NCBI GenBank assembly: GCA_047495785.1
Contig: JBLDXI010000033.1
Coordinates: 744,001-808,000 of the forward strand
Length of the DNA stretch: 64,000 nucleotides
Reading direction: 5' to 3'
From: Lepidodermella squamata
Taxonomy: Eukaryota > Animalia > Gastrotricha
Part shown: positions 1-64,000 of the stretch, piece by piece
How the letters are laid out: every line of letters begins with the position of its first letter
How positions within the stretch are numbered: position 1 is the stretch's first letter
Position numbers and translations under genes: made by a program
The notes under the pieces: generated by a model
Seen by the model: the letters and a program-made list of their open reading frames with translations, nothing else
What the model was told of the DNA's origin: nothing
Databases searched by the model: none

Positions 1-182
1 TCTGGCTGTTTTTCGATCTACTTTTGAGTCGGAAGAGCCGAATGGAGTTGGACAGCAATACAATCGTGTGAAATTAAATGCCAGAAGAAACAAACGTTAT
101 AAAATTTCAAAAGCAAAGAATAGGTTTATAGGTGCTCTAAAAATAGGGCTGTGAAAATAAAAATATGCCTCCCAATTGCACG

Positions 183-671
183 TGTAACCGCTGGGTTCTT
201 TATCCAACAAGTCAACTCTAGTGTTTCGTCTCTACGCTTTATTATCAGCAATTATTATAACTCGACTCTAGCAATGCTACTACCTGAACTACTAGCGGTG
301 TAACAAAGCTAATGTTCATGGTGTTTATATAGTGCTGTACCAAGCTGTTGTCTTGTTAGCGCTGCCCATAAAAGGATAGATCGGATTACCATATACGGCT
401 TGCTTTGATCCATCGATGTTACCAAATATGGTGAGCTGTATAATTAGCTGTCGGTATCGATAATGCGAGTTGTTACCGTGTAGATTAAGCGTAGTGCGAA
501 TGATTGACAGGTGTAGGTGCGTCGGTGCCGGTGCATTGCGTAATGCACGCACTCACAAGATATGGCTAAGTACATACACACCAAGAGCGGTAATGTTATG
601 TCATGCGTAACAAGGTGTAAGAGAGTGTATCAAAAATACTTAGCGCGCTGAGGTTATATTCAGCCGCTACA
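183..671 (-). repeat. 3' LTR
   Basis: TGTAACCGCT...GCCGCTACA. Matches 4746-5234; the only mismatch I found is 393 A vs 4956 T. Confidence 0.95.
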
Positions 672-682
672 GCTTTCCCCTT
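672..682 (-). other. Polypurine tract
   Basis: Minus strand AAGGGGAAAGC immediately before the 3' LTR. Confidence 0.75.
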
Positions 683-1036
683 AGATGCAGCAATACTCCG
701 CTATTGCCCAAAGGTAAGGTAAGCTAAAACGTGTAGTCAATCAAACGGGATATCATGCCAGTACTTAGTATACCATAACTCGCTTATCGTAACACACATT
801 TCAAAGTACTTACAATACACATAAGGAGAATCATTGCGCTTTCCATCGAGGTACCGTTACTAACTTATTTCCCGGTACCATACCATACGGAGGCGTTGTG
901 CAGACTAGGCACAAGTTATACCAACCCGATGATATGCGATCCATTGCGAACCGCCCGGAGGTCGAGCGTAGCTATAGTAGCGATTATCGGTCGTATGCCG
1001 TTGCCAAGTTTGTCAGATACCACCTGGTTGGACTAG

Positions 1037-1726
1037 ATGCGAGCATTGAGGATGACGTTTCGCTCCTGCAAACTGAGGTATCCGAACCGAGCCCTCATTG
1101 CCTCCGCATTCGACTTCAACACGATTTGCATTTCTGTTCGCTTACTTGCTTCCGCCTCTCATTTCGGTTCCAGAATGTCTGCCTTCGATCACAAGGACGA
1201 GCCCTTTGTTGAATCCTTTCCCGAGATCCTTCCCGTCTTCGCCCCGCCGCCTATCATCATCTCTAGCGGTTCTTCCTCCCCAGCGCCGGTTCCGTTGCTG
1301 ACCCCCTTGGCTGAACCACGAACACCAACGCTCGAGGTGCTGTCGCCGCCGTTGGTCGAACCTCCGACCCCGGAGTTCGAACCGACGTCGCCAACGCCTG
1401 TTTCTTCACCGATACTGCCGGTTACAACGTCGCCTACGCTGTCTCCTTCATCCGTTCGGCTTGAGGTGCGCGGGTCTACTCGCTACCCAATTGCCACAAT
1501 CGGACGTCGTGACGAGCCATTGCGTACCATCCGCCGGCAGTTGCGCCGTCAGCGCCTTGCGATATCGTATTCTCGACGGGCCGCCGCTCTTCGCCATGGT
1601 GTGCCCTATAACGAGGCTTTCACGGCGGAGGAGTTATTTCGAGCCTTTGACTCGTTGCTGACGCGGCGTGTTGGATCCCGAGCTCCTGAACCTGCTCCTC
1701 CTCTGACTCAAGACGCTGAAACCTAG
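1037..1726 (+). CDS. Antisense Pro/Ser/Thr-rich ORF inside the retroelement (unknown accessory protein)
   Basis: 229-aa ATG-initiated ORF, with AATAAA at 1889-1894 downstream on the same strand. Confidence 0.45.
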   Translation: MRALRMTFRSCKLRYPNRALIASAFDFNTICISVRLLASASHFGSRMSAFDHKDEPFVESFPEILPVFAPPPIIISSGSSSPAPVPLLTPLAEPRTPTLEVLSPPLVEPPTPEFEPTSPTPVSSPILPVTTSPTLSPSSVRLEVRGSTRYPIATIGRRDEPLRTIRRQLRRQRLAISYSRRAAALRHGVPYNEAFTAEELFRAFDSLLTRRVGSRAPEPAPPLTQDAET

Positions 1727-1939
1727 ACCGAACCTATCTATCTTACCTCTTTCCGGCGCATATGATCCTTCTTTTGTGTTAACAAAACAAAAAAAAAATT
1801 CATTAGCTATTTCCACTGCATTTCCTTGTTAAAATTTTCAACTGTGTATCATGCTTTCACGGCAAATTACTGAGTACTTGTAGTTATTAATAAACACTCC
1901 ATGCAGGCATTTCAGTCTTTTATTATTCACATCGGGTTT

Positions 1940-3162
1940 TTAAAACGAGGTTTCTTTTACGAATTTCGCAACGAGTTGCTTTGCTGAAATGCTGCCGTCG
2001 TTTTTCAAAACAGCCCAACGCCAGAATCGGCCATGCATACTAGTCGGTATCGTGCTCAGATACTGCTGAATCTCATTCCGTGACGCTATTGGCGTAGTTT
2101 CCGGTGTAAAATCTTGCGACTTCGAGCTAGTTGCTGCCGTGTCGTCTAGCTTGGCTTGAATTTGCACGATTGGTTTTGTAGATGAGTTAGTTTCGAACTG
2201 TGATCCTGATAGAACTTGCAGTGACGGCATCGCAGTTGGCTGCCAGCTTGGCTGAGACGCGTTATTCATTCTTGATTCCATCAGCATTTTCCCGATCGTT
2301 ATCGTCGCCATTATTGCCAACGTACTTTCGAAGATGGCGAAGATTGCTATTGCGAAGTTGATTGTCTGCAGGTGCTGGTCGAACCATGACTGCTCGTTTT
2401 CCGTTGTTGTTAAGGCTTCGACATGCTTTTTGATTTCTTCTATTCGCTTCTGCTCGTCGCTTTCCTCTTGGATTTCCTTATCGGTTAGATTTGCGATTTC
2501 GCGTTTAGTTGCTTCCATTTCTTCCAGCCAGGACTGATTGTTTGTTCTTTGAAGCAGGTTATCGATTTCCTTCGTTAAGTTGTAGCTTCGGTGGCTGCCA
2601 GAAGGGCCTTTTTATTTTCCGTCGTGGTGCCTTCGCTGCACGTTTGCCCATAGAAAAAGTAGTTGGCAAGCCGTCCCAGCGCGCTTGAACACCACCATGA
2701 CTCTCTCCTAACTCTCTTCCCCTTTCGCTGAGGTTCCGCAGAGGCAAAGGTCAGGTTCTCGCTGCATTCCGGCTTGAATCGAAGGACCGTGCAGTCGGAC
2801 CGGGAGTAGCCATACTGGAACTTGCAGCCCACCGCGTCCAGTGAATCGCACCGCTTTTGGTGATCGAACGGTGGAGCGACGTGCTTTGTTTCCAGCTCTT
2901 CCCACACGTATGTTAGGTCCTTAAGTTCATCGGGTCCGTTCCAGCTAAACAGCAGCCGCAATGGAGCAGAGTCCTTGATTTCTTCCCTTATCGCCACCGG
3001 CCATCGCTCGATTTCGAACAGGATGTCTTCTTTTTCTATTGCCGTCGCCAGGATCGTTGGTAGGAAGTGGATTTTGCTCTCCGTCGAAAAGACGAAACAG
3101 ATGCAGACCATGCCAATGGAGAGCCCCTTCATTTTCGGTGTCTGCATCAGAAAATATTTCAT
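1940..3162 (-). pseudogene. env-like glycoprotein ORF split by one frameshift near 2580-2610
   Basis: Signal-like MKGLSIGMVCICFVF, Cys-containing ectodomain, RVRR furin site, then WWCSSALGRLANYFFYG. The second frame has heptad-like helices and TM segment INFAIAIFAIFESTLAIMATITIG. Confidence 0.7.
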
Positions 3163-4727
3163 TTAGTGTTTTCCTGGGTCCGTCGGAACCCTGGTTTTGG
3201 AGCGGGTGGTTAGCCCCCCCTCCCTTGCTATGATATTACTTGGGTCCACCTCCCTACGAATGTTCGCAAATTTTCCCGAGTTTTCCGGAAGTCGGCTTTG
3301 CTGAGATTGCACTTCCGGTTGAGTCGAAGGTTGAGAGACGCTCGCGCCGTCAGGTCCAGTGCTTTTGGTCAGCAGGGCAGACAAATTCTTAGCATTTACT
3401 ATCGGCTTCCCTGCGGAGATAGCCTTAGCTCGTTGTAACACCTTGTTTGCCGCCTGCTGCATGGGAGAGGGTCCACTATCCTTGTACTTCGCCGCGAGTC
3501 GATTCATGACCTCTGTTTGTGTAGCCTTAAACGGTTGTGATAGCGCAGTTGCCACCGGTGCGGGATCTTCTCGTTCCCATGCAAACTCGGGAGTACTGCT
3601 TTCTCGCTGCGCCATCGGTTCCCTTGTCGTTTGACTTGCTCCGATTGCTTCGCTCGCTGTCATTCTGGCGACTCTCTCCTCCCAGCTGACTGCTGAATTA
3701 TCGGTGGCTGGTTGGGCGGTCTCGCCTGCTGCCACCATCTCGGCGACGCTCTGCTCCCAACTTCTTTCACGATAGGGCTTGAGCCGATTTCGATGGACGA
3801 CCATTTTTGCTCCATCGTCGATGCACTCGATCTCGTAATTTCTTTCGTCCAGGATGTCCTTCACCTCACAGACTTTGGACCACAAAGCCGTGAACTTTTT
3901 CGGTTGTCCCACCGGTATTGCTGGATCGTACAGGCAAACTTTCTGACCGATTTCCAGCGGCTCGGCATTTTTCGAATTTTTGTCGTGTGCAGCTCGCTGC
4001 TTTTCCCGGGCCTTCTCGAGTTTGTCGATTGCCATTTCGTGTGCTGCTTTGAGGAACTGCCGGGTTTCCTCCGCGAATTTCTCCACCGGACGGGTCGCTG
4101 CCTGATCTTCTGTGTCGAATAGCCAGGCATCAATGCGCATAGGTGGGTTTCTTCCCATTTGGAGTTGCGCCGGGGTCATGCCGTGCGAGTCGTGCACTGA
4201 TGTGTTGTACGATCGAATTGCGTCGGGGATGAACAGATCCCAATCTTTCGGTTTGTTTTCGTCCCTTATCTTCGTGACGATGTTTTCGAGTGTCCGGTTC
4301 ATCCTTTCGATAAAGCCATTGCATTCGGGATGGTATGCTGTTGTATGGACGTGCTTCGTGCCCCATAGATTGCATACTTCTTCGACCACCTTCGCTTCGA
4401 AGTTCGTGCCTTGATCGTTCAGTAGTTGCATCGGGCTCCCCCATATGCTTACATATTCTTTCAGGCACTTGAGCACTGCTTCCGCTGTGGTTGAGCGTAG
4501 TGGATATGCCGCGATCCATTTCGTGAAGTGGTCGCCGATTAGCAGGACGTGCGTGTGTCCGCGATTCGAGGTTGGGTGTATCGGTCCCATCATGTCCCAA
4601 CAAACTAGTTCTCCCGGCGCGCTAGTCTCAATCGACTTCATCGGCGCTACCGGTTTAGGGTTTGGCGCATTCGCTTTTTGACATCGCGAACAAGTTTTCA
4701 CGTATTCTTCTGCGTCGGCTTCGTAGT
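3163..4727 (-). pseudogene. 5'-truncated pol: integrase (rve) plus C-terminal extension
   Basis: YVKTCSRC (only the CC half of HHCC). D (WDMMGP), D (NDQGTNF), then E 35 residues later (GFIERMN). VVHRNRLKPY tail. The frame begins directly after the PBS. Confidence 0.9.
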
Positions 4728-4744
4728 TCCCACCGCTGCCACCA
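4728..4744 (-). other. Primer binding site, tRNA-Leu type
   Basis: Minus strand TGGTGGCAGCGGTGGGA, 1 nt from the LTR. Complementary to the TCCCACCGCTGCCACCA 3' end of animal tRNA-Leu(AAG/TAG). Confidence 0.85.
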
Positions 4745-4745
4745 A

Positions 4746-5234
4746 TGTAACCGCTGGGTTCTTTATCCAACAAGTCAACTCTAGTGTTTCGTCTCTACGC
4801 TTTATTATCAGCAATTATTATAACTCGACTCTAGCAATGCTACTACCTGAACTACTAGCGGTGTAACAAAGCTAATGTTCATGGTGTTTATATAGTGCTG
4901 TACCAAGCTGTTGTCTTGTTAGCGCTGCCCATAAAAGGATAGATCGGATTACCATTTACGGCTTGCTTTGATCCATCGATGTTACCAAATATGGTGAGCT
5001 GTATAATTAGCTGTCGGTATCGATAATGCGAGTTGTTACCGTGTAGATTAAGCGTAGTGCGAATGATTGACAGGTGTAGGTGCGTCGGTGCCGGTGCATT
5101 GCGTAATGCACGCACTCACAAGATATGGCTAAGTACATACACACCAAGAGCGGTAATGTTATGTCATGCGTAACAAGGTGTAAGAGAGTGTATCAAAAAT
5201 ACTTAGCGCGCTGAGGTTATATTCAGCCGCTACA
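4746..5234 (-). repeat. 5' LTR
   Basis: Second copy of 183-671, adjacent to the PBS on the minus strand. Confidence 0.95.
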
Positions 5235-6105
5235 CACGTGCTTTTATTTTTCGATTGTCTATAGTTGATATTTTTCCAAAAAAGGCAAATACGCTTGCTT
5301 TTTGAAATTAAAAATAGCAATGTTGACAAGAATGGGCTTGTTTTTGTTGCTATTTTTAGTGCTGAAACTCGTGCCGAAAGCTAGACTTGTGGCTATAAAA
5401 GTTGCTCGATTGCCATCTACTACATCATCAACTAATTTGAATTATCAAGCTATCGGAAAATAACGACATGATTCATCTCAATAAATTTGAAACGATGAAA
5501 TTTGCCCCTTATTAGTTTGACTTCAGTTTTTCGTGTCCGAAAACCTCTTAGTGCGGCGTCCTATCTACGTCACATGAAAGGGGGACCCTTATGTCGATTT
5601 TCCTTATCCCAACAAGTTCGGCTGTCTCGCTCTCTGTTCACTGAGATTGTTATCATCATGCATTCATTTAATTGAAGGGATGATATCCCTGACCTGGTTC
5701 TGGGAATAGCAGCAATTGAACTGTATATTAATTCAAAAGGCAGATCAGGCTGGAATATTTATTGTTATTCTCGTTGCTTATATGTAGCCACATAGAGATC
5801 AGATTAACCAGAGAGGAAACTAATGCAGTTAATCTAATCGCTATGAGAAAAATGTTGATAAGAAATATTTATTTTCGCATTTTTCACAATCCAATGCATT
5901 CACTTTTCGTGTTCATTTATAATCAGCGTGTGAAACAAAAAATGAGAATGATTTGAGATAATAATTATCAACATTAATATAACGTCTTTATATAACCGCC
6001 ACAATTAAACACATAGTTTTCATCTAGTTCATGATAATGTTTTCTTCTTCAACAGAAATCAACTATGATTGATATCATTTCCATCCTCAATTTCATCTTT
6101 TGTAG

Positions 6106-7320
6106 ATGGCGCCGCCTAAAAAAATTGAAGTAACTATTAACGTGGAAGGCACGACATTCATTTTCAAACTGACTCGCCATACGAAACTTGACATAAAAGA
6201 CATTGCCGACATAATTGCCAAATTCATTCTCAACAGTGCAAAGTCGATCTATGATGGTTTGCAGGATCCGATTTGGTACATTTCGGAAGGCTACAGAATA
6301 GCCCGCATACAACGGGGCCATCCACTGTGGGATCTGCTGGACGATGAGGCAAAGGAAACAGACCGAAACTGGTTAGTCTTCCAGAACAATCCGTTGGAAA
6401 GTAAATCAGATTTCAGCTGGAAAAACGGGAAAACCATGCAAAAATGGAGTGGTGCTGCCATTAAGGTAGTTCACTTTGGTCCGTTTGGCAAAGGAAATAA
6501 CAAAGATTACGGTAATGCTTGGGAACGTGCTCTGCAAAAATTCCTAGATGATGCAGAAGTGAAAACCCTAAAAATGAAAATAGATGCTGCCAGTTCGGTC
6601 GCTCAGAAGCAACAGGTCAAAGCAGAATACGGCGCGTACATGAAAGCGACTTATATCAAGACCAAGAATAGGCTCAATTCAGACGTCAAAAAAACCGAAG
6701 CAGAATTGACCGACATTGTTACACGTGTCTTCGGAGTAACTGAAACTGCAGCAGCTGTCACTTTAAACTTAAGCATAGCGTTGGCACCTACAGCTCTCAA
6801 AGTTAGTTCAAAGCTGCTGGTGAAGGAGACTTTTCTTATTATAACCAAGCAAATTTCCAAAGAACTGGCTGTTATCATGAGCAAACTCGCAGCCAAAGAG
6901 GGCGGAAAAGTCGCCGCCAAGAAGATTCCGGTAATTGGAGTTTTCGTGGGGGCGGGACTTAGCTATTGGAGGCTTCGCAAGGGTGACATTCGTGGAGGAA
7001 TAATGGAGATGGCAAGCGGAGTCGTCTCAATCATTCCTGCATATGGTACGGTAGGTTCGTTTGCTATCGATGGAGCTTTGGCGCTCAAAGACGTCCAAGA
7101 AGCGATCGATAGGCTGAAATATTTCCAATCTCGTACCGATAAGTTACAACAAAAGCTTGAAAAATTGATCACCAGAATAAGTGAGTTGGACGAGATGCAC
7201 AAGATGATCGAGGATGTCTTCTTTCGAGGCGACTTTGACTATGAATCACATGTGGAACAATTCGTCGATGCGTTCTATGCACTGATGATTTTCAACTCAT
7301 GGTCACAAAATTCCGGATAG
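6106..7320 (+). CDS. Uncharacterised 404-aa protein with glycine-zipper hydrophobic hairpin and coiled coil
   Basis: Long uninterrupted ORF in an AT-rich context. Motif KKIPVIGVFVGAG...GD..G..ME.ASG..S..P..GT..S..IDGAL. Acceptor-like ttttgtag directly before the ATG. Confidence 0.8.
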   Translation: MAPPKKIEVTINVEGTTFIFKLTRHTKLDIKDIADIIAKFILNSAKSIYDGLQDPIWYISEGYRIARIQRGHPLWDLLDDEAKETDRNWLVFQNNPLESKSDFSWKNGKTMQKWSGAAIKVVHFGPFGKGNNKDYGNAWERALQKFLDDAEVKTLKMKIDAASSVAQKQQVKAEYGAYMKATYIKTKNRLNSDVKKTEAELTDIVTRVFGVTETAAAVTLNLSIALAPTALKVSSKLLVKETFLIITKQISKELAVIMSKLAAKEGGKVAAKKIPVIGVFVGAGLSYWRLRKGDIRGGIMEMASGVVSIIPAYGTVGSFAIDGALALKDVQEAIDRLKYFQSRTDKLQQKLEKLITRISELDEMHKMIEDVFFRGDFDYESHVEQFVDAFYALMIFNSWSQNSG

Positions 7321-7928
7321 TATTGTGGCGAAGAATTTTCAATTCAAAATCATTTCAATGTAGCAAGGCGTTCGCGTAATAATAGGTACTCTGGGTGAGC
7401 TAAAAATATTAAGTAAAATGCGTCGTTAACATAAATAAATACGGAAGTGCGCCTCCCGAATTATTCATATCGACAGCATCGAACCCAGCGTGAATATATA
7501 CGGCATGCTATTTACCCCCATGTGACGCATGACTTGGCCGATTTTTTGCCTGAACCCAGCAAACACGTGTATGCAAAAATTCAGCCTGACCTGCGCTGCT
7601 GACTTTGACAATAAAAATGCTCGTAAACACATTTTTATTTATTAATTTTTAATTAAATGATGAACTGATAATATTTTGAAAAATTAATTTTCACATAACA
7701 TCTTAGCAACGTGGTTTCACATGACGAGTTTTGCAAATCTTTCGAGCTTATTTCAGGTCCAGTAAGAAAATGCCTTTCCCGGTGCGTAGTAGCCTCGATT
7801 ATCAAGTTCGCAGCTGATTATTAGAAAAATCGGTAAAATCGGTCTGTAAGCTTCCATGGGAAAATCTTACGCCGGTACCAAATTTCATTTAATTCAATAC
7901 CTAACCATTTTATTCGTTTTTCAACTGG

Positions 7929-7964
7929 TTAGGGTTAGGGTTAGGGTTAGGGTTAGGGTTAGGG
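7929..7964 (+). repeat. Interstitial telomere-like (TTAGGG)6
   Basis: Six perfect copies read directly. Confidence 0.9.
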
Positions 7965-8835
7965 TTCTTCAAATTGGGGATTTGGAACTGTTTGGATAAT
8001 TTGGTACGGAATTCAATGATGTTTGGTACTGAAATCAATAATTTGGTAATGATTTCACTATATCCTTGCTTCCATAGGGTTACAGCCAAATTAAAAAATG
8101 GATGTTGACGGTTTCAAGATCATTTCACTAGCTAAAATGAAGTTTCGTCACTTTCCGAAGTTCGATTGAATGATGGCACTTGGAAAACTTGATGTTAAAC
8201 ATCACATTCTTTGATTCAGCACTCGCTGAGTACCTAGTTCAGAATATGGCTTCAACATTACGAAAAATAGGGTTCCTTCGAAGAGATTTTAAAAATTAGC
8301 CATTGCGTATACGGACCCGCTCCTTTGAAGTTAAATAGTTCAAAGCATTCTCTATCTCCATGCGAAAATTTGTTAAAATCGGCGACCCACCTTTCAACGT
8401 AAAAATTCGTTGGAAATGAGCTATCTTGGCAAAAATTTTCGCTGACATTTTTCAGCTTCAGAAGGGTGCCAAGGCTTAACCGTTGCATATATCGACTTAA
8501 CCTTTTGCAGTATTGAAGTTCAAGACCAGGTCTACTCACCATAAAAAGGGGAGTCCGATTTGAAGTAGTACAGCCGAAGAAAGGTTTTGCCGAACTGTTG
8601 TGGTTTTGCGCGAGAAAAGTGCGCTGAAAATTACGCGCGCTTTGTGAAAAGATCCGGCTTAAAATAACCCGCTTCGAATTAATGTTTCAAGTTTCCAGCC
8701 CTAGCCAGTCCCCGACTCGCAAACAAACTCGAATTCAAGAAAAAGATGGTTTCTCGCGATTTTCATTGTTTTTCAAGTAGAACTGCTATAACACTTGTTT
8801 AGAGCCATAATTGCATGACCAGGGTGACCGTAATG

Positions 8836-9382
8836 GCACATTTCCAAATCCCACCTCGAAACGTGCCGGGGTAAAATTAAAAAAATCCCGCTTTCTCCCT
8901 CATCTTCTTCACTTAGGTTTAATAATTTTAATATTTACGAATTGAATTAATATTATTTTAAATTTTTATAAAATATTTTCCATGACGACGCATTTAACCA
9001 AGATGACCTAAGATCTCTCGTACTTCAGCGCCGGAAGGATAAAAAGTCAATTTTTCTGACTTGTTGATTTTTCAACGGTTTCTATGTAATTCGACCATGC
9101 TGAGTTGAACGCAATTTACAGAATTGCTTAATTTCGCATAGTTTTTGAGATAGCGCATGGGGAAGGTCAGGCGACGAGGCCACGGGACTTGACGAAAATT
9201 CAAAATTCCCTCCGTAAATGCGTCGCCGTGGAAAATATATTAGAAATTTTTAAATTGTTTGAGTTTTATTTATTTTAATACTAATATTTATATTTTATCC
9301 TACTTGAGTGAAGAAAACGGGGGGAAAGCGGAATTTTTGAATTTTACCCTGGCACGTTTCGAGGTGGGTTTTGGAAATGTGC
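8836..9382. mobile_element. MITE, Mutator/Foldback-like
   Basis: Long imperfect TIRs starting GCACATTTCCAAA and ending TTTGGAAATGTGC. 10-bp TSD GACCGTAATG (8826-8835, 9383-9392). Confidence 0.85.
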
Positions 9383-9957
9383 GACCGTAATGTCCCAAAG
9401 GTCATCGAAAAATGTTGCGCTATAAAAAAGTTGTGTGCATCTGAAATTTCGATTGGGTGGAATGGGTCGAATGGGTGGGGTGGTTAAAGCCCGTGATTTG
9501 ATTTCTCGAGCAGTTTTCAAGGTGATAGACTTGGCCGATTGAGATTCAACATTAGCTCTCTCGTATATTCCAAATTGGTGACTTATCATCCTCAGCCTGC
9601 TCGTAAACAGCATCACGTCATACGTACTCGGATTGGTCTTCGAACCACCAGATCCTCTGCATTTTTTGTGGGAAAATGTTGTGTTATCGAAGAGTTATCG
9701 AAGAGGCTGCAAATACTTATATAAAATAATAGCTAGAAAATCATTAAAGTTTTATGATTTTATTGATTCCGTATAATAATTGTATCTCTGGTTAACTATA
9801 TGCATTTCCTCACAAAAGTAATTTGTCTTTTGATAATTATATTTGATAATTATTGGCACTAATTTGATTTACTGTTGAGAAAATGTTCGTATTGGTCGTA
9901 AATTCCAACCTGAAAATCGGAATTTTACCAAGTTATTCAATAAAGCTTCGAAAATCA

Positions 9958-10029
9958 AGGTGACATCGAGAATCGAACTCGAGTCGCTGGATTCAGAGTC
10001 CAGAGTGCTAACCGCTACACCGCTGCGTG
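9958..10029 (-). pseudogene. tRNA-Gln(CTG) pseudogene or tRNA-derived relic
   Basis: GGTGTAGCGGTTAGCACTCTGGACTCTGAATCCAGCGACTCGAGTTCGATTCTCGA gives intact D, anticodon (CTG) and T arms. The 5' acceptor strand does not pair with the 3' TGTCACC. TTTT lies just downstream. Confidence 0.8.
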
Positions 10030-10385
10030 TGAAATTATATGCCAATGCCAGAAGAAAACAACTAAAATTAAATTTCTTAAAAACTGCGCCGAAGCAAAAA
10101 ATAGGTTTACAGGTGCAACGGTTATTCTAAAAATAGGGCTTTGAAAATAAAAATATGCCTCGCACTTGCACGTGCTTATATTTTTCGATTGTCTATAGTT
10201 CATATTTTTCCAAAAAAGGCAAATACGCTTGCTTTTTGAAATTAAAAATAGCAATGTTGACAGGAATGGGCTTGTTTTTGTTGCTATTTTTAGTGCCGAA
10301 ACTCGTGCCGAAAACTCAACTTGTGGCTATAAAAGTTGCTCGATTGCCATCTACTACATCATCAACTAATTTGAATTATCAAGCT
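10026..10385 (+). promoter_or_regulatory. Upstream/promoter region of the sHSP gene, duplicated at 65-182 plus 5239-5451
   Basis: TATAAAA at 10328-10334, about 100 bp before the ATG (copy at 5394-5400). Near-identical sequence flanks the LTR element. Confidence 0.75.
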
Positions 10386-10429
10386 TTCAAGCTATTTTTT
10401 AACTCTCGTTTCAAATCTCTCCGATTAAA

Positions 10430-12224
10430 ATGGCCTTCTCTTTCGCTAACAATGCTGGTTTCGACGGTCTCTCTGCCAAGTTCGGTCAATACAACCAAAC
10501 TGGTCTGGCTTCCTCGGCTACTACCGGCTTCGGTGGCATTAGCAACTTTGGCACTCAAATCAACAACAACGTCGCGGCCCAAATCGGTGCCAAGATCGGC
10601 CACTCAATCGGTCAAGAGTACGGTGCTCAGCTCGGTGCTGCCATCGCCGGTCACCTGAACGCCACCTTCGGAGCCGAGTGGGCAGCCCAGCTCGGAGCTG
10701 CCCACGGCGCTGAGGTCTTGGCTGAGTTGGGTGCCCAACTTGCCGTCTTCGCTGCTGCCACTGGATTCGGCGCCCAGTCGACCGCCCAACAGGGTGCCCA
10801 GTGGGGTGCTCAGGCTGGCGCCCAGTTGGCCGGTGTTCTGGCTGCCAAGCTCGGCGGACAGGCTGCTGGTGTCTTCGCCAACAACCAGGCTATCACCCAT
10901 ATCGGTGGCTCGATCTTCTCGCAGGCTGGTGCCAAGCTAGGAGCTGTCGTCGCTGCTCAGATCAACGGCGGCGACTTCGGTGCTGGTGCCAACATCACTG
11001 GCAACTTCGGCAGCTTCAACGCCCTCAACAACGGTCTATTCGGCGGCCTGAACGGCTACAACGCCGGCCTTTTCGGTGCCAACCACCTCAACAACTTTGG
11101 TGGCGTTTTCGGCGGTAACGTCAACCACTTGGCTGGCGCCTACAACAACGGTCTGTTCGGTGGTGCCAACAACAACTTCGCCAACAACTTCTCTGGCCCC
11201 TTCGGTGGCAACGCTACCTTCAACGGTCAGCTCTCTGGCAACTTCGGCGCCAACACCCTCGGCGGTCTCTTCGGTGGTGCCAACCTCGCCAACCAGGCTG
11301 GTCTCTTCGGTGGTGTTTTCGGCAGTAACGTCAACCACTTGGCTGGCGCCTACAGCAACGGTCTCTTCGGTGGTGCCAACAACAACTTCTCTGGCCTCTT
11401 CGGTGACAACGCTGCCTTGAATGGCAACTTCTCGAGCAACTTTGGCGCCAACACCTTCGGTGGCCTCTTCGGTGGTGCCAACAACAACTTTGGCAACTTC
11501 TCTGGCCTCTTCGGTGGTAACACTGCCTTCAACGGCCAGTTCTCTGGTAACCAACTGAACACCTTCGGCGGTCTCTTCGGCGATGCGAACTTCGCCAACC
11601 AGGCTGGTACCTTCGGTGGAAACTTCAACGGTCACCTGAACTCCCACTCGGCTGCTGACCAGCTGTACAACATCGCCTTCCGCCCGTCCAGCCAGGCCGA
11701 GCTCTACACTCTGACCAACCCGGTGCAGTACGTCAACAACCAAGGCAAGCGCCAGCTGTTCCTCGCCTTCGAGCTCAAGGGCTTCAAGCCTGAGGAAGTC
11801 ACCGTCACCCTGAACAAGGCCGAGCGCGCCGTCGTCGTCGAGGCTGCCTACGAGGCCAAGGACGGCAAGGAGCACACCGTCGCCCGCAAGTACTCGCGCA
11901 AGTTCGTCCTGCCCGAGGTGAGACTTTGATAAAACTGACCTATAAATAACCTTAATTTTCCGATTATTCAAGACTCTCGCCAAGGTCGACCTGGCCAAGG
12001 TTGAGCTCACCTCGCAACTGAATGCCGATGGCTACTTGTTCGTCCAAGCCGAGCTGCCTCAGTTGACCACCGAAGAGATCGCCAAGCTGCCGTTGTCTCA
12101 CAACCACCTCAACCAGATCGCTTTCAAAAAGACCCACAGCAGCGCCCTGTACGGCAACAACAACAACAACGTTTTCGCCCACCTCGCCAACAACGTTACG
12201 CCTGTTACTGTCAAGTCCGCCTAA
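10430..12224 (+). CDS. Small heat-shock (HSP20/alpha-crystallin) protein with long Gly/Ala and GLFG/Asn-rich N-terminus; exons 10430-11917, 11973-12224
   Basis: Spliced alpha-crystallin domain FELKGFKPEEVTV...RKYSRKFVLPE|TLAKVD...TSQLNADGYLFVQAELP. 55-nt GT-AG intron. Strong C-ending codon bias. Confidence 0.9.
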
Positions 12225-12510
12225 ACTTACCGTCGGATGCCGAAAACCCTTGAAAACTTGAATAACTTCTGATGATTTGAAATCATCGTTAATTTATAGT
12301 GATATCTCGTGATCAAAAATGTTATTGCCTCTGTCCTAATAAATTCTGCGTTTTCGGCATCATACTGCGTTCTCTGGCTCACTAAAAAATCCTGGAAATA
12401 TATAAAATTAATAATTAAGATTGGGGCTAAAATTTCCATTTATTATTATTTTCAAATTTTTTTTTTTAGTAAACCGATTTTCTGGCAGAAAAAGCTGAAA
12501 ATTTGATTTT

Positions 12511-14379
12511 TTAAAACACACTGACTGGCAAATAATTGTATCTCTTTTCGTCAGCTTGAATCAAGTCTTTCCGAGTCCAATAGGTCTGCGATACCAGCCA
12601 TAAATAAGCACTCAAAATTGCGATGGCATATCTGAAATAAGTAAAATGAATTATTCATGGACCCACTCAAATGAATCACTCACATTGTTAGGAAGGCGTT
12701 ATTAAGGAGTTCATGAAGATTACGGCATCCCTTTGCATTTCCACAACCTGGGTTACCGCCCTTTTCCGCCAAATTCCTGTTTCGATTCCGCGTCTCGATC
12801 CGTTGTAAATTGCAATTGGGATTCGAATTTCGTTCGTAGAGCGTGCTGTTATTGTTGTTATTCACAAGCGGCAATAAGGCTGAACTGCCTCGTTTTATGC
12901 TTAAGGCTCTAGCTTGGATAACAGCGGGGTGTTTGCTCGCCAACCTGACGACAATCGCGCAAACAATGCTGCCGAAAATTCCCATTGCGATGATGATGAC
13001 ATAGAAAATGGTCAGAATTGGAATGTTATCGCTAGCCTGGGGCGTAACTTCGATCAAACTGAGCATTAGTAAGAAGTAAGCCAGAATTCCTGTCAGAATC
13101 GTCTGCAATTTCTCGGTCGAATGGCTCGGCAGTACAAAGGCTAGAATGGTTGAGATCGAAATAAGGAATGTTGGCACAATCAGGGTCCAAATGTAGTAAT
13201 TAGGCTGGCGTTCCATTCGAAACCAAATTTCGATGCCGGATATGTTTGACTGGGATCGGCGGGCCATCTGCCCCGTTATCATCCATAGCGGGTGAGAGAC
13301 ATTTTCGTTCCAAAGGAGTAGGGCCTGATCGAGTCCGTAAACAAAATATTGCAATTCATGGATCAGGTAATGCGGCGATCGTAGCATTATGTGACAATTC
13401 TGAAAAAAATAAAAAAATATTCCATCTCAATAATTTGAAAACAATATTAAAATTTGAAAAATAAGTAAAAATGGGGAAAATTTGTAAAAAAAAATAGTCC
13501 ATTAACCTGATGGTCCCAAGGAAAATTTCGCATATTTTCAGACATCGGACACTGCGAATTAAAATAAAAATAAAAAATTTAAATAGACGAAAATTTATCA
13601 AACTTGCATTAATCTCGATTCGAAAGCTCGTTATCCAGGTGATGACGCTGCGATTATGGACGACGATGGGAAATTTTTCCCACGCTTCGGTATACAGCGT
13701 TTTTTCAGCGCTGTTTTCAATCGTCCACAGTGGAAACCAAAGGTATTTATCGAATTGAGGCACTGTATAAGACATTTCGGCACAATCTTCCCCGGACGCT
13801 TTCAGCAAACGACGATCGCGCCAGCTTGAATGAGCGAGGAAGAAAAATATCAAAATAAAAAAATTGAAAATATTAAATGATCAAAATTAATTAATTTAAT
13901 AACATATTAAATTATTATATTATGAATAAAAGATGCGAACCTCATTTCGAAAAACGCGCTCAAGGTCAAAGTTTGATCTCGCTCGTTAACTAATAAAAAT
14001 TTCGAAAAATTATGACTCATAAATTTATTGACCTACTTTTACCTTGGTAAATATTGGTGATTATAACCATCACGCTGACTTTCACTGGTAAATCAGGAGG
14101 ACTCTTTGTTAGCATGAATTTGTTCTTTTCGAGGTAATTCGCGAACGCGAGATGGCAGCGTTCGACGTTTTTTAGCCGAGCCTGTTGCTTCGTTGTTATC
14201 TCGGAATAATCAGCAAACGGCATGTAGCCCTCGGCGAACTGATTTTCGAAGGCTTCCTCGGCCGCCGCGTCCCATGTGCCCTGCGACATGACCCGGCCGA
14301 ACCTGCCCGGCAGGGCGCAGGTGGCCAGCATCAAGGTGAGCACCGACGAGCAGAGTAGCGTATGTACCGAAAAAAGCAT
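12511..14379 (-). CDS. Divergent Cys-loop ligand-gated ion channel subunit (subfamily A, no.1)
   Basis: Signal peptide, WRDRRL, WFPLW, Cys-loop CPMSENMRNFPWDHQ|NC, ERQPNYY-M1, EK-M2, M3, M4. Multi-exon. Confidence 0.9.
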
Positions 14380-15421
14380 GTTATTTGCTAGGTTAAAAAT
14401 AACCATTAAAATGACAATACAAGTTGTGGTAAGCGGTGTGCGGTAAAAAAGGCATGCGAAAAATTAATCACGCGTCTGAGAGCTTTGATTAACATAAAGC
14501 GATTGTGAATTCCGAAACTCCCGTGAGAATGTCAAATTCGAGAAAAATTAAGCCTGGGGCAAATGCCGAAAAAAGTATGGATAAAGCAATAAAACAAGCA
14601 CCCTGTACTGAGAAAAATCGTTAATATTTCCAACTGTCACATGATGGCGTGGAAAATACGATAACTTCAAAAATAATAGACCGTCTTATAGACCCTAAGA
14701 ACCTAAAATACGCGAACTTATCCGTTGAGAGGATATTAAAACTCAGTAGCTTCAACGTCTTCACTTTTTAATTGGCGCGCCGTCGCAAAAAAATACAACA
14801 GTGATAGTTCGAAGCTAATTTAGCAGCTCAGGTAAATAGGCCTACTCATTTCTACTGACCATTTCTACGTGTTGAATTTGTTAGCCGTCGTACAACTTGC
14901 TGACATGGCACAATATTTTTAATATTGATGATGAAAATAAGTTAAATTATGCCCAACAAGCCAGAGTCGACGCTTCCTATCTGCTAACGAAACTAATAAA
15001 ATAAAAAAACCGCAGCGCGAAAGATAACTTGGGACATATTTTCGAAAAGTTAAAAATCAGATTTGCTGAGAGAATTTTTGAAATTTCAATCATGTGAAGG
15101 GGGCAAGGTGATGGCTGATTTTCCCGCAAATTTTGAGAATCTTCCATGTTGACCTGATTTGTTGGCAATTTATTGGACAATTATCGGTGAATCTTAGCGC
15201 TCATTTGCATAAGTAACGACCTTGAGAAATTATTACTCGAATTCCGCAAAAAATTCAGAATTTTTTCATTTTGTAAATAATTCAGGACAGATCAGCGTTA
15301 TTTTTAATTCAACCAACATGAAATTATTGGAGAGTGTTTAGATTAAAAGCTTTAAGCATTAAACAGACAAATTTTTTATTCAAAAGTTTCCGAATTGATT
15401 TAAAAGAAAAACAAAATCACG

Positions 15422-16159
15422 TTATTTAAATTCATCAGTAACAAATTTTTTGCACGTTCCATGATCTTCCCAATAGCCATTTTTCAGTATGGTACCACAA
15501 GTTCCGCAAAACGATGTCGCACACACGCGACATGTCGCATGATTGTTCTTGCCAATGCGCCTGAAGCTGGTATGGCAGCACGGGCAGCGTGACACTTGCT
15601 CGCCGCTATTGCCTGTGCTGAAGCTAGTTCGGAAGCCCAACGTCGGCGTTCCTGGCTTTGGAGAAGACGGTGGTTGAATCTGGCTCAATCGATCGTATTT
15701 ATGCGCGAGATCCGAGCAAAGTCGCCGCAAATCGAGAATTTCAAGGCGCTGATTCTCAACTTTCGTTTCAAGGGATGAAATTCTCGACTTCATCTGCCTG
15801 ACTTCATTAGCTTCAAACCCAACTGTCGCGCCGATATCTGGGCTTGAACTCAGGCTCAAGTGATTGACGTCCAAGGCTTCAGGCGTGGACGCAGTCGAAA
15901 ATTGATGCAGGTTTGAGTCCTGTTTAGACACCGTCCTCGCGCTCAAAATGGCAACGCTGCCGTCAAGACCGGCGACCTTGGCTTTATTGAGTATCTTCGC
16001 GGCATTTTCAGCCTCGTACGTTGATTCAAAGGTCAGGTATTTGCAATACGACGAATCGCTCCTTGTTTCAAATGCCGAAGGGCTGAGCAATTTAACGAGT
16101 TCAGCCTCTGAAAAAGGCGACGTTGACCAAGTCTTCAATTGGCAACTGGGACGGCTCAT
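15422..16159 (-). CDS. Intronless protein: degenerate RRM-like segment, coiled coil and C-terminal IBR/Rcat-like zinc finger
   Basis: YLTFESTYEAENAAKILN resembles RNP1 plus helix. CPCC...NNHATCRVCATSFCGTC matches RBR RING2 spacing. Confidence 0.7.
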   Translation of the reverse strand: MSRPSCQLKTWSTSPFSEAELVKLLSPSAFETRSDSSYCKYLTFESTYEAENAAKILNKAKVAGLDGSVAILSARTVSKQDSNLHQFSTASTPEALDVNHLSLSSSPDIGATVGFEANEVRQMKSRISSLETKVENQRLEILDLRRLCSDLAHKYDRLSQIQPPSSPKPGTPTLGFRTSFSTGNSGEQVSRCPCCHTSFRRIGKNNHATCRVCATSFCGTCGTILKNGYWEDHGTCKKFVTDEFK

Positions 16160-16869
16160 AATTTCGTCCTAATACGAGTAAATAAAAGTTGAGTTGTGCA
16201 GTATAACTGCTCTCGCACTCGGCAACTATAGGAATAAACAATGAACAACAAATGATAAGATAAGGATTGAGGCGTATACTGGCAAATAATTAGCAGAATG
16301 AATCATAATTTTTGAAATTTATAACGCCATCAATTTATTCAAAACTAAAACTTTTCGGATGGACAATTCGAAATAATCTACTGAATTTCAACATTTTAAT
16401 TTTGTTGGCATTTTTTAAGGATATAAAATTATTAAAATTTTCCTTTGATCGGGATTCGGATTTATTCATAATGCGAAAATTTTATTATTTGTTTTCTTTT
16501 TTTCTTTCAATCTGGAATAATTTTGTTAAATCATCTCAAGGGAATAATAATGATTAATATGCGCAATATTATATCGAACTCAGCTCAGAGAGCAACAAGC
16601 CGAAATAGCGCAGAAAAATGCTCGATATTGATAAGGCGTCACGTGTACGCATTCTCATATGCGATGCTAATGATAGATATTCGAGGGAAATAACATTTCG
16701 TGTCACATGTCCAATCGAACAGGTCAAAATTATGGCCTGATTCGCTGCATGAGATGAGAAATCAGGTGTAACATTCCACGCTACCTCAGGGTATAAAAAT
16801 GGCCCAAAATGAGCAAGACTCCTCGATACATTCCCATTTTCCTTATTCTGTCGCGTTCTAATTATAAAA

Positions 16870-17243
16870 ATGTTCAAGGTTGCCGTTATTACCCTTGCTT
16901 TGTGCTGCGTTATCGGCCTTACTGGTAGGCAATTTCTCGCGATTTTTGTTTAATTTTGTTAAAATTATTTCTCATAGCCGGCCTTCGCTGCCATGTCGGC
17001 ATTGAAACCCCGTATTCCAAGAACGACCAGGGTGTTCAGGATGGCTGCAAGTGGTGCAAGTACAAGGTTGAGTCTGGAACTGACAATGGCACGCCCTTCC
17101 AGTTCGTAACCCGCGAATGCGTGAAAATCCCTAAGCCGTTCACGAAGGCTGGCTGCAAAACGTCCAAGACCATGCTTGGCCACCGCGACGAACTCAAGTG
17201 CTACTGCAACACCGACACCTGCAACGCCAATAAGCCGTTTTAA
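16870..17243 (+). CDS. Secreted three-finger (Ly6/uPAR, LU-domain) protein; exons 16870-16924, 16978-17243
   Basis: Signal MFKVAVITLALCCVIG, LRC start, 8 mature Cys, terminal CYCNTDTCN. No GPI-signal tail. Confidence 0.85.
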
Positions 17244-17329
17244 ATTCGAAAACTCTAATTGCTTGCTTTATTTAAATAACAGTCACGAGGTAAAAAATGC
17301 TGATAAGACTGAATTAAGCTGGAAATATA

Positions 17330-19308
17330 TTAATAAACTTGAATTTTAGTGTAATTAAACCTAGCGTCGTCTTGCCGCAGCAAATTACTGCGAATTATTG
17401 CCAGATGAATAAACAGCCATGCGTAGACTAAGAATAGCACTGCAAAATACCTGAAATAAATTGAAAATAATAAGCAATTAAGGTGGAATTTTCAAACTTA
17501 CACAGCAAATAATAAGTCGTTGAGCCGTTTAGCTGAGATGCGGTCCCAACAAAAACGAGCGCTGTTCGTATGATGATCATGAGGACATTCCACCATAGAA
17601 GCGCTCTGCCGGCGAGACATTTTGATTTTCTCTTGAGCAGTCTCAATTCGAACGACAACTACACAGCCGAGGATTGCGAAAATCCCGATTGCAATCAAGA
17701 TCATGTAGAAAACCGCTAAAAGTGGTATATTTTCACTACCCCTCGGCGTTACCTCAATAACGCTGAGGAGAAACAGAAAATACGACAAAATTCCGGCCGA
17801 AATTGTTTGCAGCTTCTCCCCGGAATCACTCGGCAGTAATAACGCGACAAGGGTTAGCAGTGAGATCAGAAAGGTTGGCGCGATCAGCGTGGCCAGGTAG
17901 TATGAAGGCCGGCGAGATAGGCGGAACCACAGATCGATTCCAGCACTTGTCGCCATTGCCGGGCGTTTGGCCTGTTGATGAGTCAGCTCCCATAAAGGAT
18001 GGGTCACGTTTTCGCTCCATAATAATAAGCCTTGCTCGGGGCCGTAGACGAAATATTGCAGCTCGTCGTTCCAATAGTGCGGTGACCTAGATTAAATTAG
18101 CGACACATGCCATTCAAATTAGGAAGGCTAATTTATTTCTATTATAATTTAAAAATAAAAACACCGCACTCTTGCGTTCATTAGCTCGGGTACAATTTTG
18201 GCGCTCCTGTGAGATGATGCTTTGTTTGCGTTCAAAAATAGATAGCATTTTTGACGGGCTCTAAAAATAGCCCGCATGGAAGTTAAAACAATATGAATAA
18301 ATAAATTGAGGTGTCTTGAAACTAGAACATTTTCATATTCAAAAAATGAGCCGAAAAAATCCAATAAAAAATTAGCTGCTCGCAACAAATTAGTGTTTTT
18401 TCTAAACATTTTCAACCGGGTTCAACTTCTGAAAAGCTTTCAAAAATTTACCTGATTGTTATCTGGCAATTTTGATGATCGTAAGGAAAAATATGCATAT
18501 TCGGCATCCGGCACTGGGTAAAATTGCAAAAATTAAAAATTAAAATTAAGACGATTTTTTACATTTAGGGCAAGTCGAAAGCTCGAGACCCACGTGACAA
18601 CGCTGCGGTTATAGATAACAGCGGGGAATTTTTCCCAAGCATCGTCGTACAGTGTTTTTTCGACGCCATTTTCCAACAGCCACAATGGGTACCAAATCGT
18701 ATCGCTGAACTTTGACAACATAAAAGGCACATCAGCGCACAGGGGCGTTGAACTATTGAACAACCGCTTGTCTCGCCAACTATAAAATCGAAATAAAAAT
18801 GGCTGGAATTTTTCGGAAAAATTGCCTGAATTCCAGCAAAGCAGTTATGGTAACAGTTTGGTCTCGTTCATTCACTAAACAAAATTAATAATGTAATTAA
18901 TTTAAAAAAGTCAAGATTTTTACCTTCATAAATATTTGTTAAAAGAATCATGACACTAACTTTAACCGGTAAATCTGGTGGACTTCGCCGTAGAGAGGTT
19001 TTTTCACGCTCCAAAAAATCGCTAAACTCATTATTGCACTGTTCAATTCTCTGCAAGATGCCTCGCTTTTCGATCGGCGTTTCGCTGAAGTCTCGAAACG
19101 GCATGTAGCCATCAGGAAATTGCCGCTCATAATTCGCTATGACCTCACTTTTTTCATCCTTGAACGGCGGTGATTCAACGGCTTCATCGTCAGGCTTGAC
19201 CAAATTCGTTTCCATGGCGGTGAAAACTGATTTTGCGGCATCAAAGGTGGCCATAGACAAAAGAAACAAGGCGACGTTAAAGCACATTATTTTTAATACT
19301 CTTGTCAT
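17330..19308 (-). CDS. Divergent Cys-loop channel subunit (subfamily A, no.2)
   Basis: GYMPF motif, WRDKRL, Cys-loop CRMPNMHIFPYDHQNC, DSGEK-M2, four TM, tail FNYTKIQVY. Confidence 0.9.
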
Positions 19309-19538
19309 TTAAAGCCAGATGAGAATAAAGGCAGCGATGATATGCATAATGACGTGCCGGTGAATTACGCGCCTGATCAAACAATGGCGATATTTTTAAC
19401 GCTAACACAAGACATAAATTAGCGGCTATTTTTTATTTTCAATCTTCATTACACTGTATTTAACATATACGTGGCATTTCCGTACTTCTTGGCAACGCGA
19501 TTGGAAATTATTTCTAAACGAGCTTCATCGAGTTTCAG

Positions 19539-21731
19539 TTAATAAACTTGAATCGGAGTGTAGTTAAACCGCCTGACGTCGGCGAGCCTCAAGTTTTCGC
19601 GGGTGCTCAGGGCGCTTCCGAATAGCCACAGGTAGACACAGGCTAAGCCGATGATATACCTGCAAAATAAAAGGAAATTTTTGTAACGCCATTCATTAAT
19701 CACTTAGGGGAGGTCCAGGTAATTTTTCAGATTTTTTCAATATATTATAGCGGGTTTGCTCTGGACGGGTAGCCTGGTTAAACAACCGATTTAATAATTA
19801 TTGTTCTTATAGTGTCGGTAAAAGAGTCGCCAAGCATTATTGACAATTCGGTGCATAAAAAGACGGTATAAAACACTAATTATAGAAGAGAAAAATTACC
19901 TAGCACTTAGCAATAACGGAATACAGCGTGTCCCGTAAGTAACGCTAGCGAAGAACATACACGGAAAATTGGAGGCGAAGTCATATTTCATGGCCAGAAA
20001 AATCATTGAATAATTCAAAATGCCACGGGAATAGTAATGCTATTTTTCAATAGCAATTGGATATAAAAAATCCGGGGAAAATGGGCCCAATCGTTTAAAA
20101 TACCGAAAATTACAGAACCAGATACAATCTGGGTTTTCCTAACTTTCTAATCTCGGTAAAATCGCCGATAAAGGATGGAAAATTCTTCCCATAAGATTAC
20201 TTACTCAAAAATCAGTTAAATTTTCTGCAAAAAGTTATAAGGTGCCTCTTTAGTCTTCAGACCAGCCACATGACTTACACTATAAAGAAAATGTCGTTGA
20301 GCTGCTGAGAGGTCATCGATTTACAATACGTGACAGCTTTTGGTGCTGCGTGAGGCTGTACCAATAATAATTGCCGGTGCCTATTTTTGCTGGAATTATG
20401 ATTCGCAGATCTCGCTTGCCGTTCGAACGCGGCTACTCTCACGATGAGCGCACAGGCGATACTTCCCAATATTCCCATCGCGATTATCATGACGTAGAAC
20501 ATGGTCAATATCGGTATTCGCTCACTGCCCCTTGGTGTAACCTCAGTCACGCTGAGTAACAATAGGAAATACGACAAAATTCCAGATGAAATCGTCGCCA
20601 ATTTCTCGTTTGAATGCGATGGTAAAACGAAAGCTAAAACTGTTGATAGCGAGATAAGGAAAGTTGGCACTATCAGGGTTATGATGTAATAGGAAGGGCG
20701 GCGTTCGATTCGAAACCAAAATTCGATTCCGGCGATTTTTGTCATGAAAGGCCGCTTAGCTTGCTGGTGGGTCAGAGTCCAAAGAGGATGAGATACCTTA
20801 CGATTCCAAAGCAATAGAGCCTGATCATGGGCATTGACGTAGTACTGCAATTCAAAAGCCCACCAGTGAGGTGACCTATTATTAAAAAAATCATTAAAAT
20901 TAAAATTAAATTAGTAAAAAATGCGCTTACCAAATCAAAATGTGACAGTTCTGCGAATAAGAAAATCGCGATTAAAAAATATGAAAAAATTAGAAAAATT
21001 GCCCACCTGGTGGTCATAAGGAAAAATGTACATGTTCGGCATTGGGCACTGTTAAATAATTTCAATTAAATTATTTAGATGATAGATAATGTCAGCTTTA
21101 CATTGAGAGCGAATCGAAAACTTGAGATCCAGGTGATTACAGTGCGATTATATACAACGACTGGAAATTTCTCCCATGATTCATGGTACAACGTCCTCTC
21201 GGCACTGTTTTCGATGGTCCATAGCGGGAACCACAGATAGTTGGCAAATTGGGAAACCATAAACGGAGCTTCGGAACAACTTTCATCTGACGCGTTTGCT
21301 AACCGCTTATCCCTCCAACTATTTAAAAAAATAACCAAAAAAATCAGAAATTTTAATTTGGATGAAAATATCCACCTTAATTCAAGAAGCGCGGTCATTG
21401 TGACGGTCTGATCTTTTTCATTGACCTCGTAGATGTTGGTAACGACTATCATAACAGCAACCTTAACCGGCAAATCAGGCGGGCCTCTCGGCCATATGTG
21501 TTTATAGCGTTCTAGAGCTTCAATGAATTCTAAATTGCAAGCTTCGGTTTTTCGCAATTTCGCCTCTTGCGCCGGCGTCATTTGGCTGTAGTCGCGAAAC
21601 GGCATGTAGCCTTCCATGAATTCTTTCTCGTACATAGCCTCAGCCATTGCCATTTCGTCAAGTTGCTCGGCGGTTTGACATGTTACCCGCTGCCCGAGGC
21701 ACAGAAAAATGCTTACAAGTGCTAACCTCAT
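19539..21731 (-). CDS. Divergent Cys-loop channel subunit (subfamily A, no.3)
   Basis: Cys-loop CPMPNMYIFPYDHQ|NC, SNEK-M2, tail FNYTPIQVY. The last intron is enlarged by a MITE. Confidence 0.9.
19924..20250 (-). mobile_element. Copy of the Tc1/mariner-like MITE family (25420-25793), inside an intron; right boundary approximate
   Basis: Begins TA|CAGCGTGTCC...AAGTAACGC, the reverse complement of the 25793 end. Shares internal blocks with that copy. Confidence 0.65.
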
Positions 21732-21899
21732 GGCTTGAAAATGCACGCACCAAAATTTTAATTTGACGAAAAATTAGAACCAGACATGAGCCAGACCATT
21801 AGGAATCGCAAACAAAGCCTGTAATGTGGTTGGTTCATCCAAGCGTGAAATGCAATTTCGTGATCCATTATCAATTATTTTATTTACATAACTTCAAGG

Positions 21900-23578
21900 T
21901 CAAAATACTAGTATTTTTGTGTAATTGAATCGTTTAGCGTCATTATCTAGCAGCTCTTCACGAACAATTGCCGTGTAGCCGAATAACCAGATATAGGCAC
22001 TTACTATCGATGTTAAATACCTAAATATAATTGAAAAAAGTTAGGAAAATTGTGAGGAATTATTTTTTTACTCACACTACGAAGAAAATGTCATTGACAC
22101 GTTGCGCCTTCATCCATTTTGAGCATTTCGAATTTTTTGAGGAGGAAAGCCCGGCTCGAAAGAATCGGCGATTTCGATTAGTCATCCCGAAAATCATCTC
22201 ACTGCGCTCATTGGCCGCCATTCGAACGATAATAGCGCAAAAGATACTCGCGACTACGCCCATTCCGATAATTAATATGTAGAAAGTCGTCAAAATCGGG
22301 ATATTTTGACTGCCACGCGGGGTTACCTCCGTCACGCTGAGGAGCAGGAAAAAATACGACAAAATACCAGAGGCTATAGTTGACAGTTTTTCGTTGGAAT
22401 GAGCCGGTAAGACAAATGCGAGTAGGGTTGAAATCGATATTAGGAATGTTGGGACAATCAAGGTTACGATGTAATAGGCCGGTTGTCGTTCAATTCGGAA
22501 CCAAAATTCGATTCCGGCGATTTTCGAGGCTGGTCGCCTCGCTTGTTGATGCGTGACGGCCCATAGCGGGTGGGTTACTTTATCAGTCCATAGCAGTAAA
22601 GCTTGATCGTGGCCATTTACAAAATATTGAAGCTCGGTGTTCCAGTAATGGGGCGACCATATTAGAATATTGCAGTTCTATAAATCGAAAATCGGTAATT
22701 TTCGGAATTATACCTATCATAAAGCTGAACTAACCTGATGGTCGAACGGGAAAATATGCATATTGTACATCGGACACTGAAATTAAAAATAAAATAATAG
22801 AAACAAAAGTAATAAAATAAAAATGATCAAAAAATCACAATAAATTTAAAAATTTAAAATAATTAAGGTAGGTAATTCGATGACCTGATGAGCTTACATT
22901 TAAAGCTATTCGAAAGCTAGAAACCCAAATGACCACACTTCGATTGTGGATTACAACTGGGAATTTCTCCCAAGCTTCGTTGTAGAGCGTTCTTTCGGCG
23001 CTATTCTCCACTGTCCAAATTGGGAACCACATATAATCGGCAAATTTCGGTACCATGAATGGAACCTCGGCACAGTCTTGATTGGAACCATTCAAAAATC
23101 TTTTATCTCGCCAGCTGAACTCGATCAAGGCTGTCAGGGTGATAGTTTGCTCAGATTCACTGACTTGAGAATACAAAATTTCAAAAATATAAAAGAAGGA
23201 ATTGTAATTTCATTTACCTTCGTAGATGTTGGTAAAAACTATCATCATGCTGACTTTAACAGGGAGTCCTGGTGCTGTTTTCGAAAGTGAGTGTTTGTTT
23301 CGTTCAAGATGTTCGATGAGTTGTAGATTGCATCGTTCCGTTAAATTAAGTTTCCGTTCCTGCTCTGGAGCCAGTTCCGAAAAGTCCAAAAAAGGCATGT
23401 AACCTTCTCGAAACTGCTTGTCGTACTCAGCTGCGAATATTTCAGCCTCTGAGGGCTCGCTCGAGTTGGCCAGCGATACACTCGTCTCGCCACTCCCGCT
23501 GAATGCCTCCTCGATTGAGGCAAATATTGGTGGCAGAATCGCAATCGATAACAGCAATATTAGGAAGAATTTATTCAT
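21900..23578 (-). CDS. Divergent Cys-loop channel subunit (subfamily A, no.4)
   Basis: Signal peptide, GYMPF, WRDKRF, CPMYNMHIFPFDHQ|NC, SNEK-M2, tail FNYTKILVF. Confidence 0.9.
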
Positions 23579-24892
23579 TTCGTCGATGAAGATTCGAGCA
23601 TGTTTTAGTTAGATGCGTTGCAGCTTTTAGTTCTCGGAACTGATAACGTGCGTTGAAAAAAAATCCGCAACCCCGCGGCCTATCTGCGAGAAACAAGAAC
23701 CCGGTGGCTGCAATTTGCGTGATTAAATCACCTGTACATTATAATATAATCATTTAGGTGCGAACAGCAGGGTTTTTACGCTAATATTGATTGCGAGATA
23801 CACGGGTGTTTATCGAACTTTGAATGTTTATGCTTCTAAGTAATACGGTAGAATTCGTAATTCGATCAGTTAAAACTGTCTTTTGTGCAGGCAGCGATCT
23901 TTAAATTGATTGCTTTATAGCTATGTAAGAAATCATTACATTCCTATATTGAACTAGTAACATCAAAATGTGTAGGAGGGATCTATATCGCTCCAGATTA
24001 TTTTTTGAATTTAAAATCGAGGTTCACTGGGTAGAAGAAACGGGGTCTCCTAATCGCACTTTTGCATAGCAATAGAGGAGGAGTTGTCGCAGTTTCCGCC
24101 GCTCATTCTTAAGGACAAATTAGTTCTTTGACTGCCGCTTCCACTTCGCGTAATGCAGACAAGTATCGGCAAACAATTCTTTGATTTATCTTTGCAGATT
24201 CTCGGAAGCAAACAGTGCAGTTAGGCAATTATAAGAAGAATCAATAATTTGGAACAGATTGAACATATCGAATTGTTCAGCCACTTTAAAAGTCTGTTCA
24301 ACTGCGCTTCCGCCATTTAAATCGAGGTAAATGGTATAAATGTCTCGAAAATACACAATTTTTCTCAGTCTATCAAGGCAATCGATGTACTTTATTTTTG
24401 GCTTTGTTACAATTGATGATCGCTGACTTTTGAAATAAAATTCGACTAAAACTAAATATTGCCTGCTTTCATATTTAAATTTGAGGCTTCAATCCTATAG
24501 ATTTGTCCAAACTTGGAATCTGATTTTTCAAGTGCGATCTTTTTGCGAGTCGAACTTCAGCCTGCAGGACCAATTGATTTCAAGTATCGATCTTACAAAT
24601 CAGTGATTTTTCCGATATCGGCAGCTATGGAAGCCAATATTAACAGTTATCATACTAAGCCGATGGTACCCGATAGCTTATATAATAAGTCCTAGAGGAA
24701 TGGTGGCATCAAGAGAAAACCAGCAAAAATACTTAGCCTTTATAATTCTGGAACCTCACTTTCAGTGGTGCAAATACCTTCCCTTCAATACCGAATTATT
24801 TTTCGATTGGGATTTCCAAAAAAATTGCTCGCGTGGCCAATATCAATGCAAGAAAATAGGGCTAAAATTCATAGTCTAGCGATGCCCTTTAA

Positions 24893-25395
24893 CACGTTAA
24901 CTGTCAAAAATAGACTGCGAGGTCCGATATTTGGGTCTAATTCCTAGGTCTGTCAAAAAGTCATTTTTTTCGGGTCAACGATGCGTCGAGGGGCAAAATG
25001 CCTGACGGCAAAGAGTAGGCCATGACCTGGCGGTTCTTTTGACACCGAATTCGGGGCCACAAGGTCTGAGCAGGTCATTGAAAATGACAGTGAAATAACG
25101 TCGAAATTTTGGATTAGAGCCTAAAATCAGACCCAAGAATTTGACGTAATTATTAGACCCAGATCATGGCGCAACAATCGAATTTCACTGTTTTTCAAGT
25201 TTGATTTCTGTGCGTTCCTTGATGTCTTTGGCCCCGAATTCGGTGTCAAAAGAACCGCCAGGTCATGCCCTACTCTTTGCCGTCAGGCATTTCGCCCCTC
25301 GACGCATCCTTGACCCGAAAAAAATGACTTTTTGACAGACCTAGGAATTAGACCCAAATATCGGACCTCGCAGTCTATTTTTGGCAGTTAAAGTG
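24893..25395. mobile_element. piggyBac-like MITE
   Basis: About 170-bp near-perfect TIRs (CACGTTAACTGTCAAAAATAGAC... / ...GTCTATTTTTGGCAGTTAAAGTG) flanked by TTAA on both sides. Confidence 0.9.
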
Positions 25396-25419
25396 TTAAT
25401 TAGGTATTTACAGTACATA

Positions 25420-25793
25420 CAGCGTGTTTCAGAAGTTGCGCAACTATTTTTTAATTTGTCATTTTTGGTAGGGAATTCAACTCATTTTTTTAAATTAAAC
25501 CTACCGAGAGAATATTCCATCTTTTATGCGCGATTTAACAGAATAAATGAAAAATTCACCGGAGAAAACCCGCAAAACCCCGATGCGTTCGGTAATTGGT
25601 TCGGTAATTTTCGGTATTTTACCCAGTTGGACAGAATTCCTCCAGACTTTTTAATCCCATTTACAAGCAACATGCCCGATTACTATTCTAGTGATTTTTT
25701 TAAATTTTCCTAAAAATTTTCGGGCCATGAGATGTGACTTCTGAATCATTTTTCGCGCATCTTCTTTGCTTGCGTTACTTATTGGACACGCTG
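25420..25793 (+). mobile_element. Tc1/mariner-like MITE
   Basis: TA|CAGCGTGT...ACACGCTG|TA. Related copies at about 19924 and about 43030. Confidence 0.75.
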
Positions 25794-26157
25794 TAATTAT
25801 AATCCCAGGTGAGAGCATTTTTGAAGAGGAAACTTCAGATAAATTACCTAACTGTGGCAGCAATCGAAAAGAGTCGAAAGTGCTTGATTTATGACTTATT
25901 GCTCTGCGTCGAGAAATCGCGTCGCCGTTCAACTAAATAGATTGTCTGTAAATAGATCAGTCTCACAGCCGGAGTGACGATGTGGTATGGAAGCCAAAAA
26001 ATCCAGAACTCCTGAAAGATTAGCGTAGGATTGAACTAATGTTAGCTTATAGCGAGTCTTACCGAGGTGAGCGCGTGTTTATTCAGGCAGCTAAAAATCC
26101 TGTCGTGTTAAACGACGCTGAATATTAACCATTTACCGCGGTAATACATTTTCCAAA

Positions 26158-28178
26158 ATGATTAAAAAAACACTCGAATTATTACTGATTTGCTTGGCTG
26201 GGCACGTTATACAGGCAGCAATAAACGAAACAGACAATCAAGATGATGATGATCAAACCAGCGACGATCCGATCATGCCCGTGGATCCTTATGCCTCAAT
26301 TTATGACTACCTGGTAAACAGCAGCAATTACCTTGATCAATTTTATAAGGGCTATACGCCACTGAAAAACGGCGAGGACATAGAAGATTGGTTACTAGCC
26401 ACCCATGATGAGGATACCGACTGGAACGATTTGAGTCCTGAACGCCAGGCGGCTCTCAAATATTTGAACGAAACTAATAGCTGCGCTGTTCAGTTTATGA
26501 GGAGCATCTCAGCCGAATCATTCGTCTACACAAGACTGCCGAAACTTCCAACAAGTGTCAGCACTCAAGTCATCTTAACAGTAAAGCTAAATTAAAATAA
26601 TAGATTTTCAATTTTTTTTCAAATTTTTCAGAATTTAAACGACGTTTCAGATCGCGACCAAACAGTAACAATCACCGCTGTTTTGGAATTCAGGTTTTTA
26701 TCTTAATATTTTTTGACTGCTCGGTATTTGTATGATACGTTTATGCCTCAGTTGGTTAGATGTTCGGCTAGCAACTTTGCACGATGATATTTGCTTTTAC
26801 AAAATAATTGTGCTCGACAATATTCGCCTAATTTGGTTCCCGCAGTTCATTATCGAAAACTCGGTCGAACGCATTTTATACAAAGAAGCTTGGGAAGACT
26901 TTCCAGCGAAAATAACGAACGGCGTTGTTACCTGGAGGAGCAGCTTCCGACTCACTTTGAAGTGAGATTTCATCAATATTTTACAATTTTTCACTCATTT
27001 TTTTAATTAAAGTTGCGATATGAATCACCGAGCCTTTCCGTTAGTTTTGATCAAAATTGTTGCTCATTTGGAATTCGAAAATTTTGAAATTTACAGATAC
27101 GATACCCAGCATTGTTCGATTATCATCAAATCGACCGGCCTTCGACTTTTCCAACTGCGCTATTTTGTGCCCAGCGAGTCAACGGGAATGGTTGAAAATT
27201 ATTAAGGGAGATTTTTTGTATTTTTTATTTCATGTCTCAGATTTTATGGGACGAAAGCGCTAATAACAATCCAATCTGGAATCTGAACGGTCAATTCGCC
27301 AAGCCGACTGAGTGGAATGACGCTTACCAAACTTCAGGGGTGAAGATTTGGTTCAGAATCGAGCGGAAGCCAGGCTTCTACATCTGGACAATGATTATGC
27401 CGACAGTTTTAATCAGCATTGCCACAGTAAGAACAGTTTCTAAGATTTAAAGGTATTGCAAATGTTGGTATGGAAATTTAGGTCTTGGCGTTTATTCAAA
27501 GCCACGATGACTCATCGAAAATCGGATCAATCCTAACTAGCCTTCTGGCTTATTTCCTGGGTAAACTAGAAAAATCATCTTTCGTCTATCAGATATAATT
27601 TTTTTTCTAATTTCAGTCCTCCTTACAATGACTAGTCTCACCCCTCAGGTTTTTTCTTCAGCTTTTTGCCGTTGAGTCTTGAATGTGGCTGTTTTAGACT
27701 TCTGATACGATTCCAGTTCTGACATTGTTTTTCGTGGCTGTGATAGCGATTGGATTGGTGATTATTTTTAGAAATTCATTACAACAAAATGGCTAATATT
27801 CCGTCCTATCCTAGGTTGGAGCATTTATGTGTGTCCTTATCGTTAGGCTGTCCTCTTACGAAAACCACATTGCTCACCTTCGATCGAAAGGAAAAAAGGT
27901 CCAAAATGTATTCCGCAAGTGGTTCCCCTGCTGCACGGCGTCGAATCTCAACAATGCCGCCTTAATTATGTAAAAAAAAAGAATTTATTGATTTTATACT
28001 CCTTTAATTCAATTTTAGATATACGGCCGCATTGGGTGGCAGTTATATTTACTTATTCGCCGCCATTGATAGAAACCAGAAGGCAATAGCTGATCAGGAT
28101 GCCAGGAAATACAACTACACTGCCTTGACGATATTCCGGCCTGATCCTATTACATTTGGAGGCGACGATTATTATTGA
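26158..28178 (+). CDS. Divergent Cys-loop channel subunit (subfamily A outlier, no.5), many small exons
   Basis: Signal peptide, WLDVRL, WFPQF, canonical CDMNHRAFP|YDTQHC, ERKPGFY-M1, tail YNYTALTIF. Confidence 0.88.
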
Positions 28179-29177
28179 CATGATGTCTGCCACAATATTT
28201 GAGCATTGAATCGATATATAATAAAAGGCTTGGTATACTCTCAACTTATTTGAGTATGTGTTTATTACAATTAGTAGGTACTCCCACTCATGGAGATCCA
28301 GTCATTGGAAATTCAATATTTTTAGCTTAAATTATTTAAATAATATTTCGAGGTAAGTTAAAATAATTCCTAATGCCTAGTATGCTCAAATGGTTGTTTT
28401 ATTATTGGTCATTAACCTACTATTCCTCACTAATGCCCTCGAAATTGACAAATGTAGCTGCATTTTGATTTTTGACTGGGACGAAGCTTCAAGGGCTGAC
28501 CAATTTTAAGGCGAAAGCAGAAATAAGGAGGCTCGAAGTCAGCCGTGTCACACCTCAACCCACCTTTAATCCAGCCTTTACGCCTCCTACGATAAGGTGT
28601 GGTCTGCATTTTGAGGGGGCCTCCAGATACGTAATTGTGATTTTATCGCCAAATTGCATGCGCTCCAGTTGTATGCGACCTACGCCGAGGTCATTATTCA
28701 AGATACGGCTATATGCATTTCATAATATCGAATTTACCCAGGCTTTTGAATGGGACAGGGGGTTAGTATTTTAGGCAATGCGGTAAATGGAGCCACTTCT
28801 TTTTTTACATCCTGTAAACACGTAGATTCAATATGTCGTGACAATTTGATAAAATAATAACCCCGTACAGATGTGTCACTCGTGAATCAACGTCACCAGT
28901 GCGATGAATCATGCGCTCTTCGCTTTGCACCTGAGCAATCAATTAGGTATTTGTTGTTTGCAAAGCGCATCTTGCGAATGAGACGGCGTTATCTGAAACC
29001 TCTGATTTTTTCAATAAAATATCTAAGCGGATTTCCGACCTTTTGTCTCCGGCTTTCAAGCAGCACAACAATTAAGAAAAAGAGTAGGATTTGAGTTTCC
29101 TATTACAACAAGCCCACGTTAAACATCCATCTAAGAAGTTTTATTTTGCAAATTTTATCGTTATAATTTTCGCAGCA

Positions 29178-29674
29178 ATGCTAGTGCCATTCAGCATTTT
29201 ACTGAGCCTTTGCCTAATGTTGGCAACAGCCGACCTAACTGCTGACAAAAATCAGAGAACCTTCGAAAGAATGGCTAACCATTTCGGAGTGACAGAGCAA
29301 TCTTTAAATTGTGAGTCAAATTTTTCGAATGACTAATTTTAATTAATTAATTTTATATTTTAGACCAACGAGGCGGAATTTCGATATCGATGATGTTAAA
29401 TAAAATAATCGACACACTTCGAGCTAAGAAGCAGTGCGGCTCGGACGCGGGTTGCCTGTCTAAAACCGACGGAGCGCTGATGATGCTAGTCTACACGTTG
29501 CGGAGTCTTCAACAAAGCCGTGAAATGGACAAATGCCTAGCTGTCTACGGTTCACTGCGCTACTGCTCGATGACGACGAACAGTGACCAGAAACAAAAAC
29601 CCAACTCGGTCAAAATCGGCCAAAATAAGCCAGTTGAAACCATTACTGCTAATGCGTTGGAAATTTTAAATTAA
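29178..29674 (+). CDS. Secreted helical 4-Cys family, short-linker outlier; intron 29311-29363
   Basis: Signal peptide, phase-1 intron, KKQC-x5-C...LQQSREMDKC-x9-C. Confidence 0.75.
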
Positions 29675-29712
29675 GTTGGACGATAAAAAATCAGTTTCAT
29701 TTCATCGTTTTT

Positions 29713-31399
29713 TCAATAAATCTGTATTGGCGTGTAATTAGAGAATAATATCGAGTCTGATTTGATGTTTTCATAGCGAAGATACAGGCAGTGACCTAGT
29801 AGCCATAAATAAGCTAGGGCAAGGAGGAGCGCGTAAATTAGTAGGAACGCGTGATTAAGCCGGTCGGCGGTGACCTTGCCGAACTTGCGTCGAAAAACTG
29901 ACCCAATTCTTCCTAGCTCTGCCATGCCTAGTACATGGCCGTTTCTTTGCTGTAAATTGCCATTACTAGACAGCCGCCGTCGCTCAATACAAGAATATCT
30001 CACAATGCAAGCACACATGACACTTCCTACGATGCCGATCGCTATGACGACTATGAAAAATTGTGTTAAAATCGGAATATTCTCACTCGCCTGAGGTGTT
30101 ATATCAGTGATATTCAACAGCAGTAGAAAATATGCTAAAATTCCGGTCAGGATTGTCTGAACTTTTTCAGCCGAGTGACTTGGCAAGATGAAGGCAAGCA
30201 GCGTCGCAACTGAGATGAGAGAACTTGGAATTATCAGAGTTATCACGTAAAAATTTGGCTGGCGTTCTAATCGGAACCATAACTCGATCCCGGACACGTT
30301 TGATAGCGGAATTTTCGCCATTTGTTGGGTGACAGTCCAGAGAGGATGCGTGACGTTTTCCGTCCAAAGCAGTATGGCTTGATCGGCTCCATAGGCGAAG
30401 TATTGAAGCTCATTGATGAGGTAATGGGGCGAACGGATCATGATGTTGCAATTCTAGAAAATTCGCAACATTTTGAGCTCGAAAATTTATTTTAAATTTA
30501 CCTGAGCATCGAAGGGGAAAGCTTCCATTTTTGAGCTCATGTGACACTGAAAAATCATTCGATAATTTATCGTTCGCTAATTGAGATAAAATTACCGTGA
30601 CAACTATTCTGAAACTTGTAATCCAAGTTACTACGCTTCGATTGTGAATGACTAGCGGAAAATCGTCCCAAGCCTCGTTGAAAAGCGTCCTCTCGGCGCT
30701 GTTTTCGATGATCCACAGTGGGAACCAAAGTTTATCCGAAAATTTTGATATCGAAAACGAGAGATCGCTGCAGTCATCGGGCACCGAATTTAAAAGACGT
30801 CTATCGCGCCAGCTTAAAAAAATGGATTATTCAAAATTTGAATCCTAGAAAATATCTCACCTAAATTCGATCAAAGTCGTTAAAGTAACTGTTTGGTCTT
30901 TTTCGCTGACTTCAAAAATTAAGGATTTATTTCTGAATTTTAATGGATGTCAAGACAGACCTGAGTACAGATTTGTTATAATGACCATGATGCTGATTTT
31001 TACCGGGATATCTGGCGGACTTTTCGAGAGTTTGAATCGATTAATGGCGAGGTACGACGCAAAGGCGAAGTTGCACTGTTCGATGCGGGCTAATTTCGCC
31101 TTTTGAGTGCTCGTCAACTCGGAATGATCGGCGAAGGGCAAGTAGCCATTGTAAAAATCTGCGAAATAATTCGGTGGCGGCGGACCCGGGTCGTCTAGCT
31201 TGATCACCTCAGGCTTAACTTCTTCAGTAATAGTTTCCTCTGAAGCTGATTTGTCCGGGGGTAGGGAAGATGTGTCGATATGCACGGCCTGAACCTGACT
31301 GTCATCGATTTTCACCTCGTTTATCACATAGGTTTTCTCCTCTTCGTCATTTGCTGATGCCAGCGATGAAATGGTGAGAATTATGCAAAGCAAAATCAT
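29713..31399 (-). CDS. Divergent Cys-loop channel subunit (subfamily A, no.6)
   Basis: CHMSSKMEAFPFDAQ|NC, SAEK-M2, M1-M4 in one exon, tail NYTPIQIY. Confidence 0.9.
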
Positions 31400-31548
31400 A
31401 GTGAAAAAAGAAGGTTAAAAATGTATATCTTCATTTTTCTATTCTTCATATGCTTTATTTGCAGGTGTCAAAACACTTTAGTTTGTTTTTACAAGCGTTT
31501 CTGTTAATTTATTTTTTCCGTCTCATTTTCCTGTGGGAATATTATGTC

Positions 31549-33635
31549 TCAGAAGATTTCTATAGGCGTGTAGTTGTAAGTGTTTAGATCGGACTCCAAG
31601 CATTGTTGGCGCACAGTCATGAGTTGCCAGGCTAGCCAAAAGTAGGCCCCACTCAACATTGCGACATACCTGAGAAAACAAATCATTAGTTGATTTGAAA
31701 CTTATTAAAATCGATAAAACTGCAAAAATTGGCTATTTGCATAACGCGGCGTATTATTGAGAAATTTAAAATTGTAGATTTTAAATTAAAAATATTTTTA
31801 ATAAATAGCTTTTTATCGATAAAAAGGGTTCAATATTTAGCGAAAATTACATTTTCCTGGTACGAGGCCAAAATCAGACCGGAATCGGATCCACATTTTT
31901 TTTCCAAAAATATTATTTTCTTTAAAAAAAATTTTGAATTTTTTATTTATCAGTATCAGAAAATCCAAATTAATTCTTTGAAAATAACCGATTTTCAAAT
32001 AGTTAGCATTTTGTGACAAATTTAGAAATTTGGTCCGCGAGAATTTCTAATAAAAAACTTTGAAAAATTCCAATTATTTAATTTAAATTTAATAATTTAA
32101 AATGTTTCCAAAGACTATATAGTTTGGGACAAAATAAGTCAATTACGCGACGAGGGCCCGATCGTTGAGCTGTTCGGAAGTTAACGTGAAGAGACGGCGA
32201 ATCGCCAGTCTGATTTTCGGCGCAATCAAGCACTCGCGTCTGATTTTAACCTGGTCACGTGACAACTGACGCAATTCCTGTCTAATTTTTTTCAGGCGCA
32301 CACTGTGCCGCTCGGCATTTGACAGGCGAACAATTAAAGCGCAAAGGATGCTGCCCATAATCCCCAGGGCTATGACAACCACGTAGAACAAGGTCAAAAT
32401 CGGAATGTTTTCGCTAGTTTGCGGTGTCAGCTCCGTGAAACTGAGCATCAATAGAAAATAGGCTAAATTCGCGGTTAAAATCGTCTGAACTTTCTCCGTC
32501 GAATGGTTCGGCAAAATGAAGGCTAAAACGGTTCCGATCGAAATGAGAGACGTCGGTAATATCAATGTCCATATGTAAAACATGGGTCGCCGTTCGAGGC
32601 GAAACCAAATTTCGATTCCTGAAATGTTCGAATGGCAGCGTTTCGCAATTTGTCCAGTTAATTTCCACAGCGGATGAGAGACATTTTCGTGCCATAGCAG
32701 GATAGCCTGCTCCTGGCTGTAGACATAGTATTGAAGCTCCTTGACAAAGTAATGAGGCGATCGAATCATGAGATAGCAATTTTGTGAGTCGAAAGGGAAA
32801 GCTGTCATTGAAGACGCAAAAGGACACTGCATAAAAAATTAATCATTTTCTGGTTTAATCATAGGCTAATTACTCACGTTCACAACTATTCTGAAAGTGG
32901 TGATCCATGATACAACGCTTCGATTGTGGATGACGACTGGAAATACGTCCCACGCCTCGTTTAGGATGGTCCTCTCGGCGCTGTTTTCGATGGTCCACAA
33001 TGGGAACCAAATGTATCGCGAAAATCCTGATATTGTATAAGCCATGGCATCGCAACCCCGTTCATTAGCCTTCAATAGCCGCCGATCCCTCCAACTGAAA
33101 AAATTATAAAAAATAGTAAAAAATATTTAAAAAAAAATCCACCTTAATTCGATGAATGTTGTCAGCGTGATAGTTTGGTCTCGCTCATTGACTGTAATAA
33201 AAAAAATTATTAAAGAAAATTCTGTCTTTAAATTTTTTAACCTGAATAAATATTGGTTACGATGAACATGACCGCGACTTTGACTGGGTAGTCCGGCGGA
33301 GCTTTCGTAAGATTGTACTGATTTTCTTCGAGAAATTTCGCCATCGCAATGTTACATCGTTCGATTTCCGCAACTTTAGCCGCTCTGGCCTCGGAAATGG
33401 GCGATAAATCCGAATGGGGCATATAGCCGTCTTGGAACCACTGGTCGTACAACTCGGTTGTATCCAAGGACAAGGCTTCATCAACTTTACTACTAATCGC
33501 CTCGGTTTGAATTTTTGATAGCGAAACAATTGAAGACGTGTCTAGGTGAACTTTTTGAATTTCAGGCCGACGTGCATGTTCATTTTGGGCTAGCGAATAA
33601 AGGCTGGTTAATTGCAGTAAAATTAAGTTTTTCAT
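31549..33635 (-). CDS. Divergent Cys-loop channel subunit (subfamily A, no.7)
   Basis: CPFASSMTAFPFDSQNC, STEK-M2, tail YNYTPIEIF. Confidence 0.9.
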
Positions 33636-33968
33636 GACTCGAAAAATAAAATTCTGGACATTTCATTCATATTTTTTTCTGGTGCATTATTAGCCGCGCA
33701 AAAATTGACGTTCAATTCCGGGACGCTATTCAATGACGGACGAAATTATTATTATTTTTTTCGTTATTATCAAGAGACCAAAATTTTCGAAAAACTCCGC
33801 GCACTGAAACAAAAAATAAATTTGCGTAAGACTATCTTACTCATTATTAAAAGAAAGGAAACACAAATAATTGAGAGATAATTGTAAATAAATACCAGAT
33901 TGATTGGAATTTTTGCAGGTGTCGCGCGGTTTTTACTTCATAAACACGTTTTTTTTATTCAGGGAAGC

Positions 33969-35252
33969 ATGAGAAATTTCGCTTTTATCGGTGTGGTCTG
34001 CTGTATTATAGCTGGGGTTGAATGCCAGGAGAGTTTCAACCCAGAAGAGAAGCAGTTGAAAGACCTTTTCTTCGGCAAATGCTTGCTCGTCTCTTCGAAC
34101 AACATTCGGCCAGTTCTACAGAACTCGGACGCCGTAGTCGTAAAAGCTCGAGTGGTGCCGTACGAATTCCGCTACATCGAAGACCGCGAGCAAAGCTTTT
34201 CAATGCTGGTCGAGCTCGACTTCACCTGGAACCACCCTTGCGTCCGATGGGGCCAACCTAACACTACGACGTACCGCTTTCGAAATGTCAAACGAATACA
34301 AGACACAGCTGAAAGGTTCTGGCGGGTTCAACTAACCCACATGAACGCCTTGACCGACGCAAACATTCTTAGCTCGTAGGTTTACCAATGAAAATTTGAG
34401 TTGTAGTAGTTTGAAAACCTTTTCCGTTACATTTCGAGTATCGCCAAGCAGAGCTCGATTTTCATGTATCCTAATGGAAATTTTGTTTGGCAAATCGTCA
34501 CAATTCTTTCGTCGCACTGTGAACTTGAGTGAGTGATGAAATTTATTTGCCGATAATTTACTTCCAGTTTCTACAGCGTCCTAAAATTTCCTTTCGATCG
34601 ACAAGTTTGCTCGATGATTTTCGAGTCATTTTTCGAGTCATTCAGCGTATCTCTCGAAATCGACGGAGCGGGCGTTGATATGCTGAAACCTCTCCACGAG
34701 TTCATCAATCCATCAGAAATCTGGGAGCTGGTCGCAACGAACGCTTCGAAATCGAAAGTGGCCTACGCTGGGTGGGAAGGAGACTACGATCGCGTCGTTT
34801 TCTCATTCGTTTTCCATCGAAAATCTCAACTCTACGTGACGTATTTATTCTTACCCTCGATTTGCCTCATGATCCTGCAACTCAGCTCAGGATTTCTGCC
34901 GCCGAAAGTCGCCGAACGGTCGTCCTACAGCATCACAGTCCTACTTGCTTTCGTCATTCTGCAATCAGTGATAAAAGACGCGATACCTCAATCGTCTGAA
35001 ACGCCGTACATCGCGACCTTCATCGGCGGTCAAATCATCATAGGCATGTTCTGCACGGTCTACGCGCTCATATCTTGCGATTTGGGTAGGAGGAATCGAT
35101 ACGGCAAGCGCGTTATACGGTTCAAAATTTTGTTCTCGAACAAAAAACTTAGCTTGACCTACATTCGTTTTATCGACGTGATTTTTTTCGGCTTTTTCAC
35201 CCTAGTTGCTGTAGCTTTCCATATTGCTATTTTTGTTCTAATGATTCAATAG
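33969..35252 (+). CDS. Cys-loop channel subunit, non-alpha type (no.8, separate lineage)
   Basis: Signal peptide, NIRPV, CELD|VLKFPFDRQVC (13 residues), RKSQLY-M1, AER-M2, short M3-M4 loop. Only about two introns. Confidence 0.88.
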
Positions 35253-36857
35253 CCATTTTGCGCTATTGGATTATCCTTGCACATTAAGTTGGGAATTTAA
35301 AAAAATTAAAAGTCAGCCTCAGAAATAGACCCTCGTTGATTTTAAGTGTTGAAATGCATTTTTTCAACTCGAGTTCGATGCGTGGTTGTCTATGAAAAAC
35401 GCACATGATCTGCCTCCTGGTGTGCTACTCACTCAAATTTTACGCTTCAGTGCACATTCCTACGCTGTTCCTGGGAGTGAGATGATAATTTCGTGAGCTA
35501 TTTCGTGAGGTCGTTAACGAGATGAAGGGTCATGCGAATGTCAGAATGATTAAAAATAACACATAAAACTTTACGTTTACGGTACTCATTCGATTCTAGC
35601 AATCAAGCAGCCTTATTTCTTTTTTAAATATCTAAAAGATGAATTTTCTCTTAAAAAAAAATCAATTAAAATTGAAATTTTCCAACTTTAAAATTGAATT
35701 TTGCTCCACTATTTTTTAGGAAGTATGGAAAATTCGCCCCGAATCGCCTATATAAAATAAATATTTGCTTCTCGCTATTTTACGCGCACTAAATAATACG
35801 TGGTGAATATTGAATGTTTGGTGTCGAGTGCGCGCGCTTTCATATCCGCTACGCAAAAAATGTTTCGATCACAACAAAATGTATGATCTCAATAAATTGT
35901 CATTCAAGAACCCCGTAGCCATTCGATGGAGAATTGTTTGCATTTCATTTTAGTATGAAAATTTTTCTTTATATCCGAAACTGGCCATTTGATCTCCATC
36001 TTGCCTAAAAAGCCGAGACAGCATCGCAAAATTATCGCGTTTAATTATATTTTTTCCACCCGGTAAAAAGCGGCACTGGGTCAGGGCGCACCGTCCACAT
36101 TTTGTAAATCAAATAAAATCAAAACATTAAGGTGGGCGCAAAGTAAACAAGGCGCGACACGTGATATACGCACTTACGCGACACTTGACATTTTATGTTG
36201 CGCGACATATCGAAACAATTTGCGCGACGTTTTGGATTTCTCTTAATAAAATGTCACTTATATTTTGCGCTTTTGCAATTGCGCAACCAGGAATAACATA
36301 ATTTATTTTGAAACAATAATGCAAAAAAATGTTCAACTCATAGATTATATTATGTCCCATTTTACCTAGCTGATCTCATAGGTCATTGGAGCAGCTTAAA
36401 TTTTCGAAGAATTTTCAAATTAAATTTAAAAAGACATGAACATGATAATTCTATCCTTGAAATTAATGCAATTTTTTTTAATTCGATCGACACTTAGATT
36501 AATGTCCGCCTGTCGTACGCCTCATTGCGCTTAAACTGGAAACGATAATTCTTGAAATGTGCGTTATTTGAGAACGCAATCCATCTCAAAGGGCTCATTT
36601 TTGAACTCCGCTGGGATGGCTAAAAATAAACTCCAACGCCGGCGTCTTGAGACCACAGATTTGTGTAACCAATAGCCTTTACGACTCCAATTTTTAATTC
36701 TTCAGCTATAAATACAGTCGCCCACGGGCAAAAAAAATAGCGCGCGTGCGAAAATATTTTCGGCCCACGCACCTGCGCGTTGTTTCGCCTCCTTAAACCA
36801 TTAGCAGCCTTAATCACTTTCACTTTTGTAGTAGAATTTTTAAATAACAAAATCGCG

Positions 36858-37383
36858 ATGATTTTAGATTCGAGTAGAACCCTACTTGTTCTCACTACGG
36901 TTATGCTTAATTTCAGTGAAGCTGTTTCATCTCCCCTAGCGGCAAGACATGAAAGACATCACGTGACCTCTCCACCTGTGGTTACATCGCCTCAAGAGGA
37001 ATTCCTCCCTAATTTAACTCGTGAGTTGACAAATAATTAATAAAATAATTAACTGAATTTTTTGCAAATTAGACGAAGCATTAGAGGCAGCGATACAGCG
37101 ATTTTTGAAGCTAACCGTGCAGGATTTAGTTCGATTGAGCCAGGCGCAAGCATGCCAGACCCCAGCTTGTCTCAAAATGACCGAAGTTCTGGAACGGCGG
37201 CTCCAACGATGGCTCAAGTCTCTATACCTCGCGAAATTTCAGCTACGCATTGCTCGGTGTTTAAAAGCTAGAAATTCGTTGGAAAGTTGCCAAACATCCG
37301 TCGGGCAGTTTCATACGCTACATCGACCGATTGGCCAGAGTTTTGTTGCGAATGAAGACGATAATTTACCAGAAATTCTTTAA
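36858..37383 (+). CDS. Secreted helical 4-Cys family, short-linker outlier
   Basis: Signal peptide, phase-1 intron, QAC-x4-C...RIARC-x9-C. Confidence 0.72.
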
Positions 37384-37392
37384 TTGTTTATT

Positions 37393-39156
37393 TTAAGTAA
37401 AACACAGCAAATCGTTCATTTCGTCATTAATTTCACATTTGTAGCATTTTTCCATGCTTTCAACCGGTTTGTAATAAATTTGGTCGTTGAGTCGAAATGT
37501 TGCGTTACTTCGCGTTGCCTCATCGTCAACACTGTATTGACGAATGTCTACGATGATTTGTCCAGCAAATGCAGCTGTTATCACGACAACCATGCCGATG
37601 ACTAGAAAGATGTAGACCAAATTTGATTCATCAAGCCGTTTCAGGTAAAGGTTCTTTTTCGCCTCAACTCGAGCCGGCACGTTGAGTCCGTAGGTTCCCT
37701 CGGGATTCTGTGCGATTTCACGTAATTAAGGCTGACATTTTTTGAGAAATTGATTAGCACCTACTCTTTTAGGGTAGCGAAAGAACCAGCAAGCATGGTG
37801 TCCGTGAAGAGACTTCGCGGGCATATCGGCGAGGCGGAGCATAAATGCTGAGGTGGTGCATGACCAACATGACACCATGAACATCGCAAAAGTGTACTGA
37901 AAATTTTTCAAATATAATTAAAAAATTAAATTAAATTTTGTAAACAGCTCACCAGGTAGAAAAGTGGCATTTTTGCCGCACTTGATGGCATTCTGAGAAA
38001 AAATAGCAATTTTTGTAAAATTATGATTAATTATTAGTTAAATTTTACTGATTAACATTGCCGAAAATGACGAAAAATGACAACACAATAGTGGTCGAGA
38101 CAGCCATTTTTTCCTGATAAAATCATTCAACTCATTTTTCATAAAAAAACTCAGGAGATAAATTTACCTCAGAATCGACTGGAATAATGAAAACAGAGGC
38201 CAGAGTGCCTGATAGGAATAAAACGGGAATTATGATGCTGAAAGAAAAAAATAGGTGTTATATTGATTCAAATTTTCGAATTCCTTACCTGATGACATGG
38301 AAAACGCTCTTCCTCTTAATTACAAGTTCGATTGAGAATTTTTGGTCTTCGCCTGGCTCTTCGACCACGAAAATCCGCGACCCAACAAACTCCCATTGAG
38401 CACTGGTCAGTTGCAGATGGCTAACATAAATAATTAGGAATAATTCGAGAAATTTATCAATGTTTTGCTTACCTACAAACGGGGTATTTCACGTCGAATC
38501 TCACAAAGTCTTCCTCAGCCAAAAATTTAAGCTGAAAATTTCCGGTTAATTTTTCGAAAATTTAAAAAAATTCAATCTTACCTGCATTTGACATAACTGG
38601 GTGTCCCAAGGATAAGCGACCAGTCGATAGGTGCATACCAGGTCCCAGTTTGCATACAACCGCCACGTGATCAACGTTTCATTCGTTTTATCGTTGAGTT
38701 GAGATATCTCGAACGGCGTATTATCAACAGCCGAGCGAAATTCTGAATAATTTTAAATAAAATACGAGGCTTAATTTCGCAAAATTTCTCACCGTCCACA
38801 TTCATCATGTTGCTAACGACAATTTTCGGCGACCAAATAGAGTCAGGATCATCGATGAGAACGCTGCCCAATTCTGATAGGTCCATTGAAAGTTCAGACC
38901 CACCCGACCACATCACTTCGAGCGCGGCATTTATCGAGAAACGATTCGCCTTTTCTTCGATTGCATCTATGGAAAACAGATTCAGCCGGATTGCGATCGG
39001 AATAGTCGTCCCATTATCTGATGTAGGATAAGGAGGCACGCTGCCCTTAGCGAAAGGATTGCCTTCGAAATCATCCAATCGGTCCAGGTAAGGATTGTTA
39101 CCGTTGCATGATACGGCGCCGATTATAACAAAAAGCGAGGTGGTGTAGATGAACAT
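37393..39156 (-). CDS. Divergent Cys-loop channel subunit (subfamily B, no.9)
   Basis: WSPKIVVSN, CTYRLVAYPWDTQLC, PVC motif, EK-M2, post-M4 CYKC...C tail. Confidence 0.88.
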
Positions 39157-39412
39157 TTTTTCTGCACTGGTTATCCAGCTAAAATTAAATTTTTTCAATC
39201 GCATTTGCAACTCTCGTGGACCTCGGAGACATATTGAGCAGACATTGCCGTTCGATATGTCCCTGGCCGCACTCAGTGCCAGCAGCCATCGCGCACATAT
39301 CGATTGCCGAGACATAAAAAAACATCACTGAATTATTCAAGAGCTTTCAAAATCTGAAAGCTTGCCCTTGGCTTGGCTTCAAAAAAATGTAATTATTATT
39401 TTTTCGAAAAAA

Positions 39413-41219
39413 ATGATACATCTCATCACGTTGATACTGGCTGTGGGGTTCGGCCATGCAACTGCCTTTGTTTGCCCTGTCCCAACGAAAGAAGATGCTA
39501 ATATTTCGAAAATTGAATCGGCCTATAACCCTTATTTGGCTCTGAAAAAATACCTGACGGATGCACATGCTGGCCAGACAATGCCGTTGAAATTCAAGGC
39601 GGACGGCTCTTTGGAAAAATTTGCGGTGAAAATAAAGTTTGCAGATTATTTTAAATTATGTTAAATATTTTAAATGTCATTTTTAACAGCGTGTTTCTGC
39701 TTTCACTTCAAGAGATCGACGAAATGGGCTCATCTTTTGTTGTCAACAGCATTTTGGAAATATCATGGAACGCCTCATCCTTAGGATTCTACTGGGCCGA
39801 TAAAAGTCCTCATTGCAACGTTGCGACTTACAGCATTAATAACGGTAAGAAATTAGCGGAAAAAATATTTAAACATTAAAAAAAATATTTTTTCAGCGCG
39901 TCTCAATACCTATACCCCGAAATTAGTTATCATCAACCAATTAAATAAAAATGACCTTCAAACCGTCATGGAAAATGCACCTCTTGAAATCGACAAGTAT
40001 GGTCAGGCACGGTGGAGGCTTTTTTCTGCTTTTCAACTCTCGGTAAACAAATACGTTGAATTTTCGTTGAAATAATTCGTGATTTTTTCAGTGTCCCTTC
40101 CGGCTGACTGGTTGGCCTTATGACTACCAAAGATGTTCGTCGAATATCACATTTGGGGCCGAGTTAGGGTTCAGTGTTATGGATCAGACGGCCATAACTC
40201 CAGTTTGCACGAACATGTGGATTCCTAACCCAAGTTGGGATTTCCTAGGCTCCCACATATCGTCATCAGTCAAGCTAAGGGGAAATAAATCTCCTGTCTA
40301 CATCACCACGTAAGACCCACTTTTGTCGTCAGTATCATTTCAAACACTATTATTTTTAAGGATTGAATTGGTTTTCAAACGAGATGGACAGTTTCACCTA
40401 ATTAGCTTGATAATTCCAACGCTACTCCTCGCCTATTGCGGCTGTTCAATTTTCTTGGTACCGCCAGATAGTGGCGAGAAAATGTCCGTCAGTTTTTCAG
40501 TCCTACTTACGTTTTTCTTGATTTTCCTAACTGTCGTCTCAAATCTGCCGCCATCTAGTACAGGAATGCCTCTAGTTTACATCGTAAGCCGTGAAAAATA
40601 TCAGCTAATTTATTTAAATTATTCATCCTAATTTCAGTACATTTTGGCGCTCTTCATAATCGCCATGATGGGGACATTCATCGCCTCAGTCCTGATTCAC
40701 TATTCCGAAAAAATCACATTCGAATACGTTGACCGACTGATAAACATGGAACTGGAAAAAAGCCGCAGAACAATGTCATTCGTCGAACCAGTTCCAGTTG
40801 TATCCTCTGATCCAATGCCGGCCCTGGAGCGTAAAGAGTCGAAAATGTCAGTCAAGGAGGAAAAAGTTCCGGAAATCAAACCCGATCATCCGAAACTCCA
40901 ACGCAAAGCCTCAAAGTTGTCCTTGAAAGCCGTTCAAGCGGCTGTTGTAGCTAAACGACTTTACTGGGCCAATGATATCAGCCTTTTCGTCTATTTGGTA
41001 GCTGTTTCCATAGCAACCGCGGTTTTTTTCGGTCTTTTGAATTCGCATAACAGCAATATGGAACCAATTTTTCTCCCTAATAATGGCGCATCTGGTGTCA
41101 GCATTTTTAAAATGGCGGATTCTGACACCGTTTACTTTTCACCTGTCTACAACAGAACTCGCTGCTTATCGTGCGAAATCAATCCTAAAACACTTACCTT
41201 GAATAACTGTCCCAAATAA
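39413..41219 (+). CDS. Divergent Cys-loop channel subunit (subfamily B, no.10)
   Basis: Signal peptide, CPFRLTGWPYDYQRC, PVCTNMW, DSGEKMS-M2, tail CLSC...C. Confidence 0.88.
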
Positions 41220-41274
41220 TCTGTCTTAATGGAAAATAATTATTTTTTAGATACATTTTTTGTTGTTTTATTAG

Positions 41275-42963
41275 ATGCATTTATTGAATAAATTGATTGT
41301 GCTCGTTTTAATCGAAAAATCCTTCGAAATATGCGAGCCGTCACAGGGTGAATCATTCAACTCAAGCGACGCCGTTCAACTAATACAGGATTATTTTCAA
41401 TCAAATGCCATCATTGGGCAATCGAATGTCCCTCCAATTGTGGAAAGCGGCATTCCAATAAGTTTCAAGTATGTTTATTCTTGATTTTTCTCGTGATTAT
41501 GATTATTTTCTATATTCATCTTTCAGCTTTCATCTCATTAATTTGCAAGGCATCGACGATGTCTTGAACTCTGCGTCGATTATCGGCGAGATTGAAATAA
41601 AGTGGAACGTGTCATCTCTCGGCTATGCATGGGCGGATCAGTGGCCGATTTGTCAAATCGACTCGTGGTCGATACCTCGAGCTCGCAGTTCAATCTGGAC
41701 GCCGCGGTTCACATTTCTCAACCAGCTTAACCGCGATGACTTTATCGATATTGTCAACGATGCGACACTTGATATTGACAAATTTGGCGAGGCAACTTGG
41801 CGAATCTACTCACCAATAGAATTTTCGGTAAATTTTAAAATTTTAATTTCAAATTTTAATTTTTTTTTTGAAAACAATTCATTAAATTTTGTTATTTCAG
41901 TGTGAACTCACCTTGACAGCTTTTCCTTTCGATGTTCAAAAATGTCAGCTACTCATTGCCTTTTCCCACAATGCGGATATTTCAACTATGAAAGAGAAGC
42001 GAATCCGGCCAGTTTGCACTGACATGTGGACACCCAACTTAGCCTGGGACCTGCTTGGCTCCAGACTATCAGTTGAAACGAAATCAGCAAAGAAGCTTCG
42101 GCCAATTGAAATTACAGTGTAAGTTGGACAATTATTCCTTATAAACCTGATCTGATCTGAATGTATTAGGATCGAGCTGGTCATTCAGCGAAAGAGCACG
42201 TTCTACGTTCTAAGCTTTTTCCTACCGATCATTCTATTGGCCTTTGTTAGCAGCGCTATTTTCGTCGTTCCATCTGGTTCAGGTTAGAGGCCTCTTGAGA
42301 ATCTTTTCAACTTACAATTTTTCTTGTTTAAAGATGAAAAAATGGCCATTTCATTTACAATCGTCCTGACGTTTTTCTTCATTTTCTCAACACTGGTCTC
42401 AAGCTTGCCGAGCAATTCGGACGGATTTCCTTTATTATACTCCGTAATTTCAAAATTTCCAGGATTCAATTGGATTTTAAATGATTATTTCCAGTACTTG
42501 CTGACAATTTTCGCCTTATCCACTCTGGCGACAATAATAGCTTCGGGTAATTTCATTTTTTTATTCAGCTCGAAAAATAAGTCTTTTGTGATTAGTCATT
42601 CTTCATTTTATCGGATATCTCGAGAACGCCTTCGTAAGCTTGAAAGTGAACGAAATCATAGATGGCGGTCAAACGATAGATCCTCCTCCCGAGGACAAAA
42701 ATTCGAAGGCCTCCAAAATTCTGAAGCTACTCAACAACGTCGCATTCTACGTCTACGCTGCAGCTGTTGCTTTGGTCAGCGCGGTTTTTGGCGGACTGTT
42801 CAGCGAGACTCGAAACGCGGCTACTCCAGCCATGATTGGCAACGGCTTGTTCACTATGGGAGGCAGTGGCGATGTGTATTTCCAGCCAGTTTTCGAAACT
42901 TCGGGCTGCGGATGCTCTATCAATGAAGCGAATGACCCTAAAACACTCACATGCTACGCATAA
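41275..42963 (+). CDS. Divergent Cys-loop channel subunit (subfamily B, no.11)
   Basis: WTPRF, CELTLTAFPFDVQKC, PVCTDMW, DEKMA-M2, tail CGC...C. Confidence 0.87.
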
Positions 42964-43029
42964 AATAAAAAATCACCCTTAATACGCCGCTACTACTTTT
43001 TAATTTTGTATTTTTGTGTAATTTTGTTT

Positions 43030-43339
43030 TAAATTAAACTTACCGAGAGAATATTCCATCTTTTATTCGCGATTAAACCGAAGAAATAAAAATTTACCGG
43101 AGAAAACCCGGAATCCCCCAATAGTAACTGGATCGGTAATTTTCGGTTATTAACCGGTAGGACATAATTTCTCCGGAATTTTAAAATCCCATTAACAAGT
43201 GACATACTTGATTATTCTCGTGATTTTATAAATTTTTCTAAACATTTTCTGGCCATGACTTCGTTTCTCATTTAAGAGTTTCTGAGCCATTTTCCGTGTA
43301 TTTTCTCTGCTTGCGTTACTTTGAAAGTAGGACAGGCTG
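43030..43339 (+). mobile_element. Degenerate copy of the Tc1/mariner-like MITE family; left boundary approximate
   Basis: Shares TACCGAGAGAATATTCCATCTTTTAT and the TTGCGTTACT end with 25420-25793. Confidence 0.7.
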
Positions 43340-43530
43340 TAACTTTAACAGTTTTTTATTCTCACTATTTCGCTGTAATAATAGTTTTTAATAGTGTTAC
43401 ATTTTTATATAGTTGAAAATTAATATAAAAATACCGTAATAAGAATTAAATAAAATAATCTCTCAATTTCAATTTGATTTTTCAAGTTGAAAATCGAAAT
43501 ATTTCTCATTCAGAAATCTCAACAACCAAT

Positions 43531-45273
43531 TCAAGTGCAGACCAAATCGGTATCGTTGTTGTTGATCCGGCAGCTGTAGCATTCGTAAAAGTTATCGAAA
43601 GTGTTGAAGTAATATTTTCCATTGAAAATGAACGTAGCGTTGTTCGCAGACTTGGTAACGTCAGGCTGCGTGGCGTTGTATTCGGAATAAAGCCTCCCGC
43701 CAATGGCCACAGTTAACGTAACTACAATAAGGATATAGATAGAAACTGCCATATTGTTGAACCTAGCAATCCTAGCTAAGTGCACTTCATGTTTTGCCGG
43801 ATCTTGTCGCATGGATTGCTTTTTTATGCATAAAAACTGTTTTGGCTGAAAAATATTTGCATATAGTTTAATGGGGTAAGAAAATTAAAAAAGTTTACAA
43901 TATTTTTTAGAAAATAAACAGGCTGAAATGCGACGAAAGGACTGTTTCCCTTCTCCGCGGCTTGGAACATCCGTAAGATGAAGGCTGACACCATAAACGC
44001 GTAGACGGACAGGACAAACATGGCGAATATGTACCATATAAACAATGGCAGTTCACCACTCGGCGGCATCCTAAAACATATTGCTAATCATTTTCTTCTA
44101 ATTTCGAAGTTAGTTCACTTACTGCCCGACGCAAATGCCGAATACAAGGAAAAAAGCGATTAAAACCGAGGTTGAAATAGCCATTTTCTCCTCGCTATTC
44201 GGAGGTACCAAGAATGTTAGAAGGCCAGTGACTGATAAGGCAACTACTGGGACTACGAGGCTATAGGAAAAATAATAAAATTTCGCCACTTACTGACGAA
44301 TGCCAAAACTTACGTAACGACGTAGTAAGAGCTTTTGCGTGAAATTATGAATTCAGTCACGTGTCGTTTTGCCCCATTTTCATCTGGCAGTTCTTCGACG
44401 TATGGCCTCGAGCCAATAAAGTGCCATTGCGCGTTTTCGCGATACGTCATGCTTCGAAAAATAACTACCATTTTTCCATCTAATCAGTTTCGACTAAAAA
44501 ATACCGGCACAATGGGAATTTCAGCTCTTCATCGAAAACCGTGAAAGATTCATCGGCTATAAATCTCGCGATGTAGTAGCACCTGAAAAAATTCAACTTA
44601 ATTCGAGTCTATTTCTCTCGAATTTTTCCTTACGTTTGAACGTCGAAAGGCCAAGTGACCATTTTAAAGTTCTATAATTAAAATAAAGCTATTGTGATAG
44701 TTTCATTCTTTCAATTCAGCTTACGCATATCAGAGAAACCGTTTGATAAATGCGAACTACACCCTGCGTCTGATAGTTTGTAATAGCGTATGTTTGAATC
44801 GCAAACGGCTGTTCGGCGAGAGATTTGCTGAATTCCGCAGCATTAGCCATATTCTGAAATTTCCGGAATTTCAAAAAATTAATGAAATAATTTTTACTGA
44901 CCTGGATGATGATTTTAGGGTACCACATCCGTGTGGCCCCATTGTTGACAGAATACTCTGGCATCCCGCCAATCGGGAGGTTGAACCCAAGCGCTCTAAT
45001 GGACCAGAAGAACTCTACCACAGAATTGATCATAATTGTGCTTCGTGTCTCATCGACTAACGGGATGCTCAATATCAAAAATTTGAGTCTAACAGTAATT
45101 TTCGCATTCGGATTCCCGGTGAGATTCAAAGGAGGAATCTCCGGATCGTAGACTGCCACTTTCTTCAGAGTGCTGTCGACCGTGACGAATGGGTTCACAG
45201 CGGCAAGTTTTGGGAAAGCATCGACAGTGGCCGCAAAATATGAGGCGCAAATTATTAACAGGGAAGATTTCAT
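43531..45273 (-). CDS. Divergent Cys-loop channel subunit (subfamily B, no.12)
   Basis: WYPKII, C|NFKMVTWPFDVQT|C, PLC motif, EEKMA-M2, tail CYSC...C. Confidence 0.88.
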
Positions 45274-45554
45274 TTTGCAGGAGCAAAAATCATAGTGATC
45301 AATGAAAAAATTGTCGCATAACCTTCAAGCGCAAAATACACTCGAGGGACACTCGCGCAATTACTACTATAAATAAAACAAGCCATGCGCAGCGGAATTA
45401 TCGTCATAAAAACATACATTTGCCGAATATCCAGGTGCAAAATTGCTGGCCAACTTGATTACTCTCAACTGTAAAAAGGTCTCGGACATTAAAGTCAATT
45501 CGTCCTTGGTACGGGTGAAAAAAATTTAAACTTGATTTTTATGAGTCTGACTCA

Positions 45555-46400
45555 GTTATTCACGCTGGTCAATAATCTGAAAACCACTCTCAAAATTCGC
45601 CACGGTTATCATCAGAAGTCCTATCTCCACCTTGGCGGATTTTTGTCGAGACCATCTTCTTCCAGATAGAAAAGATTCTGCATGGCACTAGTACGATCAG
45701 GACAGCAAAATTGCCGTGCGCAGCATAAAAATTTTTCAATTAAGACTGAAAACTGGCGATGACTAGAACAAATCATTGCAAGCAAAAAATATTTACTCGA
45801 ACATAAGAAATAACAGGCAGCACAGGAAAATCGGCTACGCTAAGCTTGACTTTTCTGATCCTAGCCGTGTGGACTCTTCGTGTTCCGCCTGGTTTTATTC
45901 TGCACGCATTGTTATTTGAGGCACAAAAGCTTCTTAGGCTTAATATTTTTGATGAAATAGATGGGTTGGAATGTGGCGAGAGGGCTGTAGTTTTTTCGGC
46001 TGCTTGATACAGCCGCAAAACGTAAGCATTGTGTGGACAGACCCAGCAAACCAGGCGATTATGTACCAAATAAACAAAGGAAAATTGCCACTAGGCGGCA
46101 TCCTGATTAAAATTTTGGTTTAATTATATCATTTTTATTCTTACTTATGTAAGTCTGTAATAAAGAGCAATTGAGCATTTTCGCGATACGTCGTGGGAAA
46201 ATAAGCGTTAATTACATTAATTATTGTCACAAATTATCGAGACGCCACTTCGCTGACTAGTAATCGTGCTTCTTCTCTCATCCATCATATTGAATATTGA
46301 ATATGAACAACTTGAGCCTGACAGCCACCTTTGAAGTCTACTTTGCCTTCAAATTCAACGGGGGATTCTCGGGGTCAAGGCGGGAAGTCTTGGAAAGGCG
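45555..46400 (-). pseudogene. Decayed duplicate of channel no.12; boundaries approximate
   Basis: DPENPPLNL...VAVRLKLFI (compare DPEIPPLNL...ITVRLKFLI) with an in-frame stop and frameshifts. Remnants of the TYRENAQ, MPPSG and LYQAAEK segments, with large deletions. Confidence 0.8.
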
Positions 46401-46622
46401 CCAGCCTGGACGAAAGTGCTCACAATTAACAGTAGATAAGCGCTCTTATTCGCGGACAAAATTAATGATTTTTGATAAATTCACATACCTCGCACAGGCT
46501 GAGTGCTCTCATGGGACTTGTCTTCAATCAGTGCTATAAATAATACAGTTCATGGCGCGACGGAATTATTATATAAAACAAACCTGTCTCGGCCAAATTT
46601 TGTCGAATTTTCCAATGGAAAA

Positions 46623-48513
46623 ATGATTGCAATCTTAGTAATAATTGCTCATAGTTTAACCTTGGTGTCAGGACTAGCTTGTGGATCAAATTCCACGTCT
46701 AAATGCGAGACTGGAGCCCTGGCTTTAACGAATTATTTGGCCGAAAATGCCGGAAATGGGACAAGTATCCCGCCCCTTGATTTCCGCTTTTCCCGAAGAC
46801 TAGATTATCGCCTCAGATATTCACTAATCGCCCTGCAATCCGTTGACGAACGAAGCTCTTCAGTCACGATAACTGGTATCACTGAGGTGAAATGGGACCT
46901 GTCTCCTCTTGGCTTCCGATGGCCTTATAGGGCGAATAACACGAAAAAATTCCCGAGGACATTTACGTATCGGCAAGCTAGATCTAACATTTGGACGCCA
47001 AAGCTAACAATCACGAATGCTATGAATTCTTTCGACTTTCTAAGCGCTGAAACACGCGCTCCAGTCGAAATTGACCACACAGGTAATTTTGAAAACTAAA
47101 CTACTTAATTCTCAATTTTATTGAAAAATCAGGTCTAGCTACCTGGAAGCTACATGGAAAAACTCGATTTTCAGTAATTTTTCAGATTTTTTGTATTTTT
47201 TTTCTAATTTTTTGTAATATTAGTGCGGTCTAAAACTAACTGCCTACCCATTCGATTATCAAATCTGCCAAGCTAATGTTCGAGATTTCACTATGTTTTA
47301 GATCGCGATTAATTTTTCTTTCATTAAGGTGTCTGTATCAGCTGAACTTTGGTTTGCCTGGAATACTCAGGCCTATCTGTCACCGATTTGCATGGACTCG
47401 TTTATCGAAAATCCGGGCTGGGTTATCATAGGAACTCGCATCAAAGTCACTATTACGCAATATACTCGCGGATTCGCCTATCCAACTGCCAGGTTCAATA
47501 TTTCCTAGCATCCTGAAAAACATATTTTCAATTTGTTTTCTCAAGTTTGGAAATTCTCATCAGCCGTGAAGGATCTTTCAGCTTGATAACCGTCATAATT
47601 CCTATCCTGTCACTGGCGCTTGTCAGCTCGGCAATGTTTATAATTCCTCCTGATAGCGGTAAGGGAAAAAATGTCCGACAAAATATCCAATAAAGTTCCC
47701 TAATTTTTCAGGAGAGAAAATTTCGGTCAGCCTCACGGTTCTACTGTCGTTTTTTGTCGTATTTTCAACGATTTCCATTGGACTTCCGCCTAACGCCGAC
47801 GACATCCCGTTGTTGCATTATGTAATACCTTCAAATTCAGCTTTCAGCTAATTAATAACCATTTTTCCTCAAGTACATCTTGGCACTGTTTCTTCTAAGC
47901 CTTGCCGGGTCTTTCGCATGTTGTGGTGAGATTTGAAATTTTAGAAAAATTCAATCTTGAAATATAAATTTCAGCTCTGGCTCGTGGATCCGAGGCTATC
48001 ATGGAATCGCATGAGAAGATAACAGTTCACGAAATTATGCAAAGTCTGAAGTACCAACTCGACGAGAATTCGGCTGTTGCAGAGGAAAGTAGTCTAGGCG
48101 CGGAAACTGAACAGGAGGTAAGCGTTGCCGATAATCGTCCGAAACTAGGTCACCGACGCAAATCGCTGGTAAACGCGGAACGCCGGCTGTTTCTCGACTA
48201 TAATCTAGCGAGAAAGTTGTACATCCTCAACGACTATGCCCTTGTCTTTTACATATCATCAGTCCTGATTATAACGGTGGTTTTCGCCGTACTGTTGCAG
48301 TTCTATATGACGGATATGAACAGCTTTACGGCGAGCAAAAATTCAACGGATGGAAAGGCTGATTTCACGCTGGTGGCGACTGGTTATACGTTACCGGGCG
48401 ATCGCGGCTATTTTTTCGCCCCGCTGTATTCGCGTAAAAATTGCGCCCGTGCTATCGACATGGCGAGTGGACTGGCGCTTGATTACAAACAGCTTGCAGA
48501 TCCACTGAAGTAA
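46623..48513 (+). CDS. Divergent Cys-loop channel subunit (subfamily B, no.13)
   Basis: Signal peptide, WTPKL, CGLKLTAYPFDYQIC, PICMDSF, DS|GEK-M2, single tail Cys. Confidence 0.87.
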
Positions 48514-49595
48514 AATAAGACCTAGGCGAAATTTGACAAATCGATATTTTACAACTTATTACACATTGAATAATGACAATAATAATAAATAATATTAATA
48601 ATAATAATAATTGATTATTGGTTCTACGACAACTGAGACCCGAAAACCGAGACCGGACACCTGAGATCAAAACATAAATAAAGACTTTGATTTTCGCTAC
48701 AGGAGACACAGACAACCGAGGGCAGATAATTCGTTTTAATAATTAATAAAATCCCGGACAACCGACATCCCAGACACCGACAACTGAAGCTAAATAATTG
48801 GCGAATATTTATTTTATATATTCTCGATTCTCGAATATTTCAGACGACGTGGCTAAGAGGTCAATTAACGTGAACGCCGAATCTTCAGTCTTCAAGGACA
48901 TGGCTGTCTGATATATTATAGCATATTCATTTTTAAATCAAACCATTTAACTGCGAGTTCTGGTTGTCCGTTCCCAGATGTAATTACATTTAAAAAATAA
49001 ATGAAAAATGTTCGTCGTCATGCTAATCAGCATCAGAATAAAATAATGTCTTATTCTATTGTTATTTTTTGGTCTTTTTCTTCTCTTTCAATTTCTTCTT
49101 TAAGAGAAATCAGAAATTTTCTGGATTTTTCTGAATATATTTCGCTGATATATTTACTAGTAAAAACAGCGATCGTGCGATTATGGACTACTCACGTGAT
49201 CATGACAATGGATTGCTTATACATTTTGAAATCTTGATAGTAAGAAGTGACACTTTATTTTTAGATTCACCAGTAAGATTGCATGTATTTTATTTGACGT
49301 GTCATCCTTTCCTTATGTAAGACTAACGTGTATTGCACGTGGGTGTTCGGACAAGTCGGCGCGGTTATGGTGCAAAAATATCTAGGTTGATCACCCGATT
49401 TGGGGCAAAACACTACCCAGGCTGCTCAACTAAGCGTGAAATGGCGGAAATGCGAAAGAATAAATCGTGTACGTAGACTGCGGGGCCGGAGGCGCCGAAA
49501 ACTTCCATAAAATAAACCATTCAAGAAATACATCATTTTCCTAATTCGACCGTCGTTTTAGCAAACTGCTTTGGCCGGATCCAAAATAGATTAGG

Positions 49596-50131
49596 ATGCT
49601 AGTGAATTTTTTCTTCATCGCAACTGTGCTGCTTTGCCTTGTCGATTTCGTTCGATCAGAAGATGAAGTACCTGAAGCCGTTAATTCCACTGAGCCGGTT
49701 GAAAGTTTAGCCGCTGTAGCTAAGGCCTTGGTCAACAAAGGCAGCGACGAAGAGCGTAAGCTAAAAAATCGAATTCGTAAAACATTCTGATCATTTTTTA
49801 CGTCGCAGAGCCCCAAGCTATGAGTATGACCATGATGCGAGAGGTGATGGCATTGGTTATGCTAAAACAACGATTCTGCGATAACCGCAGTCCTCCAAAG
49901 CGGTCGCTGAATGAAGAGCAGATAAACTGCGCCCAGCTCTCGGCAACGGTGACGAAAAAGCTGTTGTTCGTGACGAATTTGATGCGTGAAGAGCAGCAGC
50001 GCCGGCGTTACTTGCATTGCATGAAACTTTTCAAGTCGCAACAAATTTGCACTCAGACCGGGAGTTTTTACCTCTGGGCGCAGACTCTCGCGAAGGAAAT
50101 CATGCATGGCAAAAATGTCGTTGATGCTTGA
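49596..50131 (+). CDS. Secreted helical 4-Cys family member 1
   Basis: Signal peptide, phase-1 intron, C...KR...C...QQRRRYLHCMKLFKSQQICTQTGSFYLWAQTLA. Confidence 0.85.
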
Positions 50132-50540
50132 ATAAAAACACGCTATTAGGTTTCCCTTAATTATAATGTTTGTCTCCATCTAATTGTTGAACTTTTTGTA
50201 TTTTGTACGGTTATCAAACTTTCATTTTCCGATAAGTCCGACGTCGAATGGTCCTAGGTTTCATGTTTCTCAAGTTTATTGCGACTATTAGCTGTGAGAT
50301 TGATGTACACAAGTGACATCAACGAAGGACATGGATGATGTTTTTATTTATAAGTTTGTACCTGCTGTTTTCGCACGTGGGCGCATGCGTGCATACGCTG
50401 CGCAGAATTTCGTCGCGAGAAGTAGATCAGGCCTCACATAATTAATTTTGCGAAAAATTAAGTTCTTGGAACCGCATGAGAACACGTGGCTGGACCTACA
50501 TTTCTGAGTTCATTGTCACAATCTCATTTTTCAATCGAAA

Positions 50541-51219
50541 ATGAAATCAAAAGCTCTGAGAGCTGTGATTCTCGGAGCCTTCCCGATTGTTTTTGGCATG
50601 GATATGATGGAAGCATGGCGAGCCTTATCGTCCACCTTAAATAAGCATGAATGTGAGTATGATTCCCACCAAAATGACCCCCGTAATTTTTTCAATTTTT
50701 TCAGCTGCAGTAGCAGACTATACCTTGAAATCCCTCGCCAGAGCTATAATTTCAGCCAAGAACTTTCGAGATGAATGCGACTTGAATGTAACAACAACTT
50801 CGATACCTTTCATTACCCAAACCAACCCTCCACGGCTCAACGTAGTCAGAGCATTGAGGACAAAATCTCTTAAAAAGTCGCCTCGGCGAAATCAGACTGT
50901 CTCGCAACGGAAAATTCAGCGGAAACTCATCGCTTCGGGTTTCCATAGATTCGGGCCAAAGATGGCTGCTGGGATGTTGAGTCATATTCGGGAGGTTAAT
51001 GGCATGGCTCTGTCGTGCAAAAATGCTGGGGAGATTTTAAATCTTAGAATCAAAACTATGGTCAACTTCCTGATAAGTCTCCAGCATAGACAGCGACTGG
51101 ACACGTGTATGCTCATCTTCAAATCAGAAAATATTTGCAGACAAAGAAGTTCGTTCTTCGTTTGGGCACAGCAGTTGGCTCGGGCGATAATGGATGGCCG
51201 TGTTCAGTTTAATTCTTAA
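50541..51219 (+). CDS. Secreted helical 4-Cys family member 2
   Basis: Signal-like N-terminus, phase-1 intron, QHRQRLDTCMLIFKSENICRQRSSFFVWAQQLA. Confidence 0.85.
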
Positions 51220-51840
51220 TTTTGCATAATTAAATAAAAGATGACCGTTAACAAAGGAAAAGTGGGGTTTTGATGCCGCTTTCAAGATCAATGAACAAGG
51301 AGTCGAGCGATATCAATAAGAGGTTGATAGTCATCAGGGCTGCTGAGAAAATGGGCTTCAAAGTGTGCGGTTGAACACGGCTCATTTTGAAAAAATGCGC
51401 GCTTAAAAAATTGAATTTTTTTATTGCATCAGCCTAGACAACACTGTAACAGATAGGAAACTAACGATCTTTGCATAGTGAATTTATTCGAGCTGTTATT
51501 ACAAAAAGGGCGGCACGCGACCAATTTTTATGTCACCCAACGCCCTATCCGCCCATGATAATTTTAATTAATTTCAAAAAATAAAAAAGGAACAGGTACC
51601 TCTTTCAAAAATTTTGGATTTTTGCTCATATATAATAGAAGCGGTCCTCTATCTATTGATACCAGGCACACCTAGCGTTCCCCTATGGATAATATTCTAA
51701 AATTCGGCAAAAAGGGCTAGAATTGGTGATTTTCGGCAAAATTGCCATTATTCTGCGGCGGCTGGCTCTTCCGAAATTTTTTTAAAAATTTGAAAAATTT
51801 AGTTTATCCATATTGAGAATTTTCCGACGATATAAAATTT

Positions 51841-51999
51841 GCCCGGCAGATAACTTATTTCGATTTCGGATTTTTTCTGAGGCCGAAAAATTATTATTCG
51901 CTAGAATATCTCCGAACATAGCGACGTTGTGAGAGAATTCAAAGTCCAATGTGCACGGCCGAAAATAATCCGAAAACCGAAATAAATTATCTGCCGGGC
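51841..51999. repeat. Inverted repeat with ~45-bp arms
   Basis: GCCCGGCAGATAACTTATTTCG... / ...CGAAATAAATTATCTGCCGGGC. Confidence 0.7.
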
Positions 52000-53708
52000 T
52001 ATTTTCTTCCGCGCAGTGGTAATTTTTGAGGTAACCTATGTGAGGGGATTATGCTAGATATTCAACAAATTTGATGGGTTCAAGGTAGCGCTTTCACGCC
52101 AACCTGAATCGACAACTTTTCGGAACTTCTAAATCCTCCTCCGCCAAACCCCAAGTAAAGACTTTTCCTATATTAAGAATTAAGAATATAGAGCGTGGGT
52201 ATACAATGAAAAAGCCTTGCATTTTTTACGATCCCAGGAGGAAATCCCTGGAATGCGAGCTATTTTGGATCCTGATCAAGATAATTTGTCACTTTTTGGC
52301 ACCCATATTAATAAACTCATCCCATTGAGTCTCATCCAAAAGGTCAAATCAGTATAAATACGCCTCGTGGTTTCGATCGCATGAAGCCTTGAGACTTGAG
52401 CCAAAAAGATCAATTTCAATTTCGCCTGGGCAGACAATTACAACAGAGCTTGTATTATAATTTCAGGGGCAGCATTATCTTCTTTATTTCCGCAAGTGCC
52501 TCGATTGTTCTGCGCTGTTTCCTCCCCGATGTCTCCGCTGTGGTGTACGAGCCTGTCACAAATTGTTTTGCCGAAGCCAGACTTCTCCACGAGCCTCAAT
52601 TTAACCGTATTCCCAGACCCCACGCCGCTTTCTACACTTGCCAACATATTTCAATAAACGACCTGCCAAACCACTTTTCAACATAAATTTCATCAATATT
52701 TTAGGCTGGTATGAACAACTACTAAAGACTTGAGCAAATCATGTGAATTTTGTTTCAATGCTAGAAATCCCAAGATTCTCCAAGAAATACTGAGTCCTCC
52801 TGCTTTAGGCTTGTTATAGGCCCTTGCGCGGTATCAGCAGTTATGAATGGATCCCAAAATTACTTAAGCTGAGAGATTTACTCACCCAATACGTTTGAAA
52901 TTCGCAAATAGAGAGCTGGGTATGAATCTCTAGAGCGAAGCGAGACAAATCTTGCTAAATAACAGGAAATCAAGCTGAAATTTTATTTTTCGGGGTTAAT
53001 CTCTTTAAGCTTTAAGTAACCAATGACAGAATCTAATACATGCGATTCACACTTGAGACGCATCTCAAAGGGAAATATGTCCATGGCTCGAATCTGGATT
53101 CAAAAAAATGGCTCCAACATAGCGAAAAAAGTGATCCCCAATCTATTAATCCTATATAGTAAAATCTTTGGTTTATGGATGAAATTACGATATTATTTGT
53201 CCGATAAAAGTAGACAGACTGCAAAAAAGTGTTTCTCAAATTAGCTACAACGGAATCCTATTTTATTGTCGGGGATATTGACAATAATTTATAAATAAGT
53301 ATATATTCAGCATTCAGCAAATGAACATCAGCAAAGCTCAAATGTCGCTGCTGTAGCGGGTAATCTCCAGACCAATCTTTTACGACTTACATTTAGTCAC
53401 AAAAAGATTGCATAAGCATTCTCCTATAAAAAATGGGGCACATTTTATTTATCAGCGGAACAAATCGCCAGCGGGGGATTGAGACGTGTAATTTTTGTCC
53501 GATAATGACCTCGCGCGTCAAATGAAATTACTCCAGATTTTACGCTGACTGGCTTTATTCTATTTTACTACTACTACTGGCCATTGAGATATCGATTGTT
53601 CACACATTATTCATCGGAATGCGTTGCACCTCTTGAGACACCACCGACTTGCCTCTTATTGTAGCATCCACATTGCTAGAAACCGACTGAATTTAAGAGC
53701 AGCTAAAC

Positions 53709-54300
53709 ATGATTTTTCTACTACTATTTGGAACAGCGATATGTCTATCATGCTGCGCCGAGATAGCAGCGAGTAATAATCAACGATCAGACGTATTTGG
53801 CAGTCTCCTGAAAAACATCAGCGCGGACGTTAAGCGTAAGAGTTCCGAGTCCGATTCCTACGCAGGCTCAAATTTCTCGTTGTTTTCTATTCGTCTTTTT
53901 AGCACCTACGAACTTCGTAACCCTGGAAATGCTATCCCGGGCCCTAGTTTCAGCCAAACGATATCAAGAGGCCTGTAAACAACTCACTCAGACGAAGGCT
54001 GAATCTAAACTCGCTCAACCGGAGGAAAATGTTCAAAAATTGCTATTTCACCGGCACAGAGCATCAAGAATCCCGGTGAAACGCTCCCAGCAAGATCAAC
54101 CCGATCCTACAGAGATGTCCTGCTCGAACGTAGCTAACATAGTAGCATCTCGGGTGAAATCTCTGGCTATATTCATGCGAGTTCAGCGGCAGAAAAAACG
54201 CCTCGAAAACTGCATGAAAGTGTTCAATTCTCAGGACGTATGCCACCAACGCGGGGCATTTTTTGTATGGGCGAAACATGTAGCACAGGATATGGTATAG
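53709..54300 (+). CDS. Secreted helical 4-Cys family member 3
   Basis: Signal peptide, phase-1 intron, KRLENCMKVFNSQDVCHQRGAFFVWA. Confidence 0.85.
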
Positions 54301-54724
54301 GAACGGAAACAAATAAAGAAAAATATCCTCGTCCAAGCTGTCGCTTTTGAACATTAATTAACCCGAAGACGGACTCCCTCGGAGTTGTTAGTATAATTAA
54401 ATGGGGAAATGCGGAACAAATTTCCGGTAAAATTAGGATATGACGTGTGATGACTTTTTGCAGTGAATGTCGGTCATGCTTGTTAACCCGTCTAAAAGAG
54501 ATAACCAGACATGTTAGCACCTTTTAAATTAATGAAGTACTAGGCCTAGCACTGAGGAATGCACCTGTCGTCATGGGATTCAGAGTTTCTATAGAAATGA
54601 CAACCACATTGGACGCATTAGGTAAATTGAAATATTTGCGAAGGTGTGATAGCTGATACGGAAATAAACCTGGGCTGCTCCCAGTACTCTTGCAACAGCT
54701 TGGTGATTATATAAAAATTAAAAC

Positions 54725-55396
54725 ATGAGATTTTTGTACGGTCTACTCTTGTCATGTTGCTTTTACAACAATGTTACCAGCAACGCAACAACTGACGCGA
54801 ATGTTATGAGGTGGAGGGAGCTGTTATCTAGACTGACATCACAACAATGTAAGTCCGAATTGCCTATTGAAAAAACCCTATTTGGACTTGTTCTTTCAGC
54901 TGTCATGGCCGGTGTGTCTCTGAAGCTGATAGCTCGTTCGGTAGTCGATGCACTCCGGGAGCATGTAGCATGTGAAAGTCGCTTGTTCACCACAACAAAA
55001 CCACCTCCGACATTCTCCCATGATATTGGAGCATCCAAGTACCGCTCCAGTAAATTCAAACCCGTCGCAAAAAGCCGACGATCAATTGCTAAGGCCCATG
55101 CAGTGAAACGATCTGGAGGTGGCAAAAGCAACTTACAAGCCCTCATTGAAAAGTACGAGAGCAAGTCAGCCGACAAAGTTCAAAATCAAGCCAGCTGTGC
55201 TCGTACTAGTAAGGTCTTGGAGGGCCGAATTCGAGCTCTCGCTAATTTCATGCACAACCTTCAACAGCGGCAACGTCTTGAGACGTGCATGAGTGTTTTC
55301 CGATCGGCTGAAATCTGCCACCAGCGCGGGTCTTTCTTCGTTTGGGCTCAGCAATTGGCAAAGGGGATCATGAGTGGAAGAACTACCATAAGCTAA
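54725..55396 (+). CDS. Secreted helical 4-Cys family member 4
   Basis: Signal peptide. In-frame intron-like segment (gtaagt...tttcag). QQRQRLETCMSVFRSAEICHQRGSFFVWA. Confidence 0.87.
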   Translation: MRFLYGLLLSCCFYNNVTSNATTDANVMRWRELLSRLTSQQCKSELPIEKTLFGLVLSAVMAGVSLKLIARSVVDALREHVACESRLFTTTKPPPTFSHDIGASKYRSSKFKPVAKSRRSIAKAHAVKRSGGGKSNLQALIEKYESKSADKVQNQASCARTSKVLEGRIRALANFMHNLQQRQRLETCMSVFRSAEICHQRGSFFVWAQQLAKGIMSGRTTIS

Positions 55397-55878
55397 TAAG
55401 TCATGAGAGAGATCAAAACACTGTGTTGTTTGTTGTTTTTCTAATGAGCCGTTTATCTTTCTTTGTTTTGCTATAGTAAATAAGTCACCGCATTCGATTC
55501 CTATTTTAGATCTAACATGGGCGACTTGGCTTTGTTCACGTTGATTTACCGGACTAGGATTTCCACCCTCAAGGCTGTTTTGTGAGGACTCTGATTCCGA
55601 GAACACGTCTGCTTATAAGCGCCAGTAATCCTGATCAACAAATAAGCACTTTACGCTTGATTAGCGCGCGCGTGAACTAATCCTTCAGATATTGCACCTG
55701 ATCTTGTCACAAAAAATACAGCATCGATAACAGAATCGACAATTTGCTAATGCATACTACGTGCTCATTTGATATTTGAGAAGTGCAAATCGCTATCTGA
55801 TTCACGTCATTGAATTGCCGTGATTCAATTCTTTTACAGGCGATTAGAAAAATATGAAGAATTTTTCCAAGAATTAGA

Positions 55879-56534
55879 ATGGTTCTACGAGAAAATTTTG
55901 TAATTCTCTCTCTCGCTGCTTTGTTTGGCCTTACTCATGAACAACGCTTAGGCCAAGCAGTGGGCCTAACAAATTTGGCGGATAAAGGTGAGTGAACTTT
56001 TATTTCAAAATTATTAATTAAAAACCCCACCTTAATAAATTAGGCTCGCTGAATGACATGACTATGAGGCTACTTACAAGATCTATTGTCGCCGCGAGAC
56101 TTTTCAAATCAAAGTGCGACTCATTTAAAACGAATGAAGCACTCATTTCTAATTTCAATACCTCGGCCAAGGCCAGTGTTAAGAAGATTGGTAAACAATT
56201 TACTGATACGAAAAAAGTTAGCCTGAAATCAGCGAACAATCTGTCACCAACGGCTTTATTTCATCTCACCGGCGTGTTAACTCAGGTCAACGTCAACAAT
56301 TACATCAAACTAGCTGCGTCTATTTCGGTAGGCAATGCCGATATGTCGTGCAGCAATGTGGATCGGATTTTCAACGATCGCATACAATTTTTAACAGCGT
56401 TCCTGCAAACAATGCATAAACAACAGCGCTTTGACGCCTGCATGAACGTGTTTCACTCTGCTGATATTTGCCACCAACGCGGCTCGTTCTATTTGTGGGC
56501 TCATGTTCTGGCAAGGGGCATTATGGATGGATAG
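55879..56534 (+). CDS. Secreted helical 4-Cys family member 5
   Basis: MVLRENFVILSLAALFG signal (not in the ORF track), phase-1 intron, QQRFDACMNVFHSADICHQRGSFYLWA. Confidence 0.85.
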
Positions 56535-57074
56535 TTATTGTTTGCTTAGTTTTTATTCAATCATTTAGATGAATCAATTTTTCATTATTTAAAATGTTTA
56601 TGAATTTCATTAAAATCACTAGTCCGATGATAATTCCTATCAAATTTCCAACAGGTTCCTAGAAAAAACAGGTTCTAGAAAAATGTATGTTAAAGCTTTT
56701 TAGTAAAATTAAATCTTTTAGGTGATTGAGCTTTTAGGAACTTTCATTAAGAGGATTCTGTAGTATGACAAATACCCCTCTGAATTGAAAATGAGATTTC
56801 ATTATGCCGCAATGAGCGATCGATCGTCAAACAATGCGTTTTCGTATTATGCCTCTTAGTAGGCGTTTTTGGATACTATACCGCGGTCATTCATCAACTT
56901 CCGACAAGACCCGGTATCGACATAACACGGCTACGGCGAAACGGGGGCAGTCAAAAGCTAATGAATCAAGCATGCGAGAGAAAAAAACAAAAATACATAT
57001 ATGAAAACCTTTCCCAGCTGTAATTTTAACAGTCTGCCTTATAATCGCAGTATAATAATAAATTTAGCAGGCGA

Positions 57075-57761
57075 ATGAAATTCTACGTTTTTGGATTATT
57101 TCTGTTACTTTGGCATGAATCCCGATGTGAGACACCCGTTTTCCTGCAGTCACTGCTGTCAAAGATCAGCCTGAAGGGTGAGCTCAAATTCATAAGACTA
57201 ACCATCAAGTTTCAAAAACGGCGTACTTCTTTAGATGAAATCAGCCAAATAACAGCTAGGACTCTAGTTCGAAGTATAGCGAGTGCAATGCGGTTTCAAC
57301 AGGATTGCAAGGCTGCGAAAAAAAGCTCGAACAATAGCACCCTGCCTTTGGCTAGAACAGGTCCGAAAATGGGGGCCACGAACCCTCTAACAACGGTGAT
57401 TCTTCCAGCGTCACGTCGGACGAGCTTTTTTGCGAAGCCAAAGATGGCCCAACCGTCTTTCGTTCGCACTGCAGTTTTGATAGCCAATCCCTCAAAGCCA
57501 AATTCGAACTTGAAAAACGAAGGATACAACGGTGATTCAATCCTGACTTGTTCGAATGTCTCCAAAATCCTGGCCAGTCGACTTAACAGCCTAGCGCGTC
57601 TGTCAAAGGTTGCAGAAAAGCGGAAACGGCTCGAGGACTGTATGGCTCTGTTCAAATCGTCCAATATTTGTTACCAGAAGGCTTCGTTTTACATGTGGGC
57701 GCAGAAGGTAGCGAAAACAATTATGGAGGGAAAGACAGTTACTGCAAAAAGTAGCGTCTGA
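57075..57761 (+). CDS. Secreted helical 4-Cys family member 6
   Basis: Signal peptide, in-frame intron-like segment, KRLEDCMALFKSSNICYQKASFYMWA. Confidence 0.87.
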   Translation: MKFYVFGLFLLLWHESRCETPVFLQSLLSKISLKGELKFIRLTIKFQKRRTSLDEISQITARTLVRSIASAMRFQQDCKAAKKSSNNSTLPLARTGPKMGATNPLTTVILPASRRTSFFAKPKMAQPSFVRTAVLIANPSKPNSNLKNEGYNGDSILTCSNVSKILASRLNSLARLSKVAEKRKRLEDCMALFKSSNICYQKASFYMWAQKVAKTIMEGKTVTAKSSV

Positions 57762-58248
57762 TTTTTTAGATCGCATTGATTTATGTGGAATAAAAGTCGC
57801 AAATAGCACTCTCAGGGATAATCATATGAAGATGTCATCCAGGAGCCTGGGTGAACTCTCACATCTACAGAATTGGGACCAAAAAACCATGGCCCCCGCT
57901 TACATTTTGGACAAGGGCGGTAATAATTTATTTAGCGATCGATTGTGCGGCATTCGCGTCATCAGATCGACTCATACATTAGCGTCGTATGAAAAATGCG
58001 GGAGCATCCATATTGTAGCCGCTCTGGTAGCCACTGCTTTTGAAAAGCGTCGCCCCGCCACCTCCGACAGCTAGACTTGCGCACGTAAACATCACTTATC
58101 ACCCGTAATAAAAGCAATCGACTCTCAATCGCCATAGATTGCACCAAGTGCGGACAGCGTGACCAATATCTTCACCCATGATTTCATCCAACAATTTTTT
58201 TTTTAGCATGCCTAATTGCTGGTTTTTTTTAGGTTCCCCTTTTTTTTC

Positions 58249-58944
58249 ATGAAAAATTCTCTGGTATTGGTCGTCATTTCCGTGCTGCTGGTAGATCTGG
58301 CACAGGGCAGCTGGCGTCGCAAACGAGAGGAGAGTGATGCTAGAACAGCGTTTAACTCAATGTGGCGCTCTGTTTCGAGTAGCCTCAGCCCTGAAGAATG
58401 TTAGTAATTAAAAAAAACGTCATAATAACTGATTGATAGCTGTATAAAACCATTAGATAAAATCGCTGAGATTGCCATGAGGTCACTGATGCGTGAGGTC
58501 TTCGCAGCTTCAAAACTGAAAAAGTCTTGCGCCAGCGACAAAAAATCATCCGGTGTTCAAAAGCGATTAGCCGATGACATAGAAGCAAGCCCAGAAGTTG
58601 ACGATTCCGAGACGCCTGCATCAGACGGAAGCGATGAGGCAGACGAGGAAATTCAGAGACAATCGCCATCTATTGGTGCCAGTCAGTTACTAATCAGAAC
58701 CGGGGGTAAAAATTTAGCAGATTATTTACGTGGCGCCAACGTCTTAAACTGCTCTAACGTCAACGCAATTTTGGCTAAAAGGATCAAATCCCTTGGCGGC
58801 TTCCTCTCAAATCTTCAGAGGCGGCAGCGTTTGGTAACTTGTATGAGCATATTCAAATCGGCGGACATTTGCCACCAGCGTGGATCTTTCTACCTATGGG
58901 CTCAGCAAGTTGCAAAAGGTATAATGGAGGGGGATGCGGTCTGA
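58249..58944 (+). CDS. Secreted helical 4-Cys family member 7
   Basis: Signal peptide followed by RRKR, phase-1 intron, acidic linker, RQRLVTCMSIFKSADICHQRGSFYLWA. Confidence 0.87.
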
Positions 58945-60511
58945 CGCCAACATTTTTAGCTTACTAATTTTTAGCCTTTATTTTTACTTTATTTTTCACT
59001 TCGTTTTTCCTGATTGACCTTATCATGGCTTGGACAGCTTTTATGTTTGGCGCGCAAGCAACTTTTTAACCATCTCATAAAAGATGCATGTTTCACTGTG
59101 AATAAAACGCTATGCTGGTATTCCTAAGCTAAAATTTCCTACATTTCGCAAAATTTCCTACGCACCTGGTGCGTCATTTCTGCTAAATCATTCCAAAGTT
59201 TTCCAGCTAAATCATTGTTGAATGATTTTCGTATCGATGTGTTTTTGAATAGAGAATTAGGGCCTCTGAAGTAACTTTTCCTTATAACCAGCAACTATTA
59301 CATGGGATCAATCAACGAGTTTAAGTTAACATTCCATTTGGATCAAGGCAAAACTATTTCTTTTTTTTAGTTTTTGAGACAGAATTTTGCAGGTAATGTA
59401 TACAACTCAAATTGATACACAATTGAAGCTTTCCGTTCTACTTCGGCGAGGATTCACTGACTCTCCTACGAGTTTTGCAAGTGACTGAAGTTCAAGAAGG
59501 AACGTCTTGGAGCTCGGAGACCATCCTTCTGAAAGAATGGTTCCGAGAGTACCGTATATTCAGGGGGTGGTAATGCTTTTGAGTTAAAACAAGGGAAGAA
59601 CCCCTTTGTAGAGAGGCTCCATTATGACAAACGTCCATTTATGACGTCACCTATACTTCATAAAATGAAAATGTTCCACTTAAAAATGATGAATAGCACA
59701 CTTATTAACCGATGCTTATTTTCGTTCGAGGAAAGTAAACCCAGCACCTTAGCATCTTTCTAACTATACACAGCCATGAAACCAGCCATTGAAGGGCGAT
59801 TTAAAGAGCTATACCGCCTAATTCTCAGCATCATCAGAAAGTGTAACGTCACCCCAAAAGCATTCTTCCCAGCTGGTATTGAAGTATTGAAATCCTCGTT
59901 AAATGTTCTAGGGCCAGTGCTACACTGGCTAACATTGCGCATCCGAAAATCTTGCATAAAATATGAAGTGAAATAATATGGGGAGCTCAAAATGAAAGAT
60001 ATACCCTGAATAGCAAATTTCTCGGGGCTTTCGGAAAACATAAGCGAGTCCGTTATATACTTACCAGCTTATGGGGAAGTTTATTTTATATATAGGTATT
60101 CCATGGACATTGCAGCAGTCGGAATCATGTCAGGGTAAAAGATGATATTGGTATTTAGAATAGACATTTTCAAGACTCACGTCGCGTTTAAATGTGATCA
60201 ATTTACAGGTTATAATGTTTTGTTCAAAAGTCAAAAGCTGAAAACAGATCTATGTATTGGCAAGAGTGAAAAGTCACAGCCATCGTCTATTTTCACAAGG
60301 TCGATCGTCTTTATTCGAATAAACATCGAACTCAGCTAATATTCTGTCGCGACTTAGCCTACGTGGCTCACATGAGTTCAGAAATAGCGTGTTGATGATG
60401 TTGAGATCGCCCGCGAATTATCAAGTTACACGCGTGCGCCAGCAGGAGTTTCGTAGTTTTTTTCAGAAAATAAAATCAAGATTTTCAGGATCCATGTAAT
60501 TTTGTTCAAAT

Positions 60512-61215
60512 ATGGGTTCTAAATGCAGCTTTTTTGCGCTGCTAGTCCTTGCGATTATACTCGCAATCAGTTGTGCCAGCGAGCAAGCGAATGACGACAG
60601 GAATCCGTCTGCAAGCCTGATATCGAAGGTCAAAACGCTGCACAGTAAGTTTCTTTGATTCTTCTTTTGCAAGCACACTCTGTTTCACTTCTTTCTTCAG
60701 GCAGAATGATTGAGATTTCCCTCCACGGTTTAACAAGATCAATAGCCAATGCTGCTAAGTTTCGAAAGGCTTGCGAACTTCAGACTCACTCTGCTGAGAC
60801 TGAAGATCTGACTACTACCAGTCCTTTGCTCGAGTCAGACTATCACAGTGATTCAATGATGGAACCGTCCAGCTCTATTCGTAGGAGTCGCGGACTCTAC
60901 CGTAGCGGGGCCTACGTCTTCGCGAAAGCTCCTACCAAGTACTACTTGATTCCAGCGCGGAGCAAGAGGTCGTCCGAGCCAAGAGTGCAAAATAATTCGA
61001 ACGATGCCGTGATGACGTGTTCGAACGTTTCGGCAATCATTAGCAAGCGCGTGGTTCAGCTAGCTAATTTGCTGCAGCACATGCAGCAACGCCAACGCCT
61101 CGAAGCGTGCATCGGCGTTTTCAAGTCGGTCGAAATCTGCAACCAGCGCGGTTCTTTCTTTGTGTGGGCTCAGCACGTCGCCCGTGGCATCATGGAGGGG
61201 CGAATAGGAAATTGA
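60512..61215 (+). CDS. Secreted helical 4-Cys family member 8
   Basis: MGSKCSFFALLVLAIILA signal, phase-1 intron, RSKR in the linker, QQRQRLEACIGVFKSVEICNQRGSFFVWA. Confidence 0.87.
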
Positions 61216-62903
61216 GCCCTTATTGACAGACAGAGTTTTTGTACATTTTATAATCCATTTATAACATACTTTTGCTTCGTAAATTTGTATAGTTGCATCA
61301 AAGCTGCAAAACATGCACAAAAAGCTCACGTTGCGCGGAAAATATTCGGGTATTCATTATTTCGTCCCTATTGGCCTGAAATAGCAAAATTAAAACCGTG
61401 ATCTTTCATTTTCCAAAACTGGGCGAAAATATCATGGCCTAGTTTTACAGGCTAAATCGAAATGGTTTCTTTGTTTTCTAAAATTTCCCACCATTGCCTG
61501 TTACCGAATTCATTACGACCATGATCAAAGGCTACGATTTATTGCAGTAACTAATGGCATTTGATACTAGTGTTACAAGCTTGTGAACCATAGTATGCTA
61601 TCTAGAACCTGTCTTAAAGCCTGGTCACTTCTTGATTAATTGAGTTTCAAATTTATGAAATAAAAGTGGGAAGACCGAAAGTCGAAAGTATTAAGTATTA
61701 AGTTTTAATGATATTGAATAAAATATTCTGTGGAAAAATAGATCTGCTAAGGTTTCTGTTATTAAAGCGAGCACGCGGGCCTGGCGGGAAACTTTAGGAT
61801 ATTGCACGTTTTGCAGCCCTGAATGTAATGGCGTGATAAGATAAAAACGTCTTGGCAAGAATGTTGACCTCAGGATCAAGTCTGTTTTGTTTCGTTGGGC
61901 AGCGAAAAATGTGTAATGTAGCTTCAATTATGGCAATGCTCGCGGCCTAATGTGGGCCTGGCGGGAAATAACAGGGGTTCTGCATGTTTTGTTGCACTGG
62001 AGCGTGCCTTGGAGCGTGATACCTATGACAATAAAATCGGCGTGATTCCTTGTAATTTCACGTAGCTTCTTAGAGAATTTAACACACATGAAAGTTTATA
62101 ATTCATAAGAGCCAAAATAATTTCCGGAACAATTTTCCCGATTTCGACTTTCGACATTTGACAGGTTCAATCAAAAGCGATTGCTAAGCTCGAAAGCTGG
62201 ACAAACGAACATTCAGTTTTAATGAAGATTAACTTTTGCAATCTAAATGGAAACTTGATTAACAAAGGCGTGATGAAAATGACATCCAGACTGAAAATAA
62301 TTGCACTATATGAAAGACTTACCTGAAACCTGAAAATATTACATGTCTTTGGCATCGAGCTTTTGGGACGGACCATAAGCAATTTAATACAAGTAAGCCG
62401 ATTGCAGTGAACATGATAGAAGCTTGATGGAAGAATCTTTAAATCACCTGATACATAATTTGGCTAGCAACTGATTGTTTTATAGCATATCTATCTTTTA
62501 GTTTGAAAAAATCATACTCGATCTTCAAACCAATTTACGAAATGTGATGGTCACTGAGTGGCCTGGCGATGTGTGAAATGCGATTTGTCCTCTCGCCGAT
62601 ACGCGAGGGTGCGTACCTATCCTTAGTGACTTAGTATCAATTGCTCGCACATCAATGGATGAAGCGCATCACGCTCATTTGTCACTCAATCTCGCGGGCA
62701 AATTAGCTGATGAGTTGACCGAAGTGACTAGGAAAGCCACGTGATTCATCGCGGCAAGGTTTATTAATTATATAAGGACGCGTAGAAGTCTAACCTGATC
62801 AAGCAATTTATTATCCGATGCAGCGGAATGAACAAACTTCACGCTACGCTGATATCTCAGAGATATTTCTAGAGGCAACAAATAAACACTGAGCTATGCG
62901 AAA

Positions 62904-63383
62904 ATGCTGTTTGTTAGACGAGCAATATACGTACTTGTCCTGCTTATGCAGTTTTGCCTCTCGATCAACGGTACTTCATTTCCGAGAAGCTCCCGCAGGC
63001 GGACCACCACTTCGCAGCCACCCACAACGCTACTCCAAGCAACTTATCCGGCAATCCTGGAGATCGGCAACAACGAAAGCGGCCGGTTAGTATTCATCGA
63101 TTCAGCATCATTCAAATCAGCGATTGGCAAAGTAGCCGACAAAATCACTCGAAAAATTACGCTAGAAGCCCGGCTGATCACAAAATGCCGCCGTAAATTT
63201 GGCCTTTCGTCCAAATGCAATCCGAACCACTTGAAAGAGCTGGCTAGATCTCTGTTCTACCTTCGCCGCTTCTTGAAGCGAATCGAGGACCTGGATGTTA
63301 TCGAGTATTGTAGATTTGACAGCAACCAGAGCAAACCCATTTGCAGGCAATTCGATCGCATTTTATCTCAGATTTTGTCCTAG
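62904..63383 (+). CDS. Secreted 4-Cys helical protein, divergent family member
   Basis: Signal peptide, then C-x9-C, a long helix, and C-x10-C. No intron evident. Confidence 0.7.
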   Translation: MLFVRRAIYVLVLLMQFCLSINGTSFPRSSRRRTTTSQPPTTLLQATYPAILEIGNNESGRLVFIDSASFKSAIGKVADKITRKITLEARLITKCRRKFGLSSKCNPNHLKELARSLFYLRRFLKRIEDLDVIEYCRFDSNQSKPICRQFDRILSQILS

Positions 63384-63597
63384 CGCGAAATTAAAGAGCA
63401 ATAAACATTTTAGTGAGATTGCCTGTTTTGGTTTCAAAATGTTCAACATATTTGTGTAAGTGCTACGTTTTAAGAAGCTTTGGTATGTGTGATGACGTAA
63501 GTCACGACGTTTTTCATCACTTAGTGATGATGAGATTCGGTCACTCGTTGAAAAGATCCCGGTCATCAGAGAGGTAATTTTTTACACTCGATAAGAG

Positions 63598-64000
63598 ATG
63601 AGTTCATTACGCATTAGTTTGATTTTTCTGTTTGTCAACTTTTCATTCCTTTATCCTGCGGAAGCATATGTCAGTTCCAGCAAATTCAGACTGAACAACG
63701 ATCGGGAAATGGCGAAAAATTCGTTGAAAAAGCTGCATGAAGCGCTGACAGCTGTAAATGAAGCTTGTAAGTCCTCTTCAACAAATGCTACAACAATCAA
63801 ACCATCGATTGGTCAATTAAACGATACCGGAAGTCTCCTGTGGAGCGGCTCGGACCACTGCGAGATAAAGCGAGCTTTATTAAGGCGGTTCGCGAAATCA
63901 ACCCTCAAAATGCTGAAGGACGCTAAAATCCGGCACGTTTCCGGAATTCATGGTTTCATTACTGAGCTATTCGACCATGACAAGAAACCTGTCAGCCGCT
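63598..64000 (+). CDS. Secreted protein, probable divergent family member, truncated by the window end
   Basis: MSSLRISLIFLFVNFSFLYPAEA signal, helix-C-linker-C-helix. The frame is open to the window edge. Confidence 0.6.
   Translation, partial: MSSLRISLIFLFVNFSFLYPAEAYVSSSKFRLNNDREMAKNSLKKLHEALTAVNEACKSSSTNATTIKPSIGQLNDTGSLLWSGSDHCEIKRALLRRFAKSTLKMLKDAKIRHVSGIHGFITELFDHDKKPVSR

Follow-up and report, generated by a model that had tools for sequence, protein, structure and literature searches.

A small heat-shock protein of Lepidodermella squamata with a nearly uncharged GLFG/Asn-rich N-terminal extension

Gene Structure and Transcription

The window analyzed in this study is a 64,000-nucleotide stretch of a Lepidodermella squamata contig (JBLDXI010000033.1, positions 744,001 to 808,000). 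A two-exon gene with a 579 aa product was delineated on its + strand from the open reading frame and the splice sites.

10328..10335, + strand: TATA-like box TATAAAAG, about 100 nt 5′ of the ATG; putative promoter element, judged by its sequence
10430..11917, + strand: exon 1 coding sequence, 496 codons; N-terminal extension and first two thirds of the alpha-crystallin domain
11918..11972, + strand: intron, 55 nt, GT..AG; splice donor GTGAGA at 11918
11973..12224, + strand: exon 2 coding sequence, 83 codons plus TAA
12338..12343, + strand: poly(A) signal AATAAA, read from the sequence

An in-frame TAA lies upstream of the ATG at 10400-10402. The exon junction (11917 to 11973) is exact in one public cDNA contig (run X3), both exons tile the alignment of relatives described below (A2) without gap or overlap, and the mRNA-like relative L001 is uninterrupted at the intron position. 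In 12 contigs of another cDNA run (X2), position 11917 is continuous with paralogous exon-2 sequence. Run X2, which carries a loose end that we take to be the SMART cDNA-synthesis primer, yielded contigs over exon 1 (10427-11798) that cover the repeat region, beginning 3 nt 5′ of the ATG. Its coverage is limited to 10427-12316, with a depth of 88 in bin 12250-12343, 0 past that bin and zero in both flanks, whereas the DNA run X1 covers everything, flanks included. Both splicing and transcription across the repeats are shown for this gene. Transcripts starting downstream of the repeats had been named in the original prediction as one finding that would overturn it; because the cDNA contigs cover the repeat region from 10427 onward, this objection fails. 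Several contigs of the N-terminal part differ by 4-7% from the window, so their source may be an allele or a close paralog, and a difference-free match was found only over 11488-11689.

A decaying or mis-modeled gene was also considered, with the repeat region untranslated or the open reading frame fortuitous. Nothing beyond the low complexity of the sequence speaks for it. The frame is intact over 579 codons with the in-frame stop just 5′ of the ATG, extreme codon bias runs throughout, the cDNA contigs begin at 10427 and the splice junction is exact. Moreover, the variants shown comprise 16 synonymous and 15 non-synonymous changes though the sites stand at about 1:3, which amounts to a synonymous excess. 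This reading is effectively refuted.

The effective number of codons (ENC) was 31.6, versus 54-66 in seven neighboring ORFs, and GC3 was 0.74-0.81 versus 0.46-0.57; AAC accounts for 72 of 75 Asn codons and TTC for 48 of 52 Phe codons. Such bias had originally been taken as a sign of high expression. The bias itself was confirmed, but very high expression is evident for the gene family, not for this copy: cDNA-run word depth was modest over the gene's own N-terminal part (~15-460) and reached 1e4-3e5 in the crystallin-domain bins, so the latter must stem from paralogs, and expression is in any case poorly gauged by contig depth. Heat-shock-element dimers (GAAnnTTC or TTCnnGAA) were absent from 9700-10430, the 730 nt upstream. 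The absence of these elements, together with the strong codon bias, suggests constitutive or developmental expression rather than heat induction.

The Alpha-Crystallin Core and Its Family

11681..11917, + strand: pre-ACD motif (FRP ... NP) and alpha-crystallin domain part 1, through the R-K-F-x-L-P-E strand (Pfam HSP20, alignment A2)
11973..12062, + strand: alpha-crystallin domain part 2 (D-L-x-K-x-E-L ... D-G-x-L ... L-P) (alignment A2)
12063..12224, + strand: C-terminal extension, with V-T-V at 12204-12212 (P-V-T-V-K-S-A, then stop)

The crystallin domain was analyzed as two separate exon pieces. Pfam HSP20 (PF00011) matched exon-1 residues 444-496 with 27.6 bits against a cut-off of 20.8, for the ACD piece alone, and the same model matched 21 of the 23 members of the alignment. 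Family-conserved sequence begins at about residue 418, so that ~410-440 aa precede the domain, in agreement with the ~410 aa given in the original prediction. The A2 profile matched HSPB1 (E = 6.5e-12) and also Sip1, Tsp36, and alphaB-crystallin (1e-10 to 1e-12). The R..R-K-F-x-L-P-E closing exon 1 and the D-G-Y-L ... L-P in exon 2 are near-invariant in A2 and align with HSPB1; in the exon-2 part, the near-invariant columns are D, K, E, G, E, L, and P. The R-K-F-x-L-P strand (beta6+7, with its conserved Arg) is the dimer interface of metazoan small heat-shock proteins (sHSPs). At the C-terminus, V-T-V occupies the position where the sHSP I-x-I anchoring motif sits, and a motif of the [I/V]-x-[I/V] type was found at the same place in all 21 aligned relatives, the last hydrophobic residue being C or T in five. 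On these features the protein is assigned to the sHSP family, with a crystallin domain of the metazoan type.

An exhaustive search of 1.84 billion proteins returned ~38 relatives, all matching through the crystallin domain; in a few cases the alignment also includes the C-terminal portion of the FG region described below. Apart from the crystallin clade, the search matched just three simple repeats. The relatives are environmental mRNA-like contigs (JGI, Logan) with diverse, uncharged, low-complexity N-termini. Those aligned in A2 (21 relatives) are 37-56% identical over the exon-1 part, with search E-values of 1e-27 to 1e-10, and P0002-P0031 show 40-57% identity over the crystallin domain and the same codon bias. 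The signature of the clade, FRP...NP(I/V)...GNR...KPEE...KEH...R..RK(F/Y).LP...DL.K.ELKS...G.L..E..LP plus terminal [IV]x[IV]K, is present in the protein described here, which shares with the clade the FRP, NPI, GNR, KPEE, KEH, and RKF.LP motifs, the terminal motif, the codon bias and an uncharged low-complexity N-terminus. In contrast, the clade members are shorter (110-373 aa for P0002-P0031, versus 579 aa) and many are Cys-rich or Met/His-rich. The original prediction had proposed a homologue search for the same architecture, and none was recovered: neither GLFG nor a Gly/Ala domain occurs in any of the ~38 relatives, some of which carry FG repeats of the "STFGGN" type.

In sister proteins, Pro/Thr-rich or Met/His-rich N-termini stand in place of FG, so FG itself is not a conserved feature; other N-termini are Cys-rich or uncharged and aromatic-rich. 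The FG region is similar to the N-termini of 'NTFGG' type in sister sHSPs, one of which aligns with it (BLASTP E = 2e-5, with compositional adjustment), and this likeness argues for growth within the sHSP family. At an identity of at least 88%, 1608 cDNA and 195 genomic contigs matched the gene, with a depth peak over the crystallin domain, and tblastn with four protein parts found no paralogs in the 64-kb window. The gene belongs to a clade of metazoan-type sHSPs that is multi-copy and lineage-restricted. A word-index search gave 8000 low-complexity candidates for the whole of exon 1 and 39 for the crystallin part only, none of them significant; because of its length filter (273-868 aa), it missed the shorter relatives that came up in the exhaustive search.

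The N-Terminal Head and the Gly/Ala Domain

10430..10561, + strand: N-terminal head, aa 1-44, three FG motifs and no signal peptide in the translation
10562..10981, + strand: Gly/Ala domain, aa 45-184 (140 aa), four ~35-aa repeats (alignment A1)

The peak Kyte-Doolittle value of a 19-residue window across exon 1 was 1.44, giving no evident hydrophobic signal or transmembrane segment, and because a signal peptide is lacking the product was taken as cytosolic. The GAxxGAxxG segment of the original prediction is present at aa 45-184. That this segment forms a domain of its own had been missed there, as had the multi-copy family of the gene. The repeat unit is of four residues (G, A, polar, hydrophobic), and each of the four longer repeats terminates in F-G or F-A. 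The repeats are 38-48% identical to repeat 1, with seven invariant columns (A1). Small residues are periodic, with z = 5.8 at lag 4 and 4.2 at lag 8, and hydrophobic residues likewise, with z = 3.7 at both lags. AlphaFold single-sequence models of the domain were helical at low confidence (pLDDT 50-58; 58 when modeled alone), and amphipathic beta strands would fit the period of four and the larger 170-degree hydrophobic moments equally well.

In Pfam, nothing matched the Gly/Ala domain with E < 0.07. The ESM Atlas feature search gave no usable match for either this domain or the FG domain, and the exhaustive search of 1.84 billion proteins returned only simple GAxVGAxV repeats as matches to the former. 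P0035, P0037, and P0039 (E = 3e-5 to 5e-4) were rejected as relatives, being simple repeats of this type. The Gly/Ala segment is a separate four-repeat domain without detectable relatives.

Because the domain contains 10 GxxxG, 4 GxxxGxxxG, and 34 small-xxx-small-xxx-small motifs in 140 aa, it might be thought of as a membrane-inserting or membrane-coating glycine-zipper, in the manner of lipid-associated bacterial and plant sHSPs. However, the top hydropathy of 1.44 is below the usual transmembrane threshold, every fourth position is taken by Gln or other polar residues, and no Pfam glycine-zipper family matched. A membrane-active protein is considered very improbable.

The FG/GLFG Domain

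11000..11659, + strand: FG/GLFG-Asn domain, aa 191-410 (220 aa), 21 FG including 10 GLFG
11095..11389, + strand: recent internal duplication, 85-nt copies at 11095-11179 and 11305-11389, 94% identical

The FG domain contains 55 Gly, 48 Asn, 32 Phe, 25 Ala, and 21 Leu (25% Gly, 22% Asn, and 15% Phe). Set against prion-like domains, which are Q/N-rich and uncharged, Asn and Gln together make up 24% here, but alongside the Phe and 10% Leu. Its only charged residues are three Asp (1.4%); K, R, E, I, M, W, and C are absent, and hydrophobic residues other than F and L comprise just four Val and three Tyr. FG density is 9.5 per 100 residues, with 27 FG in the whole of exon 1. An sHSP with a GLFG/Asn-rich, charge-free N-terminal extension, as originally described, was borne out by the 10 GLFG and the three charged residues in 220. 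Residue shuffles gave means of 0.19 GLFG and 8.0 FG, and the observed counts were reached in none of 20,000. None of 3000 shuffles spaced the aromatic residues as evenly as the observed sequence does (z = -3.6). In AlphaFold, the domain was disordered (pLDDT 25-40), and the single-sequence model of the whole of exon 1 had a pLDDT of 42. The internal duplications of the original prediction were also recovered: the 85-nt copies, spaced 210 nt (70 aa), form repeat family D4, there are further repeat families of 103 nt and 84 nt, and families D1 and D5 add more copies.

[quoted passage not shown] By its composition, the FG domain described here conforms to the published rules for cohesive Nup98 FG domains, and this agreement is to be read as a likeness in possible working, not as nucleoporin membership. 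An Asn-rich FG sequence could also form an amyloid-like solid instead of a reversible phase.

A further possibility is that the protein is linked to nuclear pores, as the original prediction had offered, or to transport receptors. By binding importins or exportins, its GLFG motifs would then anchor the chaperone at pores or at perinuclear granules; FG repeats of C. elegans GLH helicases reportedly act in a comparable way at P granules. Nuclear transport receptors bind the GLFG motif, and the density of FG is in line with that of Nup98 (PMC8245513, PMC9918544). However, Pfam Nucleoporin_FG gave only 8.8 bits (E = 4.1) against a cut-off of 32.2, and HSP20 was the sole significant Pfam match, so no nucleoporin domain was detected. 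Neither a GLEBS segment nor a C-terminal autoproteolytic/NPC-anchoring domain was detected by Pfam in the protein, whose C-terminus is the crystallin domain. Moreover, nucleoporin-like proteins were absent from the best 14 hits of the exhaustive search, the FG region is like the N-termini of sister sHSPs, and in sister proteins it is swapped for other low-complexity sequence. A nuclear-pore-associated sHSP is unsupported by these results and we regard it as improbable. The likeness to Nup98, Nup100, and Nup116 comprises GLFG, ~8-10 FG per 100 residues, near-zero charge and hydrophobics that are essentially Phe and Leu, whereas the score far under the Pfam cut-off and the fusion to a chaperone domain set the protein apart from them. 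The resemblance would most simply be convergent.

Discussion

Low-complexity-extended sHSPs such as Hsp42 and HSP48 are current models for chaperone-organized deposits and condensates. In yeast Hsp42, the prion-like N-terminal extension drives oligomerization, multivalent binding and the formation of deposits that sequester proteins (PMC5881514, PMC13287201). The protein described here resembles Hsp42 in having an alpha-crystallin core behind a long, low-complexity, largely uncharged N-terminal extension. It is not an orthologue, however: the closest solved structures to its crystallin domain are metazoan HSPB1, Sip1, and Tsp36, and those of the relatives examined that carry a crystallin domain all fall in the environmental clade distinct from Hsp42. 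Its extension is Phe/Gly/Asn-based with GLFG and Gly/Ala repeats, and its activity is a prediction. Dictyostelium HSP48, another alpha-crystallin-domain protein with a disordered low-complexity region, forms condensates through that region and is developmentally regulated, not heat-induced (PMC6584373). In HSP48 the region is C-terminal, highly basic and polyphosphate-dependent, whereas here it is N-terminal, uncharged and aromatic. A literature search found no paper in which FG repeats are combined with a crystallin domain; nucleoporins and FG repeats both go unmentioned in a 2026 review on sHSPs and condensates.

We favor, with moderate confidence, a self-assembling sHSP that forms a gel or condensate and serves as a sequestrase or as bulk material. 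The usual short, aromatic N-terminal region of sHSPs would have grown to ~410 residues. Crystallin-domain dimers would be joined into oligomers through the C-terminal motif, each subunit presenting ~21 Phe stickers at even intervals among uncharged Gly/Asn spacers. Cohesion of these stickers between oligomers would produce a dense gel or condensate-like phase, and the Gly/Ala tetrad-repeat domain may contribute another surface for self-association. Non-native proteins would be retained or sequestered in this phase, much as Hsp42 sequesters them by means of its prion-like domain, or the phase would alternatively serve as bulk protective or structural material of the cytoplasm. The engineered Nup98-derived domains carry 52 GLFG repeats (PMC8245513, PMC9918544), versus 21 FG here, so their behavior cannot be carried over directly to this protein. 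Of the original suggestions, the condensate- or gel-forming chaperone and the structural protein both fit the chemistry of the FG domain as judged by its composition.

In a purely structural protein, the crystallin domain would be an oligomerization module only and the low-complexity domains would form a solid inside the cell, perhaps in eggs, epidermis or muscle. Lens alpha-crystallins and the sperm-tail sHSP relative ODF1/HSPB10, with its extension of short Cys-Gly-Pro repeats, are sHSP-family proteins that serve as abundant structural material; they differ from the present case in repeat chemistry and position and in their vertebrate-specific roles. The multi-copy family with its very high summed cDNA depth, the strong codon bias and the lack of heat-shock elements are consistent with a structural role. 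So are the silk- or keratin-like Gly-rich composition, together with a Gly/Ala domain whose period of four would allow beta-sheet packing, and the Cys-rich, Pro/Ser/Thr/aromatic N-termini of relatives, which are suggestive of cross-linked material. On the other hand, this copy has zero Cys and no signal peptide, and every conserved sHSP feature is kept. We consider a purely structural protein possible but rather unlikely, and the boundary between it and the self-assembling sHSP is a matter of degree.

Whichever use a self-assembled phase might have, the natural fusion of an sHSP core to a domain following the Nup98 rules would offer a ready-made test of FG cohesion for proteostasis or as cytoplasmic material, and it comes from Gastrotricha, a phylum on which hardly any molecular biology exists. 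A bolder form of the self-assembling sHSP, which we put forward as speculative and unlikely, is that a Nup98-like cohesive FG phase evolved independently outside the nuclear pore, fused to an sHSP, as a Gly/Ala-reinforced cytoplasmic chaperone gel with selective permeability, perhaps for egg dormancy or desiccation protection. If so, the gel would admit hydrophobic-surfaced or unfolded clients and keep out inert proteins, and the Gly/Ala reinforcement would be a previously undescribed tetrad-periodic self-association domain.

Gene model and transcription

The window, a stretch of eukaryotic DNA, has a G+C content of about 40% (43% is reported for Lepidodermella squamata; PMC11660948), and 10001-12000 is conspicuous at 54%. 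The following features of the small heat-shock protein (sHSP) gene were read from the sequence:

10328: TATAAAAG, a TATA-like box upstream of the ATG
10430 to the GTGAGA donor at 11918, + strand: exon 1 open reading frame, beginning with ATG
11918-11972, + strand: intron of 55 nt, ending in AG
11973 onward, + strand: exon 2, in the same frame, with TAA at 12222-12224
12338-12343: AATAAA, in agreement with the 3′ end of the X2 cDNA coverage

The product has 579 residues (496 + 83), and an in-frame TAA lies 30 nt 5′ of the ATG. Four public sequencing runs were compared with 9900-12700. Run X1 showed depth in every bin, flanks included, and is therefore genomic DNA. The depth of run X2 was zero 5′ of bin 10370-10463 and zero beyond 12343; this confinement to the gene, together with a loose end that resembles a SMART cDNA-synthesis primer, indicates that X2 is cDNA. 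X2 contigs covered 10427-10698, 10709-10966, 11028-11136, 11192-11389, 11488-11689 (without any difference from the window), 11661-11798 and 11980-12316. The original prediction would have been refuted by transcripts that start downstream and leave the repeats untranslated; the cDNA contigs, which reach 10427, before the ATG, speak against such transcripts. Two reservations apply: contigs do not define a transcription start, and several of the N-terminal X2 contigs, which were 4-7% different from the window, could represent another allele or a closely related paralog. In one contig of run X3, 11917 was joined exactly to 11973 (GT..AG), and twelve X2 contigs passed from 11917 directly into exon-2 sequence of a paralog.

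The codon bias that had been noted was confirmed and is strong, with an ENC of 31.6 versus 54-66 for seven neighbouring open reading frames. No heat-shock-element dimers (GAAnnTTC or TTCnnGAA) were found in the 730 nt upstream. Taken with the codon bias, this absence suggests constitutive or developmental expression. Variant positions from the read tool in the coding region were synonymous in 16 cases and not in 15, with mostly conservative replacements, which mildly supports purifying selection over the entire coding region, the variants mixing alleles and paralogs. It is very unlikely that the gene is an artefact or a dead gene.

A multi-copy family with a metazoan-type crystallin domain

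At 88% identity or more, 1608 contigs in X2 and 195 in X1 matched the gene stretch. Summed depth, which represents neither copy number nor expression level, was 15-30 times that of the flanks in the crystallin-domain bins of X1, and in X2 it was 1e4-3e5 in these bins versus roughly 40-460 over the N-terminal part. These depths are taken to show only that paralogs with highly similar crystallin domains are numerous and that some are abundantly transcribed. No paralogs were found within the 64-kb window, and the gene is one dispersed member of a multi-copy family, here beside a Cys-loop receptor array.

Searches and fold models treated the exons one at a time. Pfam HSP20 matched the exon-1 part with 27.6 bits (curated cut-off 20.8). 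When exon 1 was compared exhaustively by HMMER with 1.84 billion representatives, 43 proteins had E ≤ 0.001, none below 1e-30. About 38 of them matched through residues ~405-496 with 40-57% identity; in P0005, P0006, P0009, P0028 and P0031 the alignment also took in C-terminal residues of the FG region. The suggested search for homologues of the same architecture succeeded for the crystallin domain, and failed for GLFG repeats and the Gly/Ala domain, which were absent from all crystallin-clade relatives compared. The ten relatives examined were each a complete open reading frame; their contigs, ~0.9-1.5 kb long, stem from environmental samples (JGI) and from Logan assemblies. The full contigs L001 and L002 had short UTRs, favoured C-ending codons alike and were uninterrupted at the intron position of the window gene; L004 and L005, complete open reading frames with short flanks, had the same layout. 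These contigs look like environmental mRNAs.

In an alignment of the crystallin-domain family (21 relatives), the two exons tiled the family with zero gap and zero overlap, providing independent support for the splice model. Conserved landmarks were FRP, NP(I/V), GNR, KPEE, KEH, R..RK(F/Y).LP, DL.K.ELKS and G.L..E..LP, and the extreme C-terminus carried an [I/V]-x-[I/V]-K motif (P-V-T-V-K-S-A in the window gene). C-terminal [I/V]-x-[I/V] is the anchoring motif of sHSPs. The alignment profile matched HSPB1 (6.5e-12), C. elegans Sip1, tapeworm Tsp36 and alphaB-crystallin. By these sequence features, the product is an sHSP of the metazoan type that has kept its oligomerisation elements.

Two relatives, P0001 (373 aa) and P0042 (416 aa), had two crystallin domains, a layout that occurs in tapeworm Tsp36 and the schistosome p40 egg antigen. 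The domains of P0001 bear the clade motifs; P0042 (E = 9e-4), in which several of these motifs are missing, seems to be an sHSP that is more distantly related. In the JGI contig L001 (P0044, 423 aa), ~225 nt of the crystallin domain were in tandem compared with 348-aa cluster mates, and '...KMTTEEI' led directly back into 'TVTLNKAEK...'. L001 probably arose as a chimera when two near-identical transcripts were assembled together, and would not encode a true two-domain protein.

The FG region

The stretch of about 200 nearly charge-free residues that had been noted was borne out at aa 191-410: these 220 residues (G55, N48, F32, A25, L21) include only three charged ones and exactly ten GLFG. FG occurred 21 times here and 27 times in exon 1. 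Residue shuffles gave means of 0.19 GLFG and 8.0 FG, with 0 of 20,000 attaining the observed counts, and none of 3000 shuffles spaced the aromatic residues as evenly (z = -3.6). AlphaFold pLDDT was 25-40, and the region is predicted to be disordered.

With 9.5 FG per 100 residues, 1.4% charged residues and only 4 Val and 3 Tyr as other hydrophobics, the region resembles cohesive Nup98-type FG domains, a likeness by composition only. For Nup98, PMC8245513 lists as invariant features some 8 FG per 100 residues and a strong bias against charged residues and against hydrophobics besides Phe and Leu. The mean FG repeat is ~10.5 residues; shortening FG spacers by a single residue brings a three- to five-fold drop in saturation concentration (PMC9918544). 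The likeness did not extend to the nucleoporin family: the Pfam nucleoporin FG model scored 8.8 bits against a cut-off of 32.2, no nucleoporin domain was detected, and HSP20 was the sole significant Pfam match. Judged by its sequence, the protein falls outside that family, and binding to nuclear-pore or transport receptors, which has the composition on its side, is very unlikely.

The relatives (110-373 aa) had N-termini that were all low-complexity and charge-poor, yet widely different: rich in Pro/Ser/Thr with Tyr/Trp/Phe and often Cys; Met/His-rich, up to 48% M+H; or with 'STFGGN'-type FG repeats (P0005, P0006, P0009, P0031). With compositional adjustment, the FG region aligned with the N-terminus of P0005 (E = 2e-5) and not significantly with that of P0031. 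Internal duplications, also noted at first, are still visible in the DNA as 85-nt copies, 94% identical and 210 nt apart. Given the P0005 alignment, the region most likely grew inside the sHSP clade, through these duplications, and would not have been borrowed from a nucleoporin.

In P0014, P0017 and P0024, the same crystallin domain follows Met/His-rich N-termini (18-48% Met+His) that replace the aromatic repeats. We know of no description of this composition for sHSPs; such N-termini might bind metals or scavenge oxidants.

The Gly/Ala domain

The Gly/Ala segment noted before the crystallin domain is present at aa 45-184, as four aligned repeats of ~35 residues each, built of a 4-residue unit of Gly, Ala, a polar residue and Leu/Ile/Val. 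Small residues show periodicity at lags of 4 and 8, as do hydrophobic ones (z up to 5.8). The domain had no Pfam match (best E = 0.075), zero Atlas neighbours and no relatives in the HMMER search of 1.84 billion representatives; three matches to the region were rejected as relatives, being simple GAxVGAxV repeats only. Single-sequence AlphaFold models were helical with low confidence. The period is exactly four, and hydrophobic moments are larger for the beta type; amphipathic beta strands would suit both features as well as a helix does. Ten GxxxG motifs give the domain a glycine-zipper-like character, and its hydropathy peaks at 1.44, under the transmembrane range; membrane activity is accordingly a slight prospect.

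A possible condensate-forming chaperone

The gene is transcribed. Its product keeps an intact sHSP core of metazoan type along with the anchoring motif at the C-terminus, and has an N-terminal domain composed like cohesive FG domains. The product was taken as cytosolic because it has no signal peptide. Crystallin dimers, linked through the C-terminal motif, would build oligomers each displaying many FG domains. Phe-mediated cohesion between oligomers, aided by the Gly/Ala domain, would make the protein condense, as a gel or a condensate-like phase, and this phase may sequester non-native proteins or act as bulk cytoplasmic material. Precedents for such a mechanism are Hsp42, in which sequestration is driven by a prion-like N-terminal domain (PMC5881514, PMC13287201), and Dictyostelium HSP48, a condensate-forming crystallin-domain protein induced developmentally, not by heat (PMC6584373). 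That the protein is purely structural material is rather unlikely.

In the literature, neither a crystallin domain combined with FG or GLFG repeats nor gastrotrich sHSPs were found. Heat-shock proteins and crystallins are unmentioned in the 2024 L. squamata sequencing paper (PMC11660948), and a 2026 review on sHSPs in condensates refers neither to nucleoporins nor to FG repeats. sHSPs with a low-complexity extension for self-association are an already known kind; what is new in this gene is its GLFG chemistry, together with its Gly/Ala domain.

Surroundings of the gene

Directly 5′ of the gene, an Rfam tRNA match was observed at 9966-10021 (-) with 39.8 bits, covering model positions 9-63 only, where ARAGORN makes no call. 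X1 summed depth at this site was ~26,000 versus ~130 in the flanks, and the run of an unrelated organism matched too, which points to a tRNA-derived repeat or a tRNA gene fragment present in many copies. At 3163-4773 (-), a 536-aa open reading frame with retroviral-type integrase core domains (rve, 1.6e-11) is a retrotransposon remnant within G+C-rich 2001-4000. A 404-aa open reading frame at 6106-7320 (+) has no Pfam match; its C-terminal half contains Gly/Ala/Ile-rich hydrophobic segments like glycine-zipper membrane helices, then a coiled-coil-like tail. Downstream, the sHSP gene is adjoined by an array of Cys-loop ligand-gated channel gene fragments at 12680-35252, of which 12680-13387 matches Neur_chan_memb (7.3e-9).

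Follow-up and report, generated by a model that had tools for sequence, protein, structure and literature searches.

A tandem array in Lepidodermella squamata represents a large, undescribed family of predicted secreted cationic helical proteins

The last quarter of a 64-kb stretch of the gastrotrich Lepidodermella squamata genome (the window; positions 744,001–808,000 of contig JBLDXI010000033.1) holds a tandem array of eight intact two-exon paralogues, g1–g8, all on the + strand between window positions 49596 and 61215 (Table 1). The paralogues are old and intact, and they belong to a large, lineage-restricted and so far unannotated family of small proteins with signal-peptide-like N termini. 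Here we describe the gene models, the predicted fold and the extent of this family, which is real and undescribed, and weigh what its products may do.

Gene models of the array

When the six reading frames of the 64-kb window were scanned with a regular expression, the motif C-x9-C ... SF(F/Y)xW matched at exactly these eight sites and no others. An ATG exon lies upstream in every gene and begins with a hydrophobic stretch that is signal-peptide-like, as judged by hydropathy; it is followed by a predicted GT...AG intron of 51–67 nt in phase 1, placed 17–24 codons upstream of Cys1. The introns are sequence predictions, made by eye and by systematic reading of the DNA; a phase-1 intron at the same place is found in 19 of 23 long-form family members. 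The layout of the encoded proteins—helix–Cys1, variable linker, Cys2–helix, C-x9-C, helix—is common to all eight window genes and 15 other members in the genome, with window linkers of 16–81 residues. The main features of the initial annotation (eight clear + strand paralogues with this C-terminal motif, a signal peptide, a common phase-1 intron position and the helix–Cys1, linker, Cys2–helix layout) are therefore reproduced in eight of eight gene models, the signal peptide on hydropathy. The g4 intron is in frame, so that the gene reads as a single long open reading frame, and the g5 protein stops immediately after the conserved Gly.

Two divergent paralogues had also been proposed downstream. 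The A-type gene g9 aligns in register with the family profile (hhalign 78%, E 1.8e-5) and was without a match in a HMMER search using the family model; on the profile alignment it is probably a distant relative. For the B-type gene at 63598 the hhalign probability against the same profile is 1.2%, and membership of the downstream B-type genes in the family is unsupported.

Table 1. Genes of the array and downstream, in window coordinates (introns predicted).
Gene	Span	Strand	Exon 1	Intron	Exon 2	Linker (aa)	Remarks
g1	49596–50131	+	49596–49755	53 nt, phase 1	49809–50131	16	Shortest linker
g2	50541–51219	+	50541–50652	52 nt, phase 1	50705–51219	79	
g3	53709–54300	+	53709–53835	67 nt, phase 1	53903–54300	48	
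g4	54725–55396	+	54725–54848	51 nt, phase 1	54900–55396	74	
g5	55879–56534	+	55879–55987	56 nt, phase 1	56044–56534	77	
g6	57075–57761	+	57075–57177	57 nt, phase 1	57235–57761	80	Intron in frame
g7	58249–58944	+	58249–58399	57 nt, phase 1	58457–58944	73	Acidic linker
g8	60512–61215	+	60512–60644	56 nt, phase 1	60701–61215	81	
g9 (A-type)	62904–63383	+					Single exon; Cys1 and Cys2 9 residues apart; second loop C-x10-C
B-type	63598–64000	+					Secreted helical gene; continues to ~64134 beyond the window end; similar cysteine layout

Predicted fold and extent of the family

AlphaFold2 predicts a confident three-helix domain. In the model of g1 exon 2 (pLDDT 84, core 88–96) helices span residues 2–23, 40–74, 77–80 and 88–98, with Cys1 closing helix 1 and Cys2 opening helix 2. 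In the g8 model both flanks are confident (pLDDT 90–96) around a linker at 47–55, and helix 1 extends 13 residues beyond Cys1, so that the two cysteines would lie further apart than they do in g1. The core of about 63 residues consists of a long helix with a basic end (R-x-R-L-x-x-C), the C-x9-C loop, in which one Ser is invariant, and a short last helix. One face of this last helix carries the invariant residues F, W, A, A, I(M) and G, and probably packs as the hydrophobic centre of the domain. To this core the window subfamily adds an N-terminal helix carrying Cys1, with Cys2 at the start of the central helix. A Cys1–Cys2 staple of the two helices, as put forward in the initial annotation, is plausible on indirect evidence: among 60 members both cysteines occur in 23, neither in 32 and a mixture in 5, so that they are together or absent together in 55; they sit at the end of helix 1 and the start of helix 2 in the g1 model; and the Cys1–Cys2 loop of A-type relatives is 9 residues long. 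C3–C4 and Cys1–Cys2 would each close a loop by a disulfide. A homodimer prediction scored 0.00 in a run that left the alignment unused, and speaks neither for nor against binding.

As a working definition we require R-x-x-x-C-x(7-10)-C, 4–9 residues, then F-(Y/F)-x-W-A-x(3)-A-x(2)-I-M-x-G, with the motif near the C terminus of a protein of 100–230 residues that has a signal-peptide-like start. All eight window genes fit it, and a looser form of the motif is present in 81 of 94 environmental clusters. A census with g7 as the query gave 244 first-look candidates in the 121-Mb genome, of which at least 150 are scored matches, on about 30 contigs. The genome has no match to Col_cuticle_N, which speaks weakly against a nematode source, as the control genomes had no match either. 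Across 60 genome members the columns C, S, C, F, W, A and A are invariant. Most members are short forms with two cysteines, without Cys1, Cys2 and the linker. Beyond this genome, an exhaustive profile search recovered 94 clusters, 31 of them at E ≤ 1e-10; all 30 of the clusters looked up come from metagenome or SRA assemblies. Judged by a hydropathy heuristic, the start is signal-peptide-like in 64 of these 94, and the majority carry no cysteines beyond the two of the core.

The initial annotation had called the family unrecognised and had proposed profile searches, structure prediction and Foldseek as checks. The profile led to these 94 clusters and to no characterised family, the structure prediction to the helical three-helix model described above, and the fold comparison to no recognised fold; no match to the family came from Pfam, from PDB sequences, from any of three fold searches or from the literature. 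A profile search of PDB sequences returned nothing at E ≤ 10, and word-indexed protein searches with g7 exon 2 or the 60-sequence alignment found no relatives. Foldseek against the PDB had a best E of 1.8 and VIA-align wide a best Z of 7.1, below the value of about 13 expected for helical models; both gave generic helical hairpins only, while ESM Atlas feature and shape look-ups reached scores of at most 0.82 and found no related cluster. Full-text literature searches with motif strings, sample accessions and rotifer antimicrobial or secreted families yielded nothing relevant.

The best Foldseek topology is that of the CsoR/FrmR three-helix regulators, with a long hairpin and a short third helix (TM 0.5–0.58 over about 98 columns), but the E-values of 2–7 are not significant, and those proteins are cytoplasmic bacterial metal sensors with no common motif. 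The A-type relatives, with two C-x9/10-C motifs in a helical protein, recall the twin Cx9C (CHCH) proteins such as Cox17 and the Mia40 substrates. In CHCH proteins, however, the cysteines are located within the two antiparallel helices and bond across the hairpin, whereas the predicted C-x9-C of this family brackets an inter-helix loop; the main family has a single Cx9C that, in the g1 AlphaFold2 model, spans the end of helix 2, the loop and the short helix. CHCH proteins lack a signal peptide and reach the mitochondrial intermembrane space by import, and this family differs in its signal-peptide-like N termini (by hydropathy, in all window genes and in the environmental homologues counted above). 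PF06747 (CHCH) was not among the Pfam matches.

Use of the protein and possible activities

Constraint is distributed unevenly along the protein. In the one pair of copies whose divergence (dS 0.19) is informative, nonsynonymous and synonymous changes number 0 and 1 in helix 1 and 1 and 7 in the C-terminal domain (omega 0.04), against 13 and 8 in the linker (omega 0.48). Purifying selection acts strongly on helix 1 and on the C-terminal domain, and the linker, rich in S, T and P, is fast-evolving and disordered in prediction (pLDDT of about 50 between two confident flanks). We suggest that the ancestral Cys1–Cys2 loop was of about 9 residues, as in the neighbouring distant relatives, and that in the window subfamily it grew to a disordered, S/T/P-rich, fast-evolving insert of 16–86 residues, perhaps O-glycosylated.

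Our best overall explanation, to which we assign a probability of roughly 40%, is an intact secreted cationic helical scaffold that binds anionic targets. The family and its anatomy form the part of this account that we hold with good confidence; the predicted activity is its tentative part. The protein would most likely be secreted and used whole, not as two chains, and would act outside the cell through the variable and positively charged surfaces that its helices present on a conserved scaffold. Our best single guess is that it binds anionic targets, either as a host-defence-type effector on microbial surfaces or as a binder of polyanionic matrix. The median net charge of the core is +6.5 among the members from this genome and +6 among the environmental ones, with 80% at +4 or above. 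Saposin-like antimicrobials (nematode caenopores, amoebapores) are likewise secreted, helical, disulfide-stabilised and multi-copy, and share the cationic character, conserved core and variable surface; their fold differs in having five helices and six cysteines in a fixed pattern, which the family lacks, and saposin domains (PF05184 and PF03489, SapB) had no Pfam match and were not among the fold matches. Families in host defence typically diversify in the mature region and have turned over recently; the window paralogues are old (dS > 1) and their C-terminal motif is nearly invariant, which weakens the host-defence reading. Many receptor ligands, too, are expected to be cationic.

The conserved aromatic and aliphatic face could instead form a binding pocket or packing surface, making these proteins carriers of small hydrophobic ligands or structural parts of a secretion such as mucus, egg envelope or adhesive. 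In favour of such a role, the family is large and its proteins are small and helical, with a signal-peptide-like start, a conserved hydrophobic core, variable surfaces, predicted loop-closing disulfides between neighbouring cysteines and S/T/P-rich inserts that are possibly mucin-like. The insect chemosensory proteins (CSP/OS-D) are a comparable case of small, secreted, helical proteins in expanded families, with disulfides that close small loops. CSPs have C-x6-C ... C-x2-C with two non-interlocking disulfides in about 110 residues, six helices and a ligand cavity. The present family differs from them in being strongly cationic, does not show the OS-D spacing C-x6-C-x18-C-x2-C and matches them in neither sequence nor fold; PF03392 (OS-D) was not among the Pfam matches. 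A three-helix domain of about 63 residues would leave little room for a cavity, sequence and fold searches gave no likeness to any carrier family, and outside the linker there are none of the repeats or low-complexity bulk of structural secretions. We consider a carrier or structural role unlikely.

The processing of the linker bears on the proposal, made in the initial annotation, that Cys1–Cys2 joins two helices and that the linker is excised as in insulin, leaving a two-chain product; in this reading convertases would remove the linker and the product would be a hormone, pheromone or cytokine. The dibasic and furin-like strings it listed are indeed in the linkers: every window linker has at least one dibasic site, g8 has R-S-K-R, the copy at C33:928903 has R-P-K-R, and g7 has R-R-K-R directly after the signal peptide. 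Predicted disorder would leave the linker open to proteases, a disulfide-closed loop would keep both chains together after cleavage, and many members terminate in Gly-Lys or Gly-Arg, a possible amidation signal. Against this, dibasic sites in 23 linkers number 34, compared with 35.6 ± 4.9 in composition-matched shuffles, and their positions are not conserved; furin-type sites number 3 against 0.95 expected, with two of the three from near-identical copies of one gene. Basic runs (RR, RQR, RRR; as RRQR or RRRR) within the conserved central helix itself are as cleavable by sequence as any linker site. Excision is unsupported because most members have no linker, distant relatives have a 9-residue loop and dibasic sites stand at the level set by composition. 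Insulin and relaxin prohormones share with the window genes a signal peptide, two helical segments, a variable disordered connector with basic sites and a possible joining disulfide. They differ in having six cysteines with a CC pair (here there are two or four conserved cysteines and no CC pair) and conserved dibasic sites flanking the connecting peptide; sequence and fold are dissimilar, and none of the 60 members had PF00049 among its Pfam matches at E ≤ 1. The family is also far larger: we know of no hormone family that approaches its genomic matches. Taken with its unusual size for hormones, we regard this prohormone reading as rather improbable.

Receptor gene arrays offer a further reading. 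Cys-loop receptor genes occupy window positions 12.6–48.5 kb, directly before the array, and lie less than 10 kb from long-subfamily genes at C30:760-770k, C33:920-930k and C58:350-360k; the nearest outside relatives of the window receptor type include copies at C33:924-927k and C58:356-358k; and one metagenome contig (L055) has 7 family genes interleaved with 2 Neur_chan_LBD genes. The proteins might then be endogenous ligands or modulators of this hugely expanded orphan receptor family, among whose genes those of the long subfamily are interspersed. Receptor genes are, however, very common (2530 and 1545 first-look candidates), occurring by chance in an estimated 15% or so of 10-kb windows; the sites on C33 and C58 are copies of one another, a pattern that fits one inherited ancestral block; and of 13 short-subfamily loci only 2 have a receptor gene nearby, as does only 1 of 6 environmental contexts. 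A ligand role is quite improbable on this evidence, and the specific version in which the long subfamily has been kept beside receptor genes as co-evolved ligand–receptor blocks, with the cationic helical proteins as endogenous ligands or modulators, is very improbable.

That the copies are decaying genes or chance reading frames is scarcely credible: the models are predicted from DNA, but frames, splice sites and signal peptides are intact in eight of eight despite saturated synonymous sites between paralogues, the C-terminal domain is as constrained as given above and related clusters occur in other organisms.

Significance of the family

Orphan secreted families are a common kind of finding in poorly sampled animal groups. 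This one has no name, Pfam model, solved or recognisable fold, or paper, and is found also in related uncultured animals from environmental metagenomes; if the gene models hold, its at least 150 matching loci place it among the largest gene families of this genome. The definition given here would supply annotators with a profile for many genes now called hypothetical. The linker would offer a clean example of a short disulfide-closed loop turning into a long, fast-evolving disordered insert. If the proteins do act on the neighbouring receptors, they would define a protein-gated or protein-tuned branch of Cys-loop channels, loosely like the Lynx/SLURP prototoxins but on a new fold. In the intact-scaffold reading that we favour, the family would provide a compact, easily expressed, disulfide-stapled three-helix domain that is a candidate for antimicrobial, polyanion-binding or receptor-modulating activity.

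The array and its family

The tandem array of eight clear paralogues described in the initial annotation (g1–g8) is borne out by a mechanical list of open reading frames and a six-frame motif scan: a C-terminal motif common to all eight plus-strand frames occurs nowhere else in the 64 kb, which correspond to G000:C33:744001-808000 in an assembly of 121 Mb and 151 contigs. A short exon precedes each frame; it opens with an ATG and a hydrophobic sequence resembling a signal peptide, and its 3′ end codes for an amphipathic stretch of weak conservation. Junctions were identified by eye in g1, g7 and g8 and then by a systematic search of all members. As first proposed, a same-place phase-1 intron and a signal-peptide-like start are present in 8 of 8 gene models; the introns are predictions (GT...AG, 51–67 nt) and fall 17–24 codons before Cys1, the first of the two cysteines (Cys1 and Cys2) that flank the variable linker. 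Genome-wide, predicted models place this intron identically in 19 of 23 long-form (linker-bearing) members; the four without a spliced model, one on contig C30 and three on C46, include three with a single-exon reading.

Features of the window and related loci; coordinates without a contig prefix are those of the window
Feature	Coordinates	Strand	Description
Integrase-like ORF	3163-4773	-	536 aa; by eye, retroviral-type integrase features (zinc-finger-like start, catalytic-core-like motifs); probably part of an LTR retroelement; GC up to 0.51
GLFG-like ORF	10430-11929	+	499 aa; long Gly/Asn/Phe-rich (GLFG-like) region, then by appearance a small heat-shock (alpha-crystallin-like) C terminus
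Receptor arrays	12680-48513	both	Divergent Cys-loop ligand-gated channel genes filling most of the stretch upstream of the family array
g1–g8	49596-61215	+	Open frames ending at 50131, 51219, 54300, 55396, 56534, 57761, 58944 and 61215
g2	50705-51219	+	Short F-x-R-F-G-like motif in the second half of the linker, recurring in otherwise unalignable linkers of members on C1, C30 and C60
First A-type gene	62904-63383		Divergent gene; probable distant relative
A- and B-type genes	L031:1598-9179 (window 63598 onward, past its end)		Six B-type genes, at first alternating with three A-type genes
Block copies	G000:C33:925517-929535; G000:C58:356510-360506		Collinear: family gene, Cys-loop receptor gene, family gene
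Metagenome subfamily	L055:1-10387		Extra cysteines before C3 and after the IM-x-G motif (one each); at least 7 genes in tandem, with two Neur_chan_LBD genes among them

The family is very large, and the array holds only a small fraction of it. With g7 exon 2 as a whole-genome query, 244 candidates gave 150 scored matches, which are spread over roughly 30 contigs and for the most part lie in tandem clusters. A profile of the eight window genes, run on the loci that were retrieved, picked out there 23 long members with the layout helix-Cys1, linker, Cys2-helix, C-x9-C, helix, and about 45 short members of 70–130 codons without a linker and with just the last two cysteines (C3 and C4), many of them single-exon genes with their own signal peptide. 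In an alignment of 60 sequences the columns C, S, C, F, W, A and A are invariant, and an R and an I nearly so; the eight window genes form no exclusive clade in a poorly resolved tree of about 90 aligned residues.

The family was initially described as unrecognised, and profile searches against Pfam and structural searches with the predicted fold agree, giving no family match. Pfam yielded nothing consistent among 9 members, nor among 60, and a sequence profile search of the PDB had no match at E ≤ 10. Foldseek against the PDB (best E 1.8), VIA-align against 48,161 chains (best Z 7.1, below the chance level for helical models) and an ESM Atlas shape search returned only generic helical hairpins; ESM Atlas feature searches scored below 0.85, and we found the motif printed in no paper.

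Word-indexed protein searches returned no relatives; an exhaustive profile search of 1.84 billion representatives matched 94 clusters, with E ≤ 1e-10 for 31. These environmental relatives are typically precursors of 100–135 aa, with a signal-peptide-like start in 64 of the 94 clusters (hydropathy heuristic), the two-cysteine core in most and a looser family pattern in 81. For all 30 clusters looked up, the only sources are metagenome assemblies in ENA and Logan assemblies of SRA runs, and no cluster has a name. The contigs they come from are eukaryotic: they encode Integrator-1, ribosomal protein S2, PIG-U and ARPC5, and short introns interrupt their genes; on one Logan contig, with a GC content of 53%, two long-form genes stand in tandem. 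An Integrator-1 fragment from one environmental contig is 49–66% identical to the copy in this genome over three aligned pieces, so that the range of the family takes in, at the least, a set of animals that are related yet distinct. A search of this genome for the cuticle-collagen domain of nematodes found none, which is weak evidence against a nematode origin. We conclude that it is real, large and undescribed, and is present in related uncultured animals.

Predicted fold, linker and probable cysteine staple

AlphaFold2, given the 60-sequence alignment, modelled g1 exon 2 with a mean pLDDT of 84 (88–96 in the core) and a pTM of 0.63, as helices at residues 2–23, 40–74, 77–80 and 88–98. Helix 1 stops at Cys1 (residue 23) and helix 2 starts at Cys2 (residue 40). 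Close to where helix 2 finishes is C3 (residue 70), and C4 (residue 80) falls within the next short helix; the invariant F86, W89, A90, A94, I97 and M98 line one face of the last helix. In the g8 model both flanks reach a pLDDT of 90–96 and the 70-residue linker only 47–55, so that the linker is predicted to be disordered.

The linker had been read as a C-peptide-like segment, excised as in insulin to leave two helices joined by a Cys1–Cys2 disulfide. The structural part of this proposal is plausible, on the indirect evidence of cysteine co-occurrence and the A-type loop; the prohormone processing is unsupported. Although the dibasic strings listed for the linkers exist, they are not in excess: the 23 linkers contain 34 dibasic pairs, compared with 35.6 ± 4.9 in same-residue shuffles, and 3 furin-type sites against 0.95 expected, 2 of the 3 in near-identical copies. 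The positions of basic sites are not conserved, RR, RQR and RRR runs also occur inside the conserved central helix, and most of the family lacks the linker altogether. With 19–40% Ser/Thr/Pro, and threonine runs in several members, the linker may instead be a disordered and perhaps O-glycosylated loop, which would fit this composition.

Cys1 and Cys2 are both present in 23 of the 60 aligned sequences, both absent in 32 and mixed in 5; the long forms are mutually related, and the 55 concordant members do not represent 55 independent events. The pair probably forms a disulfide staple, as predicted from sequence, with a weaker geometric argument in g8, in which helix 1 extends 13 residues beyond Cys1. 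Of the two divergent paralogues initially included, the first A-type gene is probably a distant relative: a profile of the A-type genes matches that of the family (hhalign 78%, E 1.8e-5, 46 columns), and the alignment keeps the central helix, the second loop and the F..W motif in register. In this gene, and in two more of the A-type located immediately beyond the end of the window, the elements follow the family order, but just 9 residues separate Cys1 from Cys2. From this, the long linker would appear to be an expansion of a short loop closed by a disulfide. The second divergent gene is the first of the B-type genes, which have signal-peptide-like starts and a helical, superficially similar layout (C-x9-11-C, helix, RRRLR, C-x21-C); for these, a relationship to the family is not demonstrable.

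Cys-loop receptor neighbours

The array lies directly 3′ of arrays of divergent Cys-loop receptor genes, and one lead is that the two kinds of gene may be functionally coupled, although inheritance of an ancestral block explains the pattern equally well. At C30, C33:920-930k and C58, long-form members have receptor genes no more than 10 kb away; the closest relatives of the window receptor type include the copies at C33:924-927k and C58:356-358k; and on one metagenome contig two receptor genes are interspersed among seven family genes. However, C33 and C58 carry copies of one and the same site, the association is seen at only 2 of the 13 short-form loci and in only 1 of the 6 environmental contexts, and such receptors are extremely numerous, with Neur_chan_LBD exceptionally expanded in this genome (2530 first-look candidates). 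The C33 and C58 blocks have diverged very unevenly, with a dS of 0.19 for one gene pair and 0.02 for the other, and could be haplotigs, a recent block duplication or the outcome of gene conversion.

Selection and a possible binding role

The window paralogues are old, with saturated synonymous sites (dS > 1), and despite this their frames, predicted splice sites and signal peptides are all intact. In the one informative pair of copies (C33:925517 and C58:356510, dS 0.19), nonsynonymous and synonymous changes number 0 and 1 in helix 1, 13 and 8 in the linker (omega 0.48), and 1 and 7 in the C-terminal domain (omega 0.04).

A strong positive charge marks the core of about 63 residues: its median net charge is +6.5 among members in this genome and +6 among the environmental relatives, and it reaches +4 or more in 80% of members. 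The combination of features in the family is unlike that of hormone families and is seen in host-defence and other extracellular binding families. Because a conserved hydrophobic core and variable charged surfaces occur here in small, secreted proteins whose genes are tandemly arrayed and present in very many copies, our guess, to which we give a probability of roughly 0.3, is that the proteins may act intact, as secreted, cationic three-helix scaffolds that bind anionic targets.
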